From the IMG/VR virus record IMGVR_UViG_3300015360_000036, positions 1 to 64,000 of that record: 64,000 nucleotides of DNA, one strand, 5' to 3'. Below the pieces are notes generated by a model, which saw only the letters and a list, made by a program, of their open reading frames with translations, did not search any database and had not been told where the DNA came from. The DNA is from a virus. This document shows, one piece after another, positions 1 through 64,000 of this stretch. The position numbers and the translations under genes were made by a program. Each line of letters begins with the position of its first letter. The stretch's first letter is position 1.

Positions 1-60
1 ATAAAGATAAATATAATTTATTAGTATCGTTCGCTAGACATATAGCTGAATTGGATAGTG

Positions 61-525
61 ATGAAGGGTAAGAAAGTAGATAGTGAATTTTTATCCTATT
101 TCATTACAAAATGTATAGCAATGAATAAGTTTTCATCTGAAGATATCGTATCTCAAGCAAAAGCAGAGATGGCAGATATAGATAAAAAGATAATGGAAGT
201 TGCTAGATTGAAATTGGTTAGAGGTAAACTACAAGATGTAGTTCATTCATTTGAGAAACCAGTTAAATTTATAAATGAAGATGAAGTGAAGACCCTTGAG
301 TTTTTTAAGATTCAAAATCAAAACATATGTAAGTATATCTGTGAAACTATAAAAAAAAGATCTAACGGTGTTGGAGAAATTTCTAATACTGCTTTCGATA
401 AGGAAGATTTGTTTTTTGCTATCAAACAACTAATAGAGGGCAAAGTTCTTCGTAAGAGTGGACTTTATTTGTATAAGGCTGAAAATTTTGATGAATACTG
501 TAAGTTTGCACTAATTGGAGAATAA
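61..525 (+). CDS. hypothetical protein, possible C-terminal winged helix
   Basis: ORF abutting the next gene; C-terminal pattern (LFFAIKQLIEGKVLRKSG) resembles a wHTH. Confidence 0.5.
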   Translation: MKGKKVDSEFLSYFITKCIAMNKFSSEDIVSQAKAEMADIDKKIMEVARLKLVRGKLQDVVHSFEKPVKFINEDEVKTLEFFKIQNQNICKYICETIKKRSNGVGEISNTAFDKEDLFFAIKQLIEGKVLRKSGLYLYKAENFDEYCKFALIGE

Positions 526-885
526 ATGTTGATAGTTTCAGATAGGAAAAATAAATTCCATATAATTCAGATTTCGTTCACTAAACATCTTACTTATTGT
601 GGAACTAATCTTTTGAAGGATAAAAAGGTCAATACACTAAAATCTTCATATCCAAGAACTGTATGCACACAATGTGCTGAGATTTGGGATGATTATGTAG
701 GTATTAAAAATATAGCAACAATAAAGATTTATCGTGCTTTACAATACAGATTAGTATCAAGATTTTTCTTTATGAAGAGCCCTGATGATATTTATTCCAA
801 ACAAACTAGTTGTAAACGTATTGCATATAGTAAATCTTACTTCATGAAATTCATAAAAAATCTAAATGATAGAAACAAAAACTAG
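526..885 (+). CDS. hypothetical protein with possible Zn site
   Basis: ORF in operon; H...YCG...CTQC pattern. Confidence 0.5.
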   Translation: MLIVSDRKNKFHIIQISFTKHLTYCGTNLLKDKKVNTLKSSYPRTVCTQCAEIWDDYVGIKNIATIKIYRALQYRLVSRFFFMKSPDDIYSKQTSCKRIAYSKSYFMKFIKNLNDRNKN

Positions 886-1201
886 TATTTCTAAAAGAGC
901 ATTATGGCACTATGTGAATAAAAAGATTAATAGATCTATTCATCATTCACATGTACTTAGTATTATAAGCATATTATTCGAAGAAATAACTGCCGATTTG
1001 GTGTCTGGAAAAGAAATACATATTTTCAATTTCGGTAAATTCAATTTGAAGCAGATGAAGCCGAGAATATATTTTGATGTAAATCAACAAAAACTAATGT
1101 TATCGAAAGGCAGTAAAGTTTTAAGATTTTTACTGTCGCCGCCAATTAGAAAAAAGCTAGTCAATTATATAGATATTGACAAAACGTTCGGGGGTGAGTA
1201 A
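866..1201 (+). CDS. HU/IHF-family DNA-binding protein
   Basis: GKEIHIFNFGKFNL...PRIYFD...KVLRF matches the HU/IHF arm signature. Confidence 0.8.
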   Translation: MIETKTSISKRALWHYVNKKINRSIHHSHVLSIISILFEEITADLVSGKEIHIFNFGKFNLKQMKPRIYFDVNQQKLMLSKGSKVLRFLLSPPIRKKLVNYIDIDKTFGGE

Positions 1202-1581
1202 TGTACAAAAAAGGAGCACGACAGACTGTGTTTGTTTGCTCAGGTATAGCGAATGGTAAAGAGTTGGCATCTGATGAGTTTGCTGCTTCTTCAACTGAGG
1301 AGGCAGCATCTTTGTTTTTAGATAAGTACAAAGTTAAACCAAAATCTATATTTGGACCGTTTTTTAAGAAACGAACTCAAATTCTTGAGACAACAACAGT
1401 GTTGAAATTCTCTAATCAAACCAAAAAAGCCATCTATGAAGGCTGGTTTGTAACTGCATTTGTTCTATCTGAGCCAGAGAATTATGCATATTTAGTATTT
1501 AATAGGCGGGTAGACGGACAAAAGTTACCCCCACCAAAAGGCACAATAACAGTTCCTATTTCAGAATTAAGGATTATATAA
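1201..1581 (+). CDS. hypothetical protein
   Basis: ORF translationally coupled to both neighbours (TAATG overlaps). Confidence 0.6.
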   Translation: MYKKGARQTVFVCSGIANGKELASDEFAASSTEEAASLFLDKYKVKPKSIFGPFFKKRTQILETTTVLKFSNQTKKAIYEGWFVTAFVLSEPENYAYLVFNRRVDGQKLPPPKGTITVPISELRII

Positions 1582-1934
1582 TGACAAATAACATGTTTCT
1601 AGATAAAATGAAAGAGATTTTGGTCACCCAGCGTCAGGCTTTAGTAAATAAGGCTCATGAGGTGGTTGATATAGACGATGATGGTGATGAGACTGACAGT
1701 ATTCAAGCGAACATTTTGATGGAAGTTAGTAAAAGGCTCTTAACAAGGGATAACGCTAAACTCTCTCAAATTGATGATGCACTAAAACGTATGACAGATC
1801 GCTGTTATGGTTTATGTGAAGACTGTGGGGACTCAATCCCAGAGAAGAGATTAGTCATTAACCCATACTTTTTGACCTGTATCTCCTGTGCTGAAGAGCG
1901 TGAGATTGAAGAAAAACATAAGAAGAGGTCATAA
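1581..1934 (+). CDS. dksA: DksA/TraR-family C4 zinc-finger transcription factor
   Basis: coiled coil with acidic tip DETD; YGLCEDCGDSIPEKRL...TCISC. Confidence 0.9.
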   Translation: MTNNMFLDKMKEILVTQRQALVNKAHEVVDIDDDGDETDSIQANILMEVSKRLLTRDNAKLSQIDDALKRMTDRCYGLCEDCGDSIPEKRLVINPYFLTCISCAEEREIEEKHKKRS

Positions 1935-1936
1935 AA

Positions 1937-2533
1937 TTGAACACTATTGTTACTGAAACAACAGACATTGGTGAAATTCCGGTAGATATATACCAAAAAT
2001 TAGCTGGCGATAGAATATTATTTATTAATGATTATATAGATGATCGGTTAGCAACAGATATAGTTGCTACTCTTATGCTAAAAGACAGTGAGGATGAAGA
2101 TAAAAAGATTACTCTATTCATTAACTCACCAGGCGGAAGTATTAGAGACGTATTCATGATCTATGATATGATGTGCTTAGTTAGGGCTCCAATTGAAACT
2201 GTATGCTTAGGATCTGCTATGGATGAGGTAGCAATCCTACTTGCTGCTGGTACCCCAGGTATGAGATTAGCTACAAAGAATTGTGTTATTTCAGTTGGAC
2301 AGTTAGTGCATGATTCAATGAGTTACTCAGACTTAACAGATGCTAAATCAATTTTAGATTTATCTGTAACTGATAATAAAAGAATGATGGAGGTTATTGC
2401 TAAAAGCACTGGTAAATCACTGAAGCAAGTTCTTGCTGATTTTCCTCGAACCGTATTTATGAATTGTCATCAGGCAGTTAAGTATGGAATTATTGATAAA
2501 GTAGTTTCGGTCAAGAAGGATTCATCAAAATGA
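1937..2533 (+). CDS. ClpP-family protein with degenerate catalytic triad (ClpR-like)
   Basis: DIYQKL..DRILF, LFINSPGG and YGIIDKV are ClpP motifs; the Ser, His and Asp positions read Asp, Gly and Thr. Confidence 0.85.
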   Translation: MNTIVTETTDIGEIPVDIYQKLAGDRILFINDYIDDRLATDIVATLMLKDSEDEDKKITLFINSPGGSIRDVFMIYDMMCLVRAPIETVCLGSAMDEVAILLAAGTPGMRLATKNCVISVGQLVHDSMSYSDLTDAKSILDLSVTDNKRMMEVIAKSTGKSLKQVLADFPRTVFMNCHQAVKYGIIDKVVSVKKDSSK

Positions 2534-3114
2534 ATAAAAATCATGATGATCATGATGGAAAAATGCCTGCCATTAGTAAGTACATGGAGAGCTATGTAAA
2601 ATTGGCGAAAGATCGTGTCATATTTCTGTCTGAGAATTTTTCCAAAGATACTGCATCCGAAATGTCGGCATTATTATTTTACTATGACAGCCAGAATTCG
2701 GAAGATGATATTACTATCTACATCCATTCAAATGGTGGTGATGCATCAGCACTAGGTAATATCTATGATGTTATCCAAATGATTAACTCACCAGTAAAAA
2801 CAATATGTATCGGTAAAGCGTATTCTGCTGGAGCTGTATTACTAGCGGCTGGTTCAAAAGGTAAAAGATATATCTTTAAGAATGCCAGAGTAATGATTCA
2901 TGGTATTCAATGTGTTTTCCCTATTATTGGTCATGATATTGCAAATTCAAAGAACTATTATAAGTTTTTAGATGAAAACAATGATAATATCATGAAAATT
3001 TTAGCTGACCATACAGGTCATCCTTTATCTAAGCTAAAAGAAGATTGTAAACGAGATGTATGGCTTGATGCAAAACAGGCGTTAGATTACGGTATTGTAG
3101 ATCACATTATGTAA
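2530..3114 (+). CDS. clpP: ATP-dependent Clp protease proteolytic subunit
   Basis: GKAYSAGAVLLAAG (Ser), RVMIH (His), RDVWL (Asp), YGIVD. Confidence 0.93.
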   Translation: MNKNHDDHDGKMPAISKYMESYVKLAKDRVIFLSENFSKDTASEMSALLFYYDSQNSEDDITIYIHSNGGDASALGNIYDVIQMINSPVKTICIGKAYSAGAVLLAAGSKGKRYIFKNARVMIHGIQCVFPIIGHDIANSKNYYKFLDENNDNIMKILADHTGHPLSKLKEDCKRDVWLDAKQALDYGIVDHIM

Positions 3115-3122
3115 ATTACTTT

Positions 3123-3148
3123 CCCTGGTTTAAGTAATTGACCCAGGG
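3123..3148. promoter_or_regulatory. intergenic hairpin
   Basis: CCCTGG (3123-3128) and CCAGGG (3143-3148) inverted repeat after clpP; no clear U tract. Confidence 0.35.
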
Positions 3149-3182
3149 TAAGCCAAAGATAGCAATATTACTTCATTTCTAT

Positions 3183-4799
3183 ATGAATAAAGAGGCACGT
3201 AAACAATCCAGTGATCCCATTCAAGAAAAGCTTAGGGCTCAAAAGGAATACTGGAATAAAAAGAAAGTCACTCCATTTATCGATAATTTGATTCATTTTA
3301 AGAAATTGATGAATGGTTCACCTTCAAAGTTTAATGGTGCCAAGTCTCAAATCGGTGAGCCTGTACCAGTAGACCCAGCCACTATAATTGCTATTCTATC
3401 TAGTGATTTTAATGAAATTGCTGCAATGGCAGCGTCTATAACAGATGCTCAACTACAATATTCTAAAAGTAGAAGAAGGAAAAAACAAGTTCAAACAGTT
3501 GATCCTAATCAACTAAACTTACCTTTTGGTAAAAATTCTTCGTTACAATTAGAAGCATCAAATAAGGTAACTAGATTTTTTTCACATTTGAATGTTCCAT
3601 ATTTTGGATATTCTTCGGAAGCTAGAGAAAGAAAATTTAGACTTACTCTTCTTACAGCCGCATCAAATATAGAAAAAGAAGTAAAGAAGCTAGAGCATGA
3701 AATACTTAGAGATAGCCCTGCTAGCATTCTAACATCTAGATTATTAATTAATAAGATTAATGATCAAATCTATATTGCCATGAGTCAATTAACCTTTTTC
3801 TCAGAAAGCAAAGCAGAAAAAGAAGAAAAAGCTAAGTTTACTCAATCAGGTCCAGTTAAAGGTGTATATCCATTCACACCACTAGCCGTTTTTCCTGGTG
3901 TGGTCTCACCACCAAAAGGAGAGCCATTGGCTGATAATGGACCCTCAGCAAATCCAGCATCCAACCGTCCTGCAAGTGCTGGTAATATAGCCGCTGATGT
4001 TCTTGATGAAGAAGAAGAGTTTGGTGGAATAAGTGTAAATAATATGCCTATTGGCATCGCAGATAATGATGTACACTCTCAACCAGGCTCTGCTCGGTCT
4101 GTTACACCATTAACTGATCCACTAGAAATTCAAAATGATGTTGAAAAGTATCATGGAAATATACCAAATCTCTTCAATGATCCTCTTTTGAAGGAAGTAC
4201 AATTAGCTATAACTATGGTTGTTGGAACTCAAAACCCAATAACGAAAGCTCAAAAAGTAGTTGAATTAGTTAGAGATTATGCTAATCTAATTACTTATGT
4301 TAATAGTCAACTTGGTACTCATGGTGATTCTTTACGAGATATTTTATTATCACTTAACAGAGCCTCAGAAAGATATTCCGAAAGATTAGAGACTTTAGCA
4401 GATAATATGCTTTCTAAGTGGATCAATAAAACTAAACACAGATTAAGTCCAACAAATAGGACATCAGCTCTTAGATTAGAAATATTTGAAAGTGCATCAA
4501 GAGTTAAAGATTTGATTGATGATATGATGAATTCATTAGAAAAAAGTCTAAATGTTTCAGAACTAGAAGTTTTTTTCAAAACACTAGTTGAAGAAATTAC
4601 TTTAATGGATAAAGTAATGAAACCATTAGAGTTGTTCACTAAGGGCGTAAACCTGGATAATGAATTTATGAAGTCCTTGGAACAAGGTAACGGTCTACAA
4701 AATGGAATCCAATTATCTGATAAGGATAAAGAGAACTTCCAGAAGATGGTTAGAAATAAGGAACTAAGACAAATGGTCAATATGAAGGGTAAAAAATAA
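3183..4799 (+). CDS. hypothetical protein, possibly virion-associated
   Basis: long helical ORF, ATG at 3183 preferred over TTG at 3138; Pro/Ala-rich linker; MNKEAR, LQLEAS and LETLAD motifs. Confidence 0.55.
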   Translation: MNKEARKQSSDPIQEKLRAQKEYWNKKKVTPFIDNLIHFKKLMNGSPSKFNGAKSQIGEPVPVDPATIIAILSSDFNEIAAMAASITDAQLQYSKSRRRKKQVQTVDPNQLNLPFGKNSSLQLEASNKVTRFFSHLNVPYFGYSSEARERKFRLTLLTAASNIEKEVKKLEHEILRDSPASILTSRLLINKINDQIYIAMSQLTFFSESKAEKEEKAKFTQSGPVKGVYPFTPLAVFPGVVSPPKGEPLADNGPSANPASNRPASAGNIAADVLDEEEEFGGISVNNMPIGIADNDVHSQPGSARSVTPLTDPLEIQNDVEKYHGNIPNLFNDPLLKEVQLAITMVVGTQNPITKAQKVVELVRDYANLITYVNSQLGTHGDSLRDILLSLNRASERYSERLETLADNMLSKWINKTKHRLSPTNRTSALRLEIFESASRVKDLIDDMMNSLEKSLNVSELEVFFKTLVEEITLMDKVMKPLELFTKGVNLDNEFMKSLEQGNGLQNGIQLSDKDKENFQKMVRNKELRQMVNMKGKK

Positions 4800-5191
4800 T
4801 GGAAGAAGGATTCGTACATCTAGATACCAAAGTTTTTCCTACCCTTTTGGCTATTTCTGAAGAGGAACAATCTAAAGGATTAATGTATGCGGCTTGGCCA
4901 CCGCCAGTAATGTCATTTGTTTACTCTTCACCACAGGTAAATAAATTCTGGATGAAAAATACGCCAAGTCCACTAGACATTATATTCTGTTGTAATGGAC
5001 AGATCACTCAAATACATAAGGGTGATCCTTACACCACAACAAAAATAGGTGATGATAGTTTAAGTGATCTTATTATTGAGCTTCCATTCGGAACTGTATC
5101 AAAATCTGGAATTCAATTATTAAGTAGGGTCGGGCTCGTCAGCCCATCCGGCGAGCAATTGATGAAAATCATAGCCACCAAGGCGCGCTGA
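4799..5191 (+). CDS. DUF192-family protein
   Basis: QSKGLMY...MSFVY...FWMKNTPSPLDIIF...IIELPFG. Confidence 0.85.
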   Translation: MEEGFVHLDTKVFPTLLAISEEEQSKGLMYAAWPPPVMSFVYSSPQVNKFWMKNTPSPLDIIFCCNGQITQIHKGDPYTTTKIGDDSLSDLIIELPFGTVSKSGIQLLSRVGLVSPSGEQLMKIIATKAR

Positions 5192-5211
5192 TTTTATAAT
5201 AATAAGATCCC

Positions 5212-5239
5212 TTGCGCGCTCAATTTTTATGATTATGAT
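5212..5239 (+). promoter_or_regulatory. sigma70-like promoter for ftsK
   Basis: TTGCGC-16 nt-TATGAT directly before the start codons. Confidence 0.45.
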
Positions 5240-5241
5240 GA

Positions 5242-6243
5242 GTGAAGACAATGGAACCTATTAAAAATCTGAACGACATTCTCCATAACTTCAACATTAA
5301 AGCAACATGTGTCAATTATCAGAGGGTTGACAACTACTCTTTCTTTGACTTGCAGTTGAATGCAAGAACGAAGGTTAAAGAGATTGAGAAATATGCAGAT
5401 GAGATTTCTCTTGCAATGAAGACCGTTTCGAAGCCCAACGTCAAGATCATTCACGATCTTGGCGTTGTTCGTTTGGGGTTCGTTGCTCCTCGCGAAACTC
5501 CTCTTAACCTCTTCGAGTATAATACAAATACAGATGTTCCTAAGGGTGATCTTGTTTGTTTGCTTGGTCAGACGATTGACGGCAAAAAAATGTGGATGGA
5601 TATTGCTGCTAACCCGCATATGATTATTGCTGGTACCACTGGTTCTGGTAAAAGTACTTTGATGCATAATATCATCGCAAATGTACTGAAGAATAGTAAT
5701 GCAATCATCTATTTGATTGATCCCAAGAATATTGAATTCACTGAGTATGATAAAAAAGTTAAGAATCGTATCAGTGTATCATATTCGTATGATGAAGCTA
5801 ATGTTATTCTTGATGATATGATTACTACGATGGAATCCAGGTATGAACTGATGAAGGCTGGTGTTTCTGCTTCTATCTTTCCAATCAGGGTTCTTATGAT
5901 TGATGAATTTTCTGATTTGATTATGCAGGACAAGGGTAATAAGTTTTATGATAAGCTTTGTCGTCTTGCACAAAAATGTCGCGCTGCAAGGATTCATATC
6001 ATTCTTGCAACACAGCGACCTTCAGTTAATGTTATCAGTGGTACGATTAAAGCTAACTTCCCTGCACGTATTTCCTGTAGGGTTGCAAGCAATGTTGACT
6101 CCAGGGTTATTCTTGATACGAATGGTGCTGAAGATCTTTTTGGTAAGGGTGATGCTTTTCTAAAGGATAATTCTCGTTCAATGGAGCGTTTTCAGGTTGC
6201 TTACACTGATGCGCAGGAAGTTTGTAAGCATTTCGGTAAATAA
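5242..6243 (+). CDS. ftsK: FtsK/SpoIIIE DNA translocase motor (no membrane anchor or gamma domain)
   Basis: PHMIIAGTTGSGKS, LIDPK, IDEFSDL, LATQRPS, GAEDLFGKGD. Confidence 0.92.
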   Translation: MKTMEPIKNLNDILHNFNIKATCVNYQRVDNYSFFDLQLNARTKVKEIEKYADEISLAMKTVSKPNVKIIHDLGVVRLGFVAPRETPLNLFEYNTNTDVPKGDLVCLLGQTIDGKKMWMDIAANPHMIIAGTTGSGKSTLMHNIIANVLKNSNAIIYLIDPKNIEFTEYDKKVKNRISVSYSYDEANVILDDMITTMESRYELMKAGVSASIFPIRVLMIDEFSDLIMQDKGNKFYDKLCRLAQKCRAARIHIILATQRPSVNVISGTIKANFPARISCRVASNVDSRVILDTNGAEDLFGKGDAFLKDNSRSMERFQVAYTDAQEVCKHFGK

Positions 6244-7586
6244 TGTCCCACATTAACTTATTTGATATCGACAAATTAATTGAAAATTTCATTACTACAA
6301 ATGCTCAAGGTATAAAGAAAATTCATTCTATCTACTATAAGACTACAAATGATATATCTCTTAGATCATTAAAAGCCGAATTAGTTGATGAATTGAAAAC
6401 GGGCTGTGTGACCTTTATTAACAAAGGTCACGATATTAACACATTAAATCAATACCTATTTTATATAGTAAATGATTTTTGTAAGCGCAATGCTGTCATT
6501 CTTCCTAAGAAAAAGATTGATTATTTATGCCCTGGTTGCTTATCATTGGGCAGGAATGAAGTATTGAATAGTAATTTTCAATGCTATGTTTGTGAGTCGG
6601 ATCTTAAAGTAGCTACTGATCCCAAGAAAATAGCCTTTCTAAAAGCATTTCATATTCATTCAAAAAGTGGATATAGATGCCCCGATTGCAATAAGTTCAT
6701 ACCTAATCATTTTGGTAATCCTAAAATAGTTACTTGCCCATATCTAGATTGTTTTTTTGTTGGCGAAAGTTCAGATCTTAAAAAGATGCATCATCCTGCT
6801 TTGGAGTCAAATCCAGAAAAGCTAGTTTTAGATGCATCAAAAGATGGAAATAGGTCATTCAAAGATAATATAGTAGATCGTAATCCAAATGCCCTAGAAG
6901 CATTGGAACTAAAAGAGGAAATTTCTGCAAAAGTAGATATTATAAGGGAAACCATCGAATCACAAAATAATAGCTTAACATACAATAGTTCTAATTTTAC
7001 AATCAAGCATAAGCAACTTGTTTATCAAGCATTTAGTAATTTGCTAAGACAATTTCCAGTAGAGATGGTTGAGTATCTATTGGGGTCTGAGCAAGTTCAG
7101 CACAAAGGATTTCAGCATAAAATCTTTCAAAAGTATGTATTACTACTCGAAAATGATTTGCCTTTTACATATAAGAAAGCTAATAAGACTTATAAAGTTG
7201 AATCTTTACTTGATACTGGATTGAATCTATTTGATGGCATAAGCACTTTTGATTCTATTGTTACTGATAAATCTGAAATAAAGAATGAAACAAAAGAATT
7301 TTATATAGGCGGAAGAAAAGCTACTTATAGTAAGCCTTATTATATAGGTAAATTACTTAACGTTATAGATACAAATAGCAAGTCTTCAATAATCAAAAAT
7401 GTAACTAGCTACAGTTTTTCTAGGATTAAGTTGAAAGAAGTAGATCCTGGTACTTTGGTTACAGTCACTCATTTGAGAGTTCCGCCTCATTATCAAATGG
7501 GTGGAATGGTTCACGTAAATAGAATACGTAAGAAGATTGTAGACCGTGCAACATCTGTAATGAATAAGGATAATTATGAAACGTAA
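6243..7586 (+). CDS. zinc-ribbon protein with possible sigma region 2/3-like segments
   Basis: CPGC, CYVC, CPDC and CPYLDC clusters, flanked by YLFYIVNDF and LDASKDG..SFKDNIVD..PNALEALE. Confidence 0.45.
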   Translation: MSHINLFDIDKLIENFITTNAQGIKKIHSIYYKTTNDISLRSLKAELVDELKTGCVTFINKGHDINTLNQYLFYIVNDFCKRNAVILPKKKIDYLCPGCLSLGRNEVLNSNFQCYVCESDLKVATDPKKIAFLKAFHIHSKSGYRCPDCNKFIPNHFGNPKIVTCPYLDCFFVGESSDLKKMHHPALESNPEKLVLDASKDGNRSFKDNIVDRNPNALEALELKEEISAKVDIIRETIESQNNSLTYNSSNFTIKHKQLVYQAFSNLLRQFPVEMVEYLLGSEQVQHKGFQHKIFQKYVLLLENDLPFTYKKANKTYKVESLLDTGLNLFDGISTFDSIVTDKSEIKNETKEFYIGGRKATYSKPYYIGKLLNVIDTNSKSSIIKNVTSYSFSRIKLKEVDPGTLVTVTHLRVPPHYQMGGMVHVNRIRKKIVDRATSVMNKDNYET

Positions 7587-8022
7587 ACCTGAGATTATTA
7601 AGGTAAAGCTTTCGTCAACTTTCGTTGGGAAGGGCTTTTGCAAATATTGCGGTGGTAAACCTAAACATTTCTATTATGTTAGAAATAGAATATTATTTCA
7701 CGATCAAAATAGTATAAGGCAACTGTTTCCGGCATTAATGACATTTGTTAAATCGTTTGGACAAGACTGGTTTACCTGGATTGCCCCTGGAATTCAAACT
7801 AAACAATCGCATATCGCTTATACTCCGAACCAATTAAAATATAATCCAAGAACACATAGTATGTATTCATCTAAAACAGAGAATAAATCTAGTGTATCAG
7901 AATACTTATCTTGTGATTGTGAACGTACGACTTGGGCATTCACACAAAAAGCGAACGATAAAAGACCTGAACTTCTAAATAGAAAAGCTAAAGGTACTTT
8001 TAAGGATAAGTTTGTTTATTAA
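7576..8022 (+). CDS. hypothetical Zn-binding protein
   Basis: CKYC and CDC pairs; ORF in operon. Confidence 0.55.
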   Translation: MKRKPEIIKVKLSSTFVGKGFCKYCGGKPKHFYYVRNRILFHDQNSIRQLFPALMTFVKSFGQDWFTWIAPGIQTKQSHIAYTPNQLKYNPRTHSMYSSKTENKSSVSEYLSCDCERTTWAFTQKANDKRPELLNRKAKGTFKDKFVY

Positions 8023-8426
8023 AAGTGAAGAATTTTTAGGCGTTTCTTAACTTCAGCCTCTAGTATTGTGAAGTTATCTGAAAGTTCTTCGAATAATCTC
8101 CATTGTTTATCTATGATCGTGTAGCAAGAATAGTAAGAACTTTTTGCTACAGCATCATAATATTCTTTACTAGCATCTTTCAGATGATTCGGAGCCAGTG
8201 TATTTATGAAAAATATCCAATCTCCTAAATTCTGGTAGGTACTAAAATCATGTTTACTGCGGGCTTGCGCAAACAACAAAGTGACACTATCCTTAGAGAG
8301 GTCGAAGGATGCGGACTTGTATTTTCCATAAATACTGATAATGTAAGCTTTAGTGTCCTGACGGCACTGTAAATCTGATAATTTTTCCTCAAAAAAGCAA
8401 GTAATATTATTGTGGATTGTTTCCAT
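8019..8426 (-). CDS. hypothetical protein resembling an uncharacterised bacterial family
   Basis: fills the gap between + genes; LGDWIFF...YY...SY...LFEELSDNF pattern; ATG at 8426 preferred. Confidence 0.7.
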   Translation of the reverse strand: METIHNNITCFFEEKLSDLQCRQDTKAYIISIYGKYKSASFDLSKDSVTLLFAQARSKHDFSTYQNLGDWIFFINTLAPNHLKDASKEYYDAVAKSSYYSCYTIIDKQWRLFEELSDNFTILEAEVKKRLKILHF

Positions 8427-8465
8427 AGCAAAATACAAAAATATTGAAAGACTCATAGGTTATTA

Positions 8466-10247
8466 ATGAAAACTCTCGTAATTGTTGAATCTCCATCGAA
8501 AGCTGATAAAATCCAGCCTTATTTAGGCAAAGATTTTATTTGTTTAGCAAGCAAAGGGCATATCACCGAACTTGCTAAAGGTGGTAAGCATGGAATTGGT
8601 GTGGATGTAAATAAGAATTTTAAACCACATTATGTAATGATGGCGGATAAACTTGATACTTTAGATGCTCTTCTTGCTGCGGCTAAGAAATGTGATCGAG
8701 TGTATATTGCTTCCGACCCTGATCGTGAAGGTGAGGCAATTGCCTGGCACATTGCACAAAGATTAGATGGTATTGAGAAACCAATTAGGCGGATAGTCTT
8801 CAATGAAATTACTAAAGCTGTTGTACAGAAGTCAATCAAAGAAGTACGTGATATTGATATGAACTTGTTCCATTCACAGGAAGCAAGACGTATTTTAGAT
8901 AGACTTGTAGGATTTATGGCATCTCCATTTCTAATGAATTTCATTGGACCAAAGTTATCTGCTGGTAGAGTTCAATCAGTAGTTACTAGAATTGTTATTG
9001 ATCGTGAAAGGGAAATCGAAGCTTTCGTACCAGAAGAGTTTTTTACTATTCAGGTTAATCTTACAAAAGATGGAAAAACTGGGTTCTTAACCAAGTATCC
9101 AGGTAGATTGACAGATCAGGCAACAACTAATGACTTGAAAGATAAATTTTCTGCTAAAGATGTAGAATTTGTTGTTTCTGATGTTATTGCTGATGAAGAG
9201 AAAAAGCCAGCACCACCGCCCCTCATCACATCGACTTTACAACGCACCATGTCTCGTTTACACAGTTTTGAAGCTGATAGGACGATGAAGGCTGCTCAGA
9301 GCTTATATGAAGGCGGGTATTGTACTTATATTAGAACTGACTCAGTTAGAGTTGATGAAGAGGCTATCAAAGAAGTTCGCGAATGGCTGACCAAAAATGG
9401 TCATGCTGTTCCAAAGAAAGAGAACATCTTCAAAAATAAAGATGATGCTCAGGATGCTCACGAGTGCATTCGACCATCAGATTTAAGTTTACTTCCAAAC
9501 GCGAATATGGCAATCATTGATCCAGACGAGAAGTTGGTTTATGAAACGTTATGGAATTATTTCGTGGCTAGCCAAATGATGCCGGCAGTTTACAATACCT
9601 TGAAAGTAATTGCTCATGTCAAGGGAGATAAGAAGCTTGAGGTAAGGGCTTCTGGCAAAGCCTTGAAGTCCAAAGGTTTCCTAGACATTATTGGTGGTTC
9701 TGATGATAGTAAAATTGATATTCCGAATCTTGCTAAGGGTGATGCACTAAAAATACATCCACCGATTCCTGTAAGAATCGAAAAGAAAAAGACGCAGCCA
9801 CCACCAAGGTTTTCGCTAGACAAGTTAATTGATGAGCTTGTAAATAGAGGAATTGGTAGACCAGCTACCTATGCTGACTTGCTATCTAGAATTACTGCAA
9901 GGAATTATGTCGAGAAAAAGGGAAATGTATTCCATGCGACAGATCTTGGTAAGAAAATTACAGATACATTGATTAAGCATTTTACATTTATGGATTATGA
10001 TTATACTGCTAAGATGGAGCAGCAACTAGACTTAATTAAACAGGGTAAAGTAAATCATATTGACGTGCTTAAAGGATTCTTTCCATCATTCAAAGCAGAG
10101 CTTGATAAAGCTTATGTAGAGTTTGGTGGGGATCTTTGTGAGAAATGTGGTAGTCCGATGTCAACTAGAACTACAAAAACTGGCGACAAGTTTATGGGGT
10201 GTTCTGCTTATCCCAAATGTAAAAATACTAAGCCTATCGCAAAGTAA
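8466..10247 (+). CDS. topA: DNA topoisomerase I (type IA)
   Basis: LVIVESPSKA, ASDPDREGEAIAWH, SAGRVQS, catalytic TYIRTDS, GIGRPATY, C-terminal Zn ribbon. Confidence 0.97.
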   Translation: MKTLVIVESPSKADKIQPYLGKDFICLASKGHITELAKGGKHGIGVDVNKNFKPHYVMMADKLDTLDALLAAAKKCDRVYIASDPDREGEAIAWHIAQRLDGIEKPIRRIVFNEITKAVVQKSIKEVRDIDMNLFHSQEARRILDRLVGFMASPFLMNFIGPKLSAGRVQSVVTRIVIDREREIEAFVPEEFFTIQVNLTKDGKTGFLTKYPGRLTDQATTNDLKDKFSAKDVEFVVSDVIADEEKKPAPPPLITSTLQRTMSRLHSFEADRTMKAAQSLYEGGYCTYIRTDSVRVDEEAIKEVREWLTKNGHAVPKKENIFKNKDDAQDAHECIRPSDLSLLPNANMAIIDPDEKLVYETLWNYFVASQMMPAVYNTLKVIAHVKGDKKLEVRASGKALKSKGFLDIIGGSDDSKIDIPNLAKGDALKIHPPIPVRIEKKKTQPPPRFSLDKLIDELVNRGIGRPATYADLLSRITARNYVEKKGNVFHATDLGKKITDTLIKHFTFMDYDYTAKMEQQLDLIKQGKVNHIDVLKGFFPSFKAELDKAYVEFGGDLCEKCGSPMSTRTTKTGDKFMGCSAYPKCKNTKPIAK

Positions 10248-10339
10248 TCATTATCAATATGTTGGTTCTAGCCGTCGATATAGATAGTTCGCAAGTAACA
10301 AACGTATTAAAATAATAGAAAGAACGAGCATTTTTGCTA

Positions 10340-11665
10340 ATGAATAAAAATAATAAAGTGGCTGATACAGATTATCTTGCGCCAAAGGAGCTAGAAGGAC
10401 AAGAGACTTTAAATAAAAGTGTTCTTATCAACATGACTCCACGTAGAACTGTGCATGATGTTAATAGTACTAGACCAACCCAAAACTTCATCGATGTAAT
10501 GAAGTGGGCTGAATCTAATTTTACTAAAGTGTTAGCAGATAGAACTAATGTCAATAGATTTATTCACAATCGAATTGTAATAGATGGTCAATTTTTGCAA
10601 TTTGCTAAAGAGCAAGGAATAAAAATTGAATGCTTGTACAAGGATTCAGTTATTTCTTGGAAGACTGAACATTCATTTGAAAAATTCTTTGTACAAGGGG
10701 TATTTCTTATTGAAGCTAAGGGCGTTGAATTTCTACATGCCGCTATTTTCCATAAGGGAAATCAATTCGAAGATGAAATTAGCTTCTTCGTTCTTTGTTC
10801 AGATTCAAACTTTGAAGCCTACATCAAACTTAGGAATTCGTTTGATGAGTGGGTAACTAAGAGAGATAGAGGTAATCTTCACATTAGAGTAATTGGTGGT
10901 GAAGATATTCCTTATACGAAGGATAGTTCATGGGAGGAGTTGTTCTTACCAGAAGATATTAAGACAGATGTAAAAGATTTAGTTGAAGGATTTTTAGCAT
11001 CAAAAGATTTTTATCTTGAAAACAGGATTCCTTGGAAACGTGGGGTGCTGTTATATGGTGAGCCAGGAAATGGTAAAACATCCATTATTCGTTCAATAAT
11101 GGCAAATTACAATTTCAAACCAGTAACACCAGTTGCTGGTGCAAGTGATGATGCCATTAGAGAAACCTTTGCTTACGCAGAAGAGCAAAATCCTTCATTA
11201 TTATATTTTGAAGATCTCGATTCAATGATTGAAAATGGATTAAATGTTTCATCTTTCTTGAACTTAATGGATGGTATCTCTGCTAAGAATGGTCTTTTGG
11301 TTATTGCGACAGCAAATAATTTCAAAAAATTACCATATAGCATAACAGATAGACCATCACGTTTCGATAGAAAATTTGAGATTCCATTACCAAATCAGGA
11401 AATGGCGTATATATATCTTAAGAGATGGTTCGGCGCGCTCATTACCGCAAAGAAATGCAAAGAGCTTGCTAAACTATCGGAGAAGTACGGATTCTCTTAT
11501 GCTTACTTAAAGGAAATTTATATTTCTTCAATGTTTGAAGCTCTTGCTCATAAGAAGAAGGTTCCAACGGAGAAGGATGTAGATAATGCGCTTAATAGGT
11601 TGATGAAAGATAAAAACATTCTAAGGAATGCGAATAAGATTAACACGGATAGATATTTCAAGTAA
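10340..11665 (+). CDS. AAA+ ATPase (stand-alone, classic AAA clade)
   Basis: RGVLLYGEPGNGKT, YFEDLD, IATAN, DRPSRFDRK second region of homology. Confidence 0.9.
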   Translation: MNKNNKVADTDYLAPKELEGQETLNKSVLINMTPRRTVHDVNSTRPTQNFIDVMKWAESNFTKVLADRTNVNRFIHNRIVIDGQFLQFAKEQGIKIECLYKDSVISWKTEHSFEKFFVQGVFLIEAKGVEFLHAAIFHKGNQFEDEISFFVLCSDSNFEAYIKLRNSFDEWVTKRDRGNLHIRVIGGEDIPYTKDSSWEELFLPEDIKTDVKDLVEGFLASKDFYLENRIPWKRGVLLYGEPGNGKTSIIRSIMANYNFKPVTPVAGASDDAIRETFAYAEEQNPSLLYFEDLDSMIENGLNVSSFLNLMDGISAKNGLLVIATANNFKKLPYSITDRPSRFDRKFEIPLPNQEMAYIYLKRWFGALITAKKCKELAKLSEKYGFSYAYLKEIYISSMFEALAHKKKVPTEKDVDNALNRLMKDKNILRNANKINTDRYFK

Positions 11666-11689
11666 GGTTAAATTAGGTTACAGGTAGAA

Positions 11690-12058
11690 ATGAAAGACAA
11701 TTATTCTAAAGGTAGAAAACCATTTAAAAAGGCACTGAAAGGGGGTGATTCGCAAGCCGACGATATTATTATCGATGAAGTTTCAAAAAATGAACCAGTA
11801 CTCGGAGAATATTTAGAAGTAAAAGTTTTCAATAACTTTGAAAAGGCAATACGAGCTTTCAGGGCAGTAGTTCAAAAAGAGCGTATTTTATCCCTTTATA
11901 AGGAAAAGCAGTCATTTGAAAAACCTTCTGATAAGCGCAGAAGGAAGCGTAATGAGATGAAACGAAAGCGTTTAGAGTTAGAGAGTGATAATGGTTCAGA
12001 ACCTAAGGTCAAAAAGACTTTCAAAAAGCACTCCTTTAAGGATACTTCTCCAGAATAA
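11690..12058 (+). CDS. rpsU: ribosomal protein bS21 homolog with terminal extensions
   Basis: EVKVFNNFEKAIRAFRAVVQKERILSLYKEKQSFEKPSDKRRRK matches the bS21 consensus. Confidence 0.88.
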   Translation: MKDNYSKGRKPFKKALKGGDSQADDIIIDEVSKNEPVLGEYLEVKVFNNFEKAIRAFRAVVQKERILSLYKEKQSFEKPSDKRRRKRNEMKRKRLELESDNGSEPKVKKTFKKHSFKDTSPE

Positions 12059-12069
12059 CTGGAGCCAAC

Positions 12070-12819
12070 ATGAATCAACAAACCAAGTTTTATAAAAATT
12101 CAGCAAGATCGAAAGATCCTACGCCTGAACATAAGCCATACGTTCCTCAATATCAAGTAATGGGTATTGAGCCAGAACCATATATTAGCCCTTTGGATCA
12201 AAATCAAACTCCACACCATACTCCAGTAGTATTACGTGGGGCGCCTAGAGAGCCATTACCTCTTGATAACCCAAGGGGTCGTAAGGTTGGTATGAGAAAT
12301 ATGCCTTATGCAGAGACTTCTGTATCTCCTGTTGGAAGAGGTAGGGGTCCAGTTCCTAATGTTGGTAATAACATGGAACATACTTGGTCAAGTGTTGATA
12401 GTGAAATAATCGATGATGTGTCTGGTTTATCTATTGATCAGACACATCATATGGTTGATAATAATGATTTCGTATCTGATGAAGCGTTAGGTGTACAAAC
12501 CAACGTTCAAACCTCTTCTTTAGGAGGTAAGGTTCGCATAGAGGGTGAAGAAGATAAGGCTTATTTAACTGAAAATGATTTAAAGAAGATCTTATCAGAT
12601 AAGAAAGAAATCACTTCTTTATCTTTATTGAAGGATAATCATTATATGGCTATACTTTTCGATAAAGTCGTCGCCACAGGACCAATTGATAAGGTTCAAG
12701 CAATAGTTTCATCATTAATTTTTGGTGAACATAAAGATTATCAAAACGTATCTATCTCTATAGATGATATAGTAGTCGTTAAGAAGATCAAGCTTAAAGT
12801 AGGTGTCTTCTTAGAATAA
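12070..12819 (+). CDS. hypothetical protein
   Basis: GGAG RBS; Pro-rich N-terminus. Confidence 0.6.
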   Translation: MNQQTKFYKNSARSKDPTPEHKPYVPQYQVMGIEPEPYISPLDQNQTPHHTPVVLRGAPREPLPLDNPRGRKVGMRNMPYAETSVSPVGRGRGPVPNVGNNMEHTWSSVDSEIIDDVSGLSIDQTHHMVDNNDFVSDEALGVQTNVQTSSLGGKVRIEGEEDKAYLTENDLKKILSDKKEITSLSLLKDNHYMAILFDKVVATGPIDKVQAIVSSLIFGEHKDYQNVSISIDDIVVVKKIKLKVGVFLE

Positions 12820-12828
12820 GGGACTACT

Positions 12829-13569
12829 ATGAGTGATGGACAAAGAAAAGTTACTGATGTTATTTTGGATTTAGAAGCTAAAGTTAATGCATTATTAACT
12901 TCATCTAAAAATCAAGAAATGCTTGTAAAGATAATGTCAAACAAATTGAATGAATTATTACAAGCACAATCGGTTCCAAAGCCTGTTGTAGGAAAACCTT
13001 TTGTTGAGGCAGTTAATACTACACATCAAAAGGCTATTGAGATTTCATCGGAAACTAAACTTCCAATGCAAGATCTTCCAAATGGATTTAGAAGAACTTC
13101 AAGACCTGAAACTTATTCTGGTGATAATCAATATTTACCAGTAACAGATCAAGGAGTAACCAAATTCCCTATGCAGTTGCCTAAACAGCCTGAGGCAGAA
13201 GTAAGGGTACCTGCGCCAGCTACTACAAAAAAAGAAACACCAACATTCACAGAGAAACCTGTACCTTCTGAAATTCAAAATAGGGTTGTAAGTAATGCAA
13301 TTCCTGTTATTCAAAGAATTGTAGATTCAACTGGTAAATCTATATTTTTGGCAGATGTCGAAATCACAGATGTAGATGGTAAGACACCAACATATAAATC
13401 TAGAACAAATGGTACTGGTAAATGGATGGCAACATTAGCGCCTGGGCAGTATAAAGTAGTCATTCGTAAAAGAGAATCGTTGACAAAAGAGAAGTTAGAG
13501 TCCACACAGGAGATTACTGTGACTGGAGCTGTTAGTCCATTTGAACTGCCAATTCTTATTATGAGATAA
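12829..13569 (+). CDS. hypothetical protein with C-terminal prealbumin/carboxypeptidase-regulatory-like beta domain
   Basis: RTNGTGKWMATLAPGQYKV motif after a coiled coil and linker. Confidence 0.55.
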   Translation: MSDGQRKVTDVILDLEAKVNALLTSSKNQEMLVKIMSNKLNELLQAQSVPKPVVGKPFVEAVNTTHQKAIEISSETKLPMQDLPNGFRRTSRPETYSGDNQYLPVTDQGVTKFPMQLPKQPEAEVRVPAPATTKKETPTFTEKPVPSEIQNRVVSNAIPVIQRIVDSTGKSIFLADVEITDVDGKTPTYKSRTNGTGKWMATLAPGQYKVVIRKRESLTKEKLESTQEITVTGAVSPFELPILIMR

Positions 13570-13593
13570 TGTCAATAAAAATACATATATGGC

Positions 13594-15384
13594 ATGACTA
13601 TTGTAATTAGAAAAAAAATATCTAGTGATAATATAAAAGCTTATGAAATACAAGGTTTTATACACGATTATTACAATAATGGATTTATTGCTCAAGAAAA
13701 TAGAGATACGTACCAAAGAGGTGTTGTACCAAGATCAAAAATAGCTCTCTGGGATGCAAATGATGTTGTAAAATACTTAAAATCATTTGATGATAATACA
13801 AAACAAATGATTTCTAAATTGATTGAAATGACTCAATCAACTGATGTGATAGATCTTAAAAAGTATGTTGAGTTAGTAAAATTTGCTAAAGAAGTATTCA
13901 TTAGACATTTTAGTAAATTAACAAATGAAGCAAAATCAATTCTATTTACTGTATTTAATACAGCCTCTTCAAAATTACAAGTTATGCGTAGTGAATCTAA
14001 ACCAGATGCTATGATACCTTTAGCTGCGGCAGCCACACTACTTACTTTAACTGTAAATCAATTAAAATCTGTAATAGATAAAGTAAATAAATTACCTAAT
14101 AAGTATTCAGATGAAATTTCAGAATTGGAAGAAGAGTCCAAATATAACACATATGTTGGAATGGAAGATCCAATACGGGCTCAAATTAATGAATTGAGTA
14201 AGCTTGCAGCTAACATTATTATTGTTAATGAAAATATATCTTCAAATATTGAGGTGAAAATTGATAAGATAAAGATAAGTGATTTCAACAAATTAGCTGC
14301 ATATGCACGTTATATGAGGCAGAATGAAGGTGACGATCCTATTATTGTTCCAGCAACAAATAACACCGCTAATCCAATATTAGATCAATCAAAAGAGTAT
14401 TTATCATTGATTATGGATGATGGATTTCATGATTCACAAAATGCTTTAGTTGCTTTAGGACTAATTTATGAATTAAGTGGTTCAAAATCAATAATTAATA
14501 TATTGAAAAAGCCAAATATATCAGATAGAGTAATTGGTGCTATAGCTGAATTAATACAAAAAGGTAATGATGTTGATTTGTTTGATCAAATTATATCACA
14601 GATTGAATCAATAGAGAAATATGACTTATTTCAATCAATGTTCATAAATGATGTTAATTACGAATTTCTTCACAATTTAATAGAAAAGAACATTGATAAT
14701 GTAATATTTATGAATCAATTTGTTAATGGAACATTAAATAGAATTTCCGCAGCAGTAATACTTGATTTACTTAGTAAATACCCTGAAAAATTCGCTAATA
14801 TTGATCTTAATTTGCATAAGGTAATTGGGTACGTGTCAAGACATATTGATGATATAATCTATATTATTGAATCATTATTAAATAGCGGTAAACCTGAACA
14901 ATTACTAAAGTACATCAATCAAATGTTAGGTTATTTATCTTACCCTATGTACGCTATAAAAATATTAGGTAAATATGGAAATATTATTTCCAGCAATGAA
15001 TCATCAGTAATAGCATTTTTCAAAGATAAAAATGTAACAAAACAGATGGTCAAAGAAATGAATTGGCAAAATATTATTTCAGTTATGAAGATTGTAAATA
15101 AATACCCTAATTTGCAATCTATTTTCACTGGAATAGCTGAAGCAATTGAAGATCAACTAAACGATAGGGTTTATTCATTATTACTTAAAGCAATTCCATT
15201 TACACAAGAATATAAGAGCATATTAGATTCATATAGGGCAAATGTTCTTAAGACCCAAGAAGATGCTAAAAATTATATTCAGAAAATGGTAGAGCCGCAA
15301 ACAGCTAATTTGCCAATAAATAATGAACAGCCATCTAAACAAAGTGTAGCAAATATGATTTTTGCATTAAGATCATCTAGATAA
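13594..15384 (+). CDS. hypothetical helical protein
   Basis: 596-aa Ile/Asn-rich ORF. Confidence 0.6.
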   Translation: MTIVIRKKISSDNIKAYEIQGFIHDYYNNGFIAQENRDTYQRGVVPRSKIALWDANDVVKYLKSFDDNTKQMISKLIEMTQSTDVIDLKKYVELVKFAKEVFIRHFSKLTNEAKSILFTVFNTASSKLQVMRSESKPDAMIPLAAAATLLTLTVNQLKSVIDKVNKLPNKYSDEISELEEESKYNTYVGMEDPIRAQINELSKLAANIIIVNENISSNIEVKIDKIKISDFNKLAAYARYMRQNEGDDPIIVPATNNTANPILDQSKEYLSLIMDDGFHDSQNALVALGLIYELSGSKSIINILKKPNISDRVIGAIAELIQKGNDVDLFDQIISQIESIEKYDLFQSMFINDVNYEFLHNLIEKNIDNVIFMNQFVNGTLNRISAAVILDLLSKYPEKFANIDLNLHKVIGYVSRHIDDIIYIIESLLNSGKPEQLLKYINQMLGYLSYPMYAIKILGKYGNIISSNESSVIAFFKDKNVTKQMVKEMNWQNIISVMKIVNKYPNLQSIFTGIAEAIEDQLNDRVYSLLLKAIPFTQEYKSILDSYRANVLKTQEDAKNYIQKMVEPQTANLPINNEQPSKQSVANMIFALRSSR

Positions 15385-15420
15385 TTTGATTAAATTATCA
15401 GATTCTTACTTTGATATATA

Positions 15421-16140
15421 ATGAGTATGTCAACCAAAAATTTAAAATTCCAAGTAATAGTCAGTGATCCCGCCTGGTCATTTTCAGATTCACTTTCCAT
15501 GTCTGACGTAGCTAGAGGTGCTTCCGCTAACTATAAGACCATGACGCTTTCAGATATTAAAGCGCTTCCTGTAAAAGAGGTTGCTGACCCTACCGGAGCC
15601 GTGCTAGCTCTCTGGGTTCCGTCTTCTCTTTTGCAGGAAGGCTTAGATACTATTAAAGCCTGGGGATTTACTCACAAACAAACATATATTTGGGTAAAGA
15701 CTAAGAAGACACCATTATCTAATTTTTTATCAGTAGTTAAGAAGCAAGTAAAGCAACTTAATAAAGCCAAAGGGACAGATATCCCAGATGGCATGATAAA
15801 TACTATTTTGACTACATGTAAGAATTTTAAAATTAAAGATACATTGGCATTTGGAATGGGTCGTCTATTTAGGCAAACGCATGAAATTTGTTTAATCGGT
15901 ACTAATAAAAATGGTATTTATAAATTACTTAAGAACAAGTCACAACGTTCAGTATCATTTGCTGAAAATCTTAAGCATTCAGCAAAGCCAGAAGATTTAC
16001 AAGATTCACTAGAACAGATGTTTCCAGGTACAAATAAGTTAGAAATGTTTGCTCGAAGAGAACGTACTGATTGGACTTGTTTAGGAAATGAAGTTGGTTT
16101 GAAGGAAGATATTCGCGATTCAATCGCAAAATTAATTTAA
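15421..16140 (+). CDS. MT-A70-family adenine methyltransferase
   Basis: VIVSDPAW, ALWV, AWGF, WVK, HSAKP, LEMFAR, WTCLGNE. Confidence 0.9.
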   Translation: MSMSTKNLKFQVIVSDPAWSFSDSLSMSDVARGASANYKTMTLSDIKALPVKEVADPTGAVLALWVPSSLLQEGLDTIKAWGFTHKQTYIWVKTKKTPLSNFLSVVKKQVKQLNKAKGTDIPDGMINTILTTCKNFKIKDTLAFGMGRLFRQTHEICLIGTNKNGIYKLLKNKSQRSVSFAENLKHSAKPEDLQDSLEQMFPGTNKLEMFARRERTDWTCLGNEVGLKEDIRDSIAKLI

Positions 16141-16185
16141 TACGCGGTCCATTGACCGTTAATTTACAGGGATTACGGTGATGCT

Positions 16186-16704
16186 ATGTCCAAAAAAACA
16201 CTGCTACTGAGCGCAAGCTATGAGGTTATTTCTTTCATTCCAGAGAGAAAAGCTTTCAAGTTATTTTTTAACGATAAAGACAAGGTGGAAGTCATCTCAA
16301 GCTGGGATGATGAAATCACTTGGTCTTCCGGTAAAGTTAAGCACCCATCAATCCTGAGACTAAAGAATTACGTAAGAAGGAATTACTATAACTCAAACTT
16401 CAGCCGTAAGGCTTTGGTCAAAAGAGATAAGAGTACTTGCCAATTCTGTGCAAAGAAGCTTGTAGCATCACAGATTACGATAGATCATGTTCTTCCAAGA
16501 GCGCAGGGAGGAGTTACATCTTTCACTAACTGTGTTGTATCTTGTCAGATTTGCAATAATAAAAAAGCAGATCGTACTCCAGAACAAGCTAAGATGACTT
16601 TGTTGAAGAAACCAACACATCCTTCATTTTCATCCAACATATATGTTGCTGATCCTCAAGAGTATTGGCATAATGATTGGGATGATTTCTTAGGCAATGT
16701 TTAA
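16186..16704 (+). CDS. HNH endonuclease (McrA-like)
   Basis: TLLLSASYE N-terminus; RD..CQFC...TIDHVLPRAQGG...NCVVSCQICNNKK. Confidence 0.92.
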   Translation: MSKKTLLLSASYEVISFIPERKAFKLFFNDKDKVEVISSWDDEITWSSGKVKHPSILRLKNYVRRNYYNSNFSRKALVKRDKSTCQFCAKKLVASQITIDHVLPRAQGGVTSFTNCVVSCQICNNKKADRTPEQAKMTLLKKPTHPSFSSNIYVADPQEYWHNDWDDFLGNV

Positions 16705-16707
16705 TAT

Positions 16708-16741
16708 AAAAGACCATGTATTTAACGTACATGGTCTTTTT
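16708..16741 (+). terminator. intrinsic terminator, possibly bidirectional
   Basis: 13-bp inverted repeat AAAAGACCATGTA / TACATGGTCTTTT right after the HNH stop. Confidence 0.75.
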
Positions 16742-16796
16742 GTCATGCGAATAATACAGAATACTATATACCCTGAACTGATATATAGGAAGAACC

Positions 16797-17051
16797 ATGA
16801 CAAACACGGTAAGCTGCAACTGTATAGTATGTGCTCAAGAGTTTCAACCAGAGGAACTTCAAAGCTTAGCATCGTCTAAGATTAATGCCACACGCTTTAA
16901 GATCTGCCAAGCTTGCTTGGATAAGTGTGATCCTGAAGACGACTATAATCAAGCTCGTGATATCGTCAATTCATATTTGAATTTTGCATATGCTAAAAGC
17001 ATGTACAATGAGGCTATGGATATTTTAGATTCTAGAAAGAAATTATCATAA
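16797..17051 (+). CDS. small Zn-finger protein
   Basis: CIVC and CQAC; AGGA RBS. Confidence 0.6.
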   Translation: MTNTVSCNCIVCAQEFQPEELQSLASSKINATRFKICQACLDKCDPEDDYNQARDIVNSYLNFAYAKSMYNEAMDILDSRKKLS

Positions 17052-17210
17052 TATTTCTATAATAATTACTCTATCCTCTTCATCTAAATAATCGTCTTTA
17101 GCTTTCTTTATTAATGGTGTAGGATCAACCTCTATATACAGAGGAATTTGCTCAAAATTGTTTTTCTTTCTATCCTTGCGCTCATGAATAAACGGGAGAA
17201 ATGGTTCCAT
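17046..17210 (-). CDS. 54-aa hypothetical protein not in the ORF track
   Basis: GGAGG RBS, then MEPFLPFIHERKDRKKNNFEQIPLYIEVDPTPLIKKAKDDYLDEEDRVIIIEIL*; fills an intergenic gap. Confidence 0.7.
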   Translation of the reverse strand: MEPFLPFIHERKDRKKNNFEQIPLYIEVDPTPLIKKAKDDYLDEEDRVIIIEIL

Positions 17211-17261
17211 TTTGCCTCCACCAATTACTAATATACGATTTTAGTAATAAAGTAATAAATA

Positions 17262-17459
17262 ATGCTATGTACTAGTTGCAGTAAACTTGCTCAATTACAC
17301 ACTAATAAGGTATGTTCACGCTGTAAAGGCAGTGTTTTTATTAGTATTTCTGTTATTTGTGAAAAATGTTCAAGCAAAACAAAACAATGCTCTGCATGTC
17401 TTAAAAATATATCTTCACCATCTAGTAAGTCAGGTGGATGTGGACAATGCGGTAAATGA
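17262..17459 (+). CDS. Cys-rich small protein (five CxxC pairs, CRIPT-like spacing)
   Basis: MLCTSC...CSRCK...CEKC...CSAC...CGQC. Confidence 0.65.
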   Translation: MLCTSCSKLAQLHTNKVCSRCKGSVFISISVICEKCSSKTKQCSACLKNISSPSSKSGGCGQCGK

Positions 17460-17472
17460 TATACAGGACCAT

Positions 17473-18000
17473 ATGATTATTACAAACAACGAAAGTGCTC
17501 TAAGAGTTACATGTGAAGAAGTACTACCTGAAGAGGTAGGTAGTCTTATCGAAATTTTAGAATTAGAATTAGATAATAGCAATAGGCTCGGCAGGGGCGG
17601 AATTGGATTGGCTGGTCCACAAATCGGAATTGCTAAGAAAATAGCTATTGTAAGGTTAAACCAAAACATGAATATCAATCTAATTAATTGTAAGATTGAG
17701 AAAGGCTATGACCCTACGATTTTCAGGGAGGAAGGTTGTTTATCTTTTCCTGGTAGAGTAGAAGATACTATAAGATTTCAGGAGGTATATATTACTGGTA
17801 ACCTAACTTATCCTCATAGTTTTGTTGCAACTGGTTTATTAGCTGTTGTATGTCAGCATGAAATTGATCATCTAAATAGTATTATATTTACTGATAGAAT
17901 AAACCCAAAGCCGATAATGATTAAAAAATCAAAAGTTGGTCCTAATGACCCTTGTTTGTGCGGTTCAAACAAAAAATATAAGAAATGTTGTGCTAAATGA
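17473..18000 (+). CDS. def: peptide deformylase with C-terminal SEC-C motif
   Basis: GIGLAGPQIG, EGCLS, QHEIDHL; tail KVGPNDPCLCGSNKKYKKCC; AGGA RBS before ATG 17473. Confidence 0.93.
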   Translation: MIITNNESALRVTCEEVLPEEVGSLIEILELELDNSNRLGRGGIGLAGPQIGIAKKIAIVRLNQNMNINLINCKIEKGYDPTIFREEGCLSFPGRVEDTIRFQEVYITGNLTYPHSFVATGLLAVVCQHEIDHLNSIIFTDRINPKPIMIKKSKVGPNDPCLCGSNKKYKKCCAK

Positions 18001-18170
18001 ATAATGAACTTGATGTGCAGGTAGCAGAGATATTAGTCAGACTAATTGCTCTTGAAAATCTCCTAATAAAGAAAAATCTAATTCTTGGAGAGGAAATTGT
18101 CAAAGAGATGAAAGGTATAACAGACTCTGTGGTCGCTGCTTTAGCTTCTAAAGAATCAGAATCTAAATGA
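17997..18170 (+). CDS. 57-aa hypothetical protein not in the ORF track
   Basis: ATGA overlaps with both neighbours; MNNELDVQVAEILVRLIALENLLIKK... Confidence 0.7.
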   Translation: MNNELDVQVAEILVRLIALENLLIKKNLILGEEIVKEMKGITDSVVAALASKESESK

Positions 18171-18496
18171 TTTTCATAACTAAAGAAGAAGATTTGGTAT
18201 ACAACTCGAAATTAAGTTCCATTTATTTCTACTCATCATGGTTGCCATTTCATAAGAAGTTTTTAATCATGATAGACAAAGTAAAAGAAAAACACTCTTC
18301 TTTAGAATTTTTCGCTATAGACGTTGATCAGTTCAGAGGATTATGCTCAAGATATGGAGTACTTTCTGTTCCAACTGTTATAGTAATGTATGAAGGTAAA
18401 GAACAAACTAGGATAGAAGGGCTGGTAATGACTAGTGCTTTTATAAAAGTTTTCGCTGATATATGTAATAAGTATTCTGCAAATTTGGAGAAATAA
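18167..18496 (+). CDS. thioredoxin-fold protein lacking CxxC
   Basis: FYSSWLPFH in place of WCxxC; FFAIDVD and YGVLSVPT retained. Confidence 0.8.
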   Translation: MIFITKEEDLVYNSKLSSIYFYSSWLPFHKKFLIMIDKVKEKHSSLEFFAIDVDQFRGLCSRYGVLSVPTVIVMYEGKEQTRIEGLVMTSAFIKVFADICNKYSANLEK

Positions 18497-18781
18497 ATGG
18501 TAAAAAAGCAAGAAAAAGTAGTAGTAGCAGCACCAGTAGTAGCTAAAGTAGAGTTAACTGAAGCTCAAAAGATTTGGAACGAAGTTAAAGGTTTAGAAAT
18601 TGAAATGTTTGCATTGCCAAATCAAAAAGTACATCAATATGTAAAGCAAGTTTCTATCGATCCAAGTAGACTATTTTTAATCGCTAATGCTACATCAGTA
18701 TTACCTGCATTAGAGCTAGTTGTTGATAAGAAGTTTACTATTGAAAAAATAGATAGATTTCTAGTTCTTACAAGGAAATAA
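18497..18781 (+). CDS. hypothetical protein
   Basis: GGAG RBS; ORF in operon. Confidence 0.6.
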   Translation: MVKKQEKVVVAAPVVAKVELTEAQKIWNEVKGLEIEMFALPNQKVHQYVKQVSIDPSRLFLIANATSVLPALELVVDKKFTIEKIDRFLVLTRK

Positions 18782-18782
18782 G

Positions 18783-19268
18783 ATGCCTTTCGACGAAGAA
18801 GATCAAGATACAGGACCATCAGAACATTCTAAAAAAATTGGATTAAAAAAAGTAAGCGATCAAAAATCAATTTTTGATAATGCTCCTAAGAAACCAACTA
18901 AAGAAGAGTTTGAATTAAAAGTTAAAGAACGTCAAGATCGTCAAACTGGATATAAACAAAAAGCGGCTGATCTTGCTGTTAAGTTTAGAAGAATGATGGA
19001 AGATAAAACGCTTGTTCAAAATAGAAGTGTTTTCGCCAAAGAAATAGAGCGAGATGTTTTAAGTGAAATGATTCAGCTTGCTATGGATATTAATGCTGAT
19101 CCAAGCGAACAAGAAGGAATGGGTTCATTAAGTTGGATTACTCTATTATTCAAAACTTGTTTGTCACAAAGGGATAGATTGAATAATCTTGAATTTATTT
19201 CAGAAGATTTAGGAAAGAAAATTAAAAGTATTTCTGAGTCTCTTGACAGTAAAAAGTCCAGTGAGTAA
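18783..19268 (+). CDS. hypothetical coiled-coil protein
   Basis: ORF in operon. Confidence 0.6.
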   Translation: MPFDEEDQDTGPSEHSKKIGLKKVSDQKSIFDNAPKKPTKEEFELKVKERQDRQTGYKQKAADLAVKFRRMMEDKTLVQNRSVFAKEIERDVLSEMIQLAMDINADPSEQEGMGSLSWITLLFKTCLSQRDRLNNLEFISEDLGKKIKSISESLDSKKSSE

Positions 19269-19271
19269 GTT
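19243..19271 (+). promoter_or_regulatory. sigma70-like promoter
   Basis: TTGACA-17 nt-TAAGTT ending 4 nt before ATG 19276. Confidence 0.5.
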
Positions 19272-19275
19272 AGTC

Positions 19276-19455
19276 ATGATTACTAAAGAATCAATAATGA
19301 CTCTTATTTCAGAAGAAAAAGAAACCTTTAGTAAGTATTCACAATCATGCGCAATATACAAAATCGAAATGGACCCATTGGCTATGGCGAAACATCATGG
19401 GAAACTGGAGATACTACAGATGCTTCTACAAGAAAAGCCTTCTTCAAAAATTTAG
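19276..19455 (+). CDS. small hypothetical protein
   Basis: ATG just after the promoter; overlaps the next ORF by 109 nt. Confidence 0.4.
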   Translation: MITKESIMTLISEEKETFSKYSQSCAIYKIEMDPLAMAKHHGKLEILQMLLQEKPSSKI

Positions 19456-19952
19456 TAGATAGAGCTAATTCTGTACCAATCGTAAAAATATTCAAAAGTT
19501 ACGGTTTGAGACTTAGTGAATATAACAAAGATACTATTTGCCCATTCCTAGACCATAAAGGAGGTAGAGAGAGCTCTGCCTCCTTTACTTATTATCCTCC
19601 TACTAATAGTTTCTTTTGCCATGGATGCAGAAAAGGTATCTATGGTACTGATTTCGTTGTAGCTATGGATGGAATTCCAAGAGCAAAAGCTGCTTATAAA
19701 ATATTAGAATTATTTGGTGGCGATGTAGATGATGATGTAGAGTTTGAGACACTTGACATCGCTGAAAGATTAGAAATTATGATGGAATTTTCTAATCGTG
19801 TGAGAGATTTTAGGCAAGACAATACAGATGAAAAATCACTTGTTTTCATTGAAAATATATGCCAGATATATGACGATATGAATAATAAACACAAACTTGA
19901 TAATGAATCTCTTAGAAAATTCATATCAATACTAATAACACAGATTAAGTAA
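19347..19952 (+). CDS. stand-alone primase-type CHC2 zinc-binding domain protein
   Basis: CPFLDH...SASF...FFCHGC...TDFV; no TOPRIM domain. Confidence 0.85.
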   Translation: MRNIQNRNGPIGYGETSWETGDTTDASTRKAFFKNLVDRANSVPIVKIFKSYGLRLSEYNKDTICPFLDHKGGRESSASFTYYPPTNSFFCHGCRKGIYGTDFVVAMDGIPRAKAAYKILELFGGDVDDDVEFETLDIAERLEIMMEFSNRVRDFRQDNTDEKSLVFIENICQIYDDMNNKHKLDNESLRKFISILITQIK

Positions 19953-19956
19953 TTAT

Positions 19957-21150
19957 ATGCCTTATGCCATTATTTTAGGTGACGTTCATTTGGGAAAAGG
20001 TATCAACATTGGTAAAGCTGGTGTTGGAGCAAGCCTAAATAGTCGAGTCACAGATCAATTAAATCTTTTAGAGTGGACTTTAGATAGAGCATTATATCAT
20101 ACAGCAAGTCATATTATTATAACTGGAGATGTTTTTGAAGATCCAAAACCACATCCAGCGCTAATGACATTATTCATTGGTTGGTTGAAAAAATGTGAAG
20201 CCAATGGTATCAATGTTGATATTATCATGGGTAATCATGATATTCTTAGAAGTGGATTCATCTACAATTCACCTCTAGACATTATTTCTGAATTTGAATT
20301 AGATAACATTACCGTACACAAACAGATAAGTACTATTTTTATAGAATCAACTGCTTTTACCTTAGTTCCATTTAGAGATCGTAAGTCATTTTTCTGTAAT
20401 ACCAATCAAGAGGCTCTAGCACTTCTTAAAGACAGTTTTGTTTATGAACTAGCAAGTATACCAGTGACTTACAAAAAGGTTATGGTTGGTCATTTAGCCA
20501 TCGAAGGCTCAATACCAATTGGCGATGAGATTGATGATATCACGAATGAATTATTCTGTACTATAGATATGTTCACTGGTTATGATAAAGTATGGATGGG
20601 TCATGTTCATAAACCACAGATCATGAGTAAGAACCCATATATAGCTCATACCGGAAGTATGGATATTTCTAATTTTGGTGAGAATGACCATAAGAAACAA
20701 ATTGTAGTACTTGATTGTATTACAAATAAATTTACTTTAGAAGATATTCCAACTAGACAACTTAAGAAGATTGTTATTACTGTACCGAAAGATACCGTAG
20801 ACACAACTGCTTACGTATTAAAACAATTAGAGTCAGAAGATACTTTAGATAGATCTATTGTTAAAGTAGAAGTTGCTTTTGCTTCTCCAGACTTAAAATC
20901 TATAAACAAAGGTTCTATAGAAAAATTTCTGATGAAACAAGGTGCATTTAATGTTACGAATATTTCGGAATCTAAGAAAATAGCTATTATCAAGAAAGAT
21001 AATGCAAAAGTTATAGACACGAAAATGGATGTTTTATCTGCAATACAAACCTACTCCGAGTTGTATGTAGATGATAAAATAAGAGGTAAATTTGTTGAAG
21101 TAGCTAATTCGCTATACGCAGACTATAAGGAAGAAAATGAATCCAATTAA
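19957..21150 (+). CDS. sbcD: SbcD/Mre11-like nuclease (gp47-like)
   Basis: GDVHLG, TGDVFE, GNHD, GHL and GHVH metallophosphoesterase motifs. Confidence 0.92.
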   Translation: MPYAIILGDVHLGKGINIGKAGVGASLNSRVTDQLNLLEWTLDRALYHTASHIIITGDVFEDPKPHPALMTLFIGWLKKCEANGINVDIIMGNHDILRSGFIYNSPLDIISEFELDNITVHKQISTIFIESTAFTLVPFRDRKSFFCNTNQEALALLKDSFVYELASIPVTYKKVMVGHLAIEGSIPIGDEIDDITNELFCTIDMFTGYDKVWMGHVHKPQIMSKNPYIAHTGSMDISNFGENDHKKQIVVLDCITNKFTLEDIPTRQLKKIVITVPKDTVDTTAYVLKQLESEDTLDRSIVKVEVAFASPDLKSINKGSIEKFLMKQGAFNVTNISESKKIAIIKKDNAKVIDTKMDVLSAIQTYSELYVDDKIRGKFVEVANSLYADYKEENESN

Positions 21151-23329
21151 ACTGTATATTGAAAATTATATGTGTCATGGTAAATCTACAATAGATTTTA
21201 CACAATTCAATATAGCTCTTATAGTTGGTAAAATTGGGAATAATGATTTATACTCTAATGGTGTAGGTAAAACTACAATTTTTAAGGCAATTGAATATGT
21301 ATTATTCAATCAAGCAGATGTTAATCTAGAGAAGATTATTAGGGACGATACTAATCTATGTAAGGTTATGTTTGATTTTAATTCTGACAACATTACATAC
21401 CGCATTTCCCGTACAAGGACTAGAAAAGGTAGCTCAGATCTTTCTTTATACGAAAGAACGGCTAACGTTGGTACTGAAGTCGAAATTGATGACCCAGCAT
21501 CAGATGCTAAGTTTTGGAAGGATATCTCTGGTAGAAGGGCGGCGGATACTGAAAAAGATCTGGCTAAACTAATAAAGATAAATTTCAAATCATTTAGAAG
21601 TACAGTACATTTTATGCAAAATGATTTTTCAGGATTAACAACTTCTACACCAGAGAAAAGAAAAGGCATATTAAAAGATGCTTTGAATCTTTTAGTATAT
21701 TCTAAGTTGGAAAAAATGGCTAAGGATAAAACAACGCTTTTATCTAAAGATATTGATAAGCATAAAACTCTTATAGATTCACTTGGTGATCCAAATTCCG
21801 AAATAACTCCACTACAAGATCAATTAGTTAATATTGAAATTGTAGTTCAGGACAAGAATATCGAGTTAAAAGGTTTACAAAAAGAACTAGCAAAAGTCAA
21901 TGACAAAATAGCTGAGTTAATTCAAAAACATTCTTTATTGGAAAGTAAGACATCTTCTTTAGTTGCTAGAGAACAAAACCTTATTCTTGATAAGAAAAAG
22001 CTAGAATCATCTATAAAAGAGTACAATTCTAAGCAAACTAATGTTGCTAGTGCCGCTACAGAAATAATCAATGAAATTTCAAAATTAAAAGAGCAGCAAA
22101 CTGCTTTAGCTAAAATTGATTATTCAGAAGTAGATATCATTTCGAATACACTTGAATTGACAAAAACTAAAATAGCTCAATTGAATGGCGTCATACAAAA
22201 TAATATGACACAGTATGAAGAATTAAAAATTCCTGTACCTGATGAGAACGTTTGCAAGCATTGTCGTCAAGGACTATCAGATGAGCATAAGTTACATTGT
22301 AAAAAAATGATTGCTGACGAGATGGATCAATGTCAAACTGCCATCAAAACTGCTAAAAAAGAAATAACTAGCTTAAATACTACAATTATTGCTAATCAAC
22401 AAAAGTTAAATAGCATTAATTTATCAAGACAACAATTAGAGAGTTTGAATACTAAAATAACTGCTAAACATAAAGAAATACAAGATAAGCAGGATATTCA
22501 TAAAGAATATGTAATTATATCAGCCAAGTTTAAAAAAGAGTTTTCTGAAAAGTTACTAGAGTTAGGCGCTGTACAAGAGGAATTAAAGACTTCTTCTTTA
22601 GAAGAGACTAATCTTATTAAGCAGAGTATTGGTACAGAAAATGTAATTGCATCAGGTATTAATACAAAAATCTTAAACATAAACAAAGATATTAGTCATC
22701 AGGCTGGGACTGTTGCGGTTTTAAAGCATTCAATAGCTCAAAAGAATAAAGATAAAAATAAGAAAGAATCATTAGTAAAAGCATTACTTATGCTGGAAGA
22801 AAACTATAAAATTTACCCTTTAGTTGTTCAAGCTTTCTCTTCTACTGGAATACCAAACCTTATTATTCAAAATGTGTTGGACGATTTACAAGTAGAATCA
22901 AATGAATTACTCACTAAATTGAAACCAGGATTACAGTTAGCATTTTCTATAGAAAAAACTAAGGGTGATGGATCGCAAGATGAAACTCTTGATATTCAAT
23001 ACTTTGTAAGCGGTAAATCTAGAGATTATGATCAATTGTCCGGTGCTATGAAACTTGCAGTTACTTTCAGTCTAAAGTTAGGACTTTCATTCTTATTGCA
23101 AAAGATGATTGGTACAGATATTAAGATACTTATGTTAGATGAAATTGATCAATCTTTAGATAAGGCAAGTGTTGATGCATTTGCTGATATTGTTAAGTTT
23201 TTTCAAAACGACTTTACGATCCTTATTATTACACATAACGATAGATTGAAAGATAAATTCTCACACGCTATATTGGTCGAACAAGATATGAATATGGTGT
23301 CAACTGCGAGCGTCGTCTCGTCTTGGTAA
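21137..23329 (+). CDS. sbcC: SbcC/Rad50-like ATPase (gp46-like)
   Basis: NGVGKTT, Q-loop, coiled coil with CKHC hook, LSGA signature, LDEID, IITH. Confidence 0.93.
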   Translation: MNPIKLYIENYMCHGKSTIDFTQFNIALIVGKIGNNDLYSNGVGKTTIFKAIEYVLFNQADVNLEKIIRDDTNLCKVMFDFNSDNITYRISRTRTRKGSSDLSLYERTANVGTEVEIDDPASDAKFWKDISGRRAADTEKDLAKLIKINFKSFRSTVHFMQNDFSGLTTSTPEKRKGILKDALNLLVYSKLEKMAKDKTTLLSKDIDKHKTLIDSLGDPNSEITPLQDQLVNIEIVVQDKNIELKGLQKELAKVNDKIAELIQKHSLLESKTSSLVAREQNLILDKKKLESSIKEYNSKQTNVASAATEIINEISKLKEQQTALAKIDYSEVDIISNTLELTKTKIAQLNGVIQNNMTQYEELKIPVPDENVCKHCRQGLSDEHKLHCKKMIADEMDQCQTAIKTAKKEITSLNTTIIANQQKLNSINLSRQQLESLNTKITAKHKEIQDKQDIHKEYVIISAKFKKEFSEKLLELGAVQEELKTSSLEETNLIKQSIGTENVIASGINTKILNINKDISHQAGTVAVLKHSIAQKNKDKNKKESLVKALLMLEENYKIYPLVVQAFSSTGIPNLIIQNVLDDLQVESNELLTKLKPGLQLAFSIEKTKGDGSQDETLDIQYFVSGKSRDYDQLSGAMKLAVTFSLKLGLSFLLQKMIGTDIKILMLDEIDQSLDKASVDAFADIVKFFQNDFTILIITHNDRLKDKFSHAILVEQDMNMVSTASVVSSW

Positions 23330-23337
23330 GGAATAAA

Positions 23338-23922
23338 ATGTATAAAATAGCTATTGTTGGAAAAGCTAACTCAGGTAAAGATACTATTGCAAAGCTTTTC
23401 GGTAGAAGATTGAAAGAAACTAAGCATGTCGGTAAATTCAGGAGCATGGCTTTTGCTGATCCAATTAAAGAGATTATCAGGGTCATGTTTCCTTCAATAC
23501 CCAGAAAGCATTTATACGGTTCTTCAAAGTATCGCTCAGAAGTTATACCAGGGGCTTTCAAAGACGGCGTACCATTGACTATAAGGCAGTTGCTTATAGA
23601 TATTGGTACCGGTCTTGGTAGAGGATATAGTGATTCTATTTGGTTGGATAATTTTGATAATAGATTAGATCATCCAAATCGGTATCAAAGACATTCACCA
23701 GTTATTGTTACTGATACTAGGTTCAGAAATGAATTTGATCACCTTAAAAGCAAAGGATTCAAGATGGTTAAAGTTATTAGAGATTCGTACCTAGTAAGTA
23801 ACCATATTAGTGAAACTGAACAGGACTCTATAAAAAATGGTGAATTTGATATCATTATAAATAATAATGGTAGTCTTGCTGATTTGAAAGATCTTGTTTT
23901 TAAAGAAGCAGACGCTATATAA
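23338..23922 (+). CDS. deoxynucleoside monophosphate kinase
   Basis: GKANSGKDT, FADPIK, RQLLIDIGT, TDTRFRNE, HISE. Confidence 0.88.
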   Translation: MYKIAIVGKANSGKDTIAKLFGRRLKETKHVGKFRSMAFADPIKEIIRVMFPSIPRKHLYGSSKYRSEVIPGAFKDGVPLTIRQLLIDIGTGLGRGYSDSIWLDNFDNRLDHPNRYQRHSPVIVTDTRFRNEFDHLKSKGFKMVKVIRDSYLVSNHISETEQDSIKNGEFDIIINNNGSLADLKDLVFKEADAI

Positions 23923-23947
23923 TAGTATATTTGAGCATATAGTCAAG

Positions 23948-24262
23948 ATGAACCTAGACTTGCTTAAAAAAGAATTTTTGCCGAGATACTTGGCTGTTGG
24001 AGAGCAGGAGTTTTATAAATTTCTGCTCGTTTTTGCAATGACTAGGTTGGTAGCTATCGAAAAAGGCGATTATAAGGGGTCAACACCGGATTTAGAGTTC
24101 TTACAATACTATGAAGGGTTTATAATATTGTATAGAAGGGAAGGTGATGAAAATTATATTAATGCTGCCAGATTATTCAGAAAGGCTGCACATAAAATTA
24201 ATCGACTCATGCTTAAAAAAAACATGACAGTCAAAAGCCCTAAATTCTTAACTTTGGTATAA
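23948..24262 (+). CDS. hypothetical protein
   Basis: ORF in operon; ATG at 23948 preferred. Confidence 0.55.
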   Translation: MNLDLLKKEFLPRYLAVGEQEFYKFLLVFAMTRLVAIEKGDYKGSTPDLEFLQYYEGFIILYRREGDENYINAARLFRKAAHKINRLMLKKNMTVKSPKFLTLV

Positions 24263-24263
24263 T

Positions 24264-25256
24264 ATGGTAGTAATAAGCATTGAAATAGAACAGTCAGCAG
24301 AAGAAATTGTTTCTGGTATTCCAAAAACAGTTACAATTACTGCAAGCACATCAGCCCCTATCTTTTATACTTTAGATGGTAGCGAGCCCACAATATTTTC
24401 AGAAATATACGTCAGCGCAATTTTCTTGCCAACGGACAGTTTAACACTTACATTGAAAGCGATGGCGACTGACGGCATCGATACCTCACCGGTAATTTCT
24501 GAAACATATTTTACCAATTTAACAGTAGGCAAGAACGCTCGCTTAGCTCACTCAGCCACAAGTGCTCAAGCTGGCGACGTTATCGAAAGCCGATACCCCT
24601 TCGGTTCAAGTTCACCAGATCCTAATACAATATTTTTATCTTCTGGTGATGTTGGTATTACGGTTAATGATCCATCATTAGAACAAATTATTGATGGTTA
24701 TGGCGCTGATGGCGAACCTAATTCATTTACTAATGAAGAGTACACTACAGAAAACTATAGCATCAAATATTCTGATGATGATGCAATTGGTCAAATGGGC
24801 AATGGCATTGGAAGCCTTCCTAATAATATAACGGTCACTAGACCTGTTGCACCGCCAAATACAACTAATCAATTCTCTGTAGCTTTCGATCCAAGAGCTT
24901 TGGTAATATTTCAAGACGTATCTTTGGAAGATCCAAATGATCCGCCATACATAAATAGAGAATTCTTTTCATTAGAAAATAGTGATGTTACAAGAGATGG
25001 TAATAATTATTACAATACTGGATTAGATTCTCCACCTGTATCTGGATCTTTTTTAAGATCTCATTTTAATGCTAGAGATAATACTATGACTTATTACTAT
25101 ATGGATACCATAGCTAATAAGTGGATTATATCAAAAACTCCATATAATCCAACATCAAATTCAACGGATAATTTGGGTGGAATGGCATTATCTAATAGAC
25201 CTGGAGCAAAGTATGTTTACGAGTGGCGCCCATTTGCAAGAAGAGTTCTATTTTAA
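24264..25256 (+). CDS. protein with N-terminal chitobiase-C-terminal/FN3-like domain
   Basis: IFYTLDGSEPT...LKAMA motif. Confidence 0.7.
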   Translation: MVVISIEIEQSAEEIVSGIPKTVTITASTSAPIFYTLDGSEPTIFSEIYVSAIFLPTDSLTLTLKAMATDGIDTSPVISETYFTNLTVGKNARLAHSATSAQAGDVIESRYPFGSSSPDPNTIFLSSGDVGITVNDPSLEQIIDGYGADGEPNSFTNEEYTTENYSIKYSDDDAIGQMGNGIGSLPNNITVTRPVAPPNTTNQFSVAFDPRALVIFQDVSLEDPNDPPYINREFFSLENSDVTRDGNNYYNTGLDSPPVSGSFLRSHFNARDNTMTYYYMDTIANKWIISKTPYNPTSNSTDNLGGMALSNRPGAKYVYEWRPFARRVLF

Positions 25257-25258
25257 TT

Positions 25259-25681
25259 ATGATTATAAGGGTGTTTAAGCCTAACAAGGGTACAAATAGT
25301 TTAAAGCTTTGTTATCGAAATGAAAATGGGCAACTACATAGAATAGATGGTCCAGCTAAAATTTATCATGATGGTAGCGAAGAGTGGTGGCAAAATGGTG
25401 TACTACACAGAGATGGCGAGCCTGCTACTATTTGGATAAATACAAATGGTATAACTAAAAGATGGTTTTTTAATGGACTTCTGCATAGAGTAGATGGTCC
25501 TGCTGAAGAATATTCTGATGGTGATAAACATTAGTATATTCATGATGTACCGCATAGAGTAGACGGTCCAGCCATAGAAATTAATGATGGACGTAAGTAT
25601 TGGTATTATAATGGAAGAAAAATTGATTGAAAAAATCAAAAAGAATTCTCAATAATGATAAAGTTACTGACGTTTTGCTAA
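25259..25681 (+). pseudogene. LHRxDGPA-repeat protein interrupted by two in-frame stops
   Basis: four HRxDG repeats; the frame continues past TAG 25532 (HRVDGPA...YWYYNG) and TGA 25628 to TAA 25679. Confidence 0.75.
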
Positions 25682-25729
25682 TCTGATATATAGAGCATTA
25701 CACTATTTACAATTGAAAAGAATATATTT

Positions 25730-26545
25730 ATGACTCAGGAAGAAGAGTATAAGCCATTAAGGCTTAGCGTATCTAAAACGAAAACATTCTTAGATTGCAG
25801 ACGGAAGTTTGAGTATTCTTATATACAAAAACTTCCCAAGAAAGATTGGGAGCATCACACTTTTGGTAAGTTCTGCCATAAAGTATTAGAAGATTTTCAT
25901 CAGTACTATCTTGAAGGTAGCCAAGATCCATACAACATAAGTATGAACAAGGCTTTTAAAGCTGCCTGGACAGAGTACAAAGCACAAATGACTCCTGAAA
26001 TGAAAAAGGATTGTTTTGCTATTATCAATAATTACTTGAAATTAGTTAGTGATGAAAAGAGGGATGGTATTGCAGCAAATGTTCTGGCTTGTGAAAAGAA
26101 GTTTGAATTGCCAATAAAAAGAAGTGATGGTAATCATTTGGTTTTGAATGGTATGATTGATCGTATTCAATTAGATTCTGATGGAGTAATTCACGTAGCT
26201 GACTATAAGAGTACTAAGAATAAAAAGTATTTGAAGAATGATTGGTTTCAATTACTTACATATGCTTATGTGTTAATATCAGAAGATCCTAATATAAAGA
26301 AGGTTAGAGGGTCCTATGTTCTATTGAGACATAATTTTGAGTATATTACTGCTGAGTTTGAAGTACCAGAAATTATGACAGTTGCAGAAAAGTATTTAAA
26401 TTATGCTAATGAAATAGATAGTGAAAAGGAGTATCCTGCTAACCCTACAGGATTGTGCAATTATTGTGATTTCCAGAATATGTGTGCCGAGGGGAAAACA
26501 AAATCTTTTGATTATCAAAAAATTTATGGCGAGGTAAGTTGGTAA
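25730..26545 (+). CDS. PD-(D/E)XK RecB/Cas4-like exonuclease with Fe-S cysteines
   Basis: LSVSK..DC, GKFCH, NGMIDRI, ADYKS, QLLTY, LCNYCDFQNMC. Confidence 0.88.
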   Translation: MTQEEEYKPLRLSVSKTKTFLDCRRKFEYSYIQKLPKKDWEHHTFGKFCHKVLEDFHQYYLEGSQDPYNISMNKAFKAAWTEYKAQMTPEMKKDCFAIINNYLKLVSDEKRDGIAANVLACEKKFELPIKRSDGNHLVLNGMIDRIQLDSDGVIHVADYKSTKNKKYLKNDWFQLLTYAYVLISEDPNIKKVRGSYVLLRHNFEYITAEFEVPEIMTVAEKYLNYANEIDSEKEYPANPTGLCNYCDFQNMCAEGKTKSFDYQKIYGEVSW

Positions 26546-26555
26546 ATACCAGCCC

Positions 26556-26583
26556 TTGACAGAAAAAATATAGTTATTATAAT
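26556..26583 (+). promoter_or_regulatory. consensus sigma70 promoter for tig
   Basis: TTGACA (26556-26561), 16 nt, TATAAT (26578-26583). Confidence 0.8.
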
Positions 26584-26617
26584 GGTTAGTGCCAACATTG
26601 AGAAAATAGGAAGAAAA

Positions 26618-27868
26618 ATGCAAATCGAAGTTAAAGAAATTGAGCCATGCAAACTATCAGTTCATTATGAAGCAAATGCTGAGCAGATTCTAAATAAAAG
26701 AGCGGAGGTGTTCCAAGCCTTTAAGAAAGCACCTGTACCGGGATTCAGACCAGGTAAAGTAGCTCCAGAAGCTATTAAAATGCATTACAAGAATCAGATT
26801 GAGGAAGCTCTTAAAAGGGGTTTAGCAGAAGATGCTTACCATAATACGCTTTTCGAGAAAAAGCTAAGAGCACACGGTGCTCCAAGGTTTACCACATTAT
26901 CACTAATTGGTGGTAAGTTTAGTTGTGATTTTGATCTACACACTAAGCCAGATTTTGAGCTAGCTCCTTATCATAAGCTAAATGTACCAAAACCACACAG
27001 TCCTTTATCACAAAGTGATATAGCCGAAAAAATGCTTCAAGAAGTTAGAGTTCGTCTTGGAGAGCACACCCCTTATTCAGATACTGATTTCGTTCAAATG
27101 AATGATAATGTCATTGTTGATTATGAGGGTTCAGTAGATGGTGTTAAAGTTGAGGCATTAACCGCTACTGGTGAGATGCTTAATGTTGGAACCAGCCAAT
27201 TACCAGCATTTGATGAAAATTTATTGGGTATGACTGTAGGCGAAACTAGGGAATTTTCCCTGGTAGCTCCAGCTAATTCTTTACCATCATTAGCTGGAAA
27301 GCTTGTTACATTTAAAGTAACGCTTACTATTGGTTCAAAGAACACTCCAGCAGCTTTGGATGATAGTTTAGCTGTAAAACTTGGTAAAAAAGATTACAAT
27401 GAATTACGTGAATTTGTGACAGCCAATGCTGGCGCTCAAGTAATCAATACAGGAAAATCTGCATTAAATGGTTCTATCACCGCAAAACTAGTAGAAGATA
27501 ATAAAATTGATGTGCCAAACTGGCTTGCTCTTTCTGAAGCTCAGTATTTAGCTCATCATTCAAAAATGGATTGGAATACTATTTCTGATGCAGATAAGGA
27601 TAAGCTTTTGATAATGGCAGAGAAAAATGTCAAATTATCATTGGTGTTAGATAAGATTAGAGAGACTGAGCCTGATGCCCAGCTAAGTGATAATGAAGTA
27701 CTTAATATAATTAAGCACAATATGTCTAAAACTAAATTACAATCATCATCATTTGATGATGCGATTAAAGAGATGACAAGAACAGGTTATCTTCAAGTTT
27801 TATTCTCAAGAATAAAAGATGAATATACTCTAGACTACATCGTAAAATCAGCAATCATAACGGAATAA
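26618..27868 (+). CDS. tig: trigger factor
   Basis: ribosome-binding signature VPGFRPGKVAP, FKBP-like domain (VIVDYEGSVDG...GMTVGETREF), C-terminal domain; AGGAAG RBS. Confidence 0.92.
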   Translation: MQIEVKEIEPCKLSVHYEANAEQILNKRAEVFQAFKKAPVPGFRPGKVAPEAIKMHYKNQIEEALKRGLAEDAYHNTLFEKKLRAHGAPRFTTLSLIGGKFSCDFDLHTKPDFELAPYHKLNVPKPHSPLSQSDIAEKMLQEVRVRLGEHTPYSDTDFVQMNDNVIVDYEGSVDGVKVEALTATGEMLNVGTSQLPAFDENLLGMTVGETREFSLVAPANSLPSLAGKLVTFKVTLTIGSKNTPAALDDSLAVKLGKKDYNELREFVTANAGAQVINTGKSALNGSITAKLVEDNKIDVPNWLALSEAQYLAHHSKMDWNTISDADKDKLLIMAEKNVKLSLVLDKIRETEPDAQLSDNEVLNIIKHNMSKTKLQSSSFDDAIKEMTRTGYLQVLFSRIKDEYTLDYIVKSAIITE

Positions 27869-27881
27869 TAGGTAAAATATA

Positions 27882-28199
27882 ATGTCAACAGATTCAAATG
27901 ATCCAGTAACGTTCGCGGAAAAATGGGCTAAAGTACTCAAGGAGCTTCCTGAGTTTAAAGAGAATGCAGATGCAGCAAGCGTAGAGGATTTAAAGAAAAT
28001 CATCGTCACTTGTGAAGGTAACATTTATGAGACAGATAAAGCTAAAGAAGCTGATGTTAAATTAAATGCAGCTAAAGAATGTGTTAAAGATTTTTCAGCG
28101 CCATATCGTGATGCAATTAAAGTACAAACCGCAAAAATCAAATATGCTTTATTCTTACTTGATGGCAAGGGAGAAGATGTTGGTGATAGGGAAGAATAA
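27882..28199 (+). CDS. hypothetical helical protein
   Basis: AGGT RBS; ORF in operon. Confidence 0.6.
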   Translation: MSTDSNDPVTFAEKWAKVLKELPEFKENADAASVEDLKKIIVTCEGNIYETDKAKEADVKLNAAKECVKDFSAPYRDAIKVQTAKIKYALFLLDGKGEDVGDREE

Positions 28200-28477
28200 T
28201 GAAGGTTGAAAGATTTACCGTCCAAGCTTGCTGTGGAAGGACATCTTTGATTTTCAAAACAGATCAGCCTCTTACAAAAACCATACTAGATCAATTAGTT
28301 AGTATGGGTTTTAAAGAGGCTGTGCATTTTACTAAAGCTGGAATCCTATGGGTAGATAATATGGACTTAATAGTAACAGGTCCGCTGGGTTCTAATAAGC
28401 TACAGGTGAAATGCAAGAAAGCTGATTGTAGTCAAAATCTTAATGAATTCGAGGATTTACTTCTAAAAATAGGTTAA
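28199..28477 (+). CDS. hypothetical protein
   Basis: coupled ORF. Confidence 0.6.
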   Translation: MKVERFTVQACCGRTSLIFKTDQPLTKTILDQLVSMGFKEAVHFTKAGILWVDNMDLIVTGPLGSNKLQVKCKKADCSQNLNEFEDLLLKIG

Positions 28478-28479
28478 AT

Positions 28480-29145
28480 ATGACTAATAATGGTGTTGGC
28501 ACAATAGCTAATGTAAGAAAAAAGTTTCATTCTACACATGAATTGATAACAACTTCATATCATGAAGCTGGTCATGCTGTGTACGGTTTACTCAAATGCA
28601 TGAAAATCGAAGAGGTTTCTGTATTTGAAAATAAGAAAACCAAAAGAATTGAGGGTTTTACTTACTATAAATCACCAACACCAGAACAGTTTATTGATCC
28701 AGATTTGACTTATTATTGGTTAATAGCTGAAATAAGTTGCAAATATGCAGGATTAGGTGCCGAAAAGTATCATTTTAAGAGTATTTCAGGATCTGATAAA
28801 TTCCCGATGTTCTTGAGAGATGGATCTTCTAGTGATACTTTGTCTGCCGCGGCGATGATAAGACAATTCAATTTATCACCACCAGGCAGGAAAACTTATA
28901 ATTATAAGAAATTGCTTATAAAAAATACTTGCCGTAACTTGCAAGAACATTGGGATGCTGTTACACTAGTATCCCACGCATTATTTAAAAAGAAAAGATT
29001 AGATTATGAGGAGATTAAAAATCTCCTTATTAAAAAATCTAGTCATAAACAATTTTGGAAAGAAAGATTCCAAATAATTTCAACTATTTATGGATTGCCT
29101 TCAACGATTGATGAAGCTGAACTAAAGCTGATTTTATTTATTTGA
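28480..29145 (+). CDS. stand-alone M41 (FtsH protease domain)-like metallopeptidase
   Basis: TSYHEAGHAV, AGLGAE, GSSSD, and an L..HW.AV..V..AL...L..EEI tail. Confidence 0.75.
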   Translation: MTNNGVGTIANVRKKFHSTHELITTSYHEAGHAVYGLLKCMKIEEVSVFENKKTKRIEGFTYYKSPTPEQFIDPDLTYYWLIAEISCKYAGLGAEKYHFKSISGSDKFPMFLRDGSSSDTLSAAAMIRQFNLSPPGRKTYNYKKLLIKNTCRNLQEHWDAVTLVSHALFKKKRLDYEEIKNLLIKKSSHKQFWKERFQIISTIYGLPSTIDEAELKLILFI

Positions 29146-29248
29146 AATTATTCCCTGACAATCATACGTGCCCCATTTTTATGGGGCATAGTGCTTTGTG
29201 CATAAGCCCGATATGATTTTGTTACAATACTAACCCTAAGGACATAAC

Positions 29249-32200
29249 ATGACTGATTACGTTTCTTTACATAACCAAACCGATTTTTCCATTCTCGATT
29301 CAACAATTTCAGTCAAATCACTTTTTAAACGTGCAAAAGAGTTAAACCAAAAAGCTGTAGCTATTACCGATCATGGCACGTTTGCGGCTGCTTGGGATGC
29401 CCTAAAGGCATCAAGAGAAACTGGTGTTAAACTCATAATGGGTTGCGAATTCTATTTCAGGAATGATTGCAAAAACGAAGATGAGAGATTTAAGCATATA
29501 ATCCTATTAGCTAAAAATGCTGTTGGATATAGAAATATTCTAACCTTAAACAAAAAAGGTTATGACCAAAATCTATTTGTAGGTAAGAGAATATATTCAG
29601 TAATTGATTGGAAATTACTAGAACAACACTCTGAGGGTGTAATTTGTTTAACGGCTTGTGGTAATGGTATTCTTTCCCAGCCACTTATGAAAGGCAATGT
29701 AGATGAAGTTGAAGCTTCATTGCTAAAGTTAAAGAAGCTATTTGGTGAGAATCTAGGAATAGAGGTTCAGCCAAACAACATGAAGAGGGGATCTTCTGTA
29801 TTTAATGATGAAATTGATCAGCAATTTCTCAATAAAAGACTTATTGAGTTAGGTAAAAAGCATGATGTAAAAGTCGTTGCTGCTAACAATGCTCATTATA
29901 CTACGAAAGAAGAGCATGATACTCATAACGTATTACTAGCAATTGGCTCACATCAACCAGTACATTCAAATTATAGATTAAGATATCCTGTGCCTGATTT
30001 CTATATGAAGTCAGGTGATGAGGTTAAAGCATTTTTCTCTAGAAATTATGGGGAAGAATTCGCAGAAACTGTTTGTGCTAACTCTATTATTTTTGCTGAT
30101 ATGTGCGAAATACCAGATTGGATTGATCCGAAGTTTTCAAATCCTTCAGGTAAAGAGCTTCCAATCTTTCCAGTTAAAGATGAGCATGACTATGATACAT
30201 TTGTTATCTGGGCTTCCAAACAGTCAGATGATGTAAGAAAATTGGAGGATGATAAACTTTTCCTTCGCTACAGTTGCGAAAAGAAGTTTGCAAGTAGAGT
30301 AAAGAATCTCAGTGAAACACAGTTAATGGAATACAATGCTAGAATTGCTGAAGAACTAGATGTTTTAGAGTTCCATGGATTTTCTAGCTACATGTTAATT
30401 GTAGCTGATTATATTGATTGGGCTAGAAAGAATGACATTGCCGTTGGTGATGGTCGTGGTTCTGTTGGTGGCTCACTTATAGCTTATCTATTGGGAATCC
30501 ATCAAGCTGATCCAATTAAATACAATTTAATTTTTGCACGTTTCCATAATAAGGAAAAATCAAGCTTTCCAGATATTGATACTGACTTTGCGCCATCAGG
30601 TAGAGAGAAAGTACAAAATTATCTACGTCAAAAATATGGTGCTGATCATGTCGCCCACGTTTCTAACGTTAATACAATCACGCCTAAGGTCTATGTAAGG
30701 GATATTGCCCGTGCTTGTGAACTAGGCGGATCACGAGAAGAAGCTATTAGAATCGGTACTGACGTTGCTGATTGCATTCCTGCTGATATTCATTCCATTG
30801 AGGATGCCCTTAATAAGGTACCCCTATTCTCTGAGTATTGCAAAAAGTACCCAGAGTTTATTAAGTATTCAGCTATCTGTGGTAAGTACAGGGCATGGTC
30901 AACTCATGCTGGTGGTATCATCATATCTGCAAGACCTCTTACAGGGCTTGTGCCACTTAGGAATGATAAGGATGGTTCTTTAGCTATTGAGTACGATAAG
31001 GATAAAGCTGAAGAGAATGGTTTGGTAAAAATGGATACTCTAGGGTTATCTACACTCGATGTCATTGGTCAAGCTATGAAATTGATTAAAGCTTCTGGTA
31101 AAGAAATGCCACCAGATGTTCTTGATTATGATCAGTATGATGAGGCTACGTACAATTTAGTATCTCAGGGCGACACTTTATGTGTATTCCAGTTTGGCAC
31201 TAGCAGTGGTACTATTGATCTTTGTAAGAGAATCAAACCTAAAACAATTGAAGACTTAGCAAACATCAATGCTCTTGCTCGACCATCAGCAAGGGACATG
31301 AGAAATGACTTCATTAACGTTCGTGATGGTAAGAAAGCAATGGCATTACTACATCCTAAACTTGATCGAGCATTCGGAAGAACGAATGGTTTAGGTTTAT
31401 ATGAAGAGTGTCTAATGTATCTTGCGCAAGATATTGCTGGTTGGAGCTTGCATTCAGCAGATCGGCTTAGAAAACTAACTAAAGAAAAAGGTAAGAATCC
31501 AAAGAAGGCGCAGCAATGGAGGTCTGAGTTCATTACAGATGCAGTTTCACAGCAAGTAAATGAAGAAATTGCTAAGCGTATTTGGGATGAAGTTGTTGAT
31601 AAGTTTCAGGGCTACGGTTTCAACGTCAGCCATGCTGTTTTGTATTCCATGATTGGTTTTAAGACTGCATACCTTAAAGCTCATTTTCCAATTGAGTTTA
31701 TGCTTGCGAATCTTATGTCAGAAATTGTTTCTAATACACCAGATTCTAAATCTAAGATTGATAAGATTAAGACTGAATTAAGGAGTAATAAGGTAAAGAT
31801 TCTGGCACCAGATATCAATACTTCACAGATCGCATATACAATTGTAGATGGTAATAAGTTAACTACTGGTCTAGATGCATTAAAGTTTGTTGGTGAAGAT
31901 GCTATTAAAGATATTTTAGAAAAGAGACCATTTAATAGCTTTGCTGATTTTATGTCTAGAGTCGATTCAAAAAAGGTTAGAGCGAATACTATTCAAGCAT
32001 TAGCTGCTAGTGGTTGTTTAGATTCTTTTAAGCTTCCAAGAAAATCAATGTTCCTATATTGTTCTGATTACAGGAAGAAACTTCAAGTATGGATGAAGAA
32101 GCATGATCCAAAGAAGGAAGAATTTGCTTATCCATGGTTGAATGATGGTGAGTGGAATGTAACTGAGTTATATGCATTGGAACAGTTTTATCTTGGAGAA

Positions 32201-32788
32201 TCATTTGTTTGTAAGCCTACTGATGCTTATGGCAAGTTTTTTAAGGATGAGCATATGACAACTAGAGATGTAAAAAAATCAAAAGATAAGACCAGGATTT
32301 CTCCAATGAAAGGTATTATTAAGGATTTCTTTGAATTCAAAGTCAAGAAGGAAACTTCTAAGTACTATGGTCAATCAATGGTAAAAGCGGTCATTGAGGA
32401 TAAATATGGTGACCAATGTTCTTTCACTATCTTCCCAGACAGGTGGAAAGTAGTGCAAGATCGTATCAAACAAGTAAATAGTAAAGCTACGTTCTCAGTA
32501 GGATTAGCTTTAAGTTTTGCTGGTAATACAAATAACTATGAGGATGATATGGGTATTATTCTTGAATATTTATTCGATCTTGCTATTCAGCCTGCATTGC
32601 CAGGTGATTTGAAGGCTAAGAAAATAAATATGAAAGAAGCTCGTACTAGATCAAATACAGAGCCAACAAATGTTGTTGTGACAAAGGATAGTGAAAAAGA
32701 TGCATTTTCTAGATTATTTGAAGAAATTGAAGATCAAATGTATGATGAAGGTTTAATCGATTTAGACGAAGACTTTCAAGAAAGATGA
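29249..32788 (+). CDS. dnaE: DNA polymerase III alpha subunit
   Basis: PHP domain (SLHNQTDFSILD, AITDHG), GRGSVGGSL, PDIDTDF, HAGG, KMDTLGL, YGFNVSHA. Confidence 0.97.
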   Translation: MTDYVSLHNQTDFSILDSTISVKSLFKRAKELNQKAVAITDHGTFAAAWDALKASRETGVKLIMGCEFYFRNDCKNEDERFKHIILLAKNAVGYRNILTLNKKGYDQNLFVGKRIYSVIDWKLLEQHSEGVICLTACGNGILSQPLMKGNVDEVEASLLKLKKLFGENLGIEVQPNNMKRGSSVFNDEIDQQFLNKRLIELGKKHDVKVVAANNAHYTTKEEHDTHNVLLAIGSHQPVHSNYRLRYPVPDFYMKSGDEVKAFFSRNYGEEFAETVCANSIIFADMCEIPDWIDPKFSNPSGKELPIFPVKDEHDYDTFVIWASKQSDDVRKLEDDKLFLRYSCEKKFASRVKNLSETQLMEYNARIAEELDVLEFHGFSSYMLIVADYIDWARKNDIAVGDGRGSVGGSLIAYLLGIHQADPIKYNLIFARFHNKEKSSFPDIDTDFAPSGREKVQNYLRQKYGADHVAHVSNVNTITPKVYVRDIARACELGGSREEAIRIGTDVADCIPADIHSIEDALNKVPLFSEYCKKYPEFIKYSAICGKYRAWSTHAGGIIISARPLTGLVPLRNDKDGSLAIEYDKDKAEENGLVKMDTLGLSTLDVIGQAMKLIKASGKEMPPDVLDYDQYDEATYNLVSQGDTLCVFQFGTSSGTIDLCKRIKPKTIEDLANINALARPSARDMRNDFINVRDGKKAMALLHPKLDRAFGRTNGLGLYEECLMYLAQDIAGWSLHSADRLRKLTKEKGKNPKKAQQWRSEFITDAVSQQVNEEIAKRIWDEVVDKFQGYGFNVSHAVLYSMIGFKTAYLKAHFPIEFMLANLMSEIVSNTPDSKSKIDKIKTELRSNKVKILAPDINTSQIAYTIVDGNKLTTGLDALKFVGEDAIKDILEKRPFNSFADFMSRVDSKKVRANTIQALAASGCLDSFKLPRKSMFLYCSDYRKKLQVWMKKHDPKKEEFAYPWLNDGEWNVTELYALEQFYLGESFVCKPTDAYGKFFKDEHMTTRDVKKSKDKTRISPMKGIIKDFFEFKVKKETSKYYGQSMVKAVIEDKYGDQCSFTIFPDRWKVVQDRIKQVNSKATFSVGLALSFAGNTNNYEDDMGIILEYLFDLAIQPALPGDLKAKKINMKEARTRSNTEPTNVVVTKDSEKDAFSRLFEEIEDQMYDEGLIDLDEDFQER

Positions 32789-32793
32789 TATAT

Positions 32794-32863
32794 ATGATAT
32801 CAACTGCTAATAGAATTAGTCTAGAAAATAGTTGATATCATCAAAATGATAGATTTGATATCA
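32794..32863. promoter_or_regulatory. operator-like cluster of TGATATCA palindromes
   Basis: TGATATCA at 32795, 32833 and 32856; the first two lie in a perfect 12-bp inverted repeat. Confidence 0.5.
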
Positions 32864-32891
32864 GATGTATATGCATAAAGAGAGATAAATC

Positions 32892-33731
32892 ATGAAGCTT
32901 AGAGAATGGGCTGAAAAAACTGGTGTAAAGTACTTAACTGCTTATAGGTGGTTTAAGGCTGGTACACTTCCAGTTAAATCTTATCAAACTGAATCTGGGA
33001 CAATCATAGTAGATGACCCAGAGTTGTCGGAGCAGCAAATGGCAAGTAATGCAAATAGTATACAAAATGATGTTATGTCTATCTTTTTGAAAAAGATGGT
33101 AGAGTTCAGTAAAATTAATGCATCGGTAGAAGACTTTGCCGCATACATTATTTCAAATTTCGTTTTGAAACTGCCCTCTACACCTGAAACGGGACCAAAA
33201 TACTCTAGGAACAAACCTAAAGCAGAAGAGGTCCAGAAGTATTTTCAGCAATTCCTTAAAAAAGGTGATAAACCAGTACCACATATTGCAGTAGGTGATA
33301 TCGATACAATTGATGATTTGGTAGCAAAAGCAGATACGTTATCAACTAAAGAGTTGGTAAGTGAGATCTCTAAAATTGGTGAAATTAAAAATGATGCACC
33401 TGATGTAGCAGAGCTTCAAAAAATAGTTGATGCATTTAAAGGTTTACAAATAACTAAAGTAAAAACTTATGACAAGGTTTACGGCGGGGTAATCGCTAGA
33501 AGTATACACGATTCAACTCCACAAACCTATACCGACTTCTCAGATGATGAAGCCGCTGTAAGCCTTGGTCAAGAATTATCGGAACCAGAACCAATCTTAG
33601 TAAGATCGGTTTCAGCCGTAGGCGCAACGGGCGCATTCAAGCCCACAAAGAAAGAATTAGAATCAGCCTCTAAAGCAATAAAATCTGCTGGCGCCAATAA
33701 GAAGACCATCAAGTCATCAAGGAAGAAATAA
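32892..33731 (+). CDS. IS607-TnpA-like (MerR/excisionase) HTH fused to an unknown region
   Basis: MKLREWAEKTGVKYLTAYRWFKAGTLPV...SGTIIV; no serine-recombinase motif follows. Confidence 0.75.
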   Translation: MKLREWAEKTGVKYLTAYRWFKAGTLPVKSYQTESGTIIVDDPELSEQQMASNANSIQNDVMSIFLKKMVEFSKINASVEDFAAYIISNFVLKLPSTPETGPKYSRNKPKAEEVQKYFQQFLKKGDKPVPHIAVGDIDTIDDLVAKADTLSTKELVSEISKIGEIKNDAPDVAELQKIVDAFKGLQITKVKTYDKVYGGVIARSIHDSTPQTYTDFSDDEAAVSLGQELSEPEPILVRSVSAVGATGAFKPTKKELESASKAIKSAGANKKTIKSSRKK

Positions 33732-34369
33732 TGAAAATTCTAAATAAAACACATCTTGTAAAAGTATTGGCTTATTTCCCAGAGGTACAAGAAAAGATAA
33801 ATAAGACAACTATTGCTGGCGCGGCATTTGTAACTACAAATTTATCAAAAGTATTAAAAGCAGTTGTAGTACTTAATGGTCTTGATCCTGCTCGAAGCCA
33901 AAGAGATAGATTATTCGAAAGTATGAGTTTATGTTTCGCAACAGTGCATGATGGTGATTATGATAAAAATTATAACCCTAATTTCTGGAGTAATAAAAAA
34001 TTTCAAGAAGCAAAAGTTGTTAATCAAGAATTGACAGCTAAACAATTTGTTAGTGCAACTGATTTATCAGATTTAACAGACCCACCAGCATTACCTGTAT
34101 CTGAAGAAGTTTCAGAACAATTATTATTGTTTACTGATGCAGTAGATGTTATAGAGCAATCAGAGTTAAAGGTAGCTATTGGGGTTAATGCTGGTACTTT
34201 GGTTGAAGATAAGTTAATGAGAAATCTTGAAGAATTAATAAAAACTACAGATGATCCACACTTTAAAGATCAATTGAATCGTCAATATACTCATCAGGAA
34301 AATGGATTAAATGCTCCAACAAGAAATTTTGCTGAAATTGCTCGTGTTCGTAGAACATCCTTAGCTTAA
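33731..34369 (+). CDS. hypothetical protein
   Basis: coupled ORF. Confidence 0.6.
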   Translation: MKILNKTHLVKVLAYFPEVQEKINKTTIAGAAFVTTNLSKVLKAVVVLNGLDPARSQRDRLFESMSLCFATVHDGDYDKNYNPNFWSNKKFQEAKVVNQELTAKQFVSATDLSDLTDPPALPVSEEVSEQLLLFTDAVDVIEQSELKVAIGVNAGTLVEDKLMRNLEELIKTTDDPHFKDQLNRQYTHQENGLNAPTRNFAEIARVRRTSLA

Positions 34370-34385
34370 TATAAAGGAAATCAAT

Positions 34386-35219
34386 ATGAAATGTATGTCT
34401 TGTGAAGCATCAATTAATCCAAAATGGAAACATGCTATAGATAATAACACCTGTCCTTGCTGCGGTCTTTTCATCATGGAAGAGGAATTGAAGGAATTAT
34501 TATTGTCATTAGGTGAAACCATAAATGATCTAAGTAAATATCAAGAGCAAGTAGATGATTGGTTACTATCAAACCATAACTATATTAAAACTGATTCACC
34601 CAATCTTGTAAATTATATTCCTCAAGATATTATGGATCAAGTAAAAGAAGACGCTAAAGAAGCGGCTATGAATGCTATTAAAGTTATAAAAAATAAAGAT
34701 TTTGCTGAAAGAAAAGCTTCAGGCGGGAAATACACTGTTAAGGTAGAGACTGAGAATGGTGAGCAAGATGTTGAAGTTGAAAAAATCCAAGATGAAGATA
34801 CAACAAATGACTTCTTCAAAAGAGCAGAAGCAGTAAAACCAAATATTGATGGATTTAAAGATCCAGCAGATAAGACAAAGAAGTTAAAAAATCTAGTCCA
34901 ACAAATCAAGAAAAATGGAACTGGCGGAATGGCTGGTGGTGGAAGCGCTATGTCAGAATATGCTGATCCAGAAGCTGTAGCTGAAATGGAAGGCTTCATT
35001 AGTGGTGGTGGAGAGATTAGCTCTGCATTATCATCTGATGGTGGTGACGATGACGCTATTCCATCCATTGTATTATCAATGGCAAATAAAGCTAGAGGTA
35101 ATGGAAATACAAGTGAAGCCAATGCTAGGGACTTACAAAAGCTAGAAGCTTTGCAAAGTAGAACTGCTTCAGCTAGAAGTAATAGTTTGAGCGGCAAAGG
35201 AGCATTTTCTAGATCATGA
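34386..35219 (+). CDS. hypothetical protein with N-terminal Zn ribbon
   Basis: MKCMSC...CPCC; AAGGA RBS. Confidence 0.65.
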   Translation: MKCMSCEASINPKWKHAIDNNTCPCCGLFIMEEELKELLLSLGETINDLSKYQEQVDDWLLSNHNYIKTDSPNLVNYIPQDIMDQVKEDAKEAAMNAIKVIKNKDFAERKASGGKYTVKVETENGEQDVEVEKIQDEDTTNDFFKRAEAVKPNIDGFKDPADKTKKLKNLVQQIKKNGTGGMAGGGSAMSEYADPEAVAEMEGFISGGGEISSALSSDGGDDDAIPSIVLSMANKARGNGNTSEANARDLQKLEALQSRTASARSNSLSGKGAFSRS

Positions 35220-35521
35220 GTATGAGAATAATTGACAACAAAAAAATAGATTTAACGGATGATGAGTGGACAATGTACGAAAATATTGTCAAGTCATATA
35301 CCACTGCGACGAACAAGGGCGAGGATCTATTTATCGATTTATTTGAAACTGGACCAGATGGAATTATTGTTTATCTGAAACCACCATCTAAGTTTAGAAC
35401 TAGTTTCGAAGTGTTCTTGTATCTAATGAGCATTATGCAGCACCAACATCTTCGGCAAATGTATAAGAAGGTTGATGATGTTTGTGCGCAAATGAAACAA
35501 AAAATTGATAGTATAAAATAA
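35216..35521 (+). CDS. hypothetical protein
   Basis: coupled ORF. Confidence 0.6.
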   Translation: MSMRIIDNKKIDLTDDEWTMYENIVKSYTTATNKGEDLFIDLFETGPDGIIVYLKPPSKFRTSFEVFLYLMSIMQHQHLRQMYKKVDDVCAQMKQKIDSIK

Positions 35522-35574
35522 CATCATTTGTCGAGAAAAAGTTCGAAACATTACATATTTAAGGGAAGTCGATT

Positions 35575-36093
35575 ATGGAAAAGAAAGTTGTAACGCTTGC
35601 CGATATAGTTGGTGACGACTTAGAAGAAGAATTCTCTAAGTTCGATCTAACTGAAATTCAAGCAGTACTTATAAGATTATCAGATGTTGATGCAATTGAT
35701 ATTGCACATGCCGAATTACTACAGCAACAAGCATTAAGAGGAGCAGATATTCTATGTGGGTATCTTGGTAAAATAGTAAAAACAGTTGGTTACCTTGAGG
35801 CTAGAGTTAATAGCACAAAGAATAAAGCATCTTTGGATTATCAAGCTCCTGAAGGAAAAACAACTGCTGATATGAAAAAATGGGCTGGAGAGTCTTCATC
35901 AGTCGTTGAAGACATTCAAATTAAGCTTGCAAAAGCCAAAGGCAGTAAATTAGTTTTAGAGAAAAAGTATGATATTTTAATAAAGAGTCATCATCATTAT
36001 AAAGATATTGCCGCAGGCTTACGTAAGACAATCCTTGGATATAGTCCTGGTGCTGGTGTCCCCAGCGAAAAAGTGCCGGAGGGTTATGAGTGA
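35575..36093 (+). CDS. helical protein, possible UvsY-like recombination mediator
   Basis: size, helical pattern (GKTTADMKKWA) and position just upstream of recA; function is inference. Confidence 0.35.
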   Translation: MEKKVVTLADIVGDDLEEEFSKFDLTEIQAVLIRLSDVDAIDIAHAELLQQQALRGADILCGYLGKIVKTVGYLEARVNSTKNKASLDYQAPEGKTTADMKKWAGESSSVVEDIQIKLAKAKGSKLVLEKKYDILIKSHHHYKDIAAGLRKTILGYSPGAGVPSEKVPEGYE

Positions 36094-36208
36094 TTAAAAG
36101 AATCATAACTCCTGGCTAGATAATTAAATATAGTCGAATATGAAAAAATTGCCCATTAGATATAGCAGATATGCAAACACGGGCGAAACAAATATAGGGA
36201 GTTATGAT
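36075..36208 (+). promoter_or_regulatory. structured recA leader with anti-SD and competing helix
   Basis: 36102-36112 is the perfect complement of 36198-36208 (SD plus AUG); 36075-36089 can alternatively pair with 36103-36116. Confidence 0.6.
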
Positions 36209-37400
36209 GTCAAGTAAATTAGAATCATTTTTCAAAAGCTTTGCAGAGGCAGATGCACAATTAGATTTCAAAATGGCACATGAGACCGTAGGTGAGAAAG
36301 TCCCTGTAATTTCTACAGGGTCACTTGCTCTAGACGATGTACTATCATGTGGCGGTCTACCAAAAGGTAGAATAATTCAATACTACGGACCACCAGGCAG
36401 CGGTAAGACTCTTATGGCAATGATTGCTATGTTAGAGGCACAACAGCAAGATCCAAACTCACAACAAGTCTTCATTGATGCTGAGGGAACATTTGATCCT
36501 ACTTGGGCAGAGATTCTTGGATTGGATACATCAAGAGTTATTTTAGTTGAAGGTGATACCGCAGTTAATGGTCGTAAATGTTTCGAAATGCTTTTAGGTG
36601 AACCAAAGGAAGATGCAAAGACACATATCTTAAAAGGTAAGTCAAAAGAAGGCTTATTAGATAAGATTATGAATAAAGACTTCAATATCAACATGATTGT
36701 ATTAGATTCTTTGGGATCAATTATCCCACCCGGAGAAGATACATCAAAAGTTGGTAAGATGAACATGTCATTATTAGCTAGATTTTTAACAACCACTTTC
36801 AGAAAATTGTCTTTAGAGGTAAATAAGGCAGATGTAGTATTCATTGTTATCAATCATAAACGCGATAACATGGACCCATACGGAGCAGATCATACATTCT
36901 CTGGTGGTAATACATATGCACATACACTTAGCGCCAACGTATACTTCGAAGCTATTCAGAGGAAAGACGCTCGTATCGTAGACGAAAAAGAAAATAAGGT
37001 TGGTCATCCATTAAAAGGAACTATTGAAAAATCTAAGTTTGGACCTTGGCCAAGAGCCTGTGAGTTTAAAGTAAACTTTTCAATTGGAGTTATCGATAAG
37101 CATGAGGAAATTGCTCAACTAGCTTTAGATTATAATGTAGTAGTTAAAACAAGTAGCGTTTCACATGAATATGGTGAAAGGAAGTGGGTAGGTTTCCCTA
37201 AGTATTCAGAGGCTATTAAAGATGACCCAATTTTAGCTAGTGAATTGATTTTAAAAGTCAATGAAGCTCGCGAAGCTAAGTTAGAGACTAAGAGGGCTGA
37301 ACAAGCAGCTAAGAGAAAGAAATCTATGGCTGATGCCCCTATAAAAGCAGATGATAATGATTCAGATGAATCTGTTAAGAAAGTAAAGAAGGTTAAGTAA
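36204..37400 (+). CDS. recA: RecA recombinase
   Basis: ISTGSLALD, GGLPKGRIIQYYGPPGSGKT, FIDAE, IVLDS, KSK. Confidence 0.95.
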   Translation: MMSSKLESFFKSFAEADAQLDFKMAHETVGEKVPVISTGSLALDDVLSCGGLPKGRIIQYYGPPGSGKTLMAMIAMLEAQQQDPNSQQVFIDAEGTFDPTWAEILGLDTSRVILVEGDTAVNGRKCFEMLLGEPKEDAKTHILKGKSKEGLLDKIMNKDFNINMIVLDSLGSIIPPGEDTSKVGKMNMSLLARFLTTTFRKLSLEVNKADVVFIVINHKRDNMDPYGADHTFSGGNTYAHTLSANVYFEAIQRKDARIVDEKENKVGHPLKGTIEKSKFGPWPRACEFKVNFSIGVIDKHEEIAQLALDYNVVVKTSSVSHEYGERKWVGFPKYSEAIKDDPILASELILKVNEAREAKLETKRAEQAAKRKKSMADAPIKADDNDSDESVKKVKKVK

Positions 37401-37720
37401 TGTCTAATGATGTTGGAGTAGGAATAACTACAAACGTACCTAATGGTTCAAGGATATCACCAAAACCTAATTACTTAATCAGAGTACAAGATACTGTGGG
37501 TAAAGCCAAGGTAGTTAGAAATTTTGTAACTTTAGATAAACCGGAACTTTTGGTCGGATTTGTTTCGGTTAGAGGATTTTTTACAGAATTGTCGGAGGAA
37601 GAAATATCAAGCAAAATTACCGAGGTCTTGACAACGACGAAAAAAGACTTATTAATAGAAGTGATGTTCGCATCACATGCAATATTGAGTATGAGAAGCC
37701 TAGTTTATAAGGCAAAATAA
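37400..37720 (+). CDS. hypothetical protein
   Basis: coupled ORF. Confidence 0.55.
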   Translation: MSNDVGVGITTNVPNGSRISPKPNYLIRVQDTVGKAKVVRNFVTLDKPELLVGFVSVRGFFTELSEEEISSKITEVLTTTKKDLLIEVMFASHAILSMRSLVYKAK

Positions 37721-37751
37721 CCGAATAAATTGATAAAGAAAGACTAATAAA

Positions 37752-38051
37752 ATGACATCTAATAGTAATATAAATAACACTGACAATACCGTTCTAAATG
37801 GAGCATTGTTGGTTATATCAAAAGCAAAAGATGGTATCTGGAACGGCACGATGACTGACTTGAACTCAGCAATGAGAAAAGTAGTTATTGGTAAGAAAGG
37901 TGATATAAGTGGAATGCCACGCTCACCCAGCTCTTTGAGAGTTGTTCTGAATAGAATCATAAATAGATTACGAAGTAGGGGTGTTAGTGTTAAGTTTGGT
38001 AGAACAACAGATGCAACACGTACCCGTCACGTAGAATTTGTAATGAGATAA
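37752..38051 (+). CDS. small basic winged-helix-like protein
   Basis: WNGTMTDL...PRSPSSLRVVLNRI...LRSRGVSV. Confidence 0.5.
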   Translation: MTSNSNINNTDNTVLNGALLVISKAKDGIWNGTMTDLNSAMRKVVIGKKGDISGMPRSPSSLRVVLNRIINRLRSRGVSVKFGRTTDATRTRHVEFVMR

Positions 38052-38131
38052 TCATTGCAGAGTTACAGTCCGATTATGTTAAATAGAACGTACATTTGTA
38101 CAATAGATAAAACAACAGTAGGAGATAAAAT

Positions 38132-38854
38132 ATGACAACATTTGGTGAAGTTTCTTGGGAAGACGAAATTGTTGGTTCTGATAAAAAACAATCAAATAAT
38201 AAAGATATTTGGTTAAGATTAGATGAGGGCTCAAATGAGCTAAGACTAGTCACTCAGCCACATCAGTACTTAGTTCATAAGTACAAGAAGGACGAGAACG
38301 ATAAGAGAGATTTCGGTAGAAAAGTATCATGTTCAGCCATTCATGGTAGCTGCGTACTTTGTGATGCCGGAGATAAAGCCAAGCCACGTTGGTTGCTAGG
38401 TGTAATTAGCCGTAAGACTGGATCTTACAAGATTCTAGATATTTCATTTGCAGTTTTCTCACAAGTTAGAAAACTTGCAAGAAACACTCAACGTTGGGGT
38501 GACCCAACCAAGTATGACTTGGATATCGTAGTAGATAAGAATGGTGGAGCAGCTGGTTACTACTCAGTTCAACCAATTTCAAAGGAGCCACTATCGGCTG
38601 CTGATCAACTCATCAAAGATGATGCTGATCTAGAAGAGTTGAAGGCGAAGGTAACACCTCCAACTCCAGATGTTGTTCAGAAGATCATTGCTAAAATCAA
38701 TGGTGCTGACACTTCCGGTGGCGCTCCTGTAAAGAAAGCAACTGTTGCTACGGCTGCTCATGTTGCGGCAAAATCAGCACCTAAGGTTGCACCAGTAAGT
38801 ATGTCTGATGATGAAGAGATTGATGAGACCTTCCCAGCATACGATGCTAAGTAA
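38132..38854 (+). CDS. single-stranded DNA-binding protein (gp32-like)
   Basis: WLRL..G.NELRL, H/C Zn ligands (CSAIHGSCVLC), GDPTKYDL, acidic tail; strong RBS and terminator. Confidence 0.7.
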   Translation: MTTFGEVSWEDEIVGSDKKQSNNKDIWLRLDEGSNELRLVTQPHQYLVHKYKKDENDKRDFGRKVSCSAIHGSCVLCDAGDKAKPRWLLGVISRKTGSYKILDISFAVFSQVRKLARNTQRWGDPTKYDLDIVVDKNGGAAGYYSVQPISKEPLSAADQLIKDDADLEELKAKVTPPTPDVVQKIIAKINGADTSGGAPVKKATVATAAHVAAKSAPKVAPVSMSDDEEIDETFPAYDAK

Positions 38855-38880
38855 GCATCAAGAAAATAAGTGATTGATAA

Positions 38881-38915
38881 AGAGGGACCATGGCGTAAGC
38901 CTCGGTCCCTTTTCT
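38881..38915 (+). terminator. intrinsic terminator after ssb
   Basis: AGGGACC..GGC-GTAA-GCC..GGTCCCT followed by TTT. Confidence 0.8.
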
Positions 38916-38946
38916 AGTTTCTGCTTATCATGTTATATTCCAGTGT

Positions 38947-39534
38947 ATGATTAAAAAAATTTTAGGATTTGATGCAAGTTCCACTACTATTGGCTGGGCT
39001 TGTCTTGAAATCAATGATATTGATAATTCAATAGTACATAAAAATTCTGGTTTTATTAAGCCTCCTAAAAAGGGTAATATAATCGAACGAATATACAAAA
39101 CAAGAGCTGAAGTTCAGAAGGTAATTGATTTGTATAAGCCTGATCATATAGGAATAGAAGAAATTATACAATTTATGCAGGGAAAAAGTACAGCAAAAAC
39201 AATTATTATGTTAACAACGTTTAATCGCATGGTTGGATTAGTGTCATATGATTCTTTGGGTGTAACACCGGAGTTTTTCAATGTTATGTCGATTAGACAT
39301 GGATTAAAATTAAATAAAGATTTGCCAAAAAAAGAAGATATGCCAGATCTTGTTTCACAGCATTTAGGCATTACATTCCCTTATCAGTATAAAAAGACTG
39401 GTAAACCAATTGAAGAAAATTATGATAGAGCAGACGGAATTGCAGTTGCTCTATATTACGCATTAGTATTGACTGGTAAAGTAAAACGAAAAATAAAGAA
39501 ACCAAAAGATAAGAAGAGTAAGGTGACGAAGTGA
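38947..39534 (+). CDS. RuvC-like Holliday junction resolvase
   Basis: ILGFDASSTTIGWA, IGIEE, KKEDM, DRADGIAVA. Confidence 0.85.
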   Translation: MIKKILGFDASSTTIGWACLEINDIDNSIVHKNSGFIKPPKKGNIIERIYKTRAEVQKVIDLYKPDHIGIEEIIQFMQGKSTAKTIIMLTTFNRMVGLVSYDSLGVTPEFFNVMSIRHGLKLNKDLPKKEDMPDLVSQHLGITFPYQYKKTGKPIEENYDRADGIAVALYYALVLTGKVKRKIKKPKDKKSKVTK

Positions 39535-40448
39535 ATTTACAAGAAGCGTATAAAACTCTGGATTTGACACCGGGCACGTCGAAGGATGATGCCAAGAAGA
39601 AATATCGGGAGCTTACTAAAAAGTACCATCCTGATATAAATAAGGAGCCCGGAGCCGAGGATAAGTTTAAAAAAATAAATGAAGCTTATTCATGTGTTCA
39701 AGCTGGAAAAGGTAATGAGCCACAAAGACAATCAAGCAATCCATTTGGCAGGCAAACGTATCATAACCAAGAAAATATTCAACTTAATGTAACAATATCA
39801 TTTGCTGAATCTATATTAGGCTGTGAAAGACATTTTAAATTCAATAGGAAAGCAAAATGTAACTTATGTAATGGTAAAGGTGAAATTAATTTGCATAATG
39901 GGTGTGATAAATGTGAAGGTAAAGGCTTAATTGTAACCAGACAAGGTAATGCTATCTATAGTAGGACTTGTGATAAATGCTATGGTAAAACTGACACTCA
40001 ATCTTGTAATGCATGTAACGCTGATGGTAGTGTTGATACCGATACTTCTATAAAGGTAACAATTCCAGGTGGAGTACAAAGCGGCAATATACTTCAATTA
40101 GCGGGTATGGGACATTTTGTTGGTTCTTTTATGCATATGGATCAACGAACTGATGCTCATGTTCATATTTTAGTTACACCAGAACCAGGGCTTTCTCTAT
40201 CTGGAGCTACTGTTGTATGTGATTTGCAGTTAAGTTTGATAGATGCCATTAAAGGTTGTAAGAGAACAGTAAAAACTGTTTTAGGTGATAAGGAAGTTGA
40301 AATTCCGGCACAATCAAGGAATAAAGATATAGTGGTAATACCAAACATGGGTGTAAACCGTGTTGGAGATCAAAATGTAGTCTTGGATGTTAGATATTCT
40401 GAGCAGATTCTAAATATGATAGATAAACTAATGGATGGAGTAGAGTAA
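39531..40448 (+). CDS. dnaJ: DnaJ chaperone
   Basis: J domain with YHPD, four CxxCxGxG-type repeats, C-terminal domains. Confidence 0.93.
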   Translation: MNLQEAYKTLDLTPGTSKDDAKKKYRELTKKYHPDINKEPGAEDKFKKINEAYSCVQAGKGNEPQRQSSNPFGRQTYHNQENIQLNVTISFAESILGCERHFKFNRKAKCNLCNGKGEINLHNGCDKCEGKGLIVTRQGNAIYSRTCDKCYGKTDTQSCNACNADGSVDTDTSIKVTIPGGVQSGNILQLAGMGHFVGSFMHMDQRTDAHVHILVTPEPGLSLSGATVVCDLQLSLIDAIKGCKRTVKTVLGDKEVEIPAQSRNKDIVVIPNMGVNRVGDQNVVLDVRYSEQILNMIDKLMDGVE

Positions 40449-40786
40449 TGGCATTTTCAACAAATTGTACTAACAAAGGCTGCGGTAAACTTCAAGAGCC
40501 ATATCTTGATCCTAATGATGATAAGGTATATTGCTCTGCATGTGATAAAGAAATATTGAATTTAACATATTTTGCTAAAGCTCAAATGAAAAGCTCAAAG
40601 CAGTATAAACAAAAGACTGCTGTAGCATTTGGTGTTAAGTGTAGTAAATGTGGTAAAGAAGGTAGACCCAAAATCAAAGATGATGAGGTTGTATGTGGCT
40701 CTTGTTTGAAAGAACTAGATAATCTTAGTTTACCATTTAAGAATATGTTGAAACAGAAACTCAGAACGGTGGATAAAGATATCTAA
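40448..40786 (+). CDS. double zinc-ribbon protein
   Basis: CTNKGC/CSAC and CSKC/CGSC; coupled to the primase gene. Confidence 0.65.
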   Translation: MAFSTNCTNKGCGKLQEPYLDPNDDKVYCSACDKEILNLTYFAKAQMKSSKQYKQKTAVAFGVKCSKCGKEGRPKIKDDEVVCGSCLKELDNLSLPFKNMLKQKLRTVDKDI

Positions 40787-41541
40787 TGCTTGATAATATA
40801 ATAGAGAGCTGTCAGTATCTATTAAATAATTATCCAGATGCTCAGGCTTGTCGTGATTATCTTGATTCAAGGTTAAATACCGAAAGTCAATCCTTCTTTC
40901 AATTCGGATATTTTCCAAATGAATCTAATATTAAAGTTTTAACTACAATTATTGGTGATGATACATTGAGATCTTTAGAATTAGAATATTCTAAAGATAT
41001 TGAAGATGCATTATCTCCAAGGAAAATAAACTTTTCATTCTTTGAAAATTATCCAATTGTAATGCCTTTTAAAGATGCTTATGGAAAAATAGTAGCGATT
41101 GTTGGCAGAACATTATTATCAGAAGAAGAAAGAAAAGAAAAAAAGATAGCTAAATATAAGAATACAAAATTTACTAAAGGTAACAATTTATTTGGTTTAT
41201 ACGAAAATAAACAACATATTATTGAACAAGACTCAGTTTATATTGTCGAAGGACAGTTTGATGTTATCAAAGCAAATGAGAAGGGATTAAGAAATATTGT
41301 AGCTTTAGGTAGCGGAAATATGACTCCCTATCAATTTTCCATCATTAGCAGATACACTAATAACATATTTTTGTTATTAGATAATGATGAGGCTGGTGTA
41401 AAAGGCAGAAAAGCCATAATTAAAAAGTATGGTTCACTAGCTAATATTCGTGATTTTTATTTATCTGATGAGTACAAAGATGTTGACGAATTCTTTTCAG
41501 CGAATGAGTTAAGTGATCTTACTTTTAAGGTAAAGGGATAA
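40786..41541 (+). CDS. dnaG: DnaG primase catalytic core without zinc-binding domain
   Basis: YLDSR, FGY, GRTL, KYKN, LFGL, IVEGQFDV, LDNDEAG, KDVDE. Confidence 0.9.
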   Translation: MLDNIIESCQYLLNNYPDAQACRDYLDSRLNTESQSFFQFGYFPNESNIKVLTTIIGDDTLRSLELEYSKDIEDALSPRKINFSFFENYPIVMPFKDAYGKIVAIVGRTLLSEEERKEKKIAKYKNTKFTKGNNLFGLYENKQHIIEQDSVYIVEGQFDVIKANEKGLRNIVALGSGNMTPYQFSIISRYTNNIFLLLDNDEAGVKGRKAIIKKYGSLANIRDFYLSDEYKDVDEFFSANELSDLTFKVKG

Positions 41542-41594
41542 TAGTAGTGATAACTATCAATATCAGAATCTATGTATAAAACCTTATAATAGTT

Positions 41595-42431
41595 ATGATA
41601 TATTTGTACAAAATAAGCAACATTGTTAATGGTAAAATGTATATAGGTCAAACTAATAATCCAAATTTACGATGGTCACAGCATAAATCTAATGCTAAGT
41701 ATAATAGAGGGAATCAAGTTATAACTAGAGCTATAACTAAATATGGACAAGATAAGTTTACATTTGAAGTAATAGCATTTTGTTTAACAAAAGAAAATGC
41801 TGATTTGTCAGAACAAGATATTATAATACAATATGATTGCCTTGATCCAATGAAAGGTTATAATATTGCTGCTGGCGGCAATACTTCTGTAAAAACTAAA
41901 GAAGTCTTACAAAAAATTTCTGATGGTCTTAAAAAACATTATGAAACTAATGATGGCTGGAATAAAGGCGGTACTCTTTCAGAAGAGTGGAAGCATAATA
42001 TATCCATTGCCTCTATAGGTAAAGAGGGTACAAACATTGGTAAAAAATTTAATGATGATTGGAAAATTAAAATGTCCAAGTCATCATCTGGAAAAGATAA
42101 AAAATCAAGACGAAGGTTCTCTGATGAGGTTGAAAAGGAAATATGTGAATTATATGTTAATGAAAACAAATCTACATATTTTTTAGAAAAGAAATATTTA
42201 TGTAATAGGTCTGTTATTAAGTCTATATTAATTCGAAACAGTATAGAAATAAGAATATCGAATTATACTGGACACTCTAATGGTAAAAATATTTTTACCA
42301 TTGAACAAGAAATAGAAATATGTAAAAAATATATTGCTGGCAACATATCTAGATCAGAACTAGCCAGACAATTTAATTGTGGAAAAACAACGATAAGGGA
42401 TATGTTGTTGAAACACAATATTAGACTATAA
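41595..42431 (+). CDS. GIY-YIG homing endonuclease with NUMOD3/HTH modules
   Basis: IYLYKI.N.VNGKMYIGQT, RW.QH, GYN; C-terminal HTH repeats. Confidence 0.9.
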   Translation: MIYLYKISNIVNGKMYIGQTNNPNLRWSQHKSNAKYNRGNQVITRAITKYGQDKFTFEVIAFCLTKENADLSEQDIIIQYDCLDPMKGYNIAAGGNTSVKTKEVLQKISDGLKKHYETNDGWNKGGTLSEEWKHNISIASIGKEGTNIGKKFNDDWKIKMSKSSSGKDKKSRRRFSDEVEKEICELYVNENKSTYFLEKKYLCNRSVIKSILIRNSIEIRISNYTGHSNGKNIFTIEQEIEICKKYIAGNISRSELARQFNCGKTTIRDMLLKHNIRL

Positions 42432-42439
42432 GGAACAAT

Positions 42440-42880
42440 ATGGAAAAGAGACAGAATCGCTCAGATAAGTACCAATATGTACTCCTCGAAACAGTATGTA
42501 GTAATGATATGATGGAAGCTTTTTGTAATGAAGATAGTATTTACAATAGACTTAATCCTAATCATTATGATGAAGATCTAATGAATCTGGAGGATAAGCT
42601 TAAAGTTGAATTTTGGAGAGTCGTAGATACGTTGTTAACCACAAGGCAGAGAGAAGTTATTAGACTTTATGCAGATGGCTATACTCAAATGGAGATTGCT
42701 AAAATGCTTCATGTCAATCAATCCTCTATTACTAAGTCTTTGAATGGTAATGTTGATTACAAAAACGGCAAAAAAATCTACGGTGGGGCGAGAAAAAAAA
42801 TTAGAAAGATCATAGAAAATGATGATAAGATCAAAGAAATTCTGGATCAGATGTCAGCAGTTCGTGACGAAAAGTGGTAA
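42440..42880 (+). CDS. sigma70 region-4-only HTH protein
   Basis: LTTRQREVIRLYADGYTQMEIAKMLHVNQSSI...ARKKIRK; no region 2 visible. Confidence 0.75.
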   Translation: MEKRQNRSDKYQYVLLETVCSNDMMEAFCNEDSIYNRLNPNHYDEDLMNLEDKLKVEFWRVVDTLLTTRQREVIRLYADGYTQMEIAKMLHVNQSSITKSLNGNVDYKNGKKIYGGARKKIRKIIENDDKIKEILDQMSAVRDEKW

Positions 42881-42911
42881 GAAAAATAGGTGTTAGCCCG
42901 TAAGGCGATAT

Positions 42912-43805
42912 ATGAAGCAATGTTTAAAATGTAATAAAACTAAAAATGATGATTGTTATGTTGTCCAAAGTAAAGCTAGTGATGGTCTTTTTCCATGGTG
43001 TAAGGAATGTCACAAAGAATATAGAAAAAGTAAATATAACGAAGACAAGCGGAAAAGTTTAAATTATACAAATAGTAAGCGCAAATTACGTATTAAATGG
43101 CTTCAAGAATTAAAATCGAATACACCATGTACTGATTGTAAAGAAATTTATGATCCATGGTGTATGGATTTTGATCACATTGCATCTCTTGGCGAAAAAG
43201 TAAGTGGTGTTTCAAGGATGGTATTAGAAAATAGATCAAAAGATTCAATTTTGGAAGAAATTAAAAAATGTGAATTGGTTTGTTTACTGTGTCACAATAG
43301 AAGGACTAATAATAGATTGAATGATACGCTAGGCAGCACTAGAAAATATGGGTTGCATGAGCAAAGAAATATTGATGTGATCAATAAATTCAAAAATAAT
43401 CAATGCTCTATTTGCAGTAAACAATATGAAACGTTTAATATGCAATGTGATCATATCAATCCATCAGAAAAATTATTTGATATTAGTGCTTTAAAAAGCC
43501 GAAAGCTTGAAACATTAGAATTAGAACTAGCTAAATGTCAGGTTTTATGTGCATTATGCCATAGACAAAAATCTATTAATGAACAAAAATATAATAAATA
43601 TAGTTCTGATAGACCAAAGTTCGTAAAGAAAAAGGAATTGCATTTCGACCCAATTACCGATACGAAAGAATGTGGTAAATGTAATCTTATGAAACATAGG
43701 TCTCTATTCCGTTTAAATAAGAATACAATATCAAAAATGGACACTTATTGTAAAGAGTGTTTTAATGTTTATAGAAAAGAGAATAGGCGTAAGAAGAAAA
43801 TGTAA
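42912..43805 (+). CDS. tandem double HNH endonuclease with terminal Zn modules
   Basis: two C..C...DH...KC..vC..CH units; N- and C-terminal CxxC...CKEC modules. Confidence 0.85.
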   Translation: MKQCLKCNKTKNDDCYVVQSKASDGLFPWCKECHKEYRKSKYNEDKRKSLNYTNSKRKLRIKWLQELKSNTPCTDCKEIYDPWCMDFDHIASLGEKVSGVSRMVLENRSKDSILEEIKKCELVCLLCHNRRTNNRLNDTLGSTRKYGLHEQRNIDVINKFKNNQCSICSKQYETFNMQCDHINPSEKLFDISALKSRKLETLELELAKCQVLCALCHRQKSINEQKYNKYSSDRPKFVKKKELHFDPITDTKECGKCNLMKHRSLFRLNKNTISKMDTYCKECFNVYRKENRRKKKM

Positions 43806-43811
43806 TCGATA

Positions 43812-43864
43812 TAGTATGGCTGAACCCAAAGAGGTGCAAGAGCACTTAGGAGTCAGCCATGCTA
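43812..43864 (+). promoter_or_regulatory. hairpin sequestering the AUG and enclosing the SD of ORF 43859
   Basis: TAGTATGGCTGA pairs with TCAGCCATGCTA (12 bp, one GU); inner AGGTGC/GCACTT stem. Confidence 0.65.
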
Positions 43865-44575
43865 AGAATAATAGAAACATTTAATAATTTACCACAAGCA
43901 TATCAAGTAGACCCAGATTCCAATTTCGAACCTGGGCAAATCGGCTCTTTAAGAGTCAGGAGCGGTAATGTTGTTGTCGGTATATCTGATGGATTGCATC
44001 CAGAAGGTATTATCGATGACATCAAAACCGAGAAATATAGGACTGTCAAGTGGGAAGAAGAGATAATTGCTAGTGTAGAAGACTTTGGAATGAAAGATTC
44101 TGCCGTTACTACAGCTAAAGATATTAAGTGCCAACTTGAAAAGTCTCACATAATTGTAAAATCATTTATTTCAACTGTACCTGTTACATTAATTCCTATG
44201 AATGGAGTGGTTATTATTCCAGCAGGTACAATATGTAATCATGTATTAGATACGAGTAATAATTTTGCTAATGCAATACGATTTAGCTGTAATTATGCTT
44301 ATAATATTCCAGCAAATTATGATGATAGTACTGTCAGTAGCGGTAGAGTTACTGTATGGAATAAAATGATGATTGCTGAAACTGACATGTTTGACACAAC
44401 TGCCAAATACGATAGATACTCTAGTTTGTATACTATCAATGGGTTATTAACTACCAATAGACCTAGCTATGAGTGTAAATGTATTGGTTTTGTTCTTAAC
44501 GAACCAAAAAGTAACTATGCTGTGGTTAGATTTATGTTTGATCCAGAAGGTAAAGTACAAACGGGTAGTAAATGA
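43859..44575 (+). CDS. putative virion structural protein (capsid cement/decoration-like)
   Basis: beta-rich; FEPGQI, GIIDD, SGRVTVW, ETDMFD, LY..NGLLT, IGFV pattern; inference. Confidence 0.4.
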   Translation: MLRIIETFNNLPQAYQVDPDSNFEPGQIGSLRVRSGNVVVGISDGLHPEGIIDDIKTEKYRTVKWEEEIIASVEDFGMKDSAVTTAKDIKCQLEKSHIIVKSFISTVPVTLIPMNGVVIIPAGTICNHVLDTSNNFANAIRFSCNYAYNIPANYDDSTVSSGRVTVWNKMMIAETDMFDTTAKYDRYSSLYTINGLLTTNRPSYECKCIGFVLNEPKSNYAVVRFMFDPEGKVQTGSK

Positions 44576-44772
44576 GAACTAAAGTAGACAAAGCTATCAG
44601 TCTAATGAAAGTCCTAGAAATTCCATATACTGGTATTCTAAATAATAAGACTGAAGACGGTAAGTATCATATTACAAGCTCAGTTAAGGTTGAGGCATTG
44701 TATGACATTCTTATGGATGAAGAAAAATTAAAGATTATACTGTCTAAGCTAAAGAACAAAGCGTTCTGGTGA
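44572..44772 (+). CDS. small hypothetical protein ending KLKNKAFW
   Basis: coupled ORF. Confidence 0.6.
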   Translation: MRTKVDKAISLMKVLEIPYTGILNNKTEDGKYHITSSVKVEALYDILMDEEKLKIILSKLKNKAFW

Positions 44773-44866
44773 CGATATAGAACTATCAATATAGGTAATA
44801 AATTATGAGATAGTATCAATATTTCTCTATCTATAATGAAACATATTCTATTTAATGGGAGACGTA

Positions 44867-45328
44867 ATGTCAAATTTCAAGATCGATTACTCAGGCTTAG
44901 CTGACAGAGTTACTAAGAGAGCCTACAAATTAGAAGATGTCAAAAACCAAATTGAGAAGGTAGCCTTCGATATCGTCCGTTTCAAAGATGGTGATAAGGG
45001 TGCTGACTTATGGCAAGTACAAAGTGCAGACGATGGTGAACAATACATCGTGTCTTTATATGAACTAGAGGCTGAGGTTAAGACTTCTGCTGACTGGAGT
45101 GTTACTATTAGTAAAACTGCGGGTGAAATTCAAGTTTCATATAAAGGTGACCCTTTGGTAAGAATTGCATCCTCTAGACTTGGTATTCCAGTAAGCGAAC
45201 TACATAAGGTAGAGAGCTATTTGCCATCAAAATTGGCAGAAAACAAGAAATTAGTTAAGGCTCTACTAAATGAGCTTAACAAATCAGCTAAAGAAGAAGT
45301 ATTAAGTAAATACCCTGAGTTGGTCTAA
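44867..45328 (+). CDS. hypothetical head-module protein
   Basis: GGAG RBS before ATG 44867. Confidence 0.6.
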   Translation: MSNFKIDYSGLADRVTKRAYKLEDVKNQIEKVAFDIVRFKDGDKGADLWQVQSADDGEQYIVSLYELEAEVKTSADWSVTISKTAGEIQVSYKGDPLVRIASSRLGIPVSELHKVESYLPSKLAENKKLVKALLNELNKSAKEEVLSKYPELV

Positions 45329-45348
45329 TTATATAGAATAGGTGTTAA

Positions 45349-46959
45349 ATGAGCCTCGACAAAATGAAACAAATGGTTACTTCTCTAGCTAATAGAATAG
45401 AGAACAGTGAAAAGATAGCCGTCCCATTATTGGCTGCCAAATTAGCTAAGTGTTCAGAAGCCTATCCACATGACCAAACAATTGGTTCAATGTCTAGGGT
45501 TATTGAAAAAATGGCTTCAAACAATTCTCTTTTCATCAGCAAAGCGGATTTACAGTCATTATACACAAAACTTTATTCAAACAACACAAAGTTCGCTAAA
45601 TTATTTGAATCTGAACTAGGTGGTGATATTAGTTATGAGCCTGCTCGTAAAGAGTATGCTCGTGACGAAGCAACAGAGTTGAATACATATCAAGTTGGTG
45701 ATTCAATCTTAGCAAATGCTTTAAACAGCGTTTTCGATAAGACAATCCCATTGAAAATGTATTCTCAAGAAGTTGCTAACAAAGCAATGAACTCAGTTGC
45801 ATCTGTTTTAGACTCATCTAATTTAAATCCAACAACATTAACTGTTGATAATGGGAGTGATAAGTTTATCGTTGTTAGAGCTAGTTATGAAACCCCAAAG
45901 GGAGTAACTAGTTTTTATGTACCAGTAGAAGTAAGTGGTAATAAAATTGCAGAAGCTTCTGTATTTATGGGTAATTCAGGTCCACAAGAGATTACTTATG
46001 CTAATCTAAAAAGATATCTTACCACGACCGCAGGCATGAAGCTAAAAGTCACAGCATCTATGGTTCTAGACGCTCTTACAAAGGCATCTTCAGAGAATAG
46101 AGTTGTCAGTGATGCTGAGATGGCTTTAATCAAATTAAATGCCACCAGAGAAGGCAAGTCTGAATTCTTCCAAAATCAAGTTGTAGGATTAAAAGTATCC
46201 GAAGCATCTGCAAAAGATGTGGAACTTCCAAAATCTAATGAATTTGAATCATTCGAAAAGAAGTTTAACTCACCTCAAGGTCTTGCAACCTTTCAATTTG
46301 GTGCAGAAACACTTAAAACCGCAAGAGATTCAGTTGCTAGAGATGTAGTCGGATTTGGCTATAAGAATCCACAAATTACTGTTACTGGTAGCGACGAAAA
46401 GACTGTATTTTATGGCGTTTCATTAGATGCAGGCAAAGTTGCTTTTACCGTACCAGTTAAAATTGCTGGTGGTAAAATTAGTAAACCAAATGTAATGTTA
46501 TGTCAAGGTTCAGTATCTACTTTCAATAAGGATAGCATCAATGCACTTTATGTCAATAACCAAACTGACTATAAAGTAGCTGCTGCTGCATCACCATTGT
46601 TTGGTCTTAAGCCAAGTGATTTAGTAAATAGTATTAGAACAGCATTGAGTGAAGGTAATCATTCTAAAGCTGAAGATGCTCTTAATGTATTAGCTCAAGC
46701 TGGCGATGTTAAGGCATATGCAGCAGGTTTCGGTGTCTATATGAGTGGTTTATCTAATAAGACAGCATCGGCTCCAGAGCCAAGTTGTGCAATGATTGTA
46801 AAAAGCTCAGTAAGTGAACATGTAATGTGTGGACATACAGGATTACCAGTTCATAAAGTTTATCAAGATCAACATGGTAACTGTCGCCCTCTTTACAGAA
46901 GAGGAATGGACGAGACCTATGAATGTGCTAGTTTCATGAACGCTAAAATTCTTGGATAA
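45349..46959 (+). CDS. putative structural/head protein
   Basis: internally repeated F.VPV.I.G.K...P.V/M motif; C-terminal C/H cluster. Confidence 0.5.
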   Translation: MSLDKMKQMVTSLANRIENSEKIAVPLLAAKLAKCSEAYPHDQTIGSMSRVIEKMASNNSLFISKADLQSLYTKLYSNNTKFAKLFESELGGDISYEPARKEYARDEATELNTYQVGDSILANALNSVFDKTIPLKMYSQEVANKAMNSVASVLDSSNLNPTTLTVDNGSDKFIVVRASYETPKGVTSFYVPVEVSGNKIAEASVFMGNSGPQEITYANLKRYLTTTAGMKLKVTASMVLDALTKASSENRVVSDAEMALIKLNATREGKSEFFQNQVVGLKVSEASAKDVELPKSNEFESFEKKFNSPQGLATFQFGAETLKTARDSVARDVVGFGYKNPQITVTGSDEKTVFYGVSLDAGKVAFTVPVKIAGGKISKPNVMLCQGSVSTFNKDSINALYVNNQTDYKVAAAASPLFGLKPSDLVNSIRTALSEGNHSKAEDALNVLAQAGDVKAYAAGFGVYMSGLSNKTASAPEPSCAMIVKSSVSEHVMCGHTGLPVHKVYQDQHGNCRPLYRRGMDETYECASFMNAKILG

Positions 46960-47001
46960 AAAATGAAGATATACAGAGGATAAAAAATGAAAATATACAG
47001 A
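46954..47001 (+). repeat. 24-bp tandem duplication of a gene junction
   Basis: GGATAAAAAATGAAGATATACAGA followed by GGATAAAAAATGAAAATATACAGA. Confidence 0.85.
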
Positions 47002-48126
47002 TTAGCACAACAATTAGACGCTAAGTACAACTTAATGTCTCAAGCAAAAGATCCAGATGAAGATAAGCCTTTCGTAAGTAATCCTGGTATAGAGAAAAAG
47101 AAATCTATAGAAGAAATTAATACTGCAAGAGTTGATAGGGCATTAGCCTCATGTAAACTTGAATTAAGAGATGCTGTCTCCAACTATATTCATGCTAAAA
47201 GTGGTACTAGAGCAAATTCTGTTTTAGAGAATCTTGCCAATTATCAAGAACCACTATCTATGTACCTAATTAATGGTTTTACAGAACTTCACGAAAATTT
47301 TGATCATTACACGCCAGAAAAAATTTATAGTGGTCTTACTGGCTTGCATTCTATGTTAAATAGAAAAAGTGTGAATGAAGCTAAAGATAAAATAAAAAGC
47401 CTTGTAATAAATCCTGCTAGAAGAAAAGAGTACGAAACTAATTTTGAAGCAGTTACATCTACATTATCTTCAATAGTAAATAGAATAAGTATTCCATTAC
47501 ATAATGCTTTGCTTAAACCAAATGAATTTGGATCAGATACTGGAGTATTGGCTCGTGAAAGAGTTGCTCCATTAACACATAAAATAATGGAATTTGTTAA
47601 GTTTCATCCAGCCGCTAAAAAGATAGGTATTGAATCTGAAAAAATGCTTTCAGAATTGTTTCAAGGTGAAGACGGTGGCGCTTGGAAAGAGAGATTTATT
47701 ACTTATATGAATGCTGCAACAAGTAATAAGAAAAATCCAAGAGATCGAGTAGCCCTTCATCAACAAGCAATGAAGATCAATGAACAACTTGCTGCTAAGA
47801 AACGTAATTCTAGTTTAGACTTTAAAGCCACTATGCCAGGTAGGCAAGATGATGATATTGAAAAACTTAAAGCTCGCCAAAAGAAAATTCAAGATAATCA
47901 ACCTGAAGTAGATCGTGCTTTCAGAATGAAAAGAGATATTGCAAACGAATTGGAAGATAAGTATCAAACTGATAAACTTCAAGAAGAAGAGGATGCAGTC
48001 GCATTACGTCATAATTATCTTAATGGTCCACAGGAAAGTAGAATGCCAGTAATAGATGAAGAAGCTCTTGAGAAGAAATATTCAAATATGTCATTTGAAC
48101 AATGGTATAAAAGAGGTAGCAAATGA
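46987..48126 (+). CDS. hypothetical protein
   Basis: 379-aa ORF in head module. Confidence 0.6.
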   Translation: MKIYRLAQQLDAKYNLMSQAKDPDEDKPFVSNPGIEKKKSIEEINTARVDRALASCKLELRDAVSNYIHAKSGTRANSVLENLANYQEPLSMYLINGFTELHENFDHYTPEKIYSGLTGLHSMLNRKSVNEAKDKIKSLVINPARRKEYETNFEAVTSTLSSIVNRISIPLHNALLKPNEFGSDTGVLARERVAPLTHKIMEFVKFHPAAKKIGIESEKMLSELFQGEDGGAWKERFITYMNAATSNKKNPRDRVALHQQAMKINEQLAAKKRNSSLDFKATMPGRQDDDIEKLKARQKKIQDNQPEVDRAFRMKRDIANELEDKYQTDKLQEEEDAVALRHNYLNGPQESRMPVIDEEALEKKYSNMSFEQWYKRGSK

Positions 48127-48839
48127 GAATAGCTGAAATGTTGCAAGCAATTGCAGGTTGGTTAGAGAGTTCAGAGAATGAAGCTATTCTTTTGGCTGAA
48201 TATGATGAAGATTGCCTTAAAATAGTTGCTGAATCATGTGTTGAAGCTGCATCTGCTTTACATAAAGCTGCTCAAATGGTCGATTCTATCGAACCACAAG
48301 AAGAATCTAAGATTACTCCAGAAGCTTTAGATAAATTAGCTGATTTAGCTGCTGCATTCGATGCTTCAGGTGATGAAGAGCTACAAAAACAAGCATCAGT
48401 AATCGATGAATTACTTCTATCAGTAGCTTCACCTCCAGGTGCTATGTCAGAAAGAAAGATGTCTGACGACAAAAAGATCGAAGATCTTAAAAAAAAATAT
48501 GAAGACCCTCGTAAAGCCTTAGAAGAGAGTAATAAAATTGCTGAATCTAATAAAGCTATTGAAAAAAGTAAGATGACCAAAGAGTATAGGATCATGGAAG
48601 CTCCTCTTAGTGCTAGGGGATGTCCAGATCATGCTGGTGGTCAATTAGCTCGCGTTGGTGAAAACATGTGGCAATGTGAAATGGATAAGAAAATTTACAA
48701 TTTCGCCACAGGATTTGAATTAGCCAATGGTAATAAAGTTCCTGGTGGTGATGTATCATTACAAACTCAAGAAATTGATATACCTAATACCAATACTTTC
48801 GATAGCAGAGAGAGTAGACTAAATTCAAATAGGGATTAA
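48123..48839 (+). CDS. hypothetical protein with C-terminal Zn site
   Basis: CPDH...WQC; GAGG RBS. Confidence 0.6.
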   Translation: MRIAEMLQAIAGWLESSENEAILLAEYDEDCLKIVAESCVEAASALHKAAQMVDSIEPQEESKITPEALDKLADLAAAFDASGDEELQKQASVIDELLLSVASPPGAMSERKMSDDKKIEDLKKKYEDPRKALEESNKIAESNKAIEKSKMTKEYRIMEAPLSARGCPDHAGGQLARVGENMWQCEMDKKIYNFATGFELANGNKVPGGDVSLQTQEIDIPNTNTFDSRESRLNSNRD

Positions 48840-48841
48840 TT

Positions 48842-49312
48842 ATGACTTATACAAAGATAAAGAAGCTAGCAAATGAGATCAATAATAAAATAACTCAAAG
48901 ATTTTCTGATACAATAGATTGGAAAGCATTAGATAGTCAATATACTGTATTATTTGATCCAATTTTTGATGGCTTAAATGAAGCGGCATATTTTCTTGAT
49001 AGTGAAAGGCATTCTGTAGTAATTGATCATAGGGAGCTTAAAGCTTCAATCACAGAAAAATTAGATCCTGCATTAGATGCTATTAACAGCGTTATTCTTT
49101 TCTTATATGAAATGAAGAATAATCCAATGTTACAATTAATTTCAGATAATATTGTTTTTAGAATTAAAAGGCTGAACGTTCTTGCTGAAGCAATAAAAGT
49201 TGCTCAAGAGGCAAAAAATGGAATCAAATATAATTTACAATTGATAAGCAGGATTTATGAGGCTATAAATAAAGTAACTAGTATTTTAGATTTCAAGAGT
49301 TCTCTTGGATGA
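48842..49312 (+). CDS. hypothetical protein
   Basis: ORF in operon. Confidence 0.55.
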   Translation: MTYTKIKKLANEINNKITQRFSDTIDWKALDSQYTVLFDPIFDGLNEAAYFLDSERHSVVIDHRELKASITEKLDPALDAINSVILFLYEMKNNPMLQLISDNIVFRIKRLNVLAEAIKVAQEAKNGIKYNLQLISRIYEAINKVTSILDFKSSLG

Positions 49313-49334
49313 AGTTAGTTAGAAAGTTAGACAA

Positions 49335-49502
49335 ATGAATAAAATAGTATTAAAAAATTTACAGGTTGTAGATCAGCATATTTCAGTATTTCATGATGTA
49401 ATCAAGGAAGTTTTATCTCAGATGGATTCAGATACATTACTGTATTTCATGGAAGTATTTGATGATAAAATGGCTAAATTAAAACAACATGAAACTAGTT
49501 AA
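49335..49502 (+). CDS. 55-aa internally deleted paralog of ORF 49514
   Basis: MNKIVLKN fused to LQVVDQHISVFHDVIKEVLSQMD...KMAKLKQ; 49358-49414 identical to 50050-50106. Confidence 0.6.
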   Translation: MNKIVLKNLQVVDQHISVFHDVIKEVLSQMDSDTLLYFMEVFDDKMAKLKQHETS

Positions 49503-49513
49503 ATAGTTGGAAA

Positions 49514-50269
49514 ATGAACAAAACAGCATTAAAAAAGATCTTAGATCATCCAGATAAAGATGAGATTATATCTAAATTGGTAATAGGAATTTCGCCTTCT
49601 GACATTCATGACTGGTTAAAAGCCAAGTATACGAATGTTGGTGAGGCGAAATTTGTCATTGCAGAAAAGTCAGTAAAGCAGTTTCAAGAAAATTATCTTG
49701 ACATATACAATATGATTCGAGAAGATTTATCTAAAACTAAATCAGCATTAGCATTAAGTACAGAAGACCAATTGGAATTATCTGTTAAAGGCAATTCTGC
49801 ATATAAGAATCGTATGCTTGAATTGGCTGGTAAAGAACTTGATATAAAAACAATGATTACTAATCTTTGTGTTGCAGTAGAAACACGTCTTGGTCAAATC
49901 TTCGATGAGATTCAGGAAGATCCTCGCAACATAAATACTAGAGTAGATCGTCTTCTTATAGAATATGCTGATACTCTAGGTAGTGTATTAGAAAAATATT
50001 ATAAACTTACTACCGTTCAACCAGACCAAATTGTTCAGCATAACGTTACTTTACAGGTTGTAGATCAGCATATTTCAGTATTTCATGATGTAATCAAGGA
50101 AGTTTTGTCTCAAATGGACTTGGACACATCTCTGTATTTTATGGAAGTATTTAATGATAAGATGGCTAAGCTAAAACAACCATCTGCCGCAGAAGTACCA
50201 AATACGGATATGAGACTGGTAGAAGCTAAAGTTCTAAACGAAACCATTAACAAAAAAATCAACGAGTAA
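49514..50269 (+). CDS. possible terminase small subunit-like protein
   Basis: N-terminal HPDKDEI..KL..G.S..DIHDWL HTH-like pattern, coiled coil, in the packaging module; inference. Confidence 0.35.
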   Translation: MNKTALKKILDHPDKDEIISKLVIGISPSDIHDWLKAKYTNVGEAKFVIAEKSVKQFQENYLDIYNMIREDLSKTKSALALSTEDQLELSVKGNSAYKNRMLELAGKELDIKTMITNLCVAVETRLGQIFDEIQEDPRNINTRVDRLLIEYADTLGSVLEKYYKLTTVQPDQIVQHNVTLQVVDQHISVFHDVIKEVLSQMDLDTSLYFMEVFNDKMAKLKQPSAAEVPNTDMRLVEAKVLNETINKKINE

Positions 50270-50273
50270 TGCT

Positions 50274-52133
50274 ATGACAAAAAAACAACCAGCTAAAACG
50301 CCAGTAAAGAAACCATCAGAAAAGGCTAAGAAGCCAACTAAACGTCTTCTTTCTGAAGAAGAATTGGTTGTTGAAGAGGTTCCAGTTGTTATGGAGACTA
50401 TCAATCCTTTTAGTGTTAAAGAGTATCCTGATTTCAAAAAGGAATTAGAACTTTCTGAATTTGAAAAAGCTAAGATTAAGAAACTAGAAGAATTTTTCAG
50501 TTTTGAGAAACCACAATCATTTAATATGCCTAAATTAAATCTTGATGCAAAAGCTTATCCAAATAATGATGAGTATATAAACATTCCAGGTGCTCATGAT
50601 ACACAAAAATGGTTAGAAACAGTTAAGGCAATTTATACAGCAGAACAAAATGGACAAGCTAGGGAGTACTTTTTACCTAAGATTACTTCTGGTTGGGGAC
50701 CAACTGAAAAATATGACTTCTTAAATTGGTTGAAGTTCTACGAAGAAAACGCTCATCTAAAGTACAAAACTGCTCAACAGCAATGGTACGAGAATGACCT
50801 TCCTGGGTACATTTTACCTTATAAAACAGATCCTGCAAAGCAAGATATTCATGTGGGTGGTCGAGATATTGACTATGCTCGTGAAGCTATCGTTAGCGAA
50901 ATGCCTGTTGCTGAAAAGAAAAGAATTATTGAGAACCAAAGAAGAAAAATAGTTGGTAGACTTGATTCAACAGAAAAGCTATTAAGATCTGAAGAGGGTC
51001 AAATGTTAGCTGGTAAAGAATTTGAAACACTTATTGAAGTAATTTATGCACTTAAGAAAAAGTTGCAATTAGTTAATAAGATAAGCACATCAACGAAATT
51101 ATATGAAGATATGATTGTTCGTGAAGCTAATGTTTTAAACAAAAATGGTTTTACTAAAGCCGCTAATGTTTTATATAAATTTGCCGATGAAACTGCCAGT
51201 AAAAATGCAATACCAAGCGCAGCCGAGCCAGCAAAAGAACCTGCTCTTGCTGCAACTCCACCAGCTCCACCAGCACAACCAAGTGGTGCTCCTGGTGGTT
51301 TACCAGCGACACCACCAGGCGTAGCTCCAAAATCAGAAGGAATTAATAATTTCTTAAGTAATTTAGATACAAGTAAAATTACTGAAAAAGACAAGCAAGC
51401 TGTAGAGGATGAGCTATTTGTTGAAGATCATGAAGGTGAATTAATTGTTGAAGCTCAAGAAGCTCCATTACCAGAACCAGTTGCACCGCCAGCAGCACCA
51501 GTAGAAAACCCTATTGAAGTTGAAGAGCCAGTTTCTGAAGCTCTAGTTGATCCAGCAATAGAACCAGAAGACACTGTAACAGAAGATACAACTGAATCTT
51601 TGAAAGCAAAAAATTTCGATGCAATGATTGGGCGCGCATTAAGCAATCTTAAAATAGACGATGTTGTTGCTAAGCTTGAAGATTTGGCTAAGGTATTCAA
51701 AACAAGAGAAATTCCAAGACAATTATCAATCATAGATATGATGCTTGATAGTTTAGGATTAGCGTCTTTTTTCCCTTCTCTTTCAGAAGCTACAAATAAG
51801 GCTTTGGAATCAAATAACTATATCTCTACTCGTGTTGAAGATGTTCTATCTAAACTTCGTGGTAGCATGAAGACAAATGATATTGATTTAAAAAATGGGG
51901 AAGGCGAAAAAGCCCAATCACCTGAAGTTGAAGGAATGAAAGCTAGCCTTAAAAATAAAGAAGATAAAGAGAACAGTAGGAAAGAGATGAGAAAGAATTT
52001 GGCAGATGAGGCTTTAGAAGACCAAACTAAAGAAACGCCAGATGTAGAAATCGATGAAGATTTAGCTCCTGAAACTCCTCCAGCAGAAGCGCCAGTCGCA
52101 CCACCAGCATTTCCACCTAAACCAGCAGTATAA
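50274..52133 (+). CDS. hypothetical head-module protein with Pro/Ala/Glu-rich linkers
   Basis: 619-aa ORF with several K-x-A motifs. Confidence 0.6.
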   Translation: MTKKQPAKTPVKKPSEKAKKPTKRLLSEEELVVEEVPVVMETINPFSVKEYPDFKKELELSEFEKAKIKKLEEFFSFEKPQSFNMPKLNLDAKAYPNNDEYINIPGAHDTQKWLETVKAIYTAEQNGQAREYFLPKITSGWGPTEKYDFLNWLKFYEENAHLKYKTAQQQWYENDLPGYILPYKTDPAKQDIHVGGRDIDYAREAIVSEMPVAEKKRIIENQRRKIVGRLDSTEKLLRSEEGQMLAGKEFETLIEVIYALKKKLQLVNKISTSTKLYEDMIVREANVLNKNGFTKAANVLYKFADETASKNAIPSAAEPAKEPALAATPPAPPAQPSGAPGGLPATPPGVAPKSEGINNFLSNLDTSKITEKDKQAVEDELFVEDHEGELIVEAQEAPLPEPVAPPAAPVENPIEVEEPVSEALVDPAIEPEDTVTEDTTESLKAKNFDAMIGRALSNLKIDDVVAKLEDLAKVFKTREIPRQLSIIDMMLDSLGLASFFPSLSEATNKALESNNYISTRVEDVLSKLRGSMKTNDIDLKNGEGEKAQSPEVEGMKASLKNKEDKENSRKEMRKNLADEALEDQTKETPDVEIDEDLAPETPPAEAPVAPPAFPPKPAV

Positions 52134-52143
52134 TTGGAGATGA

Positions 52144-52911
52144 ATGAAACTTCGTGAATTACTCCAAACATTAGAGCAAGTCCATCAAAAGATAGGTTGC
52201 TCTAAACCATACATCTGCGGTGGTACTCCAAGAGATAGATTTATGTCTAAGCTAGCTAATATAGCAGACATAGATCTATGTACTGGAGATAAAACTATTG
52301 ATTACTTATCAGAGGAATTCGCAAAAGTTCTTATGACTAAGTACAATATCACTAGAAAAGTTATGGATGATGGTCATAGCACTGCTTATATTGGAAATCT
52401 GAAAATGGATTTTTCATCCAATTTCAATGCCCATAATATTGTACCTATTTTAGGTAAAATGGGCATTGCAACTCCAACGGAATTGCAAAAAGAAATGTTC
52501 AGCAGAGATTTTACTTGTAATGCTATGTTGTTAACCTTAGATCTTAAATCTTTATTAGATCCAACTAATAAGGGTTTCAAAGATATTAAAGATAAAACAA
52601 TTAGAACTTGCTTAAGTCCAGAAATAACATTAACAACAAATAAGAATAGAGTTGTAAGAGCAATATATTTGGCATGTAAATTGGATTTCAACATTGATAG
52701 ATCAATAATTGATTTAGTTTCTAGAAACCCAGAACTTGTAAGAATATCAACTGAAAAATCTATGGCTGAAAAATTAAACAGTGCTTTTACAAGTGATCCA
52801 GATAAAGCAGCTTCATTAATTACGCAAATGAATATTTGGAATCATATAATTATTACTGAAAAAATTTATCCATATTATATTAAGCGTGGAAATGTAACAA
52901 ATGTCAAATGA
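52144..52911 (+). CDS. class II nucleotidyltransferase (CCA-adding/poly(A) polymerase family)
   Basis: YICGGTPRD, DIDL, RDFTCNAM, LDPT.KG..DI, RVVRAI. Confidence 0.88.
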   Translation: MKLRELLQTLEQVHQKIGCSKPYICGGTPRDRFMSKLANIADIDLCTGDKTIDYLSEEFAKVLMTKYNITRKVMDDGHSTAYIGNLKMDFSSNFNAHNIVPILGKMGIATPTELQKEMFSRDFTCNAMLLTLDLKSLLDPTNKGFKDIKDKTIRTCLSPEITLTTNKNRVVRAIYLACKLDFNIDRSIIDLVSRNPELVRISTEKSMAEKLNSAFTSDPDKAASLITQMNIWNHIIITEKIYPYYIKRGNVTNVK

Positions 52912-53425
52912 TAAATTAGCCTATTATGGTGGCACAGAAAAACCAACCCCAAAAAAGACTAAATATAAAGCTGAACCTGCTTTGGTAGTTCAGCCAAGAT
53001 TCAAAGAACCTTTCTATAACAATTACGATTTATACGAAACAGAAGGTGTAGATGGTGCTCCTAAGCATGGACCAGGCGCCAGCTTATATCAAAATATGGA
53101 CAAGTATGATAGCGTAGATGATTTCAAGAAGAAGAAAAAGAAGATAAAAGACAAGTATAAGGCTGATGATTCTTGGATTCAGCCTGATGGTTCTATAACG
53201 AAAACGAAAAAAGCAAATAAAATAGCTAGAAGAATGGCATTGATGTCAATACTTACAAAAATGGCTATTGACTTTCCAATAGATGAACAAATTTCAGAAT
53301 CGATCGATGGAGAAGGTGTTGCTGGAAATACATCTCTTATTGGTGGGATGTTAAGTAGTAATGAGACTGTTCCTGATGAAGATAAACCATACGATTTGAT
53401 ACTAAAAAATGAATTTGTTGAATGA
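52901..53425 (+). CDS. hypothetical protein
   Basis: coupled ORF. Confidence 0.6.
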   Translation: MSNDKLAYYGGTEKPTPKKTKYKAEPALVVQPRFKEPFYNNYDLYETEGVDGAPKHGPGASLYQNMDKYDSVDDFKKKKKKIKDKYKADDSWIQPDGSITKTKKANKIARRMALMSILTKMAIDFPIDEQISESIDGEGVAGNTSLIGGMLSSNETVPDEDKPYDLILKNEFVE

Positions 53426-53492
53426 TAGAATAGAACAATTGCGCCTTTTTCTACATATAGACGCATATAAACATAAAGCCTAGAGGTACGTA

Positions 53493-54488
53493 ATGCCATT
53501 ATTTGAAACTGATGAACTTGAAGTAAATGATATGCAGGACTCTGTAATGCTTGCTGATGGACCAAAAGACCATAAGCATGATGACGAACATGGTGAACTG
53601 TTTGTACAGGAAATGCTTGAGGGAATGCCAGAATTAAAACATGAACATGACAGTGAACATAGTCATGAACACGAAGGTATGCCTAGTATTGTCGTTGATC
53701 CTACTGAACAGGGTAATGCTGATATTGAAATTGAAATTCATGTAGGTGATTTACCAGGCGCACCACCTGGAACAACTCATCCTGAAATTGTCGTTGAAGA
53801 CAAAGAGCATGAAGTTGATGAAAAATCTGAAGCTGATGATAATGAGGCTCGTAAAAGCAAGAAAAATGATAAATGGGATTGGGCGTCAAAAGGTGCTACA
53901 GGTTTCGTTGCTTGGATTAAAGATAGAATTAGCTCTATTCCAAAACATTCTGGATATGATTCTGCTGGTTTAGAAAGAGCCGTAGCTTATCTTGATAAAT
54001 TAGATTCAGAAATTTCTAAAGCCATGAGACTTGATTTAGAAGGTGAGTTAGATGCTAATAAGATTGAAGCTGTAAGATCTGAAATCGATGAAGGTATCAG
54101 TAGACTTAATGAAAGATTAGATAAAGTAAGCAAGAGCAAAAAAGCCAAAAGAAAAGGCAAGAAGGCGTCTGAAGAAGAGCTTGGTATGATCAAAGAGGCT
54201 CAAAAAGTTACTGGTGTTCAAGGTGTTTATGTAACTGTACCACTTCTTATTTCAAGAATTGCCAGAGTCTGTATTAATGGCATGGTTTCTGGTGGTCATG
54301 ATATTGAAGATATCTACAGCAAACAAGTTGAGAGATACAAACTAACTCCTCGTGAAAGAGCTGAGACCATGCAGCTTCTAGCTGACATGGGCTTTGCATT
54401 ACGTCAAGATAGAGGTTACTTGGAAGATGAAGACGTTGATTTCTCAAGCAGCGACAATATGGATATGGCTGCTAACTACAAAGGATAA
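53493..54488 (+). CDS. acidic His-rich protein, possible scaffold/head protein
   Basis: GAGG RBS; KHEHDSEHSHEHE; MIKEAQ motif. Confidence 0.5.
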   Translation: MPLFETDELEVNDMQDSVMLADGPKDHKHDDEHGELFVQEMLEGMPELKHEHDSEHSHEHEGMPSIVVDPTEQGNADIEIEIHVGDLPGAPPGTTHPEIVVEDKEHEVDEKSEADDNEARKSKKNDKWDWASKGATGFVAWIKDRISSIPKHSGYDSAGLERAVAYLDKLDSEISKAMRLDLEGELDANKIEAVRSEIDEGISRLNERLDKVSKSKKAKRKGKKASEEELGMIKEAQKVTGVQGVYVTVPLLISRIARVCINGMVSGGHDIEDIYSKQVERYKLTPRERAETMQLLADMGFALRQDRGYLEDEDVDFSSSDNMDMAANYKG

Positions 54489-54490
54489 AT

Positions 54491-55132
54491 ATGTCTAAGT
54501 ATACAAGGCACCAATCAGTAATATCTAGAAACGCAGATGATGTCGATGGTGAAGATCATTGGTTGAAACAATTTGAAAAAAGTCTTCAAAAAGAGGCTGT
54601 TCAACCAAAAAGAACTGATGACTCATTGTTTAATCAAATCAATTCAATTATGAATGGTAGTAAAGCAAAATATCCTTCAGTACAATCTGCTGTCGATGAT
54701 ATGCAACAAAGAAGCGGTCTAACAGCTTATCTAGAAAAAGTTAAAATGTCTGGGACAGAAGAAGTAACTAAGAAAGTTGCCTCTGAAGGTAAACCCGTAG
54801 AAAAAGACATGACACCTTCAGTTATTAAAAAGTTTCCTTCAATAAAGAAGACTTTTGAAAACTATATTAGGGAGTCAAAAGGGAATTTACCAATCCCAGC
54901 AATCATTTCGCATATCAGATCTATTCATCAAAGGGATGTATCTGATTCCAAAGATTGGGATGAGGATAATCTTATAAGGTTTGTAAGTTCATTAAACTTA
55001 AGAGCTAAGAAAGAAAATGCCGAAAATTTCCACAACAACGATACTTTGGGCACAAGAGATAGAGGCAATGCATCAGACATTGACATCTCTAATACTGATG
55101 CGTTTAGCGGATTAAATCCAGTTAAGTTCTAA
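54491..55132 (+). CDS. hypothetical head-module protein
   Basis: ORF directly before terL. Confidence 0.6.
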   Translation: MSKYTRHQSVISRNADDVDGEDHWLKQFEKSLQKEAVQPKRTDDSLFNQINSIMNGSKAKYPSVQSAVDDMQQRSGLTAYLEKVKMSGTEEVTKKVASEGKPVEKDMTPSVIKKFPSIKKTFENYIRESKGNLPIPAIISHIRSIHQRDVSDSKDWDEDNLIRFVSSLNLRAKKENAENFHNNDTLGTRDRGNASDIDISNTDAFSGLNPVKF

Positions 55133-55138
55133 TAAAGC

Positions 55139-57001
55139 ATGAGTGATAGTAAATATTTATTTGAAGAATTAAAAAATCAGTTGTTAATGCTCGATCCAGT
55201 AAGTTTCGTTGAGAGATATTTAACACTAGATGGTAAGAAGTTTAGTTTACATAATAATGGTTATAAACCATTTGCAGATATTTATAGGTATATTGGAATC
55301 AAGGCTTTAGAACCAACAGCAAAACCAGTTATACTTGTAAAAGGTCGTCAGGTCGGAGGAACAACTATGGCTGGTGCTCTTGAAATGTATTTCATGGGCT
55401 CCGGCATTTTTGGTGTTGGCAATAATCCACCTATTAGAGTTATTCATGCATTCCCACAGCTAGAGCTTGCCGCAGCTTATTCTAAGACCAAATTAAATTC
55501 TATGATTCTTTCATCTATTCAGACAGGTGACGGCAAGCCTGGTTCAAAATCAAAATCATACATGCAAAGTTTGCTTGATACATCAAGCGCAACAAATGAT
55601 TCATTACATTTCAAACAATTCATTAATGGCAATCATATTTGGATTGAATCAACAGGATTAGATGCAGATAGAATCATGGGTCGTACTGCTGATGTTATCT
55701 TTTTTGATGAAGTTCAGAAGACCACTGGTCAAGCTATTGGTAATGCCTTAAAAATTCTAAATACTGCTAAATATGGCAGATCATCTAAAGGCGTACAAGT
55801 ATTCTTCGGAACACCACGTCGTAAAGGATCAGATTTCCATAAAATGTGGCAGAGTTCTTCTCAACAATACTACTACTTAGGCTGTGAGAGTTGTAAAAAA
55901 CATTTTCCGCTTTACACTCCTGGCTCTGATGAGTGGGAAAAAATTTGGTTACATGGATTTATTGTCAAATGTACTCATTGTGGTTTTGAACAAGATAAGC
56001 GCCAAGCTGCTGAGCGTGGTAAATGGGTCGGACTAAAAGATCCGGGTGATGAGGATTGTAAAATGATTGGATTTCATATCAATCAAATATACATGCCTAC
56101 TTTTACTAAAGAAGACTTAATGAGTGAAAAGCCTGGAACTCATCCAATCAATACTGAGAGAACTTTTCAAAATGAAGTTCTTGGAGAGTTTTTCCAAGGT
56201 GATACTAGCCCAATAACTCCAGAAGAAATTAGAGAAAATTGTGCAGACATAGGTAGAAAATTTCGTAGTGGAATTGCACCAGGCGAAGAACAAATGGTCG
56301 TATTAGGAATAGATTATGGTGCTCGTGCTGATGCTGAGCAAATGGCTAATCCAGAATCTAGTACTGTAAGAGGGCAATCATATAGTACTGCCGTCATCCT
56401 TACTGCAAAAGGTCCGGGTTTATTATCTATTGAGTTCGCAACTAAGTTTAAACGTAATGATCCTGAAAGTAAAAAAGGTCTTATAGATCAGCTAATGAGA
56501 AAATACAGCATTGATTTAGCTGTAGGAGATATTGGTTATTCTAATGACTTTTCAAATACACTTCATAATGAATATGGTGATAGGTATTTAGTATCCAGAG
56601 CGCATTCTAAAGTTAATGATCATGTTAAATTTAGACAAGATGCATTTCCTAAAGAAATAGTATTCGAAAGAGATTACTATATTGCTGAGCTTTATGAGAA
56701 AATTAAAAGAGGAATGATTAAATTTCCTTTTGGTGATTATGAAAAGTTAGCATGGCTAATTGAGCATTGCGCTAGCATGGAAATCAAGCCATCTATTTCT
56801 AAAACTGGAGACCCTACAATACATTATATTAAAGGAAGTACACCAAACGACGGTTTCATGGCTTTGCTTAATGCTTACATTGCTTATAAGTTTTTGGTTA
56901 GTAAGGGATTCACAAATAACAACCCATTACTACAAGAACAATCATTTAAGGATAAGAATAAGCCATTAATTTTGACTGGTTACATTAAAAGAAGGATGTA
57001 A
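55139..57001 (+). CDS. terL: terminase large subunit (GpA-like, with Zn insert)
   Basis: VKGRQVGGTT, IFFDEVQ, FGTP, CESC/CTHC, GFHINQ, LGIDYG, PNDGFMA. Confidence 0.88.
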   Translation: MSDSKYLFEELKNQLLMLDPVSFVERYLTLDGKKFSLHNNGYKPFADIYRYIGIKALEPTAKPVILVKGRQVGGTTMAGALEMYFMGSGIFGVGNNPPIRVIHAFPQLELAAAYSKTKLNSMILSSIQTGDGKPGSKSKSYMQSLLDTSSATNDSLHFKQFINGNHIWIESTGLDADRIMGRTADVIFFDEVQKTTGQAIGNALKILNTAKYGRSSKGVQVFFGTPRRKGSDFHKMWQSSSQQYYYLGCESCKKHFPLYTPGSDEWEKIWLHGFIVKCTHCGFEQDKRQAAERGKWVGLKDPGDEDCKMIGFHINQIYMPTFTKEDLMSEKPGTHPINTERTFQNEVLGEFFQGDTSPITPEEIRENCADIGRKFRSGIAPGEEQMVVLGIDYGARADAEQMANPESSTVRGQSYSTAVILTAKGPGLLSIEFATKFKRNDPESKKGLIDQLMRKYSIDLAVGDIGYSNDFSNTLHNEYGDRYLVSRAHSKVNDHVKFRQDAFPKEIVFERDYYIAELYEKIKRGMIKFPFGDYEKLAWLIEHCASMEIKPSISKTGDPTIHYIKGSTPNDGFMALLNAYIAYKFLVSKGFTNNNPLLQEQSFKDKNKPLILTGYIKRRM

Positions 57002-57072
57002 ATCAATAGAAATACTTATTTTTTGCTGTTATATTATTTATTGTGTATAGTGGTATAGTAAAATGAGGTTTC

Positions 57073-60039
57073 ATGACAGCACAAAAGAAGTCTAAATCCG
57101 AACAATATTTAGAAAATAGGTCTACAGTTCCACAAGTAAGCGCATTAATGGCGCAAGGCGTATCGCATGTTCGTAGGGATGGTATATCAAACGAAGTCGA
57201 TCAAGGCTTATTCAGAGATGGCTCTGGACCAACAGTCAAAGATAACGGATTAACAAGCAATTCAAATGTTTTGGCTTCTGTAGGTATCAAGAAAACTGCA
57301 CAAGTTGTAAGCGGTGGAGGCTATAGGGGCGCTGGTGATACTGTTAAACAGGCACCAGAAGTCTATTCACCATTATGGTTAAACAGTAACTTAAACTTAC
57401 CTCGTGATAGAGCTACCATCAATGCCTGGTGTCGTAGCTTTTATGCTTTAAACCCATTTGTACATAACGCTATTAACTTACATAGTACTTATCCAATAAG
57501 TAAGTTAAACATTAAATGCGCAAATAAAGATATAGAGAAGTTTTTCAATGATATGATTGAAGAAATTGATCTAATGAACATTTGCGTACAGATAGCACAA
57601 GAATATTGGCTACTAGGAGAATCATTCGTTTACGGAGAGCTTGATGAAAGTAAAGGTAAATGGAGTAGACTATTAATTCAAAATCCTGATTATATGATTG
57701 TTAAACGTACTGTAGTGGCTAATGAGCCTATAATAATGTTACGTCCAGATGAAAATCTAAAAACAATTGTAAAATCGAATAAACCAGCCGATATTGAACA
57801 ACGTAAACAATTAAATCAGCACATTATTGATTCAGTTAAGCGTGGCGAAAATATTCCATTAGATAACTTTCACGTCTCACATCTTGCTCGCAGAATCAGT
57901 CCTTACGAAATTAGAGGGACTGGTCTTCCTGTATGTATTTTTAGACAATTAATGCTCTTTGACAAGCTCCGCGAATGTTATTCGACTGATTGCGAGGTTC
58001 TAACAGATAGTGGGTTTAAGACAATAGATCAATTAGTTCATAAGACAACCTCTATTTCAATCAACCCTAACTATGTTAATGGTATTGAATTAGATGAGGA
58101 CGGTCAAGTATCATCTGTTCTTACTATGAAGGAAGATTTTAAAGTAGCTTGTGTAAATCAAGAAACAAATGAGATAGAGTATCATAAGCCAATTGAATTA
58201 CATATGTCGAAATATAATGGCAAAATGCTACATTTCGAAGGTAAAAAAATTGATACACTTGTTACACCAAATCATAAGATGTGGACTAAAGAGCAAACAA
58301 ATGGTAAGTGGGGAGAAATGAAAAAAATTCCCGCCTCTAAAATGTTAGAAAAGAAAAAATATTGGAAATTTAATTCCAAATCAAAATATGTTTCAAATGA
58401 CCATCCTGAAACAATTAGTGTTTTTGGATTTGATGTACCATCAGAATTATATATGAAAATTTTAGGATATGTAGTTTCGGAAGGTTGTATATATGAAAAT
58501 TTTGAAAATGGCAGATATGATACAAAAATTTTATTAAATCAACTTACATCAAGTGATTGTTTTGATGATATGAAGTCATCTTTTGAAGAATTTGCTAAAA
58601 GTTTAAACAAAAAAGCTACTTCTTATATTTCTACAAAAGGTTCTGGATATTCTAAAAATACTCCAAAGGAAAAATGGGAAAGCTGTATTCATGGGAAAGA
58701 TTTAACACAATATTTTAAAAATGAAATTGGTGTTAATGGCTCAACTATATCTCATGATAAACATTTGCCACGCTGGGTATTAAATTTATCACCCAATCTT
58801 CTAAAAATACTTTTAAATTCTTTATTGTTAGTTGATGGTTCAGAGTCTACAAGCAAATATGGGACTGATTCAAAATCTTTTAAGTATTCTACAATATCAA
58901 AACAATTGGCAAACGATGTCTATGAGTTAGTTTATAAATGTGGATATGTTCCAAATTTATGCGTATCTACTGCTAAAAAATCAGATGGTAGAATGGTGAC
59001 AGAATATATTGTATTATGGTCATCAACTGATTATGGTAATGAGCCATTGGTTTATACTGGTACAAAAAATGGGGGTGGTGCCTCTGTTAAAGAAATAGAT
59101 TATGATGGTGTAGTATGGTGTTTTGAAGTACCTACTGGTTTATTTATTACTAGAAGAAATGGCAAGATTTCTATTAATGGAAATAGTAAATATGCTCAGG
59201 CAGATAACATGATCAATCCTCTTACATTAGTAAAGATTGGTACTGAAGGAGCAGATGGTCAACATCCAGGGTTTGCTGATCTTGAAGCTTGGAGAGCTGT
59301 ATTCGAAGAAGCTCAATATGATAAAGATTTCAAAATCTTTACTCATCCAGGCGTAACCGTTGAAAGAGTAGGTTATGGTGCTGGTATCTATGACATTTCA
59401 GGTGATATTACTCAAATCATCAAAGAAATTTATGTAGGTTTACAAGTACCATCTGCATTGATGGATGGTGGAGCTGATACTACCTATGCTAATGCTGGTG
59501 TAGCTTTGGACGTATTACGTCAACGTTATATGCAATTCAGAAATATGATGTCAACTTGGTTAAAGAGAAAAGTTTTTGCACCAATTTCTAAGATCCAAGG
59601 CTTTTATGATTATTCTGGTGGTGAGAAACAATTAATTGTGCCAGACATTGACTGGAATCATATGGCTTTGTTTGATGCTGGTGACTATATTACAAATCTA
59701 GTGGCATTAACACAGGGTGAAGATGGTGCCAAAAGAGCTTCACTTCATACACTATATAGATCTATGGGTCTTGAGTTTGAAGATGAAGTTAGAAAGATGC
59801 GTAAGGAAACCATTCAATTAGCTATTGGCGCTAAGGAAAAGATTGCATTGGCATCTATGGATCTTAATGCGCTTCGTGCTCTTGATGAAGATGATGAAAT
59901 TCCAGAGCCAAAAGCGAATGCAGAGGGTGGAGCAGGAGGCTCGCCACCAGTTCCTGGTGAAGCACCACCAGGCGGTGAACCAGCATTACCTGGATTGGAT
60001 ATGGGTCTATCACCAGATGGACCTCCACCAGCACCTTAA
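57073..60039 (+). CDS. portal protein containing an intein
   Basis: immediately after terL; NPFVHNAI...YP, EYWLLGE, NPDY; acidic Pro-rich tail. Confidence 0.75.
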   Translation: MTAQKKSKSEQYLENRSTVPQVSALMAQGVSHVRRDGISNEVDQGLFRDGSGPTVKDNGLTSNSNVLASVGIKKTAQVVSGGGYRGAGDTVKQAPEVYSPLWLNSNLNLPRDRATINAWCRSFYALNPFVHNAINLHSTYPISKLNIKCANKDIEKFFNDMIEEIDLMNICVQIAQEYWLLGESFVYGELDESKGKWSRLLIQNPDYMIVKRTVVANEPIIMLRPDENLKTIVKSNKPADIEQRKQLNQHIIDSVKRGENIPLDNFHVSHLARRISPYEIRGTGLPVCIFRQLMLFDKLRECYSTDCEVLTDSGFKTIDQLVHKTTSISINPNYVNGIELDEDGQVSSVLTMKEDFKVACVNQETNEIEYHKPIELHMSKYNGKMLHFEGKKIDTLVTPNHKMWTKEQTNGKWGEMKKIPASKMLEKKKYWKFNSKSKYVSNDHPETISVFGFDVPSELYMKILGYVVSEGCIYENFENGRYDTKILLNQLTSSDCFDDMKSSFEEFAKSLNKKATSYISTKGSGYSKNTPKEKWESCIHGKDLTQYFKNEIGVNGSTISHDKHLPRWVLNLSPNLLKILLNSLLLVDGSESTSKYGTDSKSFKYSTISKQLANDVYELVYKCGYVPNLCVSTAKKSDGRMVTEYIVLWSSTDYGNEPLVYTGTKNGGGASVKEIDYDGVVWCFEVPTGLFITRRNGKISINGNSKYAQADNMINPLTLVKIGTEGADGQHPGFADLEAWRAVFEEAQYDKDFKIFTHPGVTVERVGYGAGIYDISGDITQIIKEIYVGLQVPSALMDGGADTTYANAGVALDVLRQRYMQFRNMMSTWLKRKVFAPISKIQGFYDYSGGEKQLIVPDIDWNHMALFDAGDYITNLVALTQGEDGAKRASLHTLYRSMGLEFEDEVRKMRKETIQLAIGAKEKIALASMDLNALRALDEDDEIPEPKANAEGGAGGSPPVPGEAPPGGEPALPGLDMGLSPDGPPPAP
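57976..59184 (+). mobile_element. intein with LAGLIDADG-type endonuclease (403 aa)
   Basis: N-terminal CYSTDCEVLT..GF, block B VTPNHKM, LGYVVSEG and LLLVDGS, C-terminal VWCFEVPTG..TRRNG..INGN followed by Ser. Confidence 0.92.
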
Positions 60040-60113
60040 TATACTTAGAATCAATTAGTATTTATGTATAATCTTGTATTGTTTACGAATTGAATATAAG
60101 TGAAGGGTTTACT

Positions 60114-61457
60114 ATGGAAAAATACGCTCAAAGAAATATTGGAGATAGAGCATCTGGCTTTATAAATAAAATTAAAGAGAAAACTAATATTGGAGGCATT
60201 GCTTCTGAAAATCTTTTTAATCCAAAATTCACAAAAATTATGAATACTCTTAGGGATGATGTAGATGATCCTATTAGAGCTATTTTATTTGGTGAAAAAA
60301 TTAATGAAGCTTCTCCTCCAGAAGGATTAGTTGGCGCCAAAACTTATCTAAGGAATGCCAAAGAGAATCTTGCAAAAAAGGAGTATATGAATACTCTTGG
60401 AAATATTGGCAAGTTTCATAAAAGCATGGAATTAATTACCAAGCGCTTATTATCTTTTAAAGGTAATGTTGATGATATTCATGAAGAATTCATTCAAAAA
60501 GATGTTGTTGATGATACTAAAGACGAGATAAGAAGATTGCAAGATCGTTATCTAAAAAGAAAACAACAAAAAGCAGCATCAGATAGAAATTCACTAATGA
60601 CTAAACGAGCTGGTATTATGGAGTTCTTAATAGGTAAAGAAAGAGGTATGGCTACTTGGGAGAAGTTATATCCAAAACAATTCAAAAGACTTAGAGAAGA
60701 TTTAGGTGTTCTATTAAAAGAATCTAATTCCTTATTTAATTTGACATTATCTAATCTTAAAGATATGGCTGGATTTAGAGGTGCTAGAAAAGTTGGTGAT
60801 TACATTACTTCTGGCGAAGTAATTGTCAAAGCTTATAATACATATGATACAAAGTTTGATACTTTGTTTGATACTCATAATGCATTGTTAGGTAAGATTA
60901 GCAGAAGTGTCCCTAAACCTGATGGTATTCCACCAACAGTAGATATGGTATCTGTGCCAGGTGATGCTCATCGATATGGTATTCCACCAACAGTAGATAT
61001 GGTATATGTGCCAGGTGATGCTCATCAATTTAGTGGACCAAACACTTCTCCAATGGCTTCCAGTCCAGTGACAATTAATCAACCACCTGCAAGTGGCGCA
61101 CATAATATTGGAGATAGACCAACAAGATTAAGCCCAGTAGTAGGTCCAGATGGTAAACCAAAAAGTGCGCCTCCACCAGTTTCAGTTGTAACGTTACAAC
61201 CAACGATTCCAGATCTAGGACCATTACCAAGTTTTCGTGATCCAACTTCAGTTCCTGATAATGCTAAGGTTCGTTTGGTTCCAAATTCAGTTCCAGTTTT
61301 GGGTCATAGGAAATTTATTGAATCATTGGAATCAATGAGTGGTGAACATCCATTGATTTTAGCTAAATTTATTTCTAAGTATGCTACATCGATACAAGGA
61401 AATGATCCAGATTCAGCAATTAAGCTATTTAAAATGGCAAAAAGCATTAGGGGTTAA
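60114..61457 (+). CDS. hypothetical head-module protein with Pro-rich region
   Basis: ATG 60114 (MEKYAQ) preferred. Confidence 0.6.
   Translation: MEKYAQRNIGDRASGFINKIKEKTNIGGIASENLFNPKFTKIMNTLRDDVDDPIRAILFGEKINEASPPEGLVGAKTYLRNAKENLAKKEYMNTLGNIGKFHKSMELITKRLLSFKGNVDDIHEEFIQKDVVDDTKDEIRRLQDRYLKRKQQKAASDRNSLMTKRAGIMEFLIGKERGMATWEKLYPKQFKRLREDLGVLLKESNSLFNLTLSNLKDMAGFRGARKVGDYITSGEVIVKAYNTYDTKFDTLFDTHNALLGKISRSVPKPDGIPPTVDMVSVPGDAHRYGIPPTVDMVYVPGDAHQFSGPNTSPMASSPVTINQPPASGAHNIGDRPTRLSPVVGPDGKPKSAPPPVSVVTLQPTIPDLGPLPSFRDPTSVPDNAKVRLVPNSVPVLGHRKFIESLESMSGEHPLILAKFISKYATSIQGNDPDSAIKLFKMAKSIRG
60922..61026 (+). repeat. 54-bp in-frame tandem duplication
   Basis: GIPPTVDMV(S/Y)VPGDAH encoded twice by near-identical DNA. 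Confidence 0.9.
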
Positions 61458-61459
61458 TC

Positions 61460-62737
61460 ATGCCTAATTTGACGCCTAACTTTTACGATAAGTTAGTTAA
61501 GATTACCTCTGAATTAGGTATGAAGCCTGAAGATTTACTTAATGTAATGGCTTTAGAATCTGGATTGAACCCAGCAGCCCATAATAAAAATGGAAATGCT
61601 TCTGGGTTAGTCCAGTTTATGCCAAGTACATTAAAAGGAATGGGCTATAAAGGTTCTCATGATGAATTTAGAGGTTTATCTGGTGAAGATCAACTTGACT
61701 ATGTAAAAAGACTTATTCAAGGCAATATGAAATTCAATGGTGGACCATTTACATCAGCTCCACAATACTATGTTGCTAATTTTTGGCCAGTTGGTCTTAA
61801 ATTGCCTGGAATTAAAGCGGGTGATGATGCCGCAGTAATTGTTGAAAAAAATCCTGAATCAGTAACTGCCATGAGTAAGGATAAAAAGAATCCAGGCGAA
61901 GTTCAGTATTCAAAAAAATATATGGATGTTGGATTTAGAATATCTGTTAAGTCAGAAATAGCTGCTTATAATGCTAATCCTGGTTTAGATACTGACAAAG
62001 ATGGTAAGATAACATTTGCTGATTTGAAAGTAGTTTTAAAAAGAGCTACAGGTGGAAAGAATTATCTAGCTGCTTTGGAAGCAATGAAAAATGCAACTGG
62101 ATATGAAGCAAAACCACAGGAACAAGTTGCAAGCAATGTGCGCAGTGTAAATACACAACCTGATAATGTACGTGATATAAGTACTGCTCCCAATAAACCA
62201 TCAGATCCAGGCAAATCCTGGTATAACCTACATGATAACCATAGTGATGGATTTAAAGGACTTATGATGCCAAACTCTACGGCTCCATCAGAAAATTATA
62301 ATATTGATACTATATTAAATTCATATGTATCACAAATAGCTGCATCAGAAAAAGTTAACAGAAGTCTTTACAATAAATTCCTACCAAAACAAAAATATTT
62401 AATACAAATACAGGCTTCAAATTATACTAATGCAGTAGAAGCTTCTAGAGTATTATCTGCTGCATTAGAGGAAGACTTACTGGCAACATCAACTGTATAT
62501 ACAAATGGTAATGAAGTTGAAATTGAATCTTCCATTCCTGGTCCAAGTAAGGAATGTTTTGCCGCATTAGTTGGAATTACGGAATCATTTGAAGATGCAT
62601 TTAAAATTGCAACAAAAAAAATAGGTGAAGTATCTATAAGTACTAATATCATTGTTAACGCCAAATCATCATATCCAGAAATAACGTTAAAAACCGCTGA
62701 AATTCAGCACAATAAATTTTTACTAAAATTTGTATAA
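61460..62737 (+). CDS. lytic transglycosylase (SLT-like) domain protein
   Basis: VMALESGLNPAAHN...ASGLVQFMPST, EDQLDYV, EF-hand-like DTDKDGKIT. Confidence 0.85.
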   Translation: MPNLTPNFYDKLVKITSELGMKPEDLLNVMALESGLNPAAHNKNGNASGLVQFMPSTLKGMGYKGSHDEFRGLSGEDQLDYVKRLIQGNMKFNGGPFTSAPQYYVANFWPVGLKLPGIKAGDDAAVIVEKNPESVTAMSKDKKNPGEVQYSKKYMDVGFRISVKSEIAAYNANPGLDTDKDGKITFADLKVVLKRATGGKNYLAALEAMKNATGYEAKPQEQVASNVRSVNTQPDNVRDISTAPNKPSDPGKSWYNLHDNHSDGFKGLMMPNSTAPSENYNIDTILNSYVSQIAASEKVNRSLYNKFLPKQKYLIQIQASNYTNAVEASRVLSAALEEDLLATSTVYTNGNEVEIESSIPGPSKECFAALVGITESFEDAFKIATKKIGEVSISTNIIVNAKSSYPEITLKTAEIQHNKFLLKFV

Positions 62738-62745
62738 GGAATACC

Positions 62746-63129
62746 ATGGTAACCGAAAAAGAAGTCATTGATGTAGTTGCTAGTTCTCAGGGATCTGGAA
62801 AAACATTTGCAGAATTTATAGCTGAAGTATTTAAAGGTAAATTCGTAGAAATATATGTAGGCGATTCTTATGAGGATATTAGTACTGAACAAGTATCAAT
62901 GTCATATCCTGCAACATTTTGTGGTAAAGTGATTTCTGCCTATAAAGAATGCTTAGTAATAAGCTGTGCTTTTTCTGGAGTTAATAGACCTACACAAATG
63001 GGTAAATTGTTATTCATAAGTGAAAGAGCTATTAGAGCTATGACAGAAGTAGATGAAAAGGGCGTTTTTGAAGATACTATGTTAAGAAGTAAAGATAGCT
63101 TATCCGTTAAAAAATCTTTTGGAGAATAA
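62746..63129 (+). CDS. hypothetical protein
   Basis: AAGGA RBS. Confidence 0.6.
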   Translation: MVTEKEVIDVVASSQGSGKTFAEFIAEVFKGKFVEIYVGDSYEDISTEQVSMSYPATFCGKVISAYKECLVISCAFSGVNRPTQMGKLLFISERAIRAMTEVDEKGVFEDTMLRSKDSLSVKKSFGE

Positions 63130-63743
63130 TGAATTCTATTGATGAACTATTGCTAATAACCGAAGCATTTGAAAAACAATGCAATGGTAGCCTTGTATCT
63201 TTAGCATTTGCTAAAGAAAAGAAGGAAGAATCAGTAATAGATTTATCTAAGGCTGATGACTTTACGTATTCAGCTATGATGCGTCAAATAAGAAAGAAGA
63301 CTTCCAAGGAACAAACTAAAGAGTTTTTAAGGTTATTTAAAGATTATTTTGATATAACTATCAAAGCAGGAATTCAGCAACCTGAAAAAATAGCATTAAA
63401 GAAAGCATTGGATGAATTTGGCAAAAAATATAAACTTAAGTTAGACGATGAACTAATTAAGAATGCGGCGGTAACTGAATTAGGTAATCCAGTTCTTGTT
63501 GGAAAGTATTTATCTGATATTATTAGATTTACGCTCAATAGAATATCTCCTGAAAGAAGACCTAAATCAATTAATACAGTAAAACAAAAAATATATGCTT
63601 TGAATGAAAATGAAATTTCAACAAAGAATTTACCAGCATCTTCATCTATGGGGCAATCAATAACATTCGTTAAGACAATTCTATTTAATCATAATGCTAA
63701 ATATATTAGAAGTGTCATAAATAATATAGTGAGAAACCTATGA
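63129..63743 (+). CDS. hypothetical protein
   Basis: coupled ORF; LIKNAA motif. Confidence 0.6.
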   Translation: MNSIDELLLITEAFEKQCNGSLVSLAFAKEKKEESVIDLSKADDFTYSAMMRQIRKKTSKEQTKEFLRLFKDYFDITIKAGIQQPEKIALKKALDEFGKKYKLKLDDELIKNAAVTELGNPVLVGKYLSDIIRFTLNRISPERRPKSINTVKQKIYALNENEISTKNLPASSSMGQSITFVKTILFNHNAKYIRSVINNIVRNL

Positions 63744-64000
63744 TACTTAGATTTAATGTTATTACATCAGGTCTTTATAGGGGGAGTGCTCCAAAGCCAC
63801 AAGATGTAGTTGTTTTGCATGATAAGTACGATATAAAAAAAATAGTAAGTCTTGATCAAGCTTCGGGAGACAATATCAGTAAAGCTTGTAAAATGCTGGG
63901 TATTAAACAGGTAATGTTACCATTAGTTTTTAGTAAGGCATCATTGCTTGAATTGCTTTCTTATGATTTGAAAGATTTACTTATTAGTGGTGGACCAACG
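63740..64000 (+). CDS. dual-specificity/tyrosine phosphatase-like protein (runs off the window)
   Basis: manual translation MILRFNVITSGLYRGSAP...DIKKIVSLD...GGPT; the HCxxGxxR motif would lie beyond the edge. Confidence 0.65.
   Translation, partial: MILRFNVITSGLYRGSAPKPQDVVVLHDKYDIKKIVSLDQASGDNISKACKMLGIKQVMLPLVFSKASLLELLSYDLKDLLISGGPT

Follow-up and report, generated by a model that had tools for sequence, protein, structure and literature searches.

The locus studied here consists of two overlapping genes on the plus strand, both of which encode proteins of the ClpP family. The upstream gene, c1 (1937..2533), starts with a TTG codon and encodes a ClpP-fold subunit of 198 amino acids that lacks the catalytic triad and thus resembles ClpR; the downstream gene, c2 (2530..3114), starts with an ATG codon and encodes a ClpP subunit of 194 amino acids that possesses Ser99, His124, and Asp176 and begins with a variable His/Asp-rich N-terminus. 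The window, i.e., the entire stretch of DNA that we analyzed, corresponds to the initial 64 kb of an IMG/VR virus record of 73.8 kb, which CheckV rates as 17% complete; the full genome would accordingly measure roughly 430 kb. The window has a GC content of about 34% and carries nearly all of its long open reading frames (ORFs) on the plus strand. Genes for a phage terminase, a portal protein, a DnaE-type polymerase, and an SbcC-like nuclease are accompanied by those for a type IA topoisomerase, an AAA ATPase, the ribosomal protein S21, a deformylase, trigger factor, DnaJ, and a weak M41-like peptidase. The TerL protein is at most 25% identical to the TerL of any deposited phage, which places the window in a clade without a cultured or deposited relative in that collection. 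A comparison with the deposited phages yielded no DNA match, and their best protein matches to c1 were below 40% identity.

The stop codon of c1 and the start codon of c2 share the four bases of an ATGA overlap (2530..2533, plus strand), which was read directly from the sequence and would couple the translation of the two genes; they occupy different reading frames. Each start codon is preceded by a Shine-Dalgarno sequence on the plus strand: AAGAGG (1923..1928) serves the TTG start of c1 and is located inside the 3' end of the dksA-like gene, and GAAGGA (2515..2520) serves c2 and is located inside the 3' end of c1. Since an in-frame stop codon at 1919-1921 rules out an upstream start for c1, the TTG at 1937 is its first possible start. 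In the 27 genomes compared below, c1 starts with TTG in 25 and with ATG and GTG in one each, and ATG is the start codon of c2 in 24. The two genes overlap or are at most 12 nt apart in 26 of these 27 genomes, and a purine-rich Shine-Dalgarno sequence, mostly of the AGAGG/AAGAG type, recurs 5' of c1 in the relatives. The weak c1 start codon is conserved despite saturated synonymous sites, which suggests that the amount of c1 is under selection and that its dosage relative to c2 is tuned.

Both proteins match Pfam CLP_protease (PF00574; cut-off 20.2 bits) over nearly the whole profile, c1 with an E value of 1.4e-43 (149 bits, profile positions 6-180 of 182) and c2 with an E value of 6.1e-50 (170 bits, positions 7-179 of 182). 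Each of them also matches solved ClpP proteins (PDB chains) with an E value of about 1e-34, c2 over nearly its whole length. Together with the ATGA overlap, these matches bear out the description of the locus as two overlapping full-length ClpP genes in an earlier note on this DNA. We read the triad positions from alignments to E. coli ClpP from strain MG1655 and to the PDB chains. At the positions of Ser97, His122, and Asp171, c1 possesses Asp96 (nt 2222-2224), Gly121 (nt 2297-2299), and Thr172 (nt 2450-2452), whereas c2 retains Ser99 (nt 2824-2826), His124 (nt 2899-2901), and Asp176 (nt 3055-3057). The alignment to E. coli ClpP, which the earlier note had proposed as a check, hence gave the residues D/G/T and S/H/D that this note had read from the motifs SAMDEV, ISVGQ, and PRTVF in c1 and KAYSAG, VMIH, and KRDVW in c2, all of which are present.

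An AlphaFold2 model of c1 derived with 28 relatives (pLDDT 80) predicts a complete ClpP fold that includes the long handle helix, and Foldseek aligned it with many solved ClpPs at TM scores between 0.84 and 0.90. The best of these matches (TM about 0.9) were chains of the Mycobacterium tuberculosis ClpP2 protein, the subunit of ClpP1P2 that docks the unfoldase. Sequence identity of c1 to the best-superposing solved bacterial ClpPs is 33-36%.

Members of the ClpP family (MEROPS S14 fold) are characterized by a Ser-His-Asp triad. Since this triad is missing from c1 and none of its relatives possesses a Ser plus a His, c1 is predicted to be a non-peptidase ClpP homologue. Among the 27 genomes, the three former triad positions of c1 are occupied by D/N/K/A/Y/G, S/T/N/G, and R/K/T/Q/L/V, respectively. 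The earlier note had also considered that an intact triad might have shifted to other positions. We found no such displaced triad, because no Ser or His of c1 is invariant across the relatives; even His125, which comes close to invariance, is not constant in the wider set of sequences. The former Ser position is followed by an essentially invariant Glu (E97, 26 of 27), which is usually preceded by an Asp. The triad of c2 reads S-H-D or S-H-E in all 27 genomes. Glu takes the place of Asp as the third residue in one sub-clade of eight genomes (L016, L017, L019, L021, L023, L024, L026, and L027).

When the features of c1 and c2 were compared on the identical 27 genomes, a pronounced asymmetry became apparent. 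The N-terminal loops of ClpP gate the pore of the barrel and contact the AAA+ unfoldase. The start of c1 coincides with that of mature E. coli ClpP, and its N-terminus follows the canonical ClpP type (M/L-N-T-I/L-V-x-E-x-T-E-x-G-E-x-P-x-D-V-Y-Q-K-L), with Glu8 in 27 and Asp18 in 26 of the 27 genomes; both residues are fixed in c1 only. Of the two subunits, c1 alone has kept the canonical pore loops, and the mean pairwise identity of the N-terminal region is 0.59 in c1 versus 0.30 in c2. The first 15-25 residues of c2 (window 2530-2590, and the same region in L003-L034) are poorly conserved and rich in His, Asp, and Glu, with His often alternating with Asp or Glu (HDDHD, HDHEH, and HEHEH types); here, the usual pore-gating loop may have given way to a tail that binds metal or is disordered. 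Gln123 is kept in c1 and is replaced by Gly in the c2 proteins of all 27 genomes. Likewise, the Glu169/Arg170 pair, the ring-ring "sensor" of ClpP, is kept in c1 and is variable and non-acidic in c2. The opposite trend is found in the handle region, where identity is higher in c2 (0.58) than in c1 (0.46), and the positions of the pocket for the unfoldase loops are mostly hydrophobic in both proteins. The absence of canonical loops and sensor residues from c2 suggests that c2 depends on a partner, and this distribution of sequence features suggests that the dead subunit provides the gating and docking face while the live one provides the chemistry.

To determine the prevalence of the pair we relied on several types of searches. 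A word-indexed search with c1 recovered 691 proteins at E values of 1e-10 or below; the best 120 of these 691 proteins are 64-83% identical to c1, derive from contigs of up to 467 kb, and lack the triad without exception (120 of 120). An alignment-based scan of IMG/VR with c1 identified 33 loci on contigs of up to 481 kb, which correspond to 27 non-redundant pairs, the window's own included, and the dead copy is directly followed by the live copy in all 27. The reciprocal scan with a c2 alignment found 45 loci, of which 43 contain the dead-then-live pair; the two others are distant, unrelated ClpP-like genes (27-28% identity). Judged from both scan directions, the pairing of c1 and c2 is obligate. 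All related huge-phage contigs that were retrieved from IMG/VR (approximately 40, from genomes of 350-480 kb) carry the same pair within the same dksA-to-topoisomerase block, and each of five near-complete genomes (433-481 kb, one of them with terminal repeats) contains exactly two genes of the ClpP family. Unlike the alignment-based scan, a scan of IMG/VR with the single c1 protein found no loci. Alignments of the more divergent members of the dead clade were too variable for locus scans; a scan with one such member (P0140) found none, and another (P0155) led to a single locus, L057, which displays the same module in the order dksA-like gene, dead copy, live copy, an ORF of roughly 500 amino acids, DUF192, and FtsK-like gene.

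The earlier note had envisaged that the first copy might be decaying neutrally, which could be judged from dN/dS across related phages. This is not the case. The reading frames of c1 are intact in all copies (about 194 amino acids), 52 alignment columns are invariant across 28 sequences, and the mean dN of c1 (0.333) does not exceed that of c2 (0.360). In the closest pair of genomes, dN/dS is about 0.05 for c1 and 0.03 for c2, with dS being saturated in every comparison. Since c1 evolves no faster than c2, it is not decaying; by these measures, constraint on the dead copy is no weaker than on the live one, and purifying selection maintains it. The pairwise distance matrices of c1 and c2 are correlated (r = 0.83) and their sub-clades match, which indicates that the two genes are inherited together. 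Hence, the relatives and the genomic context lend good support to the phage origin of the locus, to the resemblance of the first copy to ClpR, and to its maintenance, all of which had been proposed from the window alone, and the presence of a maintained ClpR-like subunit next to an active ClpP across the whole huge-phage clade is largely supported.

A HMMER search of 1.84 billion cluster representatives ranked about 35 triad-less clusters above any active ClpP, and the nearest triad-intact proteins of this library are only about 35-41% identical to c1. In a maximum-likelihood tree, all c1 proteins and 37 triad-less representatives form one clade (49 rows, SH-aLRT 99), of which every member lacks the Ser-His pair. 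The c2 sequences form a separate clade (15 rows, SH-aLRT 99), and other, scattered triad-less proteins are placed among cellular ClpPs. A tree in which c1 and c2 were constrained to be sisters had a higher likelihood than the one from an unconstrained quick search, and this arrangement is not rejected by the AU test (p-AU 0.76). These data are consistent with an origin of c1 and c2 by duplication within the phage lineage, although long branches could attract each other. With respect to the tree that had been suggested in the earlier note, c1 was thus placed in a clade of its own composed exclusively of dead proteins and a sister relationship to c2 is compatible with the data. A pattern scan of 185,579 bacterial and archaeal species genomes (one genome per species) detected no c1-type gene; the best matches were 37% identical and all of them possess S-H-D or S-H-N. 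Dead copies were found solely on phage contigs or in unnamed metagenome clusters.

The genes that surround the pair are arranged in the same order in nearly all relatives: an IHF-like gene, a 126-aa ORF, the dksA-like gene, c1, c2, a 553-aa ORF, and DUF192, followed by genes for an FtsK-like ATPase, a 447-aa ORF, topoisomerase, AAA ATPase, and S21. In the window, the members of this block with recognizable domains next to the pair are the IHF/HU-like gene (866-1201), the DksA/TraR-type zinc-finger gene (1581-1934), DUF192 (4799-5191), and a short FtsK/SpoIIIE-type ATPase (5242-6243). The DksA/TraR-type gene, located on the plus strand, is the direct 5' neighbor of c1 (Pfam zf-dskA_traR, E value 1e-10). 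In 26 of 26 related loci it occurs at an unchanged offset, and L057 contains it as well. The direct 3' neighbor of c2 (3138..4799, plus strand) encodes a fast-evolving 553-aa protein that matches no Pfam, PHROG, or NCBIfam family. Of 26 loci, 25 carry this ORF (21-52% identity). The middle part of the protein is rich in Pro/Ser and of low complexity, and its Atlas model (pLDDT 0.46) gave no usable match. The 553-aa protein might act as an adaptor for the protease or be one of its substrates. Elsewhere in the window, a 455-aa ORF (60090-61457) located directly 3' of the portal gene is helical and conserved at its ends, with a Pro-rich middle part that varies. It has only four homologues among 5.8 billion proteins and no protease signature, and its sequence looks scaffold-like.

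The relatives were also inspected for candidate unfoldase partners. A phage-encoded ClpX or ClpA as the general partner was rejected: an Hsp100-type ATPase is present in only one of five complete relatives (739 amino acids; L041 1210-3429, minus strand, in the 472,749-bp genome G005; AAA_2 E value 1.6e-63). A phage-encoded unfoldase is thus an occasional add-on in this clade. The remaining AAA_2 matches are weak, and the one in L043 is a 368-aa ATPase unlike ClpX. No ClpS was found in the complete relatives examined, and no ClpX or ClpA in most of them. Eight kb downstream of the pair, the window encodes a 443-aa AAA ATPase of the classic clade (10334-11665), which is 46-72% identical across the phage clade. 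Among PDB entries it matches B. subtilis YjoB best, followed by VAT and p97, and it also matches models of PAN and FtsH. In most relatives, the C-terminus of this ATPase is a conserved DKYFK tail that bears a loose resemblance to the motifs by which proteasomal ATPases dock. That the ATPase is the partner of the c1/c2 core is speculative; its partner may instead be the weak M41-like peptidase, whose match is below the Pfam cut-off. This peptidase (28480-29145) is one of a set of proteostasis genes in the window that also comprises S21 (11690-12058), a peptide deformylase with a SEC-C tail (17287-18000), a full trigger factor (26582-27868), and DnaJ (39531-40448). In bacteria, the trigger factor gene tig adjoins clpP-clpX.

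We consider it reasonably probable that c1 is a pseudo-protease that is co-produced and co-assembled with the active c2 into a heteromeric ClpP-type barrel. Such a barrel would constitute a phage-built Clp core analogous to the ClpR/ClpP or ClpP1P2 cores. Its active sites would come from c2, and c1 would contribute structure and probably the axial face, which we assign to c1 as the sole subunit with canonical pore loops at its N-terminus. The unfoldase would most likely be the ClpX, ClpA, or ClpC protein of the host, because an unfoldase gene is absent from most complete relatives. During infection, the core might then break down proteins of the host or the phage, beside the S21, deformylase, trigger factor, and DnaJ proteins of the phage. 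Co-assembly, ring arrangement, unfoldase partner, and substrates of c1 and c2 are what we infer here; the idea of a hetero-oligomer fits the comparative evidence, i.e., the obligate adjacency, the coupling, the matching trees, and the complementary conservation of the two subunits. As to the rings themselves, the cross-ring sensor E169/R170 is intact in c1 only, and contacts of c1 with c1 across the equator, or c1 homo-oligomers, fit this at least as well as a ring of c1 stacked on a ring of c2. A bolder version, which we advance tentatively and regard as rather doubtful in its entirety, envisions an asymmetric barrel in which the dead subunit is the sole face for docking and gating of the unfoldase and the gate-less live subunit cuts. 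In this scenario, the barrel would go back to a gene duplication within huge phages that was independent of ClpR, and would capture host ClpX, ClpA, or ClpC for substrates chosen by the phage, or would be partnered by the 443-aa AAA ATPase with its DKYFK tail, with the TTG start codon setting the subunit ratio.

The earlier note had also considered that the dead subunit might act on the ClpP of the host. In such a case, c1 would poison host ClpP rings, or barrels of dead subunits would soak up host ClpX or ClpA and in this way protect phage proteins, and c2 would function separately. The canonical N-terminal loops of c1, the retention of most residues of the hydrophobic pocket that bind the unfoldase, and the absence of an own unfoldase from most relatives are in line with such an activity, and with its E169/R170 sensor c1 could form rings alone. 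However, a decoy should track diverse hosts, yet c1 is always found directly in front of c2, is coupled to it, and has its tree and its rate in common with it. Moreover, 33-36% identity to solved bacterial ClpPs, and about 35-41% to triad-intact proteins, is low for insertion into a host ring, and the loss of loops and sensor from c2 suggests dependence on a partner. We therefore favor poisoning of host ClpP less than the hetero-oligomer of c1 and c2, and consider a host-directed c1 improbable. An entirely independent, non-proteolytic role of c1, for instance as a ring-shaped chaperone or a binding platform that merely has the operon in common with c2, seems to us more improbable still. While the conservation of E97 (26 of 27) suggests that a new feature has become fixed at the dead site, nothing points to a specific alternative function, and both the strict pairing and the complementary loss of features in c2 favor a joint function.

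ClpP-family head maturation proteases are common among phages, and c2 might accordingly be a prohead maturation protease, with c1 serving as an inactive scaffold or regulator in the procapsid. PHROG families annotated in this way match c2 (E value 4.8e-31) and c1 (8e-14), a search of four complete relatives revealed no protease of the S77, S78, or S49 families, and virions of phage G carry ClpP and ClpX (PMC12484599). Nevertheless, the cellular ClpP model NF001368 scores 161 bits for c1 and 165 bits for c2, whereas the head maturation model NF045542 scores only 34.7 bits for c1 and 64.5 bits for c2 against a cut-off of 120. Both proteins are full-length ClpPs without a C-terminal scaffold or targeting extension, the model of c1 includes the handle, and the pair is located about 52 kb away from the terminase and portal genes, within the conserved block of dksA, IHF-like, FtsK-like, and topoisomerase genes. 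By score and by position, c1 and c2 thus stand outside the ClpP-related head maturation proteases of phages (NF045542, PHROG 94), and we judge a role in virion assembly to be unlikely.

ClpP subunits without catalytic activity have so far been an oddity confined to cyanobacteria, plastids, and apicoplasts, and what they do is still debated. That an entire phage clade keeps both copies equally well points to a mixed protease barrel built by a virus, similar to the ClpR/ClpP cores. The pair would represent an independent, virus-encoded version of ClpR that is made of two small subunits and comes in hundreds of natural variants, and a clean split of features, with the pore loops on the dead and the active sites on the live subunit, would make it a simple test system for the contribution of a dead subunit. 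A protease core would also add to the proteostasis genes of huge phages (S21, deformylase, trigger factor, DnaJ), and it bears on the way in which these phages take over the protein turnover of their hosts.

Genes for Clp proteins as such are not new to phages. ClpP, ClpX, ClpA, and ClpS have been described in jumbo phages in one survey (PMC7824862, Iyer et al., 2021), phage G encodes ClpXP (PMC12484599), and CLP_protease is listed among the frequent Pfam domains of Jug phages (PMC12880540). Like c1 and c2, the jumbo-phage ClpPs are phage-encoded homologues of cellular ClpP that presumably act on proteins of the host or the phage, but the available portions of these two reports (PMC7824862, PMC12484599) describe them as active and do not mention an inactive partner. 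In the phages with a single ClpP in our data set (L036-L040), the triad reads S-H-D or S-H-N and the N-terminus is canonical. The literature that we searched, which leaves out many subscription journals, yielded no description of a phage with an inactive paralogue of ClpP; within this literature, the statement of the earlier note that no phage example had been described holds, with phage ClpP and ClpX already being known (PMC7824862, PMC12484599).

The cyanobacterial ClpP3/ClpR core, which is served by ClpC, and the ClpR proteins of plastids and apicoplasts likewise employ a dead ClpP paralogue under selection together with an active ClpP, and c1 is a ClpR-like protein in the sense of a conserved ClpP paralogue without catalytic residues. 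However, the ClpR systems belong to cells or organelles, whereas c1 is encoded by phages, forms a clade of its own, and is free of long insertions; the best likelihood places it as sister to the phage c2, in a tree without named ClpR sequences, which fits an independent duplication in phages. The ClpP1P2 proteases of Mycobacterium tuberculosis, Listeria monocytogenes, Pseudomonas aeruginosa, and Streptomyces offer a second parallel. To our knowledge, both subunits of the known ClpP1P2 pairs possess at least the Ser and the His. ClpP1P2 consists of two competent, co-encoded paralogues, both of them active; c1 and c2 are co-encoded as well, but c1 lacks all three triad residues in every genome. 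As in ClpP1P2, two paralogues are found in one operon, and the fact that one type of ClpP1P2 subunit docks the unfoldase would be matched by c1, which alone keeps the pore loops and whose best structural match is ClpP2.

Follow-up and report, generated by a model that had tools for sequence, protein, structure and literature searches.

A lineage-specific helix that may mask the recA start site on read-through mRNA of an uncultured huge phage

In the coat/replicase region of the RNA phage MS2, a long-range pairing is unfolded by ribosomes: its masking strand lies inside the upstream frame, so that translation opens the pairing. A different arrangement has been described in phage T4, at which the start sites of e, soc, 49 and I-TevI are masked on long early transcripts, while the transcripts of internal promoters, which are without the 5′ arm, are translated (PMC3014915). 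Hairpins that sequester the ribosome-binding site (RBS) are also cited there for two free-standing homing endonuclease genes, mobE of Aeh1 and segB of T4. Finally, PeSLs of T4-like phages are near-identical terminator/promoter composites that are dispersed through one genome and mediate recombination (PMC2839356, PMC4122927).

Here we describe the leader of a phage recA gene, the start site of which may be masked on read-through mRNA in the manner of T4 e, soc and I-TevI, as part of a cassette of stem-loop and promoter that was inserted between two genes ancestrally close together. We prefer this reading and hold it tentatively, with somewhat less than even confidence. The leader was examined in what we call the window, which is the whole stretch of DNA that was analysed (64 kb), out of a 73.8-kb IMG/VR virus record with a completeness estimate of 17%. 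Among the genes of the window are those for a DnaE-type polymerase, a type IA topoisomerase, an SbcC-like protein, a gpA-type terminase and a portal. As the relatives of the window phage were contigs of 200-480 kb, the phage is taken to be a huge phage. It was present in DNA sequencing runs of microbial-mat metagenomes, with no RNA run listed as containing it, and no nucleotide matches to the window were found among the INPHARED phages, with all protein matches at 32% identity or less. The features of the locus are as follows.

35522-35574, plus strand: putative conserved regulatory region 5′ of the uvsY-like gene, with an enriched 12-nt core
35575-36093, plus strand: upstream gene encoding 172 aa, probable UvsY-like recombination mediator, from its AlphaFold model and fold matches
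36075-36089, plus strand: final five codons of the upstream gene, which can pair with the anti-SD strand instead, in a 14-bp duplex, and are themselves like a Shine-Dalgarno (SD) plus ATG
36094-36206, plus strand: lineage-specific spacer of 113 nt with a stem-loop and promoter-like cassette, missing from most of 71 relatives
36102-36116, plus strand: anti-SD strand, of which 36102-36112 pairs perfectly with the SD and start, and 36103-36116 with the end of the upstream gene
36114-36135, plus strand: inner hairpin 1, 5 bp, in the minimum-energy folds and absent from relatives
36149-36186, plus strand: inner hairpin 2, 6 bp, enclosing the GATATA motif, the sole part of the leader with homologues
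36159-36166, plus strand: GATATA-type promoter-like motif, with a predicted transcription start site at about 36171-36175, downstream of the anti-SD
36197-36209, plus strand: 3′ strand of the helix, comprising the recA SD (36197-36201), a 5-nt spacer and the probable start codon (36207-36209)
36207-37400, plus strand: recA, a RecA/UvsX-family recombinase gene (Pfam RecA, 2.2e-35; PHROG 97, UvsX-like, 2.2e-53)

The 172-aa product of the upstream gene had no Pfam, PHROG or PDB sequence match. Its AlphaFold model, built from 33 homologues, reached a pLDDT of 89, and the ten best PDB fold matches of the model were all T4 UvsY (TM 0.53/0.64-0.69), at a Foldseek E of only about 0.1. A protein-atlas lead pointed to one cluster, 15% of which is UvsY. 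The gene is thus a probable, not a proven, UvsY-like recombination mediator, and we read the pair as a probable uvsY-like/uvsX-like operon.

Immediately 5′ of this pair, the 12-nt core of the region 35522-35574 was the top-enriched intergenic word in the loci of the relatives, with about 20 copies and an enrichment of 13-17 fold, and the region is probably the source of transcripts that read through into recA. The box is found at the same position in about 20 relatives, and about 10 nt downstream of it, beside the SD, we observed a ATTATAGA-like element; box and element together are a candidate operon promoter with an activator site. A scan of 35000-37600 for intrinsic terminators identified none in the spacer, and the sequence past 36116 is not T-rich. 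Read-through is plausible, since no intrinsic terminator stands between the two genes and a conserved regulatory region precedes the first one.

As for the start of recA, it is probably the ATG at 36207 rather than that at 36204 which functions, because the N-termini of the relatives (MSNKLE/MSSKLD) align with MSSKLE from 36207 and because GGGAG (36197-36201) then lies 5 nt away, as it does in the relatives. We also noticed a 25-codon open frame without an SD (36140-36217) that crosses inner hairpin 2 and the recA SD and stops 8 nt past the recA start codon. This frame is probably due to chance; its translation would open the helix.

A sequence-only reading of the same DNA had claimed that 36102-36112 is the exact complement of 36198-36208, and we confirmed that the former is the reverse complement of the latter. 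It had also placed both the SD and the start codon of recA in the helix; the SD is covered, but with the start at 36207 only the first two bases of the start codon are. The helix was the sole inverted repeat reported within 36000-36300. In the minimum-energy fold of 36094-36215, it extends to 36100-36113 / 36197-36211, with one bulge and about 12-14 bp, and its arms, separated by 85 nt, close a three-way junction; both inner stems proposed earlier, 36114-36118/36131-36135 and 36149-36154/36181-36186, are enclosed by it. This fold had an energy of -27.5 kcal/mol, compared to -15.3 +/- 3.0 for shuffled sequences (z -4.06), and 0 of 200 shuffles were equally stable. Folding of the larger segment 36060-36230, a check suggested in the sequence-only reading, gave a z of -2.93, with the inner hairpins in the minimum-energy fold. 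In a modelled 36040-36250 transcript the anti-SD:SD pair probability at equilibrium was 0.82, and the SD bases were 2-10% unpaired.

Such a pairing is rare in shuffled sequence. Only 3 of 20,000 dinucleotide shuffles (1.5e-4) had, in the 112 nt upstream, an exact complement to the start region of 11 nt or longer, and the 11-nt complement of recA is the longest among the 71 window genes, the runner-up having 9 nt. A duplex-energy test of the recA start-region pairing made a weaker case: z was -3.43, and 5 of 300 shuffles did equally well (empirical p about 0.017). The 11-bp helix is unlikely to be due to chance.

Two further patterns were noticed in the leader. ATATAG is present in three copies, at 36128, 36160 and 36192, with exact 32-nt intervals (0.3% of shuffles had an equally spaced hexamer triple), and the anti-SD and SD strands lie 96 nt (3 x 32) apart, in the same phase as this triple. 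The spacer was free of repeats by Tandem Repeats Finder. We considered whether a direct repeat of 7 bp, at 36083 and 36201, could be a target-site duplication and rejected this, since excising the interval would destroy both the upstream stop and the recA start.

The anti-SD strand has a second partner. As had been proposed, it can form about 14 bp with the end of the upstream gene: 36075-36089 pairs with 36102-36116 over 14 bp, including 2 G-U pairs, with one bulged A. The duplex energy of this local hairpin is -19.5 kcal/mol, versus -17.9 for the SD helix. Keeping the SD region open lowers the stability by 3.9 kcal/mol, and the best fold then contains the local hairpin. The two-state geometry is real, and the two states are nearly isoenergetic. 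Within the upstream arm, 36078-36088 consists of an SD-like run, 2 nt and an ATG, resembling 36197-36206; this ATG opens only a 3-codon frame. The local hairpin (36075-36116) is not a canonical terminator, as it is without a U-tract.

The GATATA motif that the sequence-only reading had noted at 36159, downstream of the anti-SD, is present. Across the window, the 7-mer of the motif showed a 27:9 bias towards the plus strand, with 8 of the 27 plus-strand copies in the 4.3% of the DNA that is intergenic, and its intergenic enrichment was 7-fold. In G005, a complete relative of 361 kb, 13 of the 25 copies of the 8-mer are intergenic against 1.7 expected; copies in this genome are often found 13-19 nt before an ATG without an SD, and also before two tRNA genes. 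The motif occurs after intrinsic terminators as well, and it precedes homologous genes in phages that are only 40% identical. Judged by this distribution, it behaves as a clade-wide promoter-like element, of which the recA copy differs from the 8-mer consensus at the last two positions. Complete relatives each encode a small sigma-70-family factor, which makes phage-specific promoters plausible. Promoter-like sites on the minus strand of the leader were at chance level only.

A motif 13-19 nt before an SD-less ATG would have the geometry of a -10 element driving leaderless mRNA. Many genes of G005 (L210-L228), such as 185378, 191913, 145368 and 301391, lack a Shine-Dalgarno and carry, 13-19 nt upstream of the ATG, a GATATATA-type motif. 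The pattern suggests that leaderless mRNAs may be widespread in the clade.

Before recA, the motif has a characteristic surrounding. In relatives with a spacer it is located 40-53 nt before the recA ATG and is usually bracketed by a GC-rich inverted repeat of 4-6 bp, the sequence of which varies from phage to phage in a covariation-like pattern. The stem-motif-stem layout, with different stems, was found before recA in L242, L039, L233, L234, L249, L246 and L014, and also in L083. The z for pairing of the flanks averaged -1.35 over 19 recA-proximal cassettes, 7 of them below -2, compared to a mean of -0.32 for the other G005 motif copies (2 of 18 below -2). These per-sequence statistics were used in place of a cassette alignment; MAFFT and RNAalifold on eight recA-proximal cassettes gave no consensus structure, the loop lengths differing and the 3′ arms being out of register. 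A scan of IMG/VR with an 18-nt degenerate pattern derived from inner hairpin 2 returned chance or coding matches only. As far as these comparisons go, it is the bracketed motif, rather than the anti-SD helix, that is conserved before recA. Were the motif a -10 element, transcription would start within the loop of the bracketing hairpin.

Taken together, the preferred reading runs as follows. The 113-nt spacer would be a lineage-specific insert that split an ancestrally tight pair of UvsY-like and UvsX/RecA-like genes, its 5′ end forming a stem-loop that is followed by a promoter-like element. On read-through mRNA from the upstream gene, 36102-36113 would pair with the Shine-Dalgarno and start codon of recA, and with these masked the recombinase would be poorly translated from that message. 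RNA begun at the internal GATATA-type promoter, near 36171-36175, would be without the masking strand and hence freely translated, so that recombinase synthesis would track the internal promoter and not the upstream operon. This scheme draws on the helix itself, its stability and its rarity by chance, on the way in which other copies of the motif in the clade behave as promoter-like elements, and on the predicted short transcript, from which the masking strand is missing. Our inferences are that there are indeed two transcripts, of different temporal classes, and that translation drops when the start site is masked.

Three gates for recA translation had been put forward in the sequence-only reading, and promoter choice is the best supported of them: the motif is promoter-like clade-wide, and RNAs modelled from 36168-36176 do not contain the anti-SD, with the activity of the promoter being a prediction. 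In these RNAs 36102-36116 is absent and GGGAG is unpaired at 0.10-0.82 per base (0.41-0.80 in RNA modelled from 36140). The SD of the short RNA is only partly freed, as a weak local pairing with 36224-36228 persists.

Three other motif-bearing leaders of the window pair the start region with sequence at or before the motif, those of genes 43859 (z -4.76), 16797 (z -3.04) and 10334 (z -2.04), which are among the five strongest start-region pairings of the 71 window genes. The strongest in the window is a 14-bp hairpin at 43810-43866, which masks gene 43859 from its SD to its ATG and has a 5′ arm overlapping a GATATAGT motif. Homologues of gene 43859 in five large relatives were only about 40% identical and had unrelated leaders. 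Motif plus masking as a clade-general design was not supported, with z < -2 in 3 of 33 motif spacers of G005 versus 10 of 143 others; since the association fails there, no clade-wide design is claimed. The mechanism at recA would be of an already known kind and, with a single unconserved helix, is probably of modest interest.

To follow the helix through the clade, recA loci were gathered from IMG/VR and JGI metagenomes, which gave 71 distinct junctions (58-83% protein identity) of the following types.

44 of 71 relatives: 9-15 nt from the upstream stop to the recA start, no leader
9 of 71 relatives: a gene inserted exactly at the junction
11 of 71 relatives: a spacer of 43-124 nt
7 of 71 relatives: another neighbour upstream

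A complement of more than 8 nt to the own start region, in the 112 nt upstream, was found in 0 of the 68 relatives with enough sequence. When the long spacers of the relatives were folded, no start-site masking was seen (z near 0), except for L029, where it is the palindromic TATATA motif itself that pairs with the start region. Covariation in related leaders had been proposed as a check of the switch; we found the anti-SD helix to be neither conserved nor covarying in the relatives, which is the sequence half of what the sequence-only reading itself had named as counting against it. Its other database check, with Rfam/Infernal, identified no family that matches the leader, the search of 35000-37500 at E up to 10 having returned no relevant match. 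A blastn-short search of 36060-36215 against the window gave only the self match and chance 10-12-mers, and there was no second copy in the loci of the relatives either. No homologue of the anti-SD-containing 5′ half of the spacer was found in the window or in these loci, and the closing helix and hairpin 1 had no counterpart in any relative examined. Since the 5′ half of the spacer has no homologue, the relatives have no complement and Rfam is empty, the helix looks like a lineage-specific structure and not a conserved riboswitch.

Closer to the window phage, DNA contigs from four microbial-mat runs, which cover the leader partly, had zero variants in either helix strand. The sole spacer variant was T36163C, inside the GATATA motif, on one contig (depth 4.8) from a different microbial-mat sample. 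The two nearest RecA proteins, P0003 (94% identical) and P0004 (91% identical), are outside the 71 junctions compared, and scans of IMG/VR and GTDB genomes with these proteins retrieved nothing nearer than 83%. The P0004 RecA has 691 aa and contains intein homing-endonuclease Pfam domains; a near relative therefore has an intein in recA.

Genes inserted at the uvsY-like/recA junction were mostly HNH homing endonucleases, with start codons that overlap the upstream stop. The inserts are located as follows.

L083:704-1417: HNH endonuclease insert
L055:804-1511 (L055/56): HNH endonuclease insert
L082:537-1331 (L082/57): HNH endonuclease insert
L020:2254-3003: other inserted gene, not counted as HNH

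At least three lineages have an HNH gene at the junction, and at least four have an HNH or other endonuclease-like gene; on the basis of these loci, the junction is an insertion hot spot. The segment 36136-36190 showed 64% identity to the spacer after the L083 endonuclease gene (0 of 2000 shuffles scored as well), and one stem pair of inner hairpin 2 changes compensatorily relative to L083. The long spacers of L234, L039 and L041 likewise open with a small stem-loop, which is followed by the motif.

These inserts bear on a different explanation, which we consider rather unlikely, namely that the structure is a by-product of the origin of the spacer: a leftover stem-loop and a recA promoter cassette, whose helix may form but is unselected and has no regulatory role. 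Possibly, the spacer is the scar of a lost homing-endonuclease gene and the anti-SD strand a relic of the start-site hairpin of that gene, as the gene inserted exactly at the junction in 9 of the 71 relatives and the homology of the 3′ half of the spacer with that after the L083 endonuclease gene would suggest. The stem-loop and subsequent motif in the long spacers of L234, L039 and L041 are in line with such an origin, and so is the lack of conservation of the anti-SD helix. It might also be, although we doubt it to much the same degree, that 36102-36116 exists as the 3′ arm of the stem-loop with 36075-36089 and matches recA through the resemblance of two SD-plus-ATG targets. The SD-like run, 2 nt and ATG of 36078-36088, so similar to 36197-36206, would fit here, as would the local hairpin being the stronger duplex (-19.5 versus -17.9) and the one transcribed first. 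However, the strand fits the recA start better (11 perfect pairs) than it does the end of the upstream gene (14 pairs with 2 G-U and a bulge), and the likeness of the two targets itself calls for an explanation. The exact-match p of 1.5e-4 also speaks against a by-product, the local hairpin, being without a U-tract, is not a canonical terminator, and so stable a helix would be expected to reduce initiation whatever its origin.

The two mutually exclusive helices on one strand (SD helix probability 0.82, SD-open fold 3.9 kcal/mol less stable) could instead form a ribosome-gated switch that couples the translation of both genes, which we regard as unlikely. Because only 2 nt separate the 5′ arm of the local hairpin from the stop codon that follows, ribosomes have to break this hairpin up. 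In one version, with no ribosomes on the last upstream codons, the local hairpin would hold the anti-SD and leave recA open, and traversing or terminating ribosomes would free the anti-SD and mask recA. The opposite version starts from the base of the helix, by which the stop (36091-36093) comes to lie no more than 7 nt from the strand that pairs with the start codon: the helix would bring the upstream stop beside the recA start, and a terminating ribosome would melt it and re-initiate, restoring a coupling lost by insertion. The ancestral spacing of 9-15 nt (44 of 71) does imply translational coupling, broken by the insert. Yet the two versions predict opposite signs and neither is favoured by the data here, the helix shows no conservation, and a ribosome at the upstream stop, which the sequence-only reading had given as its first gate, proved a weak one: the anti-SD lies outside the upstream frame, starting 8 nt past the stop, and 8 bp over the SD survive a ribosome parked there, with positions up to 36105 single-stranded. 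A more ambitious form, in which a bistable ribosome-sensing leader re-creates or inverts the UvsY-like/UvsX-like coupling across the promoter cassette, with ribosome traffic setting the protein ratio and the hairpin-embedded GATATA as a second conserved control layer, seems quite improbable. Least probable would be a riboswitch or protein-binding leader, with the multibranch domain binding a metabolite or a phage protein (e.g. recombinase, mediator or SSB) and setting the exposure of the start site. The three-way junction geometry and low folding energy would suit it, as would the motif-enclosing hairpin that recurs before recA in relatives with differing stem sequences, but Rfam was empty up to an E of 10, no relative has a counterpart of the closing helix or of hairpin 1, and the loops are promoter-like AT-rich sequence rather than conserved ligand-pocket positions. 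For a binding-protein (or ligand) gate as such we found nothing in favour, with no Rfam match.

Returning to masking on read-through mRNA, should it operate as we propose, the T4 device, which silences read-through messages and has only those of an internal promoter translated, would also run in a separate uncultured clade of huge phages, which have 200-480 kb genomes, a polymerase of the DnaE type and a sigma factor of their own. If true, such a device can arise quickly once an insertion splits a coupled gene pair. More durable results are the candidate promoter motif of the clade, including its apparently leaderless genes, the gene for a probable UvsY-like mediator, in tight linkage with that of the recombinase, and the homing-endonuclease insertion hot spot between the two.

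Compared to the systems described above, the recA leader shares with the RNA phage MS2 a long-range pairing that masks a downstream start beside an upstream cistron; unlike in MS2, the masking strand (from 36100/36102) is outside the upstream frame, 8 nt past the stop at 36091-36093. As with PeSLs, a short stem-loop (36075-36116) is followed by a promoter-like motif at an indel junction between conserved genes, and the inserts differ among relatives, whereas no second copy of the spacer was found in the window or in the loci of the relatives, and its stem-loop is without a U-tract. The local hairpin is similar to those of mobE and segB in covering an SD-like run and an ATG at 36075-36089, exactly where relatives start their inserted HNH genes; in contrast to mobE and segB, the window has no endonuclease gene, and the hairpin would be a relic of one.

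The closest resemblance is with T4 e, soc, 49 and I-TevI, at which the SD and/or AUG likewise lies inside a helix on the long transcript (here 12-14 bp, with a probability of 0.82) and a promoter-like element between the arms gives a transcript of its own without the 5′ arm, as is predicted here from the sequence. The setting is also that of a large phage, the T4 scheme being one of a large lytic phage with temporal promoter classes. On the other hand, the arms here are 85 nt apart and close a three-way junction, unlike the compact hairpin of T4; the masking strand can pair equally strongly with the upstream gene; as a promoter motif there is a GATATA-type element and not the T4 late motif TATAAATA; and the helix is absent from relatives, while the structure of T4 gene e recurs in close T4-type phages. 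The gene that would be masked also differs from the masked genes of T4, for it encodes a recombinase.
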